Made by a program: the position numbers and the translations under genes. Below, piece by piece: positions 1 to 52,376 of a DNA stretch of 52,376 nt; the first letter of the stretch is position 1; every line of letters begins with the position of its first letter. Origin of the DNA: Prasinococcaceae sp. CCMP 1430 (taxonomy: Eukaryota; Plantae; Prasinodermophyta); assembly GCA_013416795.1 (NCBI GenBank), contig RQSC01000750.1, forward strand, positions 70,888 to 123,263. Reading direction: 5' to 3'. The notes under the pieces were generated by a model. It made no database searches. It worked only from the letters and a program-made list of their open reading frames with translations, and was not told the DNA's origin.

Positions 1-1160
1 GTGCTACGCTAGGGCGCGTGGCGGGCGGGGGGCGCCGCACGCGCCCGAACCCAAACCTCTTCGCGCGCAGGAAACGCTACAAAACGAACGCAGGGATGCG
101 CCGCACGCAGGTTGAGGTTTCGCACGCGCGCGATCCATCACATGCCGCACACCACTCGAATGTATTTTGATAAAGAGTCATCGGGAGTCAGCACGTAGGG
201 TCTAGAAAAGTGGTCCATTCGGTCCCCGCCCCGCCGAGATTTTTTTTTCGCGGCCGGGCCGTACGCGCGCGGTTTCGGCGGCCGGGCGGCGCGCGTCGCC
301 CGCGGCGACACCGCTCTCGAAATGACCTCCGCGATATTCTGAGGTCATGTCAAATTGAGACTATCCATCGCGCGGATAGCGCGGAAGGACGCTCGCGTGC
401 GCCCGGAATTCCGAGGCGATTTTCGCGGAAGGAGGGGCAATTCGATGCGACCTTCCGCGTGTTGCACCGGCGAGGCGCGAGGCGGGAAAAACGGGGGCGG
501 GGCGGCCCGCCCACCGAAAAAACGGAAGGGGTGGGCGCCCCACCCGAACACAAACGCGTAAATTTCCTATGAAATGCAACACTATCCGTGGTTTATGTGT
601 GATTATGTGCCATGAGGGATCCCCGCGTGCGGATCGAATTATGAAGGCGCGAAATTCGCGCGGGGCGCGAATTCCTCGGCGCGCGCGCGCCCCGCGCGCG
701 CGCGCTCTGCGGCGCGCGCCGAGGTGCAGGGGGGGGAGGGGGGTCGAGGCGGCCAGCGAGGAGCTCGAGGAGGAGGAGGAGGAGGAGGCGGGGGAGGGTG
801 TCCCGAGCACCTCCTCCTCCCTCCCCGCGCCCCCCACATACCCCCACACCCCCAGCTCCGCCTCCCCAACCCGCCCGCGCGCCCCGCCCCGCTGCGCGGT
901 GCGGGCGCGGGCGCGGCAGCAGCACCTGCGGCCACAGCGCCCCCCTCCCCCTCTCCCGGCCAAAAAGTAAAAACGCGGAATTCGATTCTAAATAGGATAG
1001 TCACCGCGAAGTGTAAGTGTGTGAAGAAGTGGAAACGAAAACATGCGTCGATAAAATGCGAAGTGGCGGCAGCACGCGAGCCGTTGTCCGTCGATGTCAG
1101 TAGTGGACAATTTACAAGGAAGCGGGCGGTGGCGCGCGCACACTCCTGCGCGAGGGTGCG

Positions 1161-1856
1161 CTACGTGGGCGTCAGGGCCATGGGATCGGTGATGTCGACG
1201 ACTCCGAACGGCGTGCCATTGAGCGGCGTGCCGCCGCCCGACGCCGTCCCGCCGTCCGAACGCCACGTGCCCACGTGCATCTTGCCAAAGCCCGCCTCGC
1301 GCATCAGCGACATGCCACCGCCCTCGCCCACGCTCTGCTGCAGCGAGCCCAGGTGCGAGCCGCCTTGGGAGAGCGAGCCGAAGTCGCCCTCGCGGTCTGT
1401 GTCTGCGTCGGTCGTCTCGCCATCCTCGCCCTCGTCGTCGCCGCCTGGCCACTCGAGGTAGAGGTCCTGCACAAATTTGTACGAATTCTTCAGCCGGTAG
1501 GGGTCGAACGGGAAGAGCACGTGGAAGCGCGTGAGAATCAGCTTGTTGCCACCCGCCGCTCCGCCGGCAGCGCCCTTGTTCGCCTCGGCCGCCTGCGCCT
1601 TGGTGAGTAGATCGTCGCGCATGGCGATGGCCTGGGAGCAGTCCGCGAGTCCGTGCGCGGCCGCTAACCTCGCGAACTCGTCGGCCACGTCGGGCATGAC
1701 CCCCGCGAGAGGCGCGAGCGGGTGTCCCACCAGCTGTTGCAGGGGCAGCGAGCGCATCACGTCGGCCGTGTGCGGCTCCGCCATCAAGCCCGCCAAGCGG
1801 TAGCACAGCGCGTACAGCGCCGCCTGCACGCTCGCGTAGAAGACGGCGTGGTGCGA
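1161..1856 (-). CDS. RRN3: RNA polymerase I transcription initiation factor RRN3, C-terminal part (5' part missing at the single N at 1857)
   Basis: Translation HHAVFYASVQAALYALCYR ... FHVLFPFDPYRLKNSYKFVQDLYLEW matches the two conserved C-terminal RRN3 motifs (FY..CQA.FY.F.FR; FFPFDPY.L..S...I...Y..W), followed by an acidic tail. TGTAA on the minus strand at 1112-1116. Confidence 0.85.
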   Translation of the reverse strand, partial: SHHAVFYASVQAALYALCYRLAGLMAEPHTADVMRSLPLQQLVGHPLAPLAGVMPDVADEFARLAAAHGLADCSQAIAMRDDLLTKAQAAEANKGAAGGAAGGNKLILTRFHVLFPFDPYRLKNSYKFVQDLYLEWPGGDDEGEDGETTDADTDREGDFGSLSQGGSHLGSLQQSVGEGGGMSLMREAGFGKMHVGTWRSDGGTASGGGTPLNGTPFGVVDITDPMALTPT

Positions 1857-1962
1857 NCCTCGGGCCGTCCTCGCCCCGCCCGGCGCGCCCCTAGCTGGCT
1901 AGCAGCAGCGCGCGCCGCCGGGCCGGCGCCTCCCGCTCCGCGCACGCCGGGCGCCCACCGCG

Positions 1963-2260
1963 CACACACACACACACACACACACCTCGAGGCTTTTCCC
2001 CCCCCCCTTCCTCGAAGCAAACACGCGCGCGGTACCGGTACTGTACTTTTCTCCCTCCGCTCGCGCCGACGTGCCGGGACGGTGTGGAAAGAGCCGTCCG
2101 TTCCCGTTCGTCTCGCTCGCGCGCGCCGCTGCGCCCCTTCGCGGGACCGCGTTCGGCGCCTCTTCGATCGACGCTCGTGTGGACATGTGTGGGTGTGGGT
2201 GGGTAGGGGGGTAGGGGGGTGTGGGTGTGTGGGTGTGGGTGTGGGTGTGGGTGTGGGTTT
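1963..2260. repeat. (CA)n microsatellite (1963-1984) and GT/GTGGGT-rich simple repeat (~2186-2260)
   Basis: Directly visible simple repeats. Confidence 0.9.
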
Positions 2261-2626
2261 GTGCGTGCGTGTGGGTGGGCGTTGCGTGTGGGCGTGTTTG
2301 CGTGCCGTGTCGATGTGCGCCGGGCGCATGCGCGCGCCTCGCCGGCTCGCGCGCGCGCGCGCCGCCCGCGGCAACAACACTCGCGGCGCTCCGCGGCGCA
2401 CCGCTTCCGCTTCCGCTTCGCTTCGGATTCCACGCGCGGCCTCCATATCACCTCTCAACCATCCGCCCAACGGAATCCACTCCTTTGGTGATGGATTCCA
2501 CGATACGGATTCCATACGAAATATCGCGCGCGAACCCGCGGCCCGCGCTTTCGCCGCGCGCGACCGCGGGACCTCGGTGCGTTCCGCCCTCCGCCGCGCC
2601 CGAATTCGCCGCGCGCGCTCCGCGGG

Positions 2627-3423
2627 NNNNNNNNNNNNNNNNNNNNNNNNNNNNNNNNNNNNNNNNNNNNNNNNNNNNNNNNNNNNNNNNNNNNNNNNNN
2701 NNNNNNNNNNNNNNNNNNNNNNNNNNNNNNNNNNNNNNNNNNNNNNNNNNNNNNNNNNNNNNNNNNNNNNNNNNNNNNNNNNNNNNNNNNNNNNNNNNNN
2801 NNNNNNNNNNNNNNNNNNNNNNNNNNNNNNNNNNNNNNNNNNNNNNNNNNNNNNNNNNNNNNNNNNNNNNNNNNNNNNNNNNNNNNNNNNNNNNNNNNNN
2901 NNNNNNNNNNNNNNNNNNNNNNNNNNNNNNNNNNNNNNNNNNNNNNNNNNNNNNNNNNNNNNNNNNNNNNNNNNNNNNNNNNNNNNNNNNNNNNNNNNNN
3001 NNNNNNNNNNNNNNNNNNNNNNNNNNNNNNNNNNNNNNNNNNNNNNNNNNNNNNNNNNNNNNNNNNNNNNNNNNNNNNNNNNNNNNNNNNNNNNNNNNNN
3101 NNNNNNNNNNNNNNNNNNNNNNNNNNNNNNNNNNNNNNNNNNNNNNNNNNNNNNNNNNNNNNNNNNNNNNNNNNNNNNNNNNNNNNNNNNNNNNNNNNNN
3201 NNNNNNNNNNNNNNNNNNNNNNNNNNNNNNNNNNNNNNNNNNNNNNNNNNNNNNNNNNNNNNNNNNNNNNNNNNNNNNNNNNNNNNNNNNNNNNNNNNNN
3301 NNNNNNNNNNNNNNNNNNNNNNNNNNNNNNNNNNNNNNNNNNNNNNNNNNNNNNNNNNNNNNNNNNNNNNNNNNNNNNNNNNNNNNNNNNNNNNNNNNNN
3401 NNNNNNNNNNNNNNNNNNNNNNN
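2627..3423. other. Assembly gap (N run)
   Basis: Run of N; ORFs spanning it are artefacts. Confidence 1.
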
Positions 3424-4100
3424 CGTGCTCCGCGGCGTCGACGTCCGGGCGGTCGACGTCTGGGCCGTCGGCGTCCGGCCGCGAGGGCGCCCACACGCGC
3501 ATGGCGCGCATGACGGTGGGCTCGCGGAAGAGGGCGCTTGAGACGGTGCACAAGCGGGTCGTGTCGCTCGCGCAGCAGCGCCGCGAGGAGCAGACCCGCG
3601 CGGCGGCGGCGGCCCAGGGCAAGCGCGCCGCCCAGGCCGCGCGCGCCACAGAAATGGCGGCGAGCGTCGACGCGCAGGAAGAAGACGGCGTGTGGGACGA
3701 GGCCGAGGCCACCGCGCTCAAGGCCGCCGCTCGAGCGCTCGAGCGGCTGGTCGCACAGGGCGCGCCGGCCGACACGGCCGCGTCTGCCGCCGCGCAGGCC
3801 TACGCGTCGACGCTCACCAGAACGGGGTTCGCTGGTGGCAGCGGCCGCAATGGCGGCGGCGGTGCCAGCACGTGCGCGTCGACCAACATGGACACGCTGC
3901 GCCAGGTCTTCCGCTCGCTCGAGTCGTCATCGCTGGGCCACGGCGTGTCGGCGGACGTCGCGCGCTCCGTGCTCATCTGCGCGGGCTTCGACGAGTCGGC
4001 GTGCGACGAGATCCTCGACGAGGACGAGGCGCTGAACTTGATGCGCTTCGAGGAGGTGATCAGCGCGCTCGAGGAGCGGTCCAAGGCCGCGGAGAAGTGA
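3424..4100 (+). CDS. 3' part of a hypothetical protein with a possible degenerate C-terminal EF-hand pair
   Basis: Open frame with G/C-ending codons up to TGA at 4098-4100. LRQVFRSLESSSLGHGVSADVARSVL and DEILDEDEALNLMRFEEVISAL loosely resemble EF-hands. TGTAA at 4240-4244. The 5' end is in the gap. Confidence 0.55.
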
Positions 4101-4700
4101 GCGGCCGCCCTGTTCCAGTACATTCTAGCCATGTATAGCACGCCCCCACGTGTGGGCCGAACCCCCGCCGCGGCGCGCGGCGGGCGGCGAGCGCGGCGGG
4201 CCAACGCTCGGGAGAGCAGCCCCCGCCCCGCCCGCAAATTGTAACAAGAGATGACAGCCCCCGGCCCTCTGCGCCCGCTGCACCTCCTCAAGCCGCCCCT
4301 CCCGGAGACAGCCCCCACTCGCTCGCGCTCGCGGCGCAGCCTGCCTCCTCCCCCCCCATACACACACCACCGCCTTCTCGCCCCTGCTCGCGCCCTCGGC
4401 GCTTTGATGGCGTTTTCGCACGCGCGCTCTCGGCCCCCTTTGCGCCGCAAAAGGCGCCCAAGGCGCCGAAATTGATGGCGCGTTCGCATGCTTTTCGCGG
4501 AGCGGGGCGGCGAAATTCAAACCTGAGCGACGCCGACCCGACGGCGCCACAGCGCGCGCGCGGCACGCACGCACGCACGCACGCGCGGGCCCGGCGCCCC
4601 CTCCCTCCCTCGCTCGCTCGCTCCGTACGCCGCGGCCGCCCCGCTTGGGGGCGCCTCCGTTCCCATCTCGGCGCCCGGCGCGGGTGGAGGTCCGACGGCG

Positions 4701-5361
4701 ATGGCAGCGCTGCGTCTGGCGACGCTGCACGGCGCGCCCGCGGCGGCGGCGGGGGCGGACGTGCCTCCGATGTCGCCGTACCCCTCGGCGATGGGCCTCG
4801 ACCCGATGACCAAGCCTGACCTCGGCCCCGCGTGGGAGGCGCGCGTCGCGCCGACCAGCACGCGCACGATGCAGGACGTGCAGCGCGCGCTGCACTCGCC
4901 CGTGCCGCCCGAGCTCGAGCAGCGCAGGCGCGCCGAGGACAGCGGCAAGGTGCTGACACACATACCGTGGCAGGTGGTGAACCGCTTGCTGACGTACCAC
5001 GCGCCGGGCTGGAACGGCGAGGTGAAGTACATCCACTACGGCCGTGACACGGTGACCGTCACCTACCGCATCTCCATCCCTTGTGCAGACGGCACCATCG
5101 CTCGCGAGGTGCGTCGCGCGCAGCGCGTCGCGACCGCCGTGCCCTTTGAAAGCGCGCTAGCGCGCGCTGACAGGAGCAACACCTGCCAATGCTGCCACCG
5201 CCGCGCTGCGTGCGCACTAGGCGACGGGCACCAAGCGTTTGAGCGGCGATGGCTACGGCGAGCCCGAGCAGCTCGCGGAGCAGCAAGCGTTTTCGCGCGC
5301 GGCCGCGCGCTGCGGACTGGGGCTCTACCTGTACCCGGACCCGACGGCCCCGAAGCAGTGA
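4701..5361 (+). CDS. RAD52: Plant-type organellar RAD52/ODB-like ssDNA-annealing protein; exons 4701-5108 and 5221-5361
   Basis: HIPWQVVNRLLTYHAPGWNGEVKYI...VTVTYRISI...RE|ATGT...GYGEPEQLAEQQAFSRAAARCGLGLYLY matches plant RAD52-1/-2. Phase-0 GT..AG intron at 5109-5220. Confidence 0.9.
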
Positions 5362-5445
5362 TGAAAGAGGGGCAAATTAGTACAGTACGCGCACCTGCGA
5401 CGGCGTAAACGCACGAGCAGCGCGAGCCGCATGTGCCACCACCTC

Positions 5446-6620
5446 TCAGCCGAAGCAGAGGTCGAAGACGTTGGTGATGCGCCTCCTCACTGGCATGACG
5501 CCTCCGGCTGGTGCCGCGACCACGACCGTCGCCGAGCGCGCCCCCCACAGGCACACCTGGCACGGCGCCTCGAGCAGGTGGCCGTGCAGCCGGTACTTTG
5601 ACTCGGGCTCGCACGGGCAGAAGCAAACGTGCAGGTCGCCATTGAAGTGATCGCACTTGTACCAGCAGTCCACGCAGTCCCACGCGCAGCCCGCGCCCTT
5701 GACGACCGCGCGCCCCGTGTGCGAGGCGATCTGCCGCGCCGAGCGCAGGTCGCCGCTCATCACTGCGCCCACCGCCATGCTCGTACCTGTGCTCGCATAC
5801 GTCGCGAACGTACTCGCCAGGCATGGGAAAAAGCTGCGCGCGCGCGCGTGAGGGCGGTGTCGAGGCGGCGGGTGCGCAGCAAGGCGTTGCGCGGCCGCTA
5901 CAGTCAGCGCCGTGCGAGCGACACGTGCGTGTACGCGCACTCAGCTGCGACGAGGCGTGCGAAAGGGCAAGCGAAGTTCGCGGAGCGTGCGCATGCTCGA
6001 GCGCGCGGGCTTTTGCACGGCAGCGGCCGAGGACAGCCCGCACCAGCATCGCGTGAGCTGCAGACCACCCCACAGCACGAGGCCGCCAACGTATGACACC
6101 AGCGCGAACTGCGTGCGAGAGGGAGGGCGGATGGGCGGACGGGCGCCCAGTCAGCGGACGGGAGGCAGGCATACCCACTGCCACCAAGCACGCCCTTGCG
6201 CCCTCGCTGCCGCGCACGCACCGGCATGAGCGCGCCCTGGGCGAGGCAGCGCAGCGGCCCTTCGCCGCAGGCTTCGCCGTCCGGGCACTCTTCTACCCCA
6301 CACCAGCAGGTCGGCGTGCGCGCCGCCGTCGCAGCGCGGGCGCGGGCGGGCGGGGGCGGCACGTGCGGCAGTTGCATCTGCGCGTGCGCCACAACGGGCA
6401 CCGCCTGCATCGGCGCGTGCGTCACAACGGGCACCGCTTCCATCGGCGCAGCAACTGGCACGTTTGGCGCGGGCGCGGGGGCCGGCGCGTACTGCGGCGC
6501 GGGCACATACTGCGGCGCCGACACCGCGGTCGGGGGCGCAGCGACGGGCGCGGGTGCGGGCGCCAGCACGGACGAGACCGCGGCGCCCGCGGCCGCCGCG
6601 GCATTAGGCATCTCAGCCAT
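5446..6620 (-). CDS. Hypothetical spliced protein: Pro/Ala-rich N-terminus, Cys/His-rich C-terminus
   Basis: ATG at 6620 (MAEMPN..., PAPQY repeats, TCWCGVEECPDGEAC), GTGCGT donor near 6225. The last exon has strong GC3 bias (GCAWDCVDCWYKCDHF...CFCPC...HGH...PCQVCLWG) and ends in TGA at 5446-5448. Internal exon structure unresolved. Confidence 0.55.
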
Positions 6621-6812
6621 GGCAGCGCGGTAATCGCCGACGCGGTCGCCGCCGAGCCCGACCAGCGCACCACGATTTCCAGGGCCGCAGCGCACGCCCA
6701 TGTCCGCTTTGCCGGCCTGTGGCTGGAGGCGCCGGAAGAGGTCCGCCTCGGTCGCGTCTACGCCCGCGGCCTCAACGCGTCCGACGCCGATGCCGCCATT
6801 GTGATCGCCCAA
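6612..6812 (+). pseudogene. Fragment of a bacterial-type P-loop kinase (AAA_33 / C-terminal domain of bifunctional aminoglycoside-phosphotransferase-ATP-binding proteins)
   Basis: LSHGSAVIADAVAAEPDQRTTISRAAAHAHVRFAGLWLEAPEEVRLGRVYARGLNASDADAAIVIAQ fits the recalled family pattern G.SVIADAVF...ER..I...A......F.GLWL.AP..V...RV..R..DASDA...V...Q. No Walker A, start or family-like C-terminus nearby. Confidence 0.7.
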
Positions 6813-7496
6813 TCCGAGGCCGCCCGCCCGGCGCCGCGCAGCAGGCGCCGTTCGAACTCGTTGCGAACCGCACCCGCGCACCCGGCCGCAGATACGCCGC
6901 CCGGCCGGCGCTCGCGCTGCGAGCAGCACCCATCAGCGCCCCGCAGGCAGGCAGGGGAACCGCTCCGCCCCCCCCCCCAACCAACTTCCTGGCAACCCGG
7001 CTGGAGGAACCGGAACCGACCCGACCGCAGGCGTGCAGGCGTGCAGGCGGGCGCGCGCGTCGGGGAACCGCCGCGGCCCCAAAAAACAACCAACCAACCA
7101 AAGCCCCCGCCGGACAGGCGAGCTCTCGCTCGCTCGGGGAACCGGTTGTTGCTTGTCGCCGACCGAAGCGCGCGCCGCACCGGCTGGGCATGAAACCCTG
7201 CGCGGGTGCTGCTGACTGATAGTGGCAGCTGCCGACCGATGCTGGCTGGCTGGCTGGCTGGCTGGCTGGGGGGGGAAGATGCTGCGTGTGTGTGTGCGTG
7301 TGCGCGCGCGTGTGAGAGGGGACGCGTATGTGGGGAATGTTGGCGGGGGCAGGGAGGGGGGGGGGAGGAGCTCGCGCGCCGGCAAGGGCACTTGCGCCAC
7401 TCCGTTGCAGCGCGCCCGAAAGGGAGGTGGAGCGGGGTGGGTGGGGGGTGGGAGGAAGCTGCGTCGGGCTGAGCACAAGGCCGGGCCAGGCGCGCC

Positions 7497-10227
7497 ATGG
7501 CGCGGCGCTTGCGCTTGCGTTCGAGCGCGCGCGCCGCCGCCGCTGCAGCTGCTCTCGCGGCGCTCGCGGCGCTCGCGGCGCGGTTTGCCGCCGCCGAGGG
7601 CGTGCCTTTTGAGGAGCAAGCGCGCGATGCGCTCAAGTGGGCCCTCGACGTGCGTGCGGATGCCGTGCGTGAGTTCGCGCTCGAGATCGAGGCCTCGTAC
7701 GACTCCTTCCGCCGCTCGGGCTCGAAGACCAGCGGGTGCTCAGCGCCGAGCGCATGTGCCGCCGCGCTACCACCAGAAGCGGTGTGCGACGCGGAATATG
7801 GCGCGACCGAGGGCTGCGAGTGCGCCGGGCGCCGCGTGGACCACACCAAGGGCGTCATCAAGATCCCGGGCGAGGACTACGTGAACGAGTTGACAAAACC
7901 TGGGGCCAAGCACGCCGTGTGCTTCATGGACGGCCTCGAAACCACCGTCCAGAGGATCCGCGACGCTGAGAGCGACGCCTCCCTGAAGGTACGCTCGCGT
8001 CTTCCTCCTTTGCCCCCTTGCTCCAGGCGCGCGCACGCGGCACCCGACGCGCGTACCGCCGCTGACGAGCGCCGCCTGTGCCCTCTTTCCCTCATCAACC
8101 CCATCAACCCACACACCGCACCCCCCACCCCCCACCACACACACACACTTCTAACCCCAGACGATGTATATTGGCACCACTGCGGGCGCCTTCTGGCAGC
8201 ACCCAGGTATCCTGTGGCCGCGTGACACCGAAGGGTGCGACGCCAACTACGACCCACGCGTGCGGCCGTGGTACGTCTCGGGCGCGTCGGGGCCCAAGAA
8301 TGTCGTTCTCATACTCGACACGTCGGGCTCGATGGGTCGCAACGACCGTCTAGGAAACATGCAGGAGGCTGCCAAACTCGTGGTGAGCGGCCTCACGCAC
8401 GCGGACTCAGTGGCCGTCGTGACATTCTCGTCGGACGCGGCATCCGAAAACAACTATCTCGTGCCCGCCACTGCATCCTACCGCAGCAAGATATCGTCTT
8501 GGATCGAAAAAACTAAGGCTGCGGGCTCCACCAACTACACTGGCGCGCTCGCGTCCGCGATCAACATCGTGCGGCGCTCTGAGTCCAGCGACCGCATCAC
8601 GGGCTGCCGCACGGCGTATGTCTTCCTGAGCGACGGCGAGCCCAACGAGTTCGAAGATGGGCGCATGTCAGACATCCAGGCCCAGATCGCAAGGCTGCGC
8701 GCAGAGGGAGACGACTCTGGCCCGGAGGAAAAGGTCTTCTGGTTCGGCCTGGGGACGGGAGGCGACCAGGCTGAGGAAGTGCTCGCGGATCTGGCGTGCC
8801 AATCAAGCAGCGTGTACACCCCGGTGCCCGACTTCGATCCGAGGGGGCTTGCGCAGTCGCTCGCAGGGTACCAGCACTTTTTCAGTGCTGAGCTTGGCTA
8901 TCTGAACGAGAATGCGCCTGCCTACACGCCCAAGGTGTCTTTCTCCGAGCCCTACACATCCATCCCGGACATCTGGGGCCAGGTGATCACAGCGGTGGCT
9001 CCGGTGTACGACCGTTCGAGTACACCATGAGTCCTAGTCGGTGTCGCTGCCGTCGACATCCCCGTGTGCGAGTTCGAAACTGCTGTGGAGGCCACGGGCT
9101 ACGTCGGCACTCCTTCCGCTGCTGTCCGAGAGACCAAAACGGGGTGCACGTGCGCCACTGGCAGCTACACCTACGATGGGGCCACATTCAACGGCTGCAC
9201 CGACTACGACTGGGCGACGCCCTGGTGCGCGACGACGGACTGCGGCACGTGCGATGGCTTAACGAGCTCTGGATGCTGGGACGAGTGCGATGTGTCCAAT
9301 ACGCCCAAGGGGCTGGTGGAGTCGGAGCTCCAGGCCCGCTCGCTCGACGATTCCTGCGCAGAAATGTCTCTGGACGACTGCGCGCTCCTTGCGCTCAGGG
9401 AGGCCAGCTGGGACGGCTACAGGTCGTCGCCCTGCGGCTCGCAGCGATGCGGGACCGGCGCCAGGCTCACCCCGTCCAATCCCTTTGAAGGAGTCTCGGG
9501 CTGGAGTGACTTCGAGAGCACGGGCTATTCGAGCACGGACAACAAGAAAGATGTGTGCGATGATCCCTCGCAGAGTACCGCGATCTGCGGTACGTGCGAC
9601 GCGGTAGTCATGCAACCCCCCTGCACGAACGAGGCGTGCGTGGAGGGCGCGCGCCGCCGCGAAGAGTCGAGGTATGTGGACCCCATCCTCCAGATGTGCG
9701 GACACGCGAAGTTCCCGGCGGACGGCGACGATCCTTACTACGGCGAGCCCGTGCGCGGTCGCGACGACGACGACGATGACGGTCCAATTACGGATGATGA
9801 GGGCGGAAAATCGAAGCAAATCCCCATCTACTACTTCGCACCCGTCGTAGCCCTCGCTAGTGCCGTGTTCATCCTGCATTCGCGCGCGAAAAGGAGGCGC
9901 GCGGCGGCGACGAGGGGGCAGCAGGGCCCGTCGAGCTTCCAGGCAGGCATGGGCGCGGGCGCCCCCCCCGCCTCACAGCCGCACGGCTTGCAGATGTTTG
10001 GCCGGCAGGCCCCATCTCCGGGCTACGTGACGGCGCCTCCCGTGTACGTGGACGGGGCTGGTGCGCAGATGCAGCCTGGCTCCTACGTTGTGGCTGCACC
10101 AGGTGGACCGCCGCCGCCGCCGGTGGTGGCGGCGGCACCCGGGGGGTACATGTCAACAACGCAGCCTGTGGTGTATGCTCCGCAGGGCGCGTCTCCGCTT
10201 CCACCACAGCCGCCACCAGGCTACTAG
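7497..10227 (+). CDS. Alpha2delta/CACHD1-like VWA + dCache type I membrane protein; exons 7497-7988 and 8161-10227, with an in-frame TGA at 9028-9030
   Basis: Signal peptide, then YDPRVRPWY (8248-8274), MIDAS ILDTSGSM, VFLSDGEP, SEPY...VITAVAPVYDR, *VLVGVAAVD, an FN2-like module, a TM helix (~9826-9876) and a Pro-rich tail. Intron 7989-8160 is GTACGC..CTAACCCCAG, phase 0. Confidence 0.85.
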
Positions 10228-10583
10228 GCCACAGGCCGCTAGTACATGCACGGAAGCAGACGTTTGCGCTTGAAGGAGCGGCATCGCCACTGTGGTTGCC
10301 GTACTGCCAGCTCTTTCGTCCGCCTCGAAAGATCGCTCACAATAGGACCTAATGGCGGTCGGTGCGAGGTAGTAGGATACGCGCGCGTGTGCTGAAAGCC
10401 GCGTCCCGTCCCAGCGTCGTTCGTGTATATTGAGCGCCTCTCTTACCACTGCGTTCAAAAAGGCCTAACGAACGCGCATCACGCCTGCGAGTGCGTGCGC
10501 GCACATGCACGAGACGCTGCGCCCGAGGCGAGGGCGTGGAGGTTGTTTTTGTGGTGGGCTTGCGGCGCTAGCCGTCGGGCGTC

Positions 10584-12216
10584 CTATTCGAGGGCGACGT
10601 CCGCGACGCGCAGGGCCTGCGCAAGGGCGACGGCGTAGGCCTGTGGCGTTTGACCGCAGGCGCCCGCATGGACACAGCGCGTCAGCAGAAGCAGGTGGCG
10701 CCGGCGAGCATAAACCCAAGCGCGCACGCGTGCACGCGTCTCTAAGCGCGACTCGGACCGAGCTCACCTTCGGGTTGCGGTAGAGCGGGCAGTTGTTCGC
10801 GCAGTGGAGCGGAAAGGTCGCATCCAGCGGGTCAACGCCGTGCGGGCAGGGGCATAGCGGCAACAGCTTTGCACCCGCGTTCGCTGCGCGTTCGGCAAGG
10901 CGCGCCTGCAGTGCCTCATGGTAGCGCGCGCGCTCGATGACGCGGCTCTCCGCGCGCACCTCGTCGGCAGCGGCCTCCGCCTCGGCGGCCGCCTCAGCTG
11001 CAAGCTCTGCGCGCGGGTGCGAGGCCAGCCGCGGGGGCGACAACGGAGTCAGCAGACGTGCAGTCTAGCGCGACTGCGGGCGTTCGCATTGGCGTTCGCA
11101 TGCATTGGCGATCGTGCGTACCGTTCGCCACAAGCTGTGCATCCTCCTCCGCCTCCTTCGCCGCGAGCGCAGCCGCCAGCTCTGCCTTGGCGACGCGCCT
11201 GGCCGCGGCCTTTGCGGCCGCCGCCCGCCTCTTCGCACGCGCAGTCTTCTCGGCACGCGCGCGCACTGTCGCGCGCTCCTCTGCTGCGCGCGCACGGCGC
11301 GCCAGCAGCGCACTGCTGCCCGCCTCGACCTGCGCGGCCGTGGTGAACGTGCCCTTGAACGCGAGGGCGGCGGGGGCGGTCGCCTTTTCCAACACCTGCG
11401 CAGGGCGCATGGGCGTGACGCATCGTTTGCGATGCGCGTGTAAGCGTAGGCCGCGGCACACAGGCAATGCCAGCGCTGGAGCAGGCGCCTTCATGCGAGC
11501 CGAATGGAACGGTCGCATTGTGACTTGCGGGAGAGGAGGGTGGAGCGCGCGCGTAGGTTCCCATGCAGGCGCGCTTGCGCGCTCCCTGCCATTCTCACGC
11601 CGCGCCGCACCTTGGTGCGCGTCGCGTCTGCGCGCGCAACCGCCGCTGCAGCGCGCGCGGACGGCAGCAGCGTGCGCCTCGCGCGCTCATCTGCCGCCGC
11701 AGCCGCCACATTCATGGGCGCTGAGGCCGCGCCGAGGCCCATCGTGTCGTCCCCGTCTCGTGGCGTGCCTACGACCAGCCACTGCCCTGTGGCGCGCGCC
11801 GCCTGTCGTCCGAAGGGTTGCTGCGGCGCGCCGCCGTCCATCGCCGAAGGCGCCGCCATGCGCAGGAGCTCGCGGCGCTCCTCCCCTATCTCCCTGGCAC
11901 GCCGCCGCGTCGCACGTTCGAACTCGCGCTGCCGCGCCTCCCGGGCGGCGCGCTTGTCGGCGGCGCGTGCCGCGAACGCTGCAGCGTCGGCGGCAGCGGC
12001 GCCGTCGACGCCAACAGTGATCGGCGCCGCGTTGGTCACCTCCACCTCCGCGCAGAGATCGCGCGGCGGCGGCGGCGCTGCCGCCGCGGGCGCGCCTCCC
12101 GGCGCGTGCCGCCGCACGGCGTAGCGCACCATCTCGAGCGAGCGGTTGTTTTCGACGAGCATGTTGGCCACTGCGCCGAGCGGCAGGGGGATGTTCGCGT
12201 CGCCCGCGTACGCCAT
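10584..12216 (-). CDS. CCDC15-like coiled-coil centriolar protein; exons 12216-11611, 11395-11122, 10997-10768, 10640-10584
   Basis: The C-terminus LLPLCPCPHGVDPLDATFPLHCANNCPLYRNPK|AYAVAL matches the recalled CCDC15 motif LPPLCxC...P..CANNC.FY.N...Y..AL. All four exons join in phase with GT..AG sites. Confidence 0.7.
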
Positions 12217-13069
12217 CGCGCGCGCGGGCGAGACACAGGGGGGAAGAGGTGGGGGGGGCGCCAGAAGAGGAGGCGGGCGTGTGCGCGTGCAAGGGAGGCG
12301 CGACCGGGCACGCCCCCGGCGCGCGCCGCGGCACCGCTCTGTGGCGCGCAGCCCGGCCAACCTGCGCCTGGCTGGCGCGCGCGCGCGCGCCGGGGGAACC
12401 GGAATTGCGAGAACTCCGCGAGAACTCGGGTGGCAAAGGTATCCCACCACTCGCATTTCACGGTACCGCAGATTCGATTGACAGATACAGAAAATGTTTT
12501 CGCGCTCCGTACAAAAATAAAAACGGGCCGGAAAACGCGCGACCCCAAAAGCGCGCGCGTGCGTTCTGATTGCCCGTTTTCCGCGCCGGCGGAACGCCAG
12601 CCCGCCTTCCGTAAAATAAAATAAAAAAACGACCGCATCTGGCCCATGGAGCAACGGTCGGGGGGCCGCGTCGGATCGAGGGCGGACGAGTGATCGTACT
12701 TTTGTGTGGTGGGTATATTTACCCACGGGCGAGCATGATAACCGTCCGTCAAAACAGCGTCCGCGTAGGTCAAAATCAACGTTCGGGGCGCGTTGGCACA
12801 CGTTGGAGCTGTCGGGGAGGGGGGGAGTGCGGCAGCAGTTCCCCGAGCGGCGTCGACGTGCGCCGACGGATGCGGGCGCAGCTGCGGCGCCGGCCGCGGC
12901 GGGCGACGTGGGCGCGGACGCGGGAGCGGGCGCGCGCTCGGCGGCGCGCGGGCCCTTCCGGCGCCGCGGGTCAAGCGAGCGAGCGAGGGGCGAGAAGACG
13001 GGGAGGGAGCAGTCGCCGCCGCCGGTACCGCGACCTGCGTCCGCGCCGCAGGCGGCGCTGGGGCTGCAC

Positions 13070-14261
13070 ATGATGGTGCAGGAACCGGCCACTGTGGAGT
13101 CTGTTGCGGCAGCTGTCGCTCGCATGGTGGCCGCCGTCGACGCGGCGCTCGCCCGGCTGGAGGCAGAGGCGGGGCCAGAGGCTGCCGCGCGTCGCCGCGC
13201 GCGCGTGCTCTCCCTGACGACGCTGGCGCCATCGCCCAATTCGGCGACAAGCGCCGCGCCCAGGCTTGGGGCTTTCTACACGCCGGCTCTGGGCACACCA
13301 CCAAGCCTATACGCGACGCCTGCGCCGATGACCGCCCTTGCACATGCGAAGGCGCCGACGACCATGCGTGACAAGAAGCAGCAGCAGCAGCAGTACTTTA
13401 CCCCACTGCCGTCCGCCAGGGCGAACGCAGCGCCGACGTCTGTGCCCGCACCCGCGAGCGCCGCGTCGGACACTTCGTCCGCGCACGGCAACACGCTCCG
13501 CGACGTGCACGTGCACGTCCACGCGCCGGGGCCAGGTGGTGGCGAGGCGGGGCCGAGCGGGGTGCTTGGGGGAGCCGAGGTGACGCTGCGCAGCGGTGAC
13601 GAGTCGGATGCGTCGGTTGACGCGCTTCTTAGCAAGCTCCGCACGCGCATCGCGTCGGCTGACACGGTCTCGCAGGTGGATGCGCCCGGCGTGGACATTT
13701 GCATCAATACTGTCGGGTCACCACAGACGCCCGCGGCACTCACGATGAGAGAGGGGGGCGGCACACCCATCTCCTCCATTCCGCGCTACCGCGAGCTGAT
13801 CGCTGACAGGGTCCTCATGTCGGCCGCAAGCAAGGCTTTGGAGGGGCCCGACGCGCTCACGAGGTGCGGCGCGCGCGGAGCGAAGGGAGGGGTGCGCGAA
13901 GGAGTGGGGAGAGGAGGCGCGCGTGCGTGTGAGTGGATATGTCTCGCGTGTACGCAGCAGCGAGTGCGTGGTGTATGACTGCTCGCATGACTGATTCGCT
14001 CACCACTTTCGCTCTGCTCCCCGCCACACACCACGCCGCATTCACCGCGTCTCCGCAAACAGGCAAGTGGAGGAGTTTCGCGAGCGCAACACGCCCTCCA
14101 ATCGTAAACGCGACATCGCCCACCGCGCGGCGCTCGCGCGGTGGTCCAAGATCGCTTCATCGCCCTCCAAAAAAGGTGGCCTCATGGTCGGCGACAGCCC
14201 GGGCACGCGCGGTGGTGACATAGCGAGCGTCTCCAAGAGGGTGACTTGGGGCTCGCCTTGA
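13070..14261 (+). CDS. Hypothetical low-complexity protein; exons 13070-13863 and 14063-14261
   Basis: Long open frame; phase-2 GT..AG intron 13864-14062 joins in frame to QVEEFRERNTPSNRKRDI...VTWGSP*. The start may lie further upstream. Confidence 0.55.
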
Positions 14262-14526
14262 CTCGATCGTCTCGAGACAGGACACGGCTATAATATTTCG
14301 AACTTTGCACACAGAGGGTCGACTCTCAGCGCGCAGCTGCAGCATTGTGCCGGGGACGATAGCCTTCGAGGCTGATGTCACGTTTACAGGTGTTGCGTTG
14401 AATACATATCACCAGGACGTTCTGAGCACCCGCTTGTTCTCCGATGGTCGATAGCGCCAGCGTAGCCGCAGGCTCGCTTCGTCTTCGATGGTCTGTGAGC
14501 GCCGCATCGCGCGCGCGCGTTGTGCC

Positions 14527-15678
14527 TTAGAGCAGGACTTGGTGGAGCACGAAGCTGGTGCTGTCCCCAGGCCAGCGCGGAATGATACCCCGCATCCACA
14601 ACGTGTTGGCCTGCGCGCGCAGCTTCTTGTACGTGGCCTTCAGCTTCTTGGTGTCGGCGATGGTGACACTCGTGCGCTTACGCTTCAGAAGCACGCCCTT
14701 GCGTTTGACATAGCCGGGTCGGCGAAGCAGTACTGATGGGACGAGTTCTGGATTATCTCCAGCTTTTGCAACGACAATTGCCGCCGCGACAGCAGTGGAT
14801 GCGGTCGTGCATCTCGCCGTGGCTTCGGGGTCGTCTTCGGCGACGGTGGGGGGCATGAAATGAGCAGAAGAGGTGCCAGCGTCCATTTCTTTCGGCGTCA
14901 GGGCCCGAGCTGGCGGAGCAGTGTTGTTTCCATCTCCTGCCTCGCCGCTTGTGCTGCTGATCAGGGAAACATGTCTTCCCATTGCCTGTTTCGGAGCCCA
15001 CCGGCCATCCGCGCCGCGTCGGGAGTGGCGAGCAGCGCTCGTCTTCGTCCGCTCCGCGTCGACTTTCACCTGATGCGTCAATTGTACTGCGACCGACCCC
15101 GCGCGGGCTTGGTCGTAGGGCGAGGACACAGCGCCGCTCATCTTGGTCGACCATGAGGAGTGTGGCCGCTCCTGCGTCTCCCTCGCCGCGAGCCCTGGCG
15201 GCAGGTCGCCAAAGTCGTTGGATGGCAATGCCAAGAGAGCATTGGTCGACATCGTCGCTGTGCCTACCGCCGGTGTCCCCGCCCCTGCCTCCCTTCTTGT
15301 CGCACTCACGAAGAGCCCGCCTTCAATCTGGTGGCCACCTCCGCCTCCAGGCGCCCCGCGACCGCCTTGCTTCTGGGGTTGTCGTAGCCCCGGCCCTGGT
15401 CCGTCGTTGGACGCCGCAGCGGCGTGCAGCGCTTTCGAGTCATCGGCGTCGTCGCGGAGAGCGAGCTGCGAGCCCCGGCGCCTCGCCTCAGCGACCTCGG
15501 CGGCGCTCACGTGGTAACCGAGCAGGCGCAGGTACTCCCCAGCGGCCGCCGACTCGCAACTCCAAGCATTCCTGAGTGGCGCCGACGTCACGGCAGTGGG
15601 CAACTTCGCGCGGACGGGCCTGGTCTTCTTCCGCCGCGCCGCGCCGCGCAAGGGTCTAGGCGCCAGCGACGCCGACAT
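14527..15678 (-). CDS. Hypothetical protein (383 aa, mostly disordered, with a basic C-terminal helical segment)
   Basis: ATG-initiated single ORF; TGTAA on the minus strand at 14384-14388. Confidence 0.55.
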   Translation of the reverse strand: MSASLAPRPLRGAARRKKTRPVRAKLPTAVTSAPLRNAWSCESAAAGEYLRLLGYHVSAAEVAEARRRGSQLALRDDADDSKALHAAAASNDGPGPGLRQPQKQGGRGAPGGGGGHQIEGGLFVSATRREAGAGTPAVGTATMSTNALLALPSNDFGDLPPGLAARETQERPHSSWSTKMSGAVSSPYDQARAGSVAVQLTHQVKVDAERTKTSAARHSRRGADGRWAPKQAMGRHVSLISSTSGEAGDGNNTAPPARALTPKEMDAGTSSAHFMPPTVAEDDPEATARCTTASTAVAAAIVVAKAGDNPELVPSVLLRRPGYVKRKGVLLKRKRTSVTIADTKKLKATYKKLRAQANTLWMRGIIPRWPGDSTSFVLHQVLL

Positions 15679-16059
15679 GTCTGTGCGTGCCTGGCCGTGT
15701 CAGGCTCCTTCCTCGGCGTCCTCAGTCTTGTGCGGGACTCGAAAACGAAAACGCAGACTGCAGAAAAACGCCAACGCCGCGGAGGCGGAGAATTGACGGG
15801 CGCCCCTCGAACAAAAGCGAACAGCGGGCCCGGACTCCTGCCTCACCTCGAATCCCCACCCCGCCCGCGCACACACTTCCCCTCCCGCCTTACCAAGTCG
15901 TCGATGGCCGCCGCCCTTCACCCCCGCATTCCCCGCGCCGGCAGCGTGCGCCGCGCAGGGTGTGGCGCACGCGCACGCGCGCGGCGCCTGCGCCGTTCGA
16001 AAGTTTGACAAGTTTAGACAATTGACAAGTTTACACACATTTTGGTACACGTCCGGCGA

Positions 16060-17781
16060 TCACCGCACGGGCCCCCAGTGCGCGGGCGGCAGCAGCGTCC
16101 AGCGCGCGACGCCGCGCACCGATCGGTCGCGCACGGCGCCGAAGAGCGCACTGTCGGTCGACGCGCCGCGGTTGTCGCCGAGCACGAACGCCGCGCCAGG
16201 CGGCACCACGCCGGGGCCAACGTCGTACGACACCTCCGGAGCGCAGCCGGGGCGCTCCCTCGGGACGGCGACGCATGCCTCGTGCGGGCGCGGCGACTCG
16301 CGCACGCCATTGATGGATACGGCGCCGCCCTTGATGGCGACAGCATCCCCCCCTGACGCCACCAGTCGCTTGAAAAGTCGAGCGCCGCGCGGAGGCTCGG
16401 GCCGCCCCGCGTCGCGCGCGATCTGCCGCAACGCATTGGGTGCGTCCAGCCACACGACTGGCGCGGTCGTCGGCTGCAGCTTCCCCCTCGGCTCAAGCGC
16501 GTCCCGCACGGTCCCCGCTCGCGTGTCGACGAGCACGATGTCATGCGGGTAGAGCGTTGGCAGCATGGAGGGGCCTTCGACATCGACCACCCGGAATGGC
16601 AGCGCGTACGCGGTCAGCAGCAGCGGCAGGGCGGCGGCTCCCGCGCCGACGCGGGTCGCTCCCGCGAGCTCGCTCGCGATGGAGTGCAGCTGCACTGCAT
16701 CAACATTCACCTCAATGGCCCCCCAGGGTGTGCACGCGGGATGTGCGAGCGTGGCAATCATCTCCCAGCCACCGCATGCCGCAGGCGACGTTTGCATTGG
16801 GGGCGCCTCGCCGAGCTCTCGCGCAGCGACACGAGGCTCGCCACGCGCGTAGCGCGCGCCGCGCGGCCGCCACTCGAGCGCTCGTACGTCGTAGCGCACG
16901 CCAGCGAACATGCCCAGTCGCCGCGCGGTGACGCCGGGCACTGCCTCGCCACCTACGCGCACGGTATCTGCATCGGCATCCCGGACTGCGCCGCGCATCG
17001 CCCCGAGTGTGGCGTTGCCAGCACCCACCGCGTATCCCAACGCCGCGCGGAGGCTCGCCGTGTCGGCTGCCGCTCGTTCGAGCGTGCTTCCCCCGTCTCG
17101 CACGAAGCGGACGTGCGAGGCAGCATCACCCGCGCGCACTGCAAACGTCGCGACCGTCTCGCCGTCGTCTCGCGCGCCGGCGTCGACGAGGCGTGCGTAG
17201 GTGTCGCGCCCCTCGGCGGCGAAGGCTCTCGCGCGCATGGGCAACAGCGCGGCAAGGGCCGCGTTGACGTACGGCGCAGTCACCCCGGCACTCTCCGCCT
17301 CGCAGTGGTACTCGTACGCGCTCCAGCCGTACGAATTGCGCGCAGTCGGGTCGGCGCCCGCCTCCAGAAGGTACTCGACGGCTTTCGCGTGCCGGCGTTC
17401 GGCGGCGTGCATGAGCGCCGTCGAGCCGTTTCGGTCGCGCGCATCCACCCCGTTCGCCGCCCGGCCGCCATGCCCATCGTCCTGCGCCTCCTCATCCCGG
17501 CCCTCCCTGCGCCTCGCATCAGCGAGCGCGCGCCGTATGCCGCCGACGTCGCCACGCCGCGCCGCACGGTGCGGCCGCGGACGGCCCTCGCGCCACCTCC
17601 CGCGCCTCCGCGACGCTCCGCGACCCCCCTCAACCCCCGCCCAACCACCGCCACCACCCCGGGGCGCCGCGCGCGCTCGCCCTGTGGCGCAGCAGTTGCC
17701 CGAGAGCGCAGAACCCACGCGAGCTCGCGCGCATCCGCCTGAACCCAAACCCCACAAAAACCAAATCAAATTAGAAATCAT
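16060..17781 (-). CDS. Ankyrin-repeat + peptidase S26 (type I signal peptidase, thylakoid/LepB-like) protein; true start uncertain
   Basis: Ankyrin VDARDRNGSTALMHAAERRHAKAVEYLLEAGADPTARNSYGWSA. Hydrophobic stretch, then VEGPSMLPTL (catalytic Ser), LFKRLVA (catalytic Lys) and FVLGDNRGASTDS (boxes D/E). TGTAA at 16031-16035 (minus). Confidence 0.8.
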   Translation of the reverse strand: MISNLIWFLWGLGSGGCARARVGSALSGNCCATGRARAAPRGGGGGWAGVEGGRGASRRRGRWREGRPRPHRAARRGDVGGIRRALADARRREGRDEEAQDDGHGGRAANGVDARDRNGSTALMHAAERRHAKAVEYLLEAGADPTARNSYGWSAYEYHCEAESAGVTAPYVNAALAALLPMRARAFAAEGRDTYARLVDAGARDDGETVATFAVRAGDAASHVRFVRDGGSTLERAAADTASLRAALGYAVGAGNATLGAMRGAVRDADADTVRVGGEAVPGVTARRLGMFAGVRYDVRALEWRPRGARYARGEPRVAARELGEAPPMQTSPAACGGWEMIATLAHPACTPWGAIEVNVDAVQLHSIASELAGATRVGAGAAALPLLLTAYALPFRVVDVEGPSMLPTLYPHDIVLVDTRAGTVRDALEPRGKLQPTTAPVVWLDAPNALRQIARDAGRPEPPRGARLFKRLVASGGDAVAIKGGAVSINGVRESPRPHEACVAVPRERPGCAPEVSYDVGPGVVPPGAAFVLGDNRGASTDSALFGAVRDRSVRGVARWTLLPPAHWGPVR

Positions 17782-18425
17782 ATCAACTCCTGATTTTTAA
17801 TAACCCTATTTATGAAATAACCTTAAATAATTGGCTGCTGTCGCACCTCGACCTCTCGAGGCATCTCTCCGTCCCGGCGCTTTCAAACCTGCCCCGCGGC
17901 CCCGCGGCGAAGTCTCGTTCCCCCGGTCGCCCCGCGCGTGTCCCCGAGTCGCGCCCCCGTCCGGCGGAGGGCCATCCCATCCCCTGCCGCCGGCCCGAGC
18001 GATTGTACCGGGGACGCCCCAGGCGACCCCGGGGTCTTTTGAGCTGGACTCGGCCATGGATCGAGCGTCGATATCGGTAGGTACATGTGATGTGTGGACC
18101 GTCTGACTGCTGGTACAGACAGAGACGGACAGACAGTACAGCCGGCGGTGGCGCCAAAAGTCTCCATGAGTAGCCCGGGTAAAGGGCTGCGCACCCTGGC
18201 CGAGCGGCGCGCGCTGGAACCATTCTTAGGCGGGCGTGAATCCGCCTGGCGGGGAGTACGATTTTAAAGAAGGACCCCTCTGCACAGTGCAGTGTAAGTA
18301 AGAAGACTTCTTATTATGTTGTAACCCGAACCGATTCGGTCCCATTTAGGGTATGGTTCGGTAGGGTACACTTTTGGGAAAACCCGCGCAAAAGCGCGCC
18401 GCGGGAAGGAAGGGAAGGGAAGGCC

Positions 18426-18442
18426 AAAAAAAAAAAAAAAAA
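18426..18442 (+). promoter_or_regulatory. Poly(dA) tract in a divergent promoter region; similar tracts at 37018-37048, 41258-41270 and 41481-41494
   Basis: A13-A31 runs in GC-rich intergenic DNA between divergently oriented genes. A nucleosome-exclusion role is inferred from yeast/plant precedent. Confidence 0.45.
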
Positions 18443-19239
18443 GGGGGGGCCGCGGCGGCGGCCGATCGCCGGGGCGGCCATCAGAACGCATGGGGTTCGG
18501 ACGGGCGCGCGCGCGCGCGAGGGCGTGCGCGCCCGCCGCAGCAGGGCGCGCGTGTGGCGCGCCCGCGCGCGCGCGATCCGCTTGGGACCCCCACTCGGTC
18601 GCGCTCACGGCCCGCGCTGCAAAGAGGCACAGCCCCGACCCCATTTCATTTTAATTCAGTTTGACATCCTCTATACTGTTTATGAACGTATCGTGCCACG
18701 CGAACGCGCGCGCGACGGCTTCGTGATGGAACTCTCAAGAACATATCATGGAAGGTCAATTCGTATTCCACTTCGAGAGATCTCGGGGCTGCCATGCCGC
18801 TGGGAGGGGAGGGGGACGATGGTGCGCCCCGTCAACCGCAGGTCAAATCGCACGCGGTGGGAGGACGCGCCTGCTTTCTGATGGGCGTGAAGTGGACCCC
18901 GCGGAAAAGCACGCTCGAAAATTAAACTCTGTTTTTTCCCCGTGATGTTGCGCAATACGATTCACAATAATCACATCAAAATACTTTTCTGAAACAATTT
19001 GCGCGCTTTCGCTGGTGATCTGGCGCCGCCGCCGGGGCGACAAAACTCTCGCGACACTCGAAAACGGCACCGCCGCGCGATGTGAGGGTGCTATTTGACA
19101 TGCGCTTCCGGGAGCAGTGTCATTCGAAATGCGCATCTGTGTTTTTGTGTTAGGGCCGCGGCGGCGGCTGGCGAGGGCGCGTGCGCTCTCGCGCGCCACA
19201 CAGCGCGCCGTTGCGCTTGTCTCAGCTCCGCCGGCCACC

Positions 19240-21718
19240 ATGGTGCGTGGTAGCGCTGGGGCGATGGTGGCGGGGAGTGCGCGCCGGTGGCGCCCGCCCG
19301 CCCACCCTCCTGCCCTCCCGCACGCATGCGCCTGGTCACATCGCCGCGCCGCACACCGCGCGCGCGCATTCGAAACACCCCCGTTCGAAAGCCGGCCGGG
19401 CCCGGCCGAACGCCGGCCCCCCTTGGGCAGATCCGTTTCTGGGCCCTCGGCCGCGGGCGGCCAAGCGGCACGCGCGAGAGCGCCAACCGATCCGCCCGGG
19501 AAACATCCGGATTCGATCGCGCCGCGGCCCTGCAGCAGCAGTCCCACCTTTCCTTCTTTGTTCGATGTTCGTGTCGGGACATACATCCGGTATCGCGCGT
19601 GCATTTGACGGCTTCGCAAGGAAGCAGCCCGGGGCAAGGTGTGACGTCATCTGGGTTGCGTGCCCGCACTTTCCCAGAGCGGGAGTGGGGGGAAAAGATC
19701 GCTGCGACGCCGCCGGGCGCCACGCGTGCGCGCGAGGTAGGTCAAATCGAACGCAATCGGTTTTTTTTTAGCGCGCCCGCCCGCCCCGCGCGCCCGCGCG
19801 CCGCATGCTGCGTGCTGACCACCCGCCCCGCCCGCCTCGTCCTCACAGGTGTTCGGCAAGGTTGTCAAGAACAAGGCCTACTTCAAGCGCTACCAGGTCA
19901 AGTACCGCAGGCGCAGGGGTGCGTGCGCGCGCGCGCGCGCGTCGGCGGCGGCTCCATTTTCTTTTTTCCTGCGTCCCCTCGCGGCTGCCGGCCCGCGCAC
20001 GCGGCGGGCGCGGGCAGGCTCCCGCGACGCGGCGCAGTCTCGGCTGGGGGGCGGGGCGGGCAGGTGGGCGAGTTGCGTGCCCTTGTCGCCGCGCAGGGCG
20101 TGTGCTAAGCGGGAGGGGCGTGAACCTGCCGCGCGCGGGCGACTGGCGCGCAGTCGCCCGCGCCAGCGCTAGCCGCGCGGGGCACGCTGGGGTGGCGGGC
20201 GGTGGTGCGGGCCTTGCCGGCGGAGGGGACACAGGCGGGACCGCCAGGCTACCGCCGAGCCCTCGCTGGTGTCGGCGCCGCTTGCGCTTGCATTCGATCG
20301 ATCGAATGTGAAGGGAGTGTGCTGAGCGACACCCGTGCGGGGGCTCGTGCTGACGCGCTCTCGCGCTCCGTGCTGCCGCGGACCTCGCAGAGGGTAAGAC
20401 CGACTACCGCCAGCGCCTCAAGCTTGTGCGCCAGGACAAGAACAAGTACTCGTCGCCCAAGTACCGCTTCTGCGTGCGCTTCACCAACAAGGACATCGTG
20501 TGCCAGATCATCTACGCGACGATCGCGGGCGACAAGACCGTCTGCGCCGCGTACAGCCACGAGCTGCCCAAGTACGGCCTCAAGGTCGGCCTCACCAACT
20601 ACGCCGCGGCGTACTGCACTGGCCTGCTCTGCGCCCGCCGCGCGCTCCAGAAGTTCGGCCTCGACGAGATCTACGAGGGCTGCACCGAGCCGGACGGCGA
20701 GGACTTCCACGTCGAGGAGGTCGACGGCGAGAAGCGCCCCTTCCGCTGCCTGCTGGACGTCGGCCTGCGCGCGACCAACCGCGGTGGCCGCGTGTGGGGT
20801 GCGCTCAAGGTATGTGGTCAGGGCGCCATGAAGGGCGGGGGGAAGGTGTTGTGTGTGTGCGCCGCTGCACTCGCGGCGCGTGCGACGAAACACAACGCGA
20901 TACGCGCGCGTGCGAGGTCGAACTTCTGGCGCTGGCACGCCAAGCGCACGGTCCGCTCGTGCGCTTGTGCCTTCGCCACTCCGCACGCGCGTGTGCCCCC
21001 TGGGGGACTGCGCGGGCGCCGGCCGCCACGGCCGCCGCCCCGCTGCATCTCCGGATCCATCTGCGAGCGCGCCGGCGCCCGGCTGTGCCTCTAGTCTTTG
21101 TGTGCGTGCGTGTGTGCGCCGCCCCACTGCGGATGACGAGCAACTGGATTCCCCTTCGGGACGAACAGGATGACCGATCACTTCCAAAACCGTATGAATT
21201 TCTTCACCCGACGCATTGGGCGCTAGAAATGCAAGCGCGCCTGAGCGTTTGTGGTCGGAGCCCTTCCGCTACAGTTGTGCTGACTGTCCGCGTGTTTGCC
21301 CTTTCAACGCGTGTGCGAATCTCAACAGGGCGCGTGCGACGGTGGCCTCGACATCCCGCACAACGAGAAGCGCTACCCGGGCTACGACCCCGATGACAAG
21401 ACCCTCGACGCTGAGGACCACGCGCGTTACATCTTCGGCCAGAACGTGGCCGAGTACATGGCGCTGCTCGAGGAGGATGATCCGGAGATGCTCAAGAAGC
21501 ACTTCGCCAGCTACCTGAAGGAGGGCCTCAGCTCGGACGACCTCGAGGACCTCTACGCCGAGGTGCACGAGAAGATCCGCGAGGACCCCTCGTTCACGCC
21601 CACGGAGAAGAAGAAGCCCGCGGAGCCCAAGAAGTGGCAGAAGATCCGCCTCACCTACGACGAGCGCAAGGCCGCGCTCAAGGAGCGCCTCGCCGCCATC
21701 GCCGAGATGGCCGAGTAG
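19240..21718 (+). CDS. RPL5: 60S ribosomal protein L5 (uL18); exons 19240-19242 (ATG only), 19849-19918, 20391-20809, 21329-21718
   Basis: M|[23 protein letters not shown]|[26 protein letters not shown]...GRVWGALK|[19 protein letters not shown]. The start context is GCCACCATG|GTGCGT and all introns are GT..AG in phase. Confidence 0.97.
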
Positions 21719-22049
21719 GGCGGAGGCGACAGTGGCTCGCCACTGTGACGCGCGCTGCACGCCAGTGGGATGCAGCGCGTGGCTTCCACGCCTGGCTCTA
21801 AGAGCGTGCGCTGCTCAGCAGCGGGGGCAATCTAATGAACGGCACTGGCCGCAGTGCTCGCCTCGCGCTCTCGAGTGATGGACCTTCTACGCAGCTTAAC
21901 GGGGAAAATTTACAACACAGCTCGCACGCCACCACGTGCCGCGGCGCGCCGCGCCGCGCCACAAGCGCAACGCATTGGCTGCGCTGAGGGACCGATCGTC
22001 GAGCCTCCTTGGCGGCCCACGACACGCACACGCCATAGAGTCTGGCCAT

Positions 22050-22556
22050 TCACTTGCCCGCCTCCTCGGGCGTCTTGCACGTCATGGCATCGACGGCATG
22101 CACCGTCTCTGTTCGCGCGAGTGGTGGATGCGACGCGCGGAGGAAGGGGGTAAGTTGTCGCAATGGAGGGGTGGAGCGGGAGTGGGGGTCAGCGAGGTGT
22201 GCTGGCGCCAGGAGCTTCGCCAAAACATCGCACGGACGGCCCCGCGCTCGGCGGGCCGCGCGTGTTGATTGAGCGGGCGTGCAGCGCCCATGGCATGGCA
22301 CGCTGTGGTGAAGGGTCGCAACCGCAGGGCACGGCGCGACGCACGCACCCTGCATCTCCTGCCATATAGCCTTGTACACGAGCCTCTGGCGCTGCACGGA
22401 GTTCTTCCCCTCGAACATGGTCGAGACGACGTCAATGCTGACATGCTGATTATCACCGTACGCGTCCTGGATCTCGACGCTCTGCGCCTCGAGCGCCTCG
22501 GTGATCTTGACCTTCATGCCCTCGATCACCGCGCCGGTGATGTTGTTGTCCGACAT
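22050..22556 (-). CDS. BolA4: Plastid BolA4-type domain (intron 22109-22348); in frame with the upstream RUS coding region
   Basis: MKVKITEALEAQSVEIQDAYGDNQHVSIDVVSTMFEGKNSVQRQRLVYKAIWQEMQ|ETVHAVDAMTCKTPEE matches plant BolA4. TGTAA at 21910-21914 (minus). Confidence 0.9.
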   Translation of the reverse strand: MSDNNITGAVIEGMKVKITEALEAQSVEIQDAYGDNQHVSIDVVSTMFEGKNSVQRQRLVYKAIWQEMQGACVAPCPAVATLHHSVPCHGRCTPAQSTRAARRARGRPCDVLAKLLAPAHLADPHSRSTPPLRQLTPFLRASHPPLARTETVHAVDAMTCKTPEEAGK

Positions 22557-22699
22557 GTTCTCGCCGCTACCTGCGGCGGCCGCCGCGCTGATGAGGCGCG
22601 CGTTGGGGCCGCGCTGCCTCGCGGGGGTCACGCGGCGCGCGTCTCCGCCGGCGGCGCGCGGCACGGCCTCCGCAGCCTGCGGCGCAGAGGGACCGGAGG

Positions 22700-23530
22700 A
22701 CGCGCGGAGCTCCGCCGCGGCCAGCGCCGCCTCGCGAGCGAAGCGCGGCGAGCACTCCGGCGGCAGGCACGCGCCGACCGCGCCGCCGCGCGACCTGTCC
22801 AAGCCGACGATGTACGGCACCTCGGCGGTCCCATCGGCAGCGTCGCCGCCGTCAGGGTCGGCGGTCGGATCAGACGCGCTCGCGAGACACGCCTCGGCGA
22901 GAGCGGAAAGCTCGGCGTGCCCAACGGCGAGCACGTGGAGCGGCGCTCCTATCTGCACGGCGCCCTCGGGCAGCCGGCTCGCGTACACGCCCTCGAGCTC
23001 CGCCACCTCGGCGGGAGTGGGGACGCACGCCGCGTCGCCGTTGGCACCCGCTCCCTCGCGCCTCGCGCGCACGAACGCCTCCGCGCACAGCGCCAGTCGC
23101 CGCCGGTTGAGCGTGGGCAGCTCCAGCGCCCTCGCGGCGCCCCAGCAGGTGAAGTTGTGCCCGGCGAAGACCCCCGCGTACGCGGCGAGCACGGGCAGCG
23201 CCGACACGTGCTCGGCGCCCACACCCGCGCCGTCGACGTCCGCGCCCGCGGCGGCGGCCGTCGCGCGGAAGAGGAGCAGCCCCAGCGGCAGCGACACAAG
23301 CGCGAGCAGCCTGCCCTGCACCTCCAGCTTGGCGCGCACGTCAGCGAAGTTCTCCGCGGCGCCCAGGTGGCGCATGATGGTGCCGTTGAGCAGCGAGTTG
23401 CGGCCGACCAGCGCGAGCGAGCGCACGAAGGCGGCGCCGCCCGCCAGCGGCAGGAACGCGCCGGGAAACGCCGGCGTCGCCAGCTCCATCGCGCGCGCCA
23501 CGTCCTCGAGCGCGCTGCTCGCCACCTGCG

Positions 23531-23563
<33 letters not shown>

Positions 23564-25253
23564 GGGGGGGGGGGGGGGGAGGAAGGGAGCAGCGCGGCCG
23601 TCGCGCGCGCAGGGCGTGCGGGAGCAGCCCGTCGGGACGGGGCGGCGAGCGGCCGCTGCGTGGCGACCATGCCCAAGGCGCCGGTCACCGACAAGGCGGC
23701 GCCTGCGGCGGACGAGCCCGTCGAGGCGATGGACGCAGACGACGTGCTTCGCCCGCTCCCGCGCCCGACGTTTGCGCCGCTGGATGCAAAGGAGCTTGCG
23801 GCCGCTGCTGCGGGTACCGGCGGCGTGCTCAAGGGCAAGACGGCCGAGTACCGCAAGGTGGGCGTGCCGTCGCACCGCTACACGCCGCTGAAGGAGAAGT
23901 GGATGGAGCTCTACACGCCGCTGGTCGAGCACATGAAGCTGGACGTGCGCATGAACCTCAAGACTCGCAAGGTCGAGCTCAAGACCACGAAGAAAACCGA
24001 ACTGCAGGGGGCGCTGCAGAAGGGTGCGGACTTCGTGCACGCTTTCGTCTTGGGCTTCGATGTCGCCGACGCTATCGCGCTCCTGAGGCTTGACGACCTG
24101 TACGTGGAGAGCTTCGAGATCAAGGATGTGAAGACACTCCGTGGCGAGCACCTTGCCCGCTGCATCGGTCGTATTGCCGGCAAGGGCGGCAAGACGCGCT
24201 TCACCATTGAGAACGCTACACGCACGCGCATCGTGCTCGCCGACACGCACATCCACCTGTTGGGCGCCTTCGCCAACATCAAGGCCGCGCGCGACGCCAT
24301 CTGCGCGCTCATCCTCGGCTCCCCGCCCGGCAAGGTGTACTCGCGGCTGCGCGCCGCGAGCGCCAGGCTACTCAGCTCGTGAGAGCCCTCGTGAGACCCC
24401 TGTATCGTATGTACGCGCTGTAACACATTTCGGTTAGATTGAGAAAATTTGGGTACATCCTCGCCAGATGGGATAGTTTCCTTTCACTTTTGATACCTTC
24501 GAGCGTGCAGGGTTTCGAAAAGTGGTTCTTGATGGTGTGCAACGTGTACTTTTGTGTGGGGCTTGCGCGCGCGCGCGAGCGGGCGTGTGGCACACTGCGG
24601 CAACGGCGCGGGGTGAGGTAGGATGTGAAGGGGGGGCTTGCGGTCAGCGGTGCTACGGCGAGACGCGACGCCGCGTGTGCGTGACATGGTGCAATGCGGG
24701 TGCTCACAAGCGTGCACGTGGCACGTCGCAGCGGGCGCGTGGACGCGGACGCGCGTGGACGCACCCAGAAGCGTTTGGGGTCCTCGTCGAAGCGCTGGCC
24801 GCCGACGGTCCCGCTGATCAGCGTCGCCACCGAGCCCAGGCCATCCTTCAGCACCCATTTCGCGGCGGCCGCGAGCGGCACCGCCGCGACGCCGGTCGCG
24901 CCGCCCGCGCCGCCGAGGCCCACAGCGACCACCAGGCTCTGCGCCGTGAGCACCTCGAGCATGTGCCGGCACAGGATGCTGCTCAGATGCCACGGCAGCC
25001 ACGCGGCGTAGTAGCCGCCCGCGCCGCCGCCCGCTCCCCACACCCGTGGCCGAGGGACGTGGGCGGACCGAGCTGGGGGGGGGTGAAGGGGTTCAAAGGC
25101 GCGGAGCGGTGCGCGCCAGGGAGGGTCGGGTTCTGGTCGGGTGCGCCGAGGGGGGGAAGCGGGGGAGGGGGTTCGGGGCCGCCGCAAAGCGGGCGCCAGC
25201 GGGGACGCGCAGCAGTGCGCGCGCGCCCGGCGCGCGCCCGCGCCCCTCGACAT
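22700..25253 (-). CDS. ROOT UVB SENSITIVE (RUS/DUF647) family protein with a transit-peptide-like N-terminus; exons 25253-24765 and 23525 onward, intron 23526-24764
   Basis: YYAAWLPWHLSS...LTAQSLVVAVG...AAAAKWVLKDGLGSV...QRFDEDPKRFW|VASSALEDVARAMELATPAFP...ENFADVRAKLE...LPTLNRRRL. Phase-0 TGG|GTGCGT donor and poly-C..GCAG acceptor. Confidence 0.85.
23532..23579. repeat. Poly-G tract (G31-A-G16); forms the polypyrimidine tract of the RUS intron on the minus strand
   Basis: Directly visible; immediately precedes the minus-strand CAG acceptor at 23528-23526. Confidence 0.9.
23669..24382 (+). CDS. PNO1: Pre-rRNA-processing KH-domain protein PNO1/DIM2, intronless, nested antisense in the RUS intron
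   Basis: RKVGVPSHRYTPLKEKWMELYTPLVEHMKLDVRMN...DAIALLRLDDLYVESFEIKDVKTLRGEHLARCIGRIAGKGGKTRFTIENATRTRIVLAD..IHLLG.F.NI..ARDAIC.LILGSPPGKVY. Has its own TGTAA at 24419-24423. Confidence 0.96.
   Translation: MPKAPVTDKAAPAADEPVEAMDADDVLRPLPRPTFAPLDAKELAAAAAGTGGVLKGKTAEYRKVGVPSHRYTPLKEKWMELYTPLVEHMKLDVRMNLKTRKVELKTTKKTELQGALQKGADFVHAFVLGFDVADAIALLRLDDLYVESFEIKDVKTLRGEHLARCIGRIAGKGGKTRFTIENATRTRIVLADTHIHLLGAFANIKAARDAICALILGSPPGKVYSRLRAASARLLSS
24419..24423 (+). terminator. TGTAA (UGUAA) chlorophyte-type polyadenylation signal; sense-strand copies also at 1112, 4240, 14384, 16031, 21910, 40094, 46621 and 50982
   Basis: Each copy lies about 25-215 nt downstream of a stop codon on the coding strand of the adjacent gene. 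UGUAA is the established poly(A) signal of Chlamydomonas and other chlorophytes. Confidence 0.75.
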
Positions 25254-25546
25254 TCACATCCCACTTCGTGGTCAGATTCACCCACGGGCGCCTCCCTTCC
25301 CCCCGCGCGCGCCGCGCGGGGTGTGCGTTCCGGCCTGCGCACGAGATCTATCCGACGAGCCTTATCGTTATCTCGAAATCCGATCCGAGCCGCCGCTGTG
25401 CGCCGCGCCCATCAGGGCGCAGGCGCGCGCCCGCGGGCCCGCAATTTCGAGATCCGAGATCCATGGTCAAAAAGAGAGTCGAAAACTGGTATCGCGAAGA
25501 TCTGGGGACGACGCCCGCTCCGGCCACGCGGAGAGCGCCGGGGGGG

Positions 25547-26697
25547 ATGGGGCGGGGCACGGGGGGAAGAGCGGCGGCGACGACGCCCCGCGGCGCGAGT
25601 CGGAGCAGCGCGCGGCGCGCGAGCCAGAGAGTACGCGTCGAGGCCGCCGCCGCGCGCGCGGCGGCTCGCGCCCGCGGGCGCGGGCGGGCAGGCGTACTCG
25701 GCGACGCACCAGCAGCTCTGGAAGGACGACGACAAGGCGGACGGCGAGGGCGAGGTGCGCCGCGCGCGTGCTCCTGCGGACACATGCGCGCGCTCGAGGA
25801 ATGCACCGAGTTGTCTGCGCTCGTGCTGACCGCGCGCCCGTCTCCGCGTGCTCCGCGCGATCGCTCGCGTGTGGTGGCGGCATCCGCGCGCGTTCGCTGG
25901 CGCAAACCCTGCTGCCCTCAGGAGAAGGAGGTGGGGCCCCCGCCCCCTCCTCCGCGAGTCACCAGGGATCTCGTCGACGTGTCATTCGCGAGAAGTGGCG
26001 GTGCGGGCGGCCAGAACGTGAACAAGGTCAGTGGCCCGCGCACTCGTGCCGAGGCGCTTGCGCGCTGCGCGCGGCTGCGCGCGTGCCCTGCCGGAGCCAC
26101 GGAGCGAACGAGGCCCCCCGCGCGGGCGCTGACAATGGGCTCTCGGTCCATCTCCGCGCGTACCTCCCTCCGACAGGTCAACACCAAGGCGGACATGCGC
26201 TTCAACGTGCTCGAGGCGGACTGGATCGACGACAAGGTCAAAGATGTCTTGCTCGAGCGCGAGGCCAATCGCATCAACAACGAGGGCGAGTTGGTGATCA
26301 CATCCACCAAGCATCGCACGCAGTCCGCCAACGTTGACGACGCACTGAAAAAGATGCAGGTCGTGCTCAACGACGCCAACAAGGCCGCGTACCCGCGCGA
26401 GGCGTCCGCCGAGAAGAAGAAGAAGATCAAGGGGCTCGCGAAGAAAGCAAACCAGCGGCGCCTGGACAACAAGTGAGGCAGCGCCGCAACGCCGCCCAGC
26501 CAGTGCCATGCTCCGCGGCGCTGCCCGATGGCCGCTCGTCCTCTCCCAGGGGAGCGTCTCCGTTGACACGCGATGTGCACTTCCTCCCCCTCCCGCACAC
26601 CCACACTCCCCACCCGCCGCGCGCGCGTGATGCGCACTGCAGGAAGAAGCACTCAGACAAGAAGAAGGGCAGGCGCGACAAGGGCAGCTGGGACTGA
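25547..26697 (+). CDS. ICT1: Organellar peptidyl-tRNA hydrolase ICT1/ArfB-like (GGQ); exons 25547-25630, 25692-25754, 25922-26026, 26177-26472, 26643-26697 (alternative ATG at 25463)
   Basis: VSFARSGGAGGQNVNK|VNTKADMRFNV...RINNEGELVITSTKHRTQSANVDDALKKM and a basic tail RRLDNK|KKHSDKKKGRR. All junctions are GT..AG in phase. Confidence 0.9.
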
Positions 26698-26897
26698 CGA
26701 GTGACGAGCAGCCAAGCTGTGTCGCCTGCCTATCTAGCTAGCTCTAGCTACTAGAGAAAGAGGGGTGGGGGCGGGGTCGTGGGGGCAGGAAGACGCCTCG
26801 ACAACGAATGGTAGTACCCGATATTATTCCCCAATGCTCCGCCGCCCGCCTGCCCGCCCGCCCGCAGACGGGCAGCGCATTATTATGCCCGCGCCTA

Positions 26898-27666
26898 CTA
26901 GTCCTCCTCGGTCGCGTTCGCGGCCTTGAACTCCCAGTTGGCCCTATTTCAGCGCGCGGCGAGACAGGCGGCGCGGTCAGCGGCCAGTGGGGGCGACGGG
27001 GCAACGCGCTCAGCACGTGCGCGCTGTGAGCATTCCAGGAGTGCTGACATCACGTACCGACAAATGGGACACTTGGGCTGCTCAGCGCCCTGCGCGCCTA
27101 GCCACTTGGTGATGCACTGCAGGTGGAAAGCGTGGCCGCACTTGCCCCACACGACGGGCGAGTCGTCGCCCGGGAACTTCTCGCCCGGCGCGCACGCCTC
27201 GAATGCGAGCCGGCAGATGCCGCACACGTCGTCTCCCGCGTTCCAGTTCCACACGCCGACCGCGTGCCACCGGCGCACGCGCACCGTGAAGCCGCCAGTG
27301 CCGCCGCTGCCGCCGCCGCCGCTCGCGCTGCCTTGCGCAGCGCTGCTGCGCGCGCGCGTGAGAGAGAGAGAGAGAGAGAGCGGCGCGGTGCGCGACAGCG
27401 GCGGCAAACGCGCGTGTTGCAGGCGGAGAGGGGACGGAACTAGGATCAGCAACGCGCGCGGCGATTCGACAGGAAGAGCGGACGCCCTTCTCCTCCCTCC
27501 CACCCACCTGACCGGCCACACGTCCGTGGCCCCCCGCCCGCACCGCCCGCCCGCCCGTCCCTCCGCCCGCGGGAGGCTCCCCCTCCCCCTCCCCGTCGCC
27601 CACGCACTCGCACTCGAGGCCGTCAGGGGCCCCGTTCCTACCCACAGCACCTCGTCCTGTTGCCAT
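26898..27666 (-). CDS. APC11: Anaphase-promoting complex subunit 11 (RING-H2); RING exon ~27331-27058, last exon 26943-26898; the only nearby start is ATG 27666 via an intron
   Basis: VRVRRWHAVGVWNWNAGDDVCGICRLAFEACAPGEKFPGDDSPVVWGKCGHAFHLQCITKWL...CPICR|ANWEFK. Confidence 0.93.
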
Positions 27667-29700
27667 CGCCGGCTCTGAACCCATCTCCGTCCCTTCAGCC
27701 AGCGCGGGCTCCTCCGACTCCTCCGCCGCCGCCGCAACCGCCAGCTCCTCGGACTCCTCCGACTCCTCCGACCCCTCCGCCATCTCCGCCATCTCCGCCT
27801 CCTGCTCGGCGTGGGCCAGGTCGTCGGATGGGTGGTCATCGAAGCGGCGCTGGCCGATGATCCACCAGACGACGGCGAAAAGATAACTCACTGCCATTAG
27901 ACCACACCCACCCCAAAGCCAGGTGAGCGCCTTGCCGAGACCTTTGCGGGGTGCACAGTGCTCAACGTGATGCTCGAACAGCGCCTCGAGCATGAAGGAG
28001 CAGCTTGAGGTGGCAGTGGCCTTGTCCATCGCACGTATCACTTCTCGGCCGGCAAAGGCGATGGGCAGGACTGCTGCCGGTGCGGAGCCATTGGCGTACG
28101 CGGCGTCGAGCCCACCCAGGGTGGTCATGGACAGGTTGAGCGCGTTATCATGACAATCCAATTCGAGGAAGCGCGTGAGCGGCCCGGTGGCACAGCCCAT
28201 GTACATCGAGCAGAACGGCACGCACAGCGGCGGGGCGGGGCTCGCGGCGCCGCTGATGGCAGCGTTGGCGGCCTCGGCGCTCTCTGCCGCCCAGCCTCGC
28301 ATAGCACTGAGCAGCTGCTCGCGCTCCGAGCGGCTCGGACACGGGAGCGCCACCTGCAAATACGATGCCGGCGGCGCGCACGTGTCGCAGGTAGCCTCGT
28401 CGTACTGTTCGATGGCCTGGCAGAAGTCCTCGGCCAGCAGGCTCGCTGTTCTGATCGCGCCGAAGTTAATCCAGCACGCGGAGAGCAGGAGAACGCCGAC
28501 TGGAATGACAATGTCGAGCGTCTTCAAGCGCGTGCGCGCGCGGCGCGGCCCACCGACGCGTGTCAGCCGCCCGGCGCACGCGCGGGCGGGGGCGCCGGCG
28601 TGCGCGCGCGCGCGCGCTGGGCGCGCGCACCTTGCGGTAGTCCATGAAGGTGCACACGAAAGACAGCCCGCAAATCGTCACCACGCACGTGCCAACGGCA
28701 AGACTAACTGTCGCCATGACGGAGATATAGCGCGCCGACTTTGTGCGCGCCTTGCCAATGTCCTCGCCCATGCCTTCAAGCATGCTAGCCAGCCGTTCCG
28801 TGCTGGCGGCTAACGCCGAGTGATACGAGCCTGCGTCGTCGTCATACGCAGCCCAGGCGTTCGCCAACGCTGAATCCAAGCCGTCAACGTCGCGGGCAGC
28901 TTTCGCGACTGCTTCCGTGACCTCATCAAACGCCCAGTTGAGTTGCGTCTCAATAGTGGAGGCACCGCCCAGCACCAGAAGCGCTCCCATGAGGGCGAGT
29001 GACCCGAAGACGTAGATGCACGTCTGCCGAACGCTCGCGCGCTGCGTCAGAGTGGGAGACTATTCGGGGGCGCAAGGACAGCCCCGTGCGTGCTCGTGCG
29101 CTCTCGCTTTGCATGAGAGATTCCTTTGCATGTACGACAGCAATGCGCTGCGCTGGCGCGCGCACCTTGAGCACCGTGACCTTGCGCCTCGTGTAGTCAC
29201 ACTTGCGAGGCTTGGGCAAGAATTCCCGGCAGAACACACTGTGAGACCGCGCGAGATGCATGGCAGTCCTGAGCGCCGCAATGACCAGCACGAGCACGGC
29301 GATGGCGTAGCCGAAGATACCGGTCGAGCTCAGGCCAATCCAGTACTCCGGCAAGTCGGGCCGAAAGCCGCACGTGTACGCCTCCGAGCTGGTGAGGTAG
29401 CGTCTCTGGGATGCGGCGACTCGCAGCGGGCTGTCACACGGCATGTCGCTCACCGGTCCGTTCTTGGGTGCGTTGATTGCCTCGCACATGGCAATGCCCC
29501 ATTCGAGCGGGCCGCCGCGGCTGCAGCACGTGTACGCCTCGCCGGCGCATCCCTCCACGAGCGCCGCCGACCCGTAGTCGGCGGCGCCACATACCTGTGC
29601 GAACGTCGGCGGAGCGCACGCCGGCGCTGCCGCCGCGGCGCGGGAGGCGACCGCCGACGCGCGCGAGTCCGCGGCCGAGCGCGCGCGCGGCGAAGGACAT
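27650..29700 (-). CDS. Multi-pass membrane protein, Tweety-like/plant uncharacterised family; exons ~29700-29166, 29041-28631, 28521-~27650; no stop before APC11
   Basis: About five hydrophobic helices, Cys-rich extracellular segments and an acidic C-tail. AAG|GTGCGC donors join in phase 0. The ATG at 29700 needs a frameshift or small intron to reach the main frame. Confidence 0.55.
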
Positions 29701-30820
29701 CAACGCTCGGCTCGGCGGCGCTCCGTGCGGAGGGGGCGCAGTGGCGCCAACGCCCGCGCCCCACCGCACCACCCACCCACACCCACCCACACACACCTAC
29801 CCGGCGCGTCGAGGGCGAGTGAGGGGACGATGGCGATGATGCTCGCTCACAACCCTCCAAAAAAAAACATTTCCGGCGCAAAATCGCGCGAACCGCGCGC
29901 GCATCCGCAACCGGAACCACATCATTTTTTTTGTAAAAAGCATTTGTGGTCAAACTACGTGTAAGAAGTCACTCTTGTGTGTGTACGTTCGTTCGTGTGT
30001 GGACGCACACCAACGCGAGTGTTTAGGGTATTTAATGCAACCTCAACTCACCTCACGGGCGCGCGGTGGTGGTAAAATATATGTATTCCCCGGCTTTTAA
30101 TATAGACCCTACTTACGTCAAAACGCGTCCGAGCCGACAGCGAGCGCGCGGCGGCTGCTGCGGCGGCTGCTCGGCGCGGGCGCGCCACACGGTTGAGGTG
30201 GCAGCCGCACGCACCCGCCCCGGGCGCATCAGCCGGGCGACAGGCTGTTCATAGAAACGTGTCACGAGCGCCCGCGCGCGCGAGCCCTCCCCCCAATCCC
30301 GGCGGCGGCGGTTTGATTTTGACCTAAACCCATCAAAACGCACCCTCAATCAATTTTACGAAAGTTGAGTACCTTCGCACTTACGCCAAACGTCAGACAC
30401 ATATATAAATATGTTTCATGAGGACTGATGAAAACGCGGAAGAGAGCTCCCGAATTTTTGGAGAGTACAGTTTGTCCTCGCAGCGCTTTGCATTGGTTGG
30501 ACGACGGCGGAGGCCAGCGCGCGAGGCCGTACACCGTCTGTCGGAGGAGGCCGCGGCACCGTGCGATCATTCCCTGCACTGCGCGCGTCCCGCGGCGCGC
30601 AGCCGCGCCCCCACTGAGGTCGGACGGCTCCATCTGGCCCTGGGTGTGTGTGCGGGCCGCGCGCCCCCACCCTCGCTCTCCGGCCGGTCGTCGGTGGCCC
30701 AGCCAGCGAGCGCGCTCGGGCAGCACGCGGCGGCAGCTTCCGCCTGTGTTTTTTAGTACAGGTAGCCCAGACAAGACTGCACTCTAAAGTACCATCAGAT
30801 AGTACTGCAGGGGTACTTCG

Positions 30821-30930
30821 ATTAGGGTTCGGATTTGGGTTTGGGTATCGAGTAGTAGGGTATGGTCACAGCGGCGCTCGGCGGTCGGTCGGAGGTGAAA
30901 ACGCATCTGTGACTTTTGGGTTTTAGGGTT
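30821..30930 (+). promoter_or_regulatory. Degenerate telomere-like/telo-box cluster (TTAGGGTT..TTTGGGTTTGGG; TTTTGGGTTTTAGGGTT) upstream of the ankyrin-nuclease gene
   Basis: Motifs directly visible; other T(T)TAGGG/CCCTA-like copies occur near 17801, 18345, 30023 and 30322 in intergenic DNA. Function inferred from plant telo-boxes. Confidence 0.35.
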
Positions 30931-30967
30931 CGCGCTTTTTAAAGATGAAGGTCGCGGCGCGCCGGCG

Positions 30968-33900
30968 GTGATCGGTCGGAGCGGGGGTGCGGCCTCGCCT
31001 CGGGCGGGCGACGCGCGGGCGCCGAGGCACAGGAAGGCCCGGCGGGGCCGTGCAGGCGGTTTCGGGGCCAAGCCTGACGCCGCTACCAGGCCCAAGGCGA
31101 CGACCGGTCGCCCGCGCCTGACGAAAGATGCGCGCAGGCTCACGAACGAGCTACGGCTCGCGTGCTTCATGGGCGACCAGGCGGAGTCAATCGCGCGGCT
31201 GATCGCCAAGGGTGCCAACGCGAGCGCCTTCGACACCCTACCATTTGCTGACGGGGGCTTCGACTCATCATCGTCGCACAAGAAGCGCTCCGGGAGAGGC
31301 GGTGGGCCGAGGGGTGGCGCAGCGGGCGACGGCGCTCCTGCGTCCACTCAGAGCGGCATGAATGGCTATCCTGTGCTCGGCTCAGGCCTCTCGAGCGGGC
31401 TGTCACCGCTGGGTGCATGCATTCTGCGCAGCTATTCGGAGCGGACCGCGGGGGTGATGGGGGCGCTGATGGTCGGCGGTGGGGCCACGGGTGCCAGGGG
31501 GGGGCAGGACAGCACCCTACCAAGCCTGGGCGACGCCGAAAGCCGCGCACTTGCTGCATTTGACGCGCTTCTCGAAGGAGGCGCCGACGTCAACGCATGC
31601 GATGTGGACGGCTCCACAGCGCTCATGCTCGCTGCGGAGCTCGGCGAGGTGGGCTTCGTGGAGAAGCTCATAAATGCTGGCGCAAACATCAAGGCGAAGC
31701 GCGCAGACGGCCTAACGGCGCTCCACGCAGTCATCGGCAGCAGTGAATTGATGCCAGTGCATGTGATGGGGCCTATTGTGCAGATGCTCGTCCTCTCCGG
31801 TGCGGATGTCAATGCCAGCGCGCGCGTGGACACCCAGCGCTCGGGTTACGCGGCCAAGGTCGAAGCTGACCTGCAACGCGAGCGGGACGAGGAGGGACGG
31901 GAGGGACGCAAGGGGGCTGGGGCATCAGTGGACGAAGTCACATCGGGGCGGGCGTCCAGCGAGATCGTTAAGAAGGAATATACGCCGCTCCAGCTCGCCG
32001 TGGAGCGGTGCCAAGACGTCGCTGTGGCGTCCTTACTGCTCGAGGCGGGTGCTGACCCAAACATTGCTAATGACGAGGGTGCCACCCCGCTGCACATCGC
32101 CGTGCTGCGCAACGACGGGCTCACGGTGCGCAGGCTGCTTGTGGCGGGCGCGTTCCCGCGCGCACTGTACATCGGCGCTACGCCGCTGCGCGCAGCTGCC
32201 ACACTGGGTAATTTCGCGGCCTGCGAGGCGCTCATCGAGGCAGGTGCGGCGCTCACATCAGGTATTGAGGACGGCGCCAATGGTGGCGAGATCCCTCTTG
32301 CAGCTGCGTGCAGGAATGGCCACGAGGACGTCGCCATGCTTCTGTACGAAGAAACGCTCATCAGGCTCTCGCTCGAGGATGCCGATCCTGCGCCCTCCGC
32401 AGCAGCCGACGCCGCGCAGGTGGTCGCCGACGAAACGGAAGGCGCCAGCGGCCGTGGTGCCATGACTGTTCTCAGCGGCGTGGGCAGCGGGGGTGGGCCA
32501 AAGGCGGCGACGCTGAGCCGTGCTGATGGGCTTGATTGCGTGGCCGCAGCGGTGCTGGGCGGAAATCACTTCTGTATCGGGCTGGCGCTCTCGCTCACCT
32601 GGGAGCCGCGCGGCGCTCTCGAAGCGCTTCACTCGCTCGCAGACGAGCGCGGTTGCGAGGAGACGCTGCACGAGGCCTTGGCACTGCTCAGACTGCGAGA
32701 AGTGGCGGGGACGGACGGTTTCGATGAGCAACTCGATGCTATGTCAGCATACGCTGCAGAGGACGGCGCGATTGCCAGCGCCGAGGTGGGATCGGCCTAC
32801 AGTGGTGCAATTGCCAAGGCGAATGCCGACGCCGACGCTTTCTTTGGGGACTGCTTGCGCCAGCAAGCTCTGGCGGAGCACACCATCTCCTCAAGCGGCG
32901 ACAGGGACGTGTATGAGGCAGTGTCGGCGCTCGAGCAGGCCGGCGGTATCCTGCTCGTGCAAGAGGCAATACGCTCCAAGGCGCCGCCGGGCGGTGACAC
33001 AAAGGGCGCAACCGGAGGGCATGGGCGCAAACCGATCCTTGAGTCCACCATGGCTGAGACTATTCTGGCCGCTGCGTGCTGGAGCGGCGCACAGGTGCAT
33101 TTGTGGCGGATGATGGCGGCGTCGGTGGCCATCGCGAGCACACGTGCTGAGAAAGCTATCGCGGATGCCACACAGTGCACAGCAGCAGGCGAAGCTATCA
33201 CTGACGCCACCATGGACGCTCTGCAGGCTGTTGAACGTCTTGCTGAGCTCGCTGCGCGTGCGCATGCTGTGTGCGCGATGCCAGGCCCACCTGGCATGTG
33301 TGCCGCACTTGCGGACCTCGCGCAGCGCGCGACAGCGGTAACTGGCGAGGCCAAGCGTGCTGAAGCAATGGCGCGCAGGGAAGGCAAGCTTGAAACTGCG
33401 CGGTCTTTCGATGCGGTCAGGGTGGCTACGTCGCGGTGGGCGCGGCGTTGGATGCGGCGTGGCGAGTCGGGAGGCGGCTCGCGCGCTGCGGATGATCACG
33501 CTGCCCAGGCGGCTTACGCGGCCTTGCACCGTGGTAGGGCAGTGCGCAGCACACGACGCCGGCGGCCAGCGGCTGCCGCGAATATTTCCAACGGGTCCAA
33601 AGCAAGTGCGGGTGGCGCCATCGCCCGAAGCGCGGAGCCTGGGGCGAAGGCTGGAAAGCCTAGAAGGCGCAGGGGCACCAAGGGCGGTGGCTTCGAGTAC
33701 GTGTCTGGCGTGGCAGCCATCGACGCCTTCATGCGCCGCCCCGGCAATGTAGTCTTCTCTGCATTCACCTCAGAGGGATTCGCCGGCTGGATGCTCTCCC
33801 AGATCAAGCAAGGGCTCACGTCGCCCCGCATCAGTCTCAAACTACAGAAGCGCATGAGGCTCTTCGTGAGCGCTGGCGTGAGCGAAGACGAGGGTGATGC

Positions 33901-35476
33901 TATTGATCCGCACGCGGCCGATGCTGCGGACGATCCTGGCGCGGCTGATGATCGCGGAGTGATAGCACATGGCGGTGGTGACGCGGCCACCGATGCTGGC
34001 GTTTCCGTGGTGACGGCACGCAATTCTGACGCTGCCACCAAGGCTGACGAGGGCGGTGGAGGCGACGAGCGAGATATTTTTGTGCAGACGCGCGGTGATG
34101 GCGAAGGCAGCGTGTCTGAGAGGGACACTGCGGATGCGCGTGACGCGGCTGCAGTTGCTGACCCGGGGCTGGGCGATGCAAACGACGACGATCTGGAGGC
34201 GCGCAAGACTCAGCTAGAGGAAAGGCTCGCGCGCGCTGAGAGCTCTGTGCTCTCGCGTCTGGAGCAGGCCAAGGCTCGTTCTTACTCGCAAATGCTTGAC
34301 AGCGGCTTTGCTTTCGAAGCGAGCGCGGCGAATATCGTGGCCGAACGCGCTGAGGAGGCTTTCGGCGAAGGTACCTTTGTACTGCACAACGTGCGCTTCG
34401 GCAACTTCCACGGTGTCACGGGCGAGGTAGACCTCGTGGTCATTCGCGAGGTTGCTGCAGATGACATCGGCCTCGGCAAAGCCTCTCGCACCACATCGCA
34501 TGGCGTCCACACGGCCTCGCGCCCGGACGCCGGGGAGCCTGTCACCCAAGAAGGCGGCACTGGCAGTGCTGACGAGGGCCTCGGGGAAGCTTCGACAGAG
34601 ACTGTGCAAGCCGTGCGCTATGCTGAGGTCCTCGCCTTCGTCGAAAGCAAACGCAACGCTGACGACGTTGGCAAAGCGTTTTCGCGGTATCAGACCTTGC
34701 TCGCGTGGCTCACGGGCGAGCGACACAGGTACGACCCGAGCAGCTTCGTGAGTGCGCGTTTCCCCAGTGGCCACTATGACGAGGGCGGGCTGCGAGAGAG
34801 CGCGGGCGCCTCCGGCGCGATTGCCGACGCTGGAACTGCACTCTTCCACATAGAGGGCGACGTCAAATGGTGCTTCTCTCCAGCGTCGTTCAAGAGCGCG
34901 TTCCGCCGTGACCCGCACGTGGGCCTGTATGTGGACCGCCTGTGGTGGTGCACGCTCATCCCGCAGAAGGCCATTACTGGCGTGGATTCTCGAAGCCGGC
35001 ATCGCATGCTCATAGCGTGTGCGGAGCGCGCTTTGATGGCCATGGGCGTGCGCAAGGCCGCCAAGGCGCTGGCGATGGCTGAGCTCGAATTGGAGCCCGA
35101 GATGGGTGAAGAATGCTACGAGGCGCTTGAGAGTGCACACACTGACGGGGTGCCACAAGCCATCGCCAGTGGTCAGAAGGAGACCACGAAGGCTCAAGGT
35201 GACACTGGCGCGGGGAGCAGCATGCGCTCGCAAAGCAGTGGCGACGACCACGAAGCCGGCACATCGCCGGAGGGTGCGAATGCGGTGGCATATGATGATC
35301 TCTCCGTGGGCGCTGGGCCGGAGGCGCGTGGTGACCCTTCAGGGGCATCATCTGCTAGCACCGAAGATGAGGCGGACATCCAGGTGGTGCCGCTGGACTC
35401 ATTCGACGTGCTCCACCTGTACGGGTCTCGGCCTGAGTGGGGTGAGCAGTTTATTTTCGTCAAGAGTGAGCGGTAG
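30968..35476 (+). CDS. Large intronless ankyrin-repeat protein with a C-terminal PD-(D/E)XK nuclease-like domain (1502 aa ORF)
   Basis: About 8-10 ankyrin repeats (GADVNACDVDGSTALMLAAELG, GADPNIANDEGATPLHIAV...). The C-terminal GFAFE (~34304), VLHNVRF, GEVDLVVI (34421-34444) and FVESKRN (~34636-34656) give the E..D..ExK arrangement. Confidence 0.75.
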   Translation: MIGRSGGAASPRAGDARAPRHRKARRGRAGGFGAKPDAATRPKATTGRPRLTKDARRLTNELRLACFMGDQAESIARLIAKGANASAFDTLPFADGGFDSSSSHKKRSGRGGGPRGGAAGDGAPASTQSGMNGYPVLGSGLSSGLSPLGACILRSYSERTAGVMGALMVGGGATGARGGQDSTLPSLGDAESRALAAFDALLEGGADVNACDVDGSTALMLAAELGEVGFVEKLINAGANIKAKRADGLTALHAVIGSSELMPVHVMGPIVQMLVLSGADVNASARVDTQRSGYAAKVEADLQRERDEEGREGRKGAGASVDEVTSGRASSEIVKKEYTPLQLAVERCQDVAVASLLLEAGADPNIANDEGATPLHIAVLRNDGLTVRRLLVAGAFPRALYIGATPLRAAATLGNFAACEALIEAGAALTSGIEDGANGGEIPLAAACRNGHEDVAMLLYEETLIRLSLEDADPAPSAAADAAQVVADETEGASGRGAMTVLSGVGSGGGPKAATLSRADGLDCVAAAVLGGNHFCIGLALSLTWEPRGALEALHSLADERGCEETLHEALALLRLREVAGTDGFDEQLDAMSAYAAEDGAIASAEVGSAYSGAIAKANADADAFFGDCLRQQALAEHTISSSGDRDVYEAVSALEQAGGILLVQEAIRSKAPPGGDTKGATGGHGRKPILESTMAETILAAACWSGAQVHLWRMMAASVAIASTRAEKAIADATQCTAAGEAITDATMDALQAVERLAELAARAHAVCAMPGPPGMCAALADLAQRATAVTGEAKRAEAMARREGKLETARSFDAVRVATSRWARRWMRRGESGGGSRAADDHAAQAAYAALHRGRAVRSTRRRRPAAAANISNGSKASAGGAIARSAEPGAKAGKPRRRRGTKGGGFEYVSGVAAIDAFMRRPGNVVFSAFTSEGFAGWMLSQIKQGLTSPRISLKLQKRMRLFVSAGVSEDEGDAIDPHAADAADDPGAADDRGVIAHGGGDAATDAGVSVVTARNSDAATKADEGGGGDERDIFVQTRGDGEGSVSERDTADARDAAAVADPGLGDANDDDLEARKTQLEERLARAESSVLSRLEQAKARSYSQMLDSGFAFEASAANIVAERAEEAFGEGTFVLHNVRFGNFHGVTGEVDLVVIREVAADDIGLGKASRTTSHGVHTASRPDAGEPVTQEGGTGSADEGLGEASTETVQAVRYAEVLAFVESKRNADDVGKAFSRYQTLLAWLTGERHRYDPSSFVSARFPSGHYDEGGLRESAGASGAIADAGTALFHIEGDVKWCFSPASFKSAFRRDPHVGLYVDRLWWCTLIPQKAITGVDSRSRHRMLIACAERALMAMGVRKAAKALAMAELELEPEMGEECYEALESAHTDGVPQAIASGQKETTKAQGDTGAGSSMRSQSSGDDHEAGTSPEGANAVAYDDLSVGAGPEARGDPSGASSASTEDEADIQVVPLDSFDVLHLYGSRPEWGEQFIFVKSER

Positions 35477-35712
35477 ATGGACACCACCCTCCGTTGCATG
35501 TACAGTACCAATTTTTATGTACTAATCATTTTTGGTGTACATATGAAGCGCGAGCACGTCGCCGCACCGCGCCGCGATGCACGCCTGTGTGATGTGATGT
35601 ATTTGTATGCGTTCGCTTGCGTTGGAGGGCACGACGGCGCTGCGGGACAGGGTGCACACACACCTGGGTGATTACGCCACAATTTTTAATGGTACACAGG
35701 GGGAGTCACCAT

Positions 35713-36469
35713 CTACAGCGTGCATGCGCCTTTGCCTCGCTCGGCAGCTGGGTCCAAGGCGCCCTGAGCTCTGTACACGCGCTTAGCCATCGTCAACGTC
35801 CGCCGGGGCCCTAGGTAGATGCACCAAGTGCGGTCCATGCGCATGCGTTCCTCGACCGGATCCACCACGCGCTTGTAGCCTAAGCGCTCGTAGAGCCGGC
35901 ACGCGCCTTCGTTGTGTGCCTCGACCTCGAGCTCGATCTCACAGCATCCTTCGTCCGCGGCGATAGCTTCAGCCCTAGCGAGCATGCCACTGCCGATGCC
36001 CCGATTGCGCAAGCCCTCCTCAACGCACACGAATTGGAGGTGTGCGCAGCGCAAACTCTTGCCGCACACGACTTGAGCGCTCACGAGCACTCGCGCCGCA
36101 GCAAGCACGCGGCCTGTGCTTTTGTCTTCGGCACAGATTGTGTGGACTTGCGTGTCCTTGGCGATAGCTCCGTCACCTTCCCATTTGACGACGTCAGCGT
36201 CGCTGGTACACTCTTCACCGTGTGCCTCAGCGCGCAAGCGCGCGACACACTGTGTACGATCCGAAGCGAACGCGCGCGCCGCCGCGTGGATACGTACCAG
36301 AGCGCGCGCACCGCGTCAGTGCATGTTGCGTTCGACGTCGCGCGCCGCGACGACGCCTCGCGGCGCCTATGGCTTAGCGATACACCTTGGCGTCGCGCGG
36401 CCTTGTCGCGCGATACCGCAGCTGCGGGTTGTCATCGGCCGCGACTGCCACTGCCACCGCCACGGGCAT
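35713..36469 (-). CDS. GNAT family N-acetyltransferase; exons 36469-36386 and 36249-35713
   Basis: LRYRATRPRDAK|CVARLRAE ... HLQFVCVEEGLRNRGIGSGML (motif A, RxxGxG) ... ELEVEAHNEGACRLYERLGY (motif B). Phase-0 intron. Confidence 0.88.
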
Positions 36470-37015
36470 TCCGCGCCGATGCGTCGCTTCGCCTCCCGTC
36501 AAGCCCAGCCTAGCCCCTCATGCCGCCTTGCGCGCGCCTCTGCCCAACCCGAGGCCGCCTCGAAGACCTCGCCCGCGCGCGCGCCCGTCCCCGCGCCGCG
36601 CCGCCCCGACGCGCCCGCCGCGCACCCCAAAGCGAACAGCCCCGCCCATCCCGTCCCCGACGCGCGCTCGCTCTCAGTCCGCCCCACCACCCACCCCTCG
36701 AGGCCGGGCGAGAGCGACGGAGGGACGGAGTGACGATGGGGCCCCGAGGGGGCACCCAGGGGGCACACGCGCGCGCGCTGTGGCGCGCCCCACAACCCCC
36801 GGCGGTGAGCGAGGGGCGAGAGCGAGGCAGAAAAGGGGGAAATGCCCCCCCCACCTGCCCCAGTTGTTTTTTTCCGAGCGCTTTTCCGCGCTTTCGCGCG
36901 CTTCGCGTCGCTCCGCGCGCGGCCGAATGCGAATCCGAATCCGCCGGCTCCCATACACGTGATACCGAGCGTCGGCGGCATTTCCCGCACGTCGCGTCTC
37001 GCGCCGACGCGCTCG

Positions 37016-37052
<37 letters not shown>

Positions 37053-38778
37053 GGGGGTACGCGAGCGAGCCGAGCCGAGTGCGGGCGGCGCCGCGATGAA
37101 GCCGGCGCGCGCGGACGCGCCGCAGCTAAGGCGCATTGTAGGCGCGGCACGCCTGCGCTCGCGCCCACGCCCGCGCAACCGACGCAGCGCCGCGCGCCGC
37201 GCCGCCGCTCGGGGAACCGCCCGCAAAACTTACACACAGTAGACTGCAATTGGGAACCTTAACGTTTCCGTTTTGTTCCGTTTTGAACTACGTAAGTAAC
37301 TGAAATCGCGGTTTCAAGGCGATTTCAGTTACTGTACAGTAGTACTAGAAACGCACACGAAACGCGTTGGGCGGGAGCGCCCTCGACGCGACCGTTCTGA
37401 TGTGTAATGTAAACCCTGTTCACACCCAAATCCGGTACCGGAGCGCGCGGGTGTTCCCCACCCGCGCGCGCGCGCGCGCGTTCCCCCGCGCGCCAGGCGC
37501 CACGACTGGAAGCTGCTGCGCCCCGTCGGCAGCTGCTGCGCGCGGTTCGGAAGCTGCGCGCCGTGGAGGCGACGCCGCGTGCACCATCCGTACCGGGGTC
37601 GAAACAAGTTCCTCCTGGGTGGGGGAACCGCCAGTTGCACGTTGGGTTGCCCTTTAGGTGCCACGACAGGGCGGGCACACGCCCACACGCCCACGCCCCG
37701 CGGAAGCCAATTCAGACCCACGCGCGTGCCAACGCTGTGACAAGGCCGCGCAACGGCCACGCACAATTCGTAACTGAGTCGGTTGCTACGCCGACGTTTG
37801 GCGGGGCGGGGCTGAGTCGGCGCGGCAGCTGCCGAGTACCTCCACGTGGAGCGGGCAATCTCGGAGTGCTCGGTGGAGCGCCGGTCGTTCAATCATATCC
37901 CATTCATGTGTGACCTCGACGACAAAAACCATGAACACACTCGCACAAAACGGCGCCCGTTTTCGTCGCCGCCGCCGCGCGCCACGTCGCGCGGCGGCCG
38001 TAGCGCGCGGCGGCCACGGGCGGGGCAACGGGCGGGGCCAGCGGCGCGGGGGGGGGGGGAAGGGGGACGCAGGCGGGGAGAGACGCCCGGCAGGCGCGTG
38101 CCAGAGTGGTCGCGGCCGGCAGGGGTGGTCGTCGCGTCGGTGCTGAGGTGAGGACGCGCGGCGTCCACCCGCGCGCCTGGACTGCTCTTGGCCTGCCTGC
38201 CCGCGCGCGGGCGTTGCAATCCCCCGAAGCTGCTAGCCGCCGCGTCGCGCGGCGGGCACTGGCCACAAGGTGCGGCAGCGTGGAGGGCGCAGGCGGGCTA
38301 GGGCCGCCAGGCGGGCGCCCGCCAGAGTGACTGCAGGCGGTGGGCGCAGGCAGGCAGGGGCGGTCGTAAAGCCAGCGCTCTGCACAGGTTGCGCGGCGTC
38401 CACGCACTCCTGGACTGCCGCAGTCCGACTCCGTGCCTCAGAGAAGTCCGTGCGGACGTAGTCGCACTGGAGGGGCTGGAGCGGCGCTGTGTGGTGTTCC
38501 GCGGTGCGGAAGAGCAATGCAGACTTGCTGAGGGCCTCGGCCGACGGGCACGCGTGGACAGGCAGGTGCTGGACGAGGACGAGGAAAAGGGTGGGGTGAG
38601 GAGGCGTCTTTGTCGTTTCTCAGATTTCGCGGTGCCCGCGTGCCACCGAGGCGGGAGCGCCAGGCCCACGTCGTTCTTTGCGCCTCGAAGCGCGCGGCTG
38701 TGAGGGCCACGCGCGCTCTACACCTGCACTGTCTAGAGGCAGACAGCTGTGCGAGGGCGCGGCGTGACCCTCAAAACG

Positions 38779-39954
38779 ATGTCGGGGCCGCCCTCCTTGG
38801 CCGCGCCCGCGAGAAATCGGCGGCGCGCGACGAGGGTGACATGCCACGCGTGCGGGCACGCGGGCAGCGAGAGGTACCCTGTCATACTGTGTGAGTGCGG
38901 ACGATGCTACCACGAGCACGACTGCGGGAAGAGGCGCAAGGATTATGCCGTGCTCATGCGCAGCTCTGGTGACGCCGACAGCGCTGAGAAGGCGCTCAAG
39001 ATGACCTGCTGTACGGTGTGCGCAGGAATCTGTGGCTGCGTGGGAGGCCAGTACCAGTGCATGACCAACAAGTCAAAGCATCGCATGCGCAAGCGTCGAC
39101 TACACGAAGGCGATACTACCACCGAAAACGTCAGCCTCGCTGGCCACGGCCCGTCGACCCCCAGATTGCCTGGCGTAGTCGGAGAGAACGTGGGACAAAA
39201 GCGCAAGCACCCCTCAGCGATCTCTGGCAGGCCGGCGTCTGAGAGAAGAGTCGCAGCAGCGAGCGACACTTTGGTGGCGCCCGACGGCGCCGGCGGCGGG
39301 GGGCGCAAGGTGATGGCTCGGAGCAGCCGTGGGAAAGGCCTTGAAACAGACTCGCGCCAGCAGGTGCAACAGACCATCCAGCGCAGCACCCCGGTCGTGT
39401 CCGGGCACGAGGAGCAAGCTGGTGTCCGGGCGCACATACGCTCTCGCACGCATTCGGGCGCTGTGATTTTCTCGCCAGTACCTGCGCACTTGTCGCAGTC
39501 GGTCGGGCCTGCCGTTGACTTCACAAACACGAGCAGCTTGCATCCGATGCCGGAGTCGGCGCATTTGATCAGTCACGGCGAGATCAACAGCAGCCTCCCA
39601 AACGCGCACAATTACTACAGGCACCTGCACCTTCTGGGACACATGAAACCTGACCTCCAGCCTGGCAGCCAATTCAGCGTCGGTGATATCGCCAACGACC
39701 TCATCGCCGAGCCGACCGCCTTAGTGTTACTGCCACAACACAGCGCGGGCGCGGGCGCATCTGCTGTGGAGCCAGGTATCGCAGCAGCTGCAGCACCGCG
39801 CGTACCACTGCCGCTACATGATCAACTCGTTGGGAACGATCGTCCGACAGTACCAACACAGCAACATTTGCCCGCCCGCCCATCAGGTCGCCGAGTGAGC
39901 CAGTCTGCCGGCCAGACGACCACTTCCCCGCCTGCCCCACAGGTGACCGAGTGA
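38779..39954 (+). CDS. Cys-rich zinc-finger protein (zf-4CXXC_R1/CDCA7-like N-terminal finger) with a long disordered tail; upstream exons possible
   Basis: TCHACG...ILCECGRCYHEHDC...TCCTVCAGICGC...QC followed by the basic NLS-like KHRMRKRR. Confidence 0.6.
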   Translation: MSGPPSLAAPARNRRRATRVTCHACGHAGSERYPVILCECGRCYHEHDCGKRRKDYAVLMRSSGDADSAEKALKMTCCTVCAGICGCVGGQYQCMTNKSKHRMRKRRLHEGDTTTENVSLAGHGPSTPRLPGVVGENVGQKRKHPSAISGRPASERRVAAASDTLVAPDGAGGGGRKVMARSSRGKGLETDSRQQVQQTIQRSTPVVSGHEEQAGVRAHIRSRTHSGAVIFSPVPAHLSQSVGPAVDFTNTSSLHPMPESAHLISHGEINSSLPNAHNYYRHLHLLGHMKPDLQPGSQFSVGDIANDLIAEPTALVLLPQHSAGAGASAVEPGIAAAAAPRVPLPLHDQLVGNDRPTVPTQQHLPARPSGRRVSQSAGQTTTSPPAPQVTE

Positions 39955-40220
39955 ACCAGTCTACCAGACGGGACCCGTTGACGTGCCAGCTATCTCGGAC
40001 CCACGCATAGGACGACCTGACGTGTCGGACAGTACCTAAGCTGCTCCTGCACTGCCTATCGGGGCGTTCAGGTGTGAGCGCGAGCGCGAGCGCTTACAAA
40101 GAAAATTGACGCACACTCGCTAAGGAGTTCGCGCGCGTGTACGCGGCTGACTGTACCACCGTGTTTGCATTGTGCCGGCCCTGGCAGCACCACCTACTAC
40201 CCAGCCGAGTTGATGCAGGA

Positions 40221-40990
40221 CTACATGACACCGCCGTTGTGATCGCGCGGTGCATGACCGCGCTCTCTGGTCCCGGAGACTTCCCCTGCCATCGGTTCCG
40301 CGACGGAGACACTAGTGCTCCTCGCGACCAGTGAGTGCACCATGTCCATGCCTTTGGAGCTCGTTCTACGCACGACCAGCGAGCCCTCATCGATTGCGAC
40401 GACGTCCATCTCCTCGAGCTCGTGCAGGCGCACGCGTTGCCGTCGCGGACGTCGGCGTGCTCCCCAGCGCCGACCGTAGCCCACATCCCCCCCCCCCCCC
40501 TCCCCTCAGCGGCGCGCGGCCGCGTATCGCACAGGCATTCGGTCAGTCGGACTCACTGATTGATGATCGACAACTACGTCGAGGTGCTGCGTGGGGAGGG
40601 TCAGAAGTGGCGGCGCGCGGCCTTTGCAGGGCCGCGCGGCGCCCTGCCGCGGCCGCTGCAAAGCGTGGCGTGCGGCCGGCCTGGGTCAAACTGGCATTCT
40701 TCGCGCCCGACGGTGCTTTCCCCTTCTCTGTGCGGCGCGTCGCCGCGCAGCATGCACGCGTTCGGCCAATCGGGCTGACTGACCAACGCTCGGTCGACGA
40801 CAGCGGCCGTGCGGTGCAGATTGTCGACGGCTGCACTACGAGCGCACTGCGCTGTGCGACGCAGTGCACCGCGTGGGCTGCGCCGCCGGCGCGCGCTGTG
40901 ACGGCCGCCACACATCATCGCGCGGGACGGCGCCTCGGCCTCGGCGCCGGCGTTCCCCCAAAGTCCCCGTCGTCCTGGCGGACTCGCCCG
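40221..40990 (-). CDS. Possible small spliced hypothetical gene (5' extent uncertain)
   Basis: GC3-rich last exon (RLHELEEMDVVAIDEGSLVV...GGVM*), TGTAA at 40094-40098 (minus), and a CTGAC..CAG-bounded 30-nt micro-exon ending in a GTGAGT donor near 40556-40586. Confidence 0.3.
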
Positions 40991-41811
40991 TTGGGATGCC
41001 ATCCCATCCATCTCTAATACCGTACTGTCCTGTAGTACTAGCATCAGATGGTAGACTCACTCTCAGTCTCTCACTCAGTTTAATAAGCCTATTCTCTCAA
41101 CAGTGCTCCTGAAAGAAAATAACGCTTTGATTTCGATGCGCGTCACCGCTCGCAGGAAAAGCTCACCGCCAGCGGAATTCTTCGGAACGAAAAAGAAAAA
41201 CACGCCGTGCGAAAATGCACCCGCGCGGGACGCTCGCTCGCTCGCGCGCGCGCGGCGAAAAAAAAAAAAAAGGAATGCCCCCAGCGGGAGCGCGCGGCGG
41301 CCTCGCCGGGCCTCGCCGCGGCGGCGGCGGACCTCGCACGCCTCGCGGGGCGAGGTCGTCTGCTTCGGCGGCGAGGTGGCGGCCGACCGCCCGGCGGCGC
41401 TGCGGGGCGCTCGGCGGGGCGCCACCTCCTTGCTGCCGCTTGGCGGCGTGCCGCGCGCGAGCGATCGTCGCCGGGAGGCCAAAAAAAAAAAAAAAGATTG
41501 ATTGATTGAGGACTCGCGCGGCGCTTTTTTATGGATCGACTTTGCGGCCCTCGCGGGTGAAATTCGAAATCTTCCGTAAAACGTCTTTTGTCATTTGATG
41601 TCGCCCCGCGAACAAAACCCAACAAATGCGGGCGCGAAAAGCGGCCGCAGAGGGTGCCGACGCGACCCGTGGGGCGCGAGGTGCGCCACAGCGGGCGCAC
41701 TCCGCGCCGCCTCCGCCCCGCGGGGGCACGGCGCGGGGAGGCGACCCCTCGGCGAGGCCCTTTTCCTTCGCTGCCCTCGCCACCACCACCGCACGCGGCG
41801 GGCGGCAGCGC

Positions 41812-44800
41812 ATGGCGGCGCGCGCCTCGGGGGGGAGTCCGGACTCGGACGACCTCGTCGTTGTCATCGGTGACGACGATAACAGCGGCGGCGAAGATGG
41901 TGGGGATGGGAGGGGCGGGGGAGGCACAGCAGACGCGCGCGGCGGGGCGGCAGTCGGCGCCAGCGGCGCCTGCATGCGGCGCGAACAGCCGCGGCGCTCG
42001 GCCATGCCCAGGCCCAAACGCGCGCGCATAGGCGACGCTGGACGCCAGGCTGGAGGCGACGATGCCGGAGCCGTGAGGGGTGCAGCTGGGGGCAGAAATG
42101 AGCGGCCAACGCAGGGGAGGCAACCTCGCCAAGCCGGAGCGCCCGCCCGGCGCAACAGGGGACACGGACGCCGGCGAGGCTCGATCGAAGAGGAAAGGAG
42201 CAGCGACGAAGCCGGCGAGGCGAGTACGTCGGAGTGCGAGAAAGAGCGCTCTGAGGAGGAGACCGAGATCACAGGCCGCACTCATGGCCGGGCCGTTCGT
42301 GGGGGTCGCAGCCAGCCGCGGCGCGCTGCGGCGCCGTCCACGCAGCGCATGCGCGGCGCAGCTGCCAGCGTAGACTCTCATACCGACGACGAATTCCTCG
42401 AAGGCGACGACGACAGCGAGGATGGCGAGACCGATGATGATGAGCTCGACCTTCCTGACGAGGTGGACAGGCTCGGTGCGTTGGAGCGCGTGGTGGCAAT
42501 GCGCGAGCTTTCAGCCGAGGGCGGCGACGGGCAGGGGAAACCGACTGGCCGAGTCGAGTATTTTGTGAAGGTGCGCGACAAGGGCTACCGACATTGCTTC
42601 TGGGCGCGCCAGGAGGACGTCGTCGCCGCTGGCAAGGTCTTCGAGGGCGTGAGCGCGCGACTGCGGTCGTTTCTGAAGAAACAGGAGGACAGCAGCGACA
42701 GCGACGACGACTTGCGCGCGAGCGCCGGGCGGGGGAAGAGCGACGAGGCCTCACCGGTGCCGGAGGAGTGGATGAAGATTGACCGCGTCGTAGCCTCATG
42801 GCACACGGACGGCATCGATTACCTCGTGAAATGGCAAGGACTCGGGTACGACGAGGCAACGTGGGAGGACGCTGCCGATCTGGACCAGCCTGGCGATGCA
42901 GAGGCGCTGGAGGCCTTCGAGTCGCTGCAAAGGCGCGCACACGCAAAGAGAAAGCGCGCACCGAAGCGCTCTGACGCCTTCCACCAGTTCGAAGAGCAGC
43001 CAAGCTTCCTTCCAAAGGACTTGCATCTGCATCCGTATCAGACGATCGGTGTCAACTGGCTGCGCTTTGCCCATCACCGTGGTCAGAACGGGATCCTGGC
43101 GGACGAGATGGGCCTCGGCAAGACCATTCAAACAGTGGTCTTCCTGGCGGCTCTCCAGGACGCCGGTGTACGCGGACCCCACCTGGTCGTGGCGCCGCTG
43201 TCGACGCTGCGCAACTGGGAGCGCGAGCTCGAACTGTGGGCCCCGCAGCTGCATTTCTGCATGTACACAGGAAACGCCCAGGCGCGGTCGACGGCGCGCG
43301 AATACGAGTGGTTCCACCGCAGGAAAGGCGATTACAGACGACGCGACGCTAGCAACCCCAAGATCGACGTCCTTCTGACGAGCTATGAGGTGGCCATGCA
43401 GGACGGCGCGCTCATTCGCAAGCTGCCTATTGACACGCTCATTGTGGACGAGGGCCATCGGCTGAAGAACGCGGAGTCGAAGCTGTACACGGTGCTCGAT
43501 AGCCTTTCTCTGAAGCGCCGATATCTTCTGTCGGGAACGCCGCTTCAAAACAACCTTGACGAGCTCTTCATGCTCATGCATTTCCTCGATCCCCGCAAGT
43601 TTGGCGACATCGATGAATTCAGCGAACAGTTTTCTGACCTGCGCGAGGACGACCAGGTCAAGAGGCTGCACGCGCTGTTGAAGCCGCACTTGCTGCGCCG
43701 CGTGAAAAAGGACGTGCTCAAGGAGCTACCACCGAAGAAGGAGCTCATTGTGCGCGTGGAGCTGTCAGCTGCGCAGAAGAGCATGTACCGCACCCTCCTC
43801 ACTCGCAACTACGACGCGTTGGTCGCTCGAGGTGCACGGATGCGTGGCGTGAACGTGCTGGCCGACCTGCGCCTGTGCTGTGCGCATCCCGATCTGCTGC
43901 TCGACGAGCCGCCGGAGCCTCTCGCCTCCCCACATGACGAGCAACAACGCCTGGTGGCGAGCAGCGGCAAGCTGCAACTGTTGGACCGCATGCTCTCGCG
44001 GCTGCACGCGGCGGGGCATCGTGTCATTATCTTCTCGCAGTTTGCTCGTGTGCTTGACATGCTCGAGGATTGGCTCGAGGGCCGCGTCGAGGCGCCGTCC
44101 GCCGTGGCGCCGCCCGGGGGGGAGGGCGCAGTCGGCAACGCCCCTCGCGCATACTACGAGCGCATCGACGGGTCTGTTGGAGGGCGCTCTCGCCAGGAGG
44201 CCATCGACCGCTTCAACCGGGGGGAGAGCAAGGTCAACACGTTCCTGCTGTCCACCCGCGCGGGCGGCCTAGGCATTAACCTCGCGACCGCGGATACTGT
44301 CATCATTTACGACTCGGACTGGAACCCGCACAACGATCTCCAGGCGCAGGCGCGCGCACACCGCATGGGACAGCAGAACGCCGTGATGATCTATCGGCTG
44401 GTGAGCCGAGCGACAGTGGAGGAGCGCATCGTGCAGAAAGCAAAGGGCAAGATGGTCTTGGAGCACCTGGTGGTGCGCAAGATGGGTGCCGACAGCGAGA
44501 GCGCTGGGCGCGGCAGTGAGCAGCGGCGTAAGGGGGGGGCATCGAAGAAGCTGCAGCAGGGCGGCAGGGAGTCGCCACCCGCGCGGCGGAGGACGAGGAG
44601 CTCGCGTGGCGCCGAGCAGGCCGCGGAGACAGCGAAGGAGCTACGCGATACCGACGAGCAGGAGCTAGAGCGGGTGAAGTCGGGGGCGCGCGTGGACGCA
44701 TCGAAGCTGGACCAGACAGAGCTGGACGACATCCTCCGCTACGGGGCTGAGGACCTTTTCGCCGATGATGACATGGATTGCGACGCGTCCGCTCAAACTG

Positions 44801-46560
44801 CGTCCAAGTGCATCGTGTGGGATGACGCGGCGCTCGAGCGCCTTCTGGACCGCTCGCAGGTGGTCGCTTCTGAGGAGGACCAAGAGGAGGAGGACTACTT
44901 GGCCTCGTTCAAGGTTGCGGACTTTGAGATGCGAAGCGGCGACGAAGACAACAAGGAGGGCTGGGACATGGGGGCAGGTGCGGCCGAGGCGGGCCCGAAG
45001 GTCAACAAAGCGGCATTCTGGCAGGGCCTGCTCGGCGACACCCATGCGCAGCTGGTGGAAGAACGGCGCAGGCAGGCCGAGCTCGAGGCGGAAGGGCGTG
45101 GCAAGGGCAAGCGAGTGCGCAAGGCGATCAATTACAGCGAGGCAATGCAGTACAGGGCCAACGACAAGCGTCGCGATCCTGATTTTGTCAGCGATTCGCC
45201 GGGTGGCACAGAGAGCGACGACTCTGACGGCGGAGACCAGCAGGAGGCACCGCCGCCTGACCCGAGTAAGGCGCCCGAGCTGCAAGGGCACAGGATCATG
45301 GGCTTGAACAAGGGCGAGCGCCGCGCATTTTACAAGGCTATCCTACAGCACGGCGTGCTTCCAATGAAAGCCGAAGCAATGGAGCGCGCCTTTGATCACC
45401 TCGTGGAGCGCACGTCTTTCACGCAGCAGGAGCTCGCGAGGTTCGGCCCGCCTTTCGTCCACATCGTGAATCGCCACCTCGCGCCCGAGCCGCTGTACGA
45501 CCAAGAATACCGTGAGGACAGCCCGGAGGACGAGACTGCCGAGGAGAGGGCCGAGCGCCTCGCGCGTGTTCACGACAAGGAAGTGGAACGCCTTGACAAG
45601 AAGCGCCTCGAGGGTGCCCTCGTGGATGAGCTTGGCGAGAAAAGGGCGCGCAAGGTGGCGACGCGAATCGAGCACTTCTTGCTCGTGCGGACCAAGTTGG
45701 AGCAGACACTGCCCGATGCGCCCTCCGTCGCCGACGCGCTCGCCGATGGGGCGCTGCCACCACTGAAGCTCCGCGCCAGGAATTGCATGTTGGCGTTGCG
45801 GTCTCTGAAATGGATGACGACATGGAGGGCTGAGCACGACACGGCTCTGCTGATTGGCCTGGACCGCCACGGCTGGGACGAGTGGAATCACATCCTCGCG
45901 GATGATGAGCTTGGCTTTCAAGCGGTGCTCGCCAACGAGCTTGGGGAGTCGGCCGACGGAGAAGGCGGCGAAACGAAGTACGCCGAGTTTCTGAAGAAAC
46001 GCGCTGGGCACCTGGTCGCCGCCCTTACCGACGAGCAGCGCTGCGAACAGACGAGGTCTGAAGCTCCGCCGGAGGAGGCGTTGACGCCGGCATCCGCGAT
46101 GGTGCACGACGATGGCGAAGAGGCGCAGGCTGCCTATCCAGAGCGGCCAGAGGAGCCAAGGCAGCCCGACGGTGGGCTTGGAGAAGCTCAGAATGGTGGT
46201 CCGGACCAGGCCGCGCAGGCGCCTGTGCAGGCAGCTATCGCACGCACTCAAGAGCAGATTACAGCTCTTCTTTTGCAGCAACAGCACGTGTTCGAACAGC
46301 AGGCCCACGCCATGCTGCAGCAGCCAGTTTACATGATGCAACAACCCATGCTTGCCTCCTGGGATCATATGGTGGCGACTGCGCGCATGCAGGAGCAGAT
46401 GCAGAGGGAAATGATGGCACGGACTCAACATGCGTTCCAGAATGCGCTGATGCCGCACGCGCGACAGAACCCAGGCCTCAGCCAGGAGCAGTTGATCCAG
46501 TATGCGGACAATATTCTTAAAGAGATGCAGCCGTGGGGCCAGCTACCGCAGCAGCACTGA
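41812..46560 (+). CDS. PKL: CHD3/PICKLE-type chromatin remodeller (double chromodomain, SNF2 ATPase, DUF1087/DUF1086, SANT/SLIDE-like tail), intronless
   Basis: EYFVKVRDKGYRHCFW; IDRVV...YLVKWQGLGYDEATWE; LHPYQTIGVNWL; ILADEMGLGKTIQ; IVDEGHRLKN; LSTRAGGLGINLATADTVIIYDSDWNPHNDLQAQARAHRMGQ; ELDDILRYGAEDLF; YLASFKVADF; GRGKGKRVRKAINY. Confidence 0.93.
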   Translation: MAARASGGSPDSDDLVVVIGDDDNSGGEDGGDGRGGGGTADARGGAAVGASGACMRREQPRRSAMPRPKRARIGDAGRQAGGDDAGAVRGAAGGRNERPTQGRQPRQAGAPARRNRGHGRRRGSIEEERSSDEAGEASTSECEKERSEEETEITGRTHGRAVRGGRSQPRRAAAPSTQRMRGAAASVDSHTDDEFLEGDDDSEDGETDDDELDLPDEVDRLGALERVVAMRELSAEGGDGQGKPTGRVEYFVKVRDKGYRHCFWARQEDVVAAGKVFEGVSARLRSFLKKQEDSSDSDDDLRASAGRGKSDEASPVPEEWMKIDRVVASWHTDGIDYLVKWQGLGYDEATWEDAADLDQPGDAEALEAFESLQRRAHAKRKRAPKRSDAFHQFEEQPSFLPKDLHLHPYQTIGVNWLRFAHHRGQNGILADEMGLGKTIQTVVFLAALQDAGVRGPHLVVAPLSTLRNWERELELWAPQLHFCMYTGNAQARSTAREYEWFHRRKGDYRRRDASNPKIDVLLTSYEVAMQDGALIRKLPIDTLIVDEGHRLKNAESKLYTVLDSLSLKRRYLLSGTPLQNNLDELFMLMHFLDPRKFGDIDEFSEQFSDLREDDQVKRLHALLKPHLLRRVKKDVLKELPPKKELIVRVELSAAQKSMYRTLLTRNYDALVARGARMRGVNVLADLRLCCAHPDLLLDEPPEPLASPHDEQQRLVASSGKLQLLDRMLSRLHAAGHRVIIFSQFARVLDMLEDWLEGRVEAPSAVAPPGGEGAVGNAPRAYYERIDGSVGGRSRQEAIDRFNRGESKVNTFLLSTRAGGLGINLATADTVIIYDSDWNPHNDLQAQARAHRMGQQNAVMIYRLVSRATVEERIVQKAKGKMVLEHLVVRKMGADSESAGRGSEQRRKGGASKKLQQGGRESPPARRRTRSSRGAEQAAETAKELRDTDEQELERVKSGARVDASKLDQTELDDILRYGAEDLFADDDMDCDASAQTASKCIVWDDAALERLLDRSQVVASEEDQEEEDYLASFKVADFEMRSGDEDNKEGWDMGAGAAEAGPKVNKAAFWQGLLGDTHAQLVEERRRQAELEAEGRGKGKRVRKAINYSEAMQYRANDKRRDPDFVSDSPGGTESDDSDGGDQQEAPPPDPSKAPELQGHRIMGLNKGERRAFYKAILQHGVLPMKAEAMERAFDHLVERTSFTQQELARFGPPFVHIVNRHLAPEPLYDQEYREDSPEDETAEERAERLARVHDKEVERLDKKRLEGALVDELGEKRARKVATRIEHFLLVRTKLEQTLPDAPSVADALADGALPPLKLRARNCMLALRSLKWMTTWRAEHDTALLIGLDRHGWDEWNHILADDELGFQAVLANELGESADGEGGETKYAEFLKKRAGHLVAALTDEQRCEQTRSEAPPEEALTPASAMVHDDGEEAQAAYPERPEEPRQPDGGLGEAQNGGPDQAAQAPVQAAIARTQEQITALLLQQQHVFEQQAHAMLQQPVYMMQQPMLASWDHMVATARMQEQMQREMMARTQHAFQNALMPHARQNPGLSQEQLIQYADNILKEMQPWGQLPQQH

Positions 46561-46774
46561 AGCCGCTGCGGCCTCGAGCCAGGCGCACGCTCACAGAAAC
46601 TATTTGTCTCACCTGCCCGTTTACAAGGCACGCATGCTTCACACGACACGGACTGCGATGAAGACGTGTGCGTGCTGACATTTTTAATGAACTTGAACGA
46701 TTACTCGACGGGGCCGGGCCGGGCCGGGCGCGCAGTGCCACACCCTTTCTCAGCGCCGGCGCGCGTCCTACTCT

Positions 46775-47410
46775 CTAGCACTGCTCGGCCAACACGGTGA
46801 ACTTCATCGCCGTGACCTCGTCGCCGTTTTGCCTTGTGACCTTGACGAAGTGCGGCACGGACTTGATGTCCACGGCGTTGTCCTTGAGGTACTGACGCGC
46901 GAAGGTGATGGCTAGCACGGCCTTGTTGACGCACTCGGCACCGATGCCCACGACGGAGCAGCGTTCGCCTTCGCGCACCTTGCCCGCGATCGCCCCCGCG
47001 ACGCTCGTGGGCGCCGAGCTGCTCGACACGGTCAGTTCCTTTTCTCCCGGCACCTCAGTGCAGTATTCTCCCGTGCGCTTGACCAGCGTGAGGCTGAGGC
47101 TGTTCTGTTCCTGATCGCGGAACGACGGCTGCAAGGCGATGTCGACACCGTCGTCTTGCAGGTAGCCGCGCGCGATAGCCGTCGCCTTGACCGCCTGGTT
47201 GATGCACGAGGCGCCGAGCCCGAGCAGCGCCGGGGGCTCGCCCGCACGTGTGACGTACGCGATGCTTCCCGCCACGTTCTTCGGGTTGCTGCCGCTGCTC
47301 ACCTTGAGCACACGCTTGTCCGCCGGAGCCGCGGCGATCGCGTCGAGATCACCGCCGGTGATGTGCGAGTGGCCGCCCTCATTTGTGTACGGGGACCAGC
47401 CGTCTTCCAT
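46775..47410 (-). CDS. spoVS: Tandem (double) SpoVS-domain protein
   Basis: Two copies of the SpoVS signature: LKVSSGSNPKNVAGSIA...LGASCINQAVKATAIARGYL...QPSF and LTVSSSSAPTSVAGAIAG...IGAECVNKAVLAITFARQYL...VPHF. TGTAA at 46621-46625 (minus). Confidence 0.88.
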   Translation of the reverse strand: MEDGWSPYTNEGGHSHITGGDLDAIAAAPADKRVLKVSSGSNPKNVAGSIAYVTRAGEPPALLGLGASCINQAVKATAIARGYLQDDGVDIALQPSFRDQEQNSLSLTLVKRTGEYCTEVPGEKELTVSSSSAPTSVAGAIAGKVREGERCSVVGIGAECVNKAVLAITFARQYLKDNAVDIKSVPHFVKVTRQNGDEVTAMKFTVLAEQC

Positions 47411-47567
47411 GGCGCCGTCGCCGGCGCCCGGCGCGCCGCGCTTGCATTCGCAGTAAAGGCCGAGCTTGAACACTTACGCGGCCGCCTGAAAGGCCATTTC
47501 CCAGACGAGCGTCTTGCCGGCGTGCTCCAGAGCTCGCGCGTCACATCGCGGCGGTGCTCTTCCAGTG

Positions 47568-48122
47568 NNNNNNNNNNNNNNNNNNNNNNNNNNNNNNNNN
47601 NNNNNNNNNNNNNNNNNNNNNNNNNNNNNNNNNNNNNNNNNNNNNNNNNNNNNNNNNNNNNNNNNNNNNNNNNNNNNNNNNNNNNNNNNNNNNNNNNNNN
47701 NNNNNNNNNNNNNNNNNNNNNNNNNNNNNNNNNNNNNNNNNNNNNNNNNNNNNNNNNNNNNNNNNNNNNNNNNNNNNNNNNNNNNNNNNNNNNNNNNNNN
47801 NNNNNNNNNNNNNNNNNNNNNNNNNNNNNNNNNNNNNNNNNNNNNNNNNNNNNNNNNNNNNNNNNNNNNNNNNNNNNNNNNNNNNNNNNNNNNNNNNNNN
47901 NNNNNNNNNNNNNNNNNNNNNNNNNNNNNNNNNNNNNNNNNNNNNNNNNNNNNNNNNNNNNNNNNNNNNNNNNNNNNNNNNNNNNNNNNNNNNNNNNNNN
48001 NNNNNNNNNNNNNNNNNNNNNNNNNNNNNNNNNNNNNNNNNNNNNNNNNNNNNNNNNNNNNNNNNNNNNNNNNNNNNNNNNNNNNNNNNNNNNNNNNNNN
48101 NNNNNNNNNNNNNNNNNNNNNN
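47568..48122. other. Assembly gap (N run)
   Basis: Run of N. Confidence 1.
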
Positions 48123-48149
48123 CGCCGGCGCGGGCGTACGCGCGGAGCC

Positions 48150-49871
48150 ATGGGCGGCAACGTGCGCGGCTCGGCCGCGGCGACGGCGGGCGCGCCGATG
48201 ATGAGCACGCGCGTGCAGTTTCGCTCGCGCCAGCTCGACGTCAACAAGAGCCTGCAGATCGTGCGCAAACTCGACGACCTCGACCCCGACGACGCCGGCG
48301 CGTCGCGCGGCGTGACGCACGGCCACGAGAACCTCGACGCCGAGAACGAGGAGGTGAAGACGGTCCAGGGAGCCGACAAAAAGGGTGCCAGCACCGCGTT
48401 CATCCCCATCCCCGATTCGATCGACGTCGCGACGTACAACCAGGACTACCCCGCCACGCACGTCACGCGACACGCGTACATCCGCACGCGCCGGCAGGAG
48501 TCGGACAACTACGTGGAGTACGACCTCGACGACGAGGACGAGCAGTGGCTGGAGGACTTCAACGGGGGCTTCAGCCTGCTCACAGAGGAGAAGTTCGAGG
48601 CGATGCTGAACGCGCTCGAGCTGGCGGCCGGCCGCGCGCAGGAGGCCTCGCTCACCGGCCTGCCCTCGAGCGCCGTGCTGGACCACTCCAAGGTGTACGT
48701 ATCGAAAGAGGCCGCCTTCGAGTCCATGCGCAGGCTGCAGGCCAGGCACGCGTCGTGCACGGCCGTGTACGAGTACTGGCTGTCCAAGCGGCGCAAGCTG
48801 GGCATGCCGCTGCTGCGCCAGTTCCAGCCGTCCGTGCCGCTCACCGACAATGACCCGTACAAGGTCTTCCGGCCGCGCGACAAGCCCACGCGGCCGCACA
48901 CGCGGCGCAAGCGCGAGAACGACCTTCCCAGCTACCAGCGGCTGTACACAGTGCGCCAGAACCTCGAGGCCGCGGCGCGGCTCTTCGCGATGGTGCACCG
49001 GCGCGAGCGCTGCAAACGGGAGGCCCTTGATGTGGCGGTCGAGCTGGCCAATGCGCGGCTGATGCGCGCGCACGGCGCCGACGCGGCCGCGAAGGCCGAC
49101 CGCGAGGCGGCGCGGCGGGAGGCGGAGCGCCAATACATGGCGGAGTTGCGCAAGCGGCAGGAGGGAGACTCGCAGCGGTATGCGGCCTCGGCGGCGCGCG
49201 CACAGCTGGGCCTTCCGTTCACGGTGGCGGGCAAGGAGCTGCTGCACCGCGCCGGGCGCGACGCCCTGATGGCGGCGCACGGGCGAACCGTGGACGGCGG
49301 GCAGGCCGCCGCCGCCGCCGTTGCCGCTGCGGCAGCGGCAGGCGTGGGCGGGGATGCGCCGGAGAGTGGCAAGCGCCCCCGGAAAAAGAGCAAGAGCGAC
49401 AAAGCCCGCCGCCCGCTGCGGGGCATGCCCTCGGGCGCGCAGCTGGCGCAGCTGCGCGCCTCGCTCGAGCCCACGATGGCCTTCTGCGCGCCGCCCCCGG
49501 CGAAGACCACGCTGGAGGCGTCGGGGGTGTGCAGCAGGCTGGCCGACTCCGTGCCGGAGGACCAGCTGGAGAACGCCATGGTTGTACCGCGCATCGGCCG
49601 GGGGGGCAGGGTGATCTTAGATAGATGCAACGTCGACGGCGAGCCGTGGACGGAGGAAAACCTCGGGAAGGCCATGAAAGACGCGGCCATCAATCTCGCG
49701 GCCTTCAGCAGCAAGGGGGGGGCAGCGACCGGCGGCGCCAGCAACGGCGGGGCGGCTGCCGAGAAAGCGAAGGCCAGGGCGGCCGATGGCGCGGCCAACG
49801 GTGGCAAGGGCAAGTCAGGCGACGTGGAGATGGCTGACGCCCCCGCGGCGAAGGCCGGCAGCGGCAAATAA
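48150..49871 (+). CDS. EPL1: Enhancer of Polycomb-like protein (NuA4 subunit EPC/EPL1)
   Basis: FRSRQLDVNKSL; FIPIP; EYDLDDEDEQWL; FEAMLNALE; VYEYWLSKRRKLGMPLL; DNDPYKVFRPR; RRKRENDLPSYQRL; RRERCKRE. Confidence 0.92.
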   Translation: MGGNVRGSAAATAGAPMMSTRVQFRSRQLDVNKSLQIVRKLDDLDPDDAGASRGVTHGHENLDAENEEVKTVQGADKKGASTAFIPIPDSIDVATYNQDYPATHVTRHAYIRTRRQESDNYVEYDLDDEDEQWLEDFNGGFSLLTEEKFEAMLNALELAAGRAQEASLTGLPSSAVLDHSKVYVSKEAAFESMRRLQARHASCTAVYEYWLSKRRKLGMPLLRQFQPSVPLTDNDPYKVFRPRDKPTRPHTRRKRENDLPSYQRLYTVRQNLEAAARLFAMVHRRERCKREALDVAVELANARLMRAHGADAAAKADREAARREAERQYMAELRKRQEGDSQRYAASAARAQLGLPFTVAGKELLHRAGRDALMAAHGRTVDGGQAAAAAVAAAAAAGVGGDAPESGKRPRKKSKSDKARRPLRGMPSGAQLAQLRASLEPTMAFCAPPPAKTTLEASGVCSRLADSVPEDQLENAMVVPRIGRGGRVILDRCNVDGEPWTEENLGKAMKDAAINLAAFSSKGGAATGGASNGGAAAEKAKARAADGAANGGKGKSGDVEMADAPAAKAGSGK

Positions 49872-50018
49872 TTAAAATCGAGCATGCGCGCGCACGTGCG
49901 CGTGTGGTTGTCACGACTCGCCCTTGTCAAGAATGCGCGCTCGACGCGCGCGTACGTACGCCGGGTGCGCTTGCGCGACCCGGGCGTGCGTCCACGGGCG
50001 TGTGCGCGTGCTCCTCAC

Positions 50019-50699
50019 TCACTGCATCCCCTGGATCTTGGCGAGCATCTTGTCCATCTGGTGCTTCATGACCGGCTGTCCCCTCCTCGTCCGCTTGTGA
50101 AATGCTTTGCTGTCGTCGCGCCGCCGCTTGAGTGCGGCCTCGCGCTTTTGCTCGCGCTCGCGCCTTGCCTCTTTCGCGGCGCGTATCTCCTTTGCACGCG
50201 CCTCGCGCGCCTCGTCGCGCTCCTCCACCATGCGCTGCATGAACGACTTGCGGGCGCCTCCTCTGCCACCGCTCCTGCCGCCGCGCACGTCTTCCCACTC
50301 GCCGCCGGCGCCACCTCCACCTCCAGCACCGCCACGTGCGTCGGCGCCCTGCTGGCTGCCTGGAGCGCCGCCGTCGCTACGTTCTCCGCCCGCGCCACCG
50401 CTTTCCTCGTCCTCCTCGCGCGCCTCCTCCGACTGCTTGTGCTTCCTCCTCTTCTGCTTGGGCAAGGGCATCATGTCCTCGTTGTCCCCGTACCGCCGCA
50501 GCAGAGCGAGCATGGGGTTGTCCACCCCCGCCCCCGAGCGCTCCTCGCGGCGCTGCTTCTTGAACTTCGCCACAGCCTTGGACATCTTGCGAACCTCGCC
50601 GCCGGCCACGCCGCCCCTGCCGCCCGCCACGCGCCCGCGCGACGCCATCGCATCCAGGCTCACGCCGACAGCGCCCCGGCCGCCCGGCTTGCCGCCCAT
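50019..50699 (-). CDS. rRNA-processing domain protein (CCDC59/TAP26/Fyv7-like)
   Basis: K/R/E-rich coiled coil ending in HKRTRRGQPVMKHQMDKMLAKI, matching the family's KxTxxGQPxM...LLxKI terminus. Confidence 0.8.
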   Translation of the reverse strand: MGGKPGGRGAVGVSLDAMASRGRVAGGRGGVAGGEVRKMSKAVAKFKKQRREERSGAGVDNPMLALLRRYGDNEDMMPLPKQKRRKHKQSEEAREEDEESGGAGGERSDGGAPGSQQGADARGGAGGGGGAGGEWEDVRGGRSGGRGGARKSFMQRMVEERDEAREARAKEIRAAKEARREREQKREAALKRRRDDSKAFHKRTRRGQPVMKHQMDKMLAKIQGMQ

Positions 50700-51197
50700 G
50701 GCCGCTCGGCGGCGCTCCGACCCAACCCCGACCCCAACCCCGCTCCCGAGCCCTCCTTCTCCGCGCTTTGCCGCCCCCCCTCCCCCAGTCCTTTCCACCG
50801 CCTTCACTCCCCGCGCCTCCTACGCAGCCCGTTGTGGCCCTGCGCTCTCAGCAGCTTCCCTCTCGCGTGCGGTGTGGCGCGCGCGCCCGCTCGCGCGGCA
50901 GCAGCCGCCACAGCGGCCGCCGCGTGGTGACGACGACGAGGCCAAACAATACAATTCCGTCGTTCACATAAAATAGTGCATTTACAATGTAAAATGCGCC
51001 AAACATCCCCGGTGAAATCCCCGTTTGGTTTGGCGCTGATTCGAACGTACAACAAAAAAGTCGGTGACTACGCACAGAGTACAGTACAATCTACCAGGTG
51101 AGGAGTGGCGGCCCCCGCACGGCGAGACGGGCGTCCCCGCCGCCCTGGCCGCCTGCGCGTGCGCGCGCTCGGCCCATGCCGCCGGCCGGCGCGCGCC

Positions 51198-52376
51198 TCA
51201 GTCGACCAGCATGCTCCAGGGGCTCTCAACCTCGCCGTATTGGATGGCCTCGATGGCTTGCTTGAGCCTCGTGCCGATGCTGTCCTCGGGCGCGACCTCG
51301 GGCATTGCCCACCGCTCGCCGCTCTCCCGGACGAGCGCATGGACGGGGATGATGACCGCCGCCGTCCCGCTGCCGAAGGTTTCCATGATTCTGCCCTCTC
51401 GCTGCGCCTGTTCGAGCTCAACAACGGACAGCTGCCGCTCGGACACCTCGAACTCGCCCCACTGGCGCGCGAGGCTCAGGATCGAGTCGCGGGTCACGCC
51501 AGGTAGGATGGTGCCGTCGAGCGGAGCGGTCACGAGCTCCTTGCCGCCCTTGGCCCTGCCGTTCTCCAAGAGGAAGAAAACATTCATCGCGCCGCCCTCG
51601 CTGACGTTGCCGCGGTACGCGTACAGGCACTGGTCGGCACCGAACTGCGCAGCGCGCTTCTGCGGCGAAATCGTAGGCGCGTAATTGCCCGCGAGTTTGT
51701 ACGCGCCCGCGCCGCCAACAGCCGCTCGCACGTTGGTCTCGTCGATCAGCAGCGAGACCGCGCTGCGCCCCTTCGGAAAGTATGGCCCCACCGGGCTCAG
51801 CAGCACCATGAGTCGCGTGTCGGACGACGGCCCGACGCCCAGGAACGGCGTGGAGCCGAAGATGAAAGGGCGCAGGTACAGCGAGTAGCCCCGCGCGTTT
51901 GGGATCCATGCGTCATCGACGCGCAGCAGCTCGCGGATGCACTCGAGCAGCTCGTCCTCGCCGAATGCAGGCAGTGCGAGGCGGGCAGCGGAGCGCGCGA
52001 GGCGGGCCATGTTCATCTGTGGCCTGAAGAGGCGCGCGCGCCCCTGCGCGTCCTTGTACGCCTTCATGCCCTCGAAGCACGAGATCCCGTACTGCAGAAC
52101 CGTCGAGCCGGGGTGGAGCGTGATGTCCTGGAGCGGCGAGATTGTCGGGGCTCCCCAGCCCTCGCCTTGGTGGTGCTCGGCGTGCAGATAGTGATCACTG
52201 AATGTCCTCCCGAACTGGAGCGACTCCAGCGGCGGCAGCGACCCGCGCTGCTCCTTGGCCTCCACGCGCAGCGCCGCCGGGTCGAGCAGCTCGCTCCCTG
52301 CCGCTGCGGCGCACTCCGCCTCGAGCGGCAAGGACGAGAAGCACCGCCGCGCGGCGGCGGCGCCGCCGACCGCCGC
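51198..52376 (-). CDS. BCAT: Branched-chain amino acid aminotransferase (class IV PLP), 5' end beyond the window; the N-terminus looks like a mitochondrial presequence (ARRCFSS)
   Basis: FGRTFSDH; CFEGMKAY; RLFRPQMNMARL; SLYLRP; SPVGPYF; YKLAGNYAP (PLP Lys); EGGAMN; ILPGVTRDSIL; ETFGSGTAA. TGTAA at 50982-50986 (minus). Confidence 0.95.
   Translation of the reverse strand, partial: AAVGGAAAARRCFSSLPLEAECAAAAGSELLDPAALRVEAKEQRGSLPPLESLQFGRTFSDHYLHAEHHQGEGWGAPTISPLQDITLHPGSTVLQYGISCFEGMKAYKDAQGRARLFRPQMNMARLARSAARLALPAFGEDELLECIRELLRVDDAWIPNARGYSLYLRPFIFGSTPFLGVGPSSDTRLMVLLSPVGPYFPKGRSAVSLLIDETNVRAAVGGAGAYKLAGNYAPTISPQKRAAQFGADQCLYAYRGNVSEGGAMNVFFLLENGRAKGGKELVTAPLDGTILPGVTRDSILSLARQWGEFEVSERQLSVVELEQAQREGRIMETFGSGTAAVIIPVHALVRESGERWAMPEVAPEDSIGTRLKQAIEAIQYGEVESPWSMLVD

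Follow-up and report, generated by a model that had tools for sequence, protein, structure and literature searches.

The question raised by this locus is whether a single in-frame TGA within a receptor-like gene is a recoded stop, or simply an ordinary stop codon in an otherwise intact frame. The window, by which we mean the whole 52,376-nucleotide stretch of DNA analysed, contains a frame opening at 8161/8164 which, when the sequence is read directly, is interrupted by t9028 g9029 a9030 (TGA) and then runs on for 398 more codons to a TAG at 10225–10227. Translation of 8164–10230 gives QVITAVAPVYDRSSTP before the stop and VLVGVAAVDIPVCE after it; immediately around the site the residues are VITAVAPVYDRSSTP upstream and then VLVGVAAVDIP past the stop. 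As single uninterrupted proteins are homologous to both sides of the TGA, the split frame is not a chance pair of open reading frames. An earlier sequence-only reading had placed this TGA between the tyrosine (8953–8955) and the aspartate (9055–9057) of an amino-acid-binding motif and had described the frame as open for about 400 further codons, to a transmembrane helix and a tail; the TGA is indeed present in the assembly sequence at that place, and the continuation is as described (transmembrane helix at 9820–9876). Judged by comparison with related sequences, the TGA is not a recoded stop but either a base error or a nonsense allele of the ordinary kind.

The gene has two exons (7497–10227) and encodes an alpha2delta/CACHD1-like protein whose parts follow in the order signal peptide, YxxxxRxWY, VWA domain, remainder of the Cache module, Cys-rich stalk, transmembrane helix and Pro-rich tail. 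The features are listed below, all on the plus strand; P0004 and P0168 are two of the uninterrupted relatives, and the N piece and C piece are the parts of the frame before and after the TGA.

7497–7988, plus strand: exon 1, with the start codon, an Ala-rich signal-peptide-like N-terminus and an N-terminal helix/Cys region (open reading frame and sequence).
7989–8160, plus strand: intron of 172 nt, GT..AG, phase 0 (sequence; orthologues colinear across the junction).
8161–10227, plus strand: exon 2 (sequence and orthologue colinearity).
8248–8274, plus strand: N-terminal half of the dCache_1 amino-acid motif, YDPRVRPWY (YxxxxRxWY; motif definition PMC8915833).
8299–8838, plus strand: VWA domain (Pfam PF00092, E 1.3e-17, residues 47–226 of the N piece).
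8317–8331, plus strand: MIDAS DTSGS, within the VWA domain.
8953–8955, plus strand: motif Tyr in SEPY (8944–8955), after the VWA insertion; Y264, nearly invariant in alignment A2 (61 relatives).
9028–9030, plus strand: in-frame TGA; its A (9030) is found in the window only, all wild haplotypes having TGG (Trp).
9031–9819, plus strand: rest of the ectodomain, with the last Cache strand, Cys-rich modules and acidic stalk; 96% identical to P0004 and colinear with P0168 at 50% identity.
9055–9057, plus strand: motif Asp in GVAAVD (VAAVD 9043–9057), downstream of the TGA; D298, nearly invariant (61 relatives).
9820–9876, plus strand: transmembrane helix (sequence; model helix 558–582).
9883–9900, plus strand: RAKRRR stop-transfer stretch, directly after the transmembrane helix.
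9901–10227, plus strand: Pro-rich cytoplasmic tail and terminal TAG at 10225–10227 (translation; pLDDT below 50).

Exon 1 matches the N-termini of P0168 (8e-23) and of the Cymbomonas protein P0187 (5e-16), and in both the homology to exon 1 ends at the same ...SLK/N junction. Because these two orthologues pass straight on from this point into the start of exon 2, the exon junction is supported; among the wild haplotypes the intron is also more polymorphic than the exons. In the 61 relatives R34 of the first motif half is invariant, and P35 and W36 are nearly so. A Cys-rich module (GCTC..SYTYDG..C..W..PWC..C..C..CWDEC, 9142–9288) lies right behind the Cache strand; it gave no Pfam match at E up to 1, is conserved in P0168 and is modelled as short strands with high pLDDT. 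Its pattern is presumably reminiscent of a fibronectin type II or kringle-like module.

Comparisons of fold and with the PDB were made using the natural intact allele P0004; each exon, and the frame on either side of the TGA, was a query of its own. With P0004 as query, phmmer found CACHD1 in the PDB at 1.8e-8, in an alignment running from the pre-VWA motif through the VWA domain, and alpha2delta-1 at about 2e-7. The AlphaFold model of P0004 has a pLDDT of 72.5 overall and above 85 over nearly all of residues 31–390, with strands and helices across residues 290–511. The top 14 Foldseek matches to this model are all alpha2delta-1 or CACHD1 (E 8e-18 to 4e-14), and VIA-align gave Z 26–28 for alpha2delta-1 with 296–323 residues aligned, as against about 175–190 for proteins that share only the VWA domain. 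The dCache_1 amino-acid motif has been defined as YxxxxRxWY plus Y[x27–34]D, with a VWA domain inserted between the two halves in eukaryotes (Gumerov et al., 2022; PMC8915833). Here YxxxxRxWY stands immediately before the VWA domain, a VWA domain with a MIDAS lies within the Cache module, the Y and D that follow it are 33 residues apart, which fits Y[x27–34]D, and the likeness of the P0004 model to the alpha2delta/CACHD1 fold reaches beyond the VWA domain. The alpha2delta/CACHD1-like architecture with its VWA domain inside a dCache module, first proposed from the letters alone, is thus upheld by Pfam (PF00092), phmmer, Foldseek, VIA-align and the motif. Sequence and model together support the view that the gene specifies an alpha2delta/CACHD1-type receptor which crosses the membrane once and has one dCache_1 module, a putative amino-acid sensor, with an inserted VWA domain. 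In the model, strands 273–283 and 290–300 form a beta-hairpin; the TGA column is the opening residue of the second of these, the strand that carries the motif Asp.

The residue at the stop position was then read from relatives at increasing distance. P0004, a protein of 687 residues from a Tara Oceans metagenome scaffold (L001), spans both sides of the TGA and across the site reads DRSSTPWVLVGV, also given as DRSSTPWVLVGVAAVD. Scaffold L001 aligned to 8116–11367 at 98.3% identity, and at position 9030 the window has A where L001 has G. The same G, and hence TGG with an open frame, was found in all nine contigs compared (L001 and eight contigs from other ENA and Logan samples; ocean metagenome or run assemblies of different samples, 97.7–98.3% identical). 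In the 90% cluster of P0004 (24 members), 14 of the 15 variants listed extend across the site, and every one of them has Trp. P0168, which at 50% identity is colinear through the transmembrane helix and tail, also has Trp at this column, as do P0019 and P0025, the cluster representatives of the prasinophyte orthologues named below. Exhaustive searching with HMMER returned 3771 relatives; among 61 family representatives aligned from these, the residue at the column is W (17), P (31), A (4), H (3), S (2) or N (2), and two further residues make up the total. Most of the closest relatives are among those with W, and the wider family has P. The proposal that the stop is recoded therefore fails on its own terms, as orthologues have a sense codon (Trp) at the site, and one of the alternatives already listed, nonsense mutation of TGG to TGA or an error in the base, is the reading favoured by Trp or TGG in all wild haplotypes and the closest orthologues.

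Between these two, the TGA is probably a real variant, a loss-of-function allele (TGG>TGA) private to this lineage. The window differs from all other haplotypes by 24 private substitutions in 5.5 kb (4.4/kb), of which the A at 9030 is one, and the other distinct haplotypes have 3.1–7.1/kb; in exon 2 the private changes comprise four synonymous and four non-synonymous substitutions in addition to the nonsense change. As the rate is typical and synonymous changes are present, the window appears to represent a naturally diverged lineage, and in such a lineage a genuine private variant is a priori much more probable than a sporadic error. A single G>A transition, confined to the sequenced lineage, would have changed the conserved Trp codon from TGG to TGA at 9030, and of about 852 residues only the first 453 would be translated. 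Signal peptide, VWA domain and the first half of the motif would still be made, but the product would stop short of the final beta-strand of the ligand-binding module, on which the motif Asp lies, and of the Cys-rich stalk, transmembrane helix and tail. We infer that such a truncated product is most likely an inactive fragment, possibly secreted or degraded.

Alternatively, the strain may truly have TGG, with the gene intact and a base-call or consensus error at 9030; we consider this unlikely, although a good deal fits it. The difference is of a single base, every other haplotype has G at 9030, the downstream frame is intact, and the TGA allele has no independent sighting: an exact DNA pattern with R at 9030 gave no match in JGI metagenome contigs, and an exact look-up in a collection of 15 billion proteins returned neither of the two open-reading-frame fragments that a contig with the TGA would yield (8164–9027 and 9064–10224). 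The exon-1 open reading frame was likewise absent from that collection. Against it are the 23 other window-private substitutions in the same 5.5 kb, which occur at a typical haplotype rate and are in part synonymous, and the fact that the only private indel of the window, of 8 bp, lies outside coding sequence. The lack of any further lesion in the downstream codons fits a very recent mutation and also an error. Among the other searches, scanning JGI metagenome contigs for protein patterns of the N piece gave 195 pattern matches and zero relatives. Used by itself in a word search, the N piece brought up only three relatives, at 31–35%, full-length kin being beyond the length range of that search; the C piece recovered P0004, and P0004 itself found no annotated near-identical model in a reference genome.

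To return to the nonsense allele, the stop, if real, is recent. The dN/dS of the window against the others in the ectodomain is 0.51 downstream of the TGA and 0.46 upstream, and this match leaves no signal of decay. We did consider pseudogene decay as the source of the non-synonymous excess downstream of the TGA, but rejected it because the intact wild haplotypes show the same excess (piN/piS among them of 1.45 for the C part and about 2.8 for the transmembrane helix and Pro-rich tail) and because the ectodomain ratio of the window downstream matches that upstream.

Some other features of the variation may be recorded here. In the transmembrane helix and tail (9820–10227, L001–L009) non-synonymous polymorphism exceeds synonymous, with small counts and in low-complexity sequence. 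Codon 9259–9261 is TTA (Leu) in the window, a rare AT-rich codon in a GC-rich gene, and AGC (Ser) in L001, with Ser or Val in the listed protein variants; no base of the codon is shared between window and L001, and the third alone is private to the window. Relative to all metagenome haplotypes, the 8-bp private indel lies upstream of the start codon at 7027–7034 (region 7024–7037) and a tight cluster of five window-private substitutions occupies 7350–7356. L003 and L004 (together the haplotype of P0014), as well as P0005, carry a 6-nt insertion that adds two residues to the acidic D-rich stalk before the transmembrane helix. On a larger scale the window has low-GC islands at 2001–4000 (44%) and 46001–48000 (50%) and is otherwise 62–73% GC.

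In the remaining readings the frame is expressed beyond the TGA. UGA is the leakiest of the stop codons, and Trp is among the residues inserted there by near-cognate decoding in other eukaryotes. Leaky or programmed read-through that rebuilds the normal protein at a low level would be consistent with a frame that stays open for 398 codons past the UGA, but is very improbable: the stop is conserved in no relative, the context is UGA-G and not of the stimulatory UGA-CUAG type, and the 100 nt after it form a less stable fold than their shuffles (z +1.58), so that the programmed read-through suggested earlier did not hold up. We give similarly little credence to a low level of full-length receptor arising through tRNA-Trp at UGA-G, or through A to I/G conversion at the RNA level, which none of the present findings favours; if it were true, either route would restore the ancestral Trp, and the allele would be a hypomorph or a conditionally expressed sensor, not a null. 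Insertion of selenocysteine at the UGA can be dismissed almost entirely, as scanning 7000–12000 against Rfam, with E up to 10, found no SECIS, the 770 nt past the terminal stop hold one ATGA (10937) and no SECIS-like AUGA..AA..GA pattern (the absence of a canonical SECIS from the 3' UTR had been remarked on before, correctly), Cys is found at the column in none of the 61 relatives, where Trp or Pro is common, and the wild alleles have TGG in all nine contigs. Equally implausible is removal of the stop as an 18-nt micro-intron, for although the GT..AG stretch at 9020–9037 exists as first described and its length is divisible by three, the loop is of equal length in all 61 relatives, with no gap across 9020–9037 or elsewhere around the TGA column in any aligned sequence, its excision would cost the protein conserved residues (P288, that at the W/P column and the hydrophobic 290–291 positions), and the real intron of the gene is 172 nt.

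On either reading, nonsense allele or base error, the stop has little significance beyond annotation: in this strain the gene calls for a nonsense-allele flag, or for a check for an assembly error, and its model needs no fake intron, selenocysteine or read-through. A real stop would make the strain a natural knock-out that can be compared with its wild-type relatives. The intact wild alleles show that a complete alpha2delta-like amino-acid-sensor motif has been retained in prasinophyte picoalgae, and this agrees with the published view that the module is old and widespread in eukaryotes.

Among known proteins the best structural match to the algal protein is alpha2delta-1 (PDB 8hlp_F, 7mix_D, 8fd7_D), at about 20% identity, with which it shares YxxxxRxWY, an inserted MIDAS-containing VWA domain and then Cache strands with Y...D. 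It differs in having one Cache module where alpha2delta-1 has two nested, and in possessing a true transmembrane helix, a Pro-rich tail and an unrelated Cys-rich stalk. CACHD1 (PDB 8s7c, 9eq6) is likewise a single-pass membrane protein with a VWA-in-Cache ectodomain (Foldseek E 1.6e-14 to 3.0e-14; VIA-align Z 23–24), but of its two dCache modules it is the second that retains the amino-acid motif (PMC8915833), whereas the algal motif flanks the VWA insertion. The prasinophyte orthologues Cymbomonas KAK3288795.1, Pycnococcus XRA97351.1 (annotated as 'voltage-dependent calcium channel') and Pseudoscourfieldia XRB11810.1 are 40–45% identical over the N piece and, unlike the window copy, are uninterrupted. 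Proteins with a single module of this kind are known from protists (PMC8915833), and relative to the protist and invertebrate proteins with a single dCache_1AA and a VWA domain the architecture is the same, with the full motif in the intact algal alleles; there is no difference in kind, the window copy being merely interrupted by the stop. The protein thus belongs to a published family, and the receptor type is one already known in green algae.
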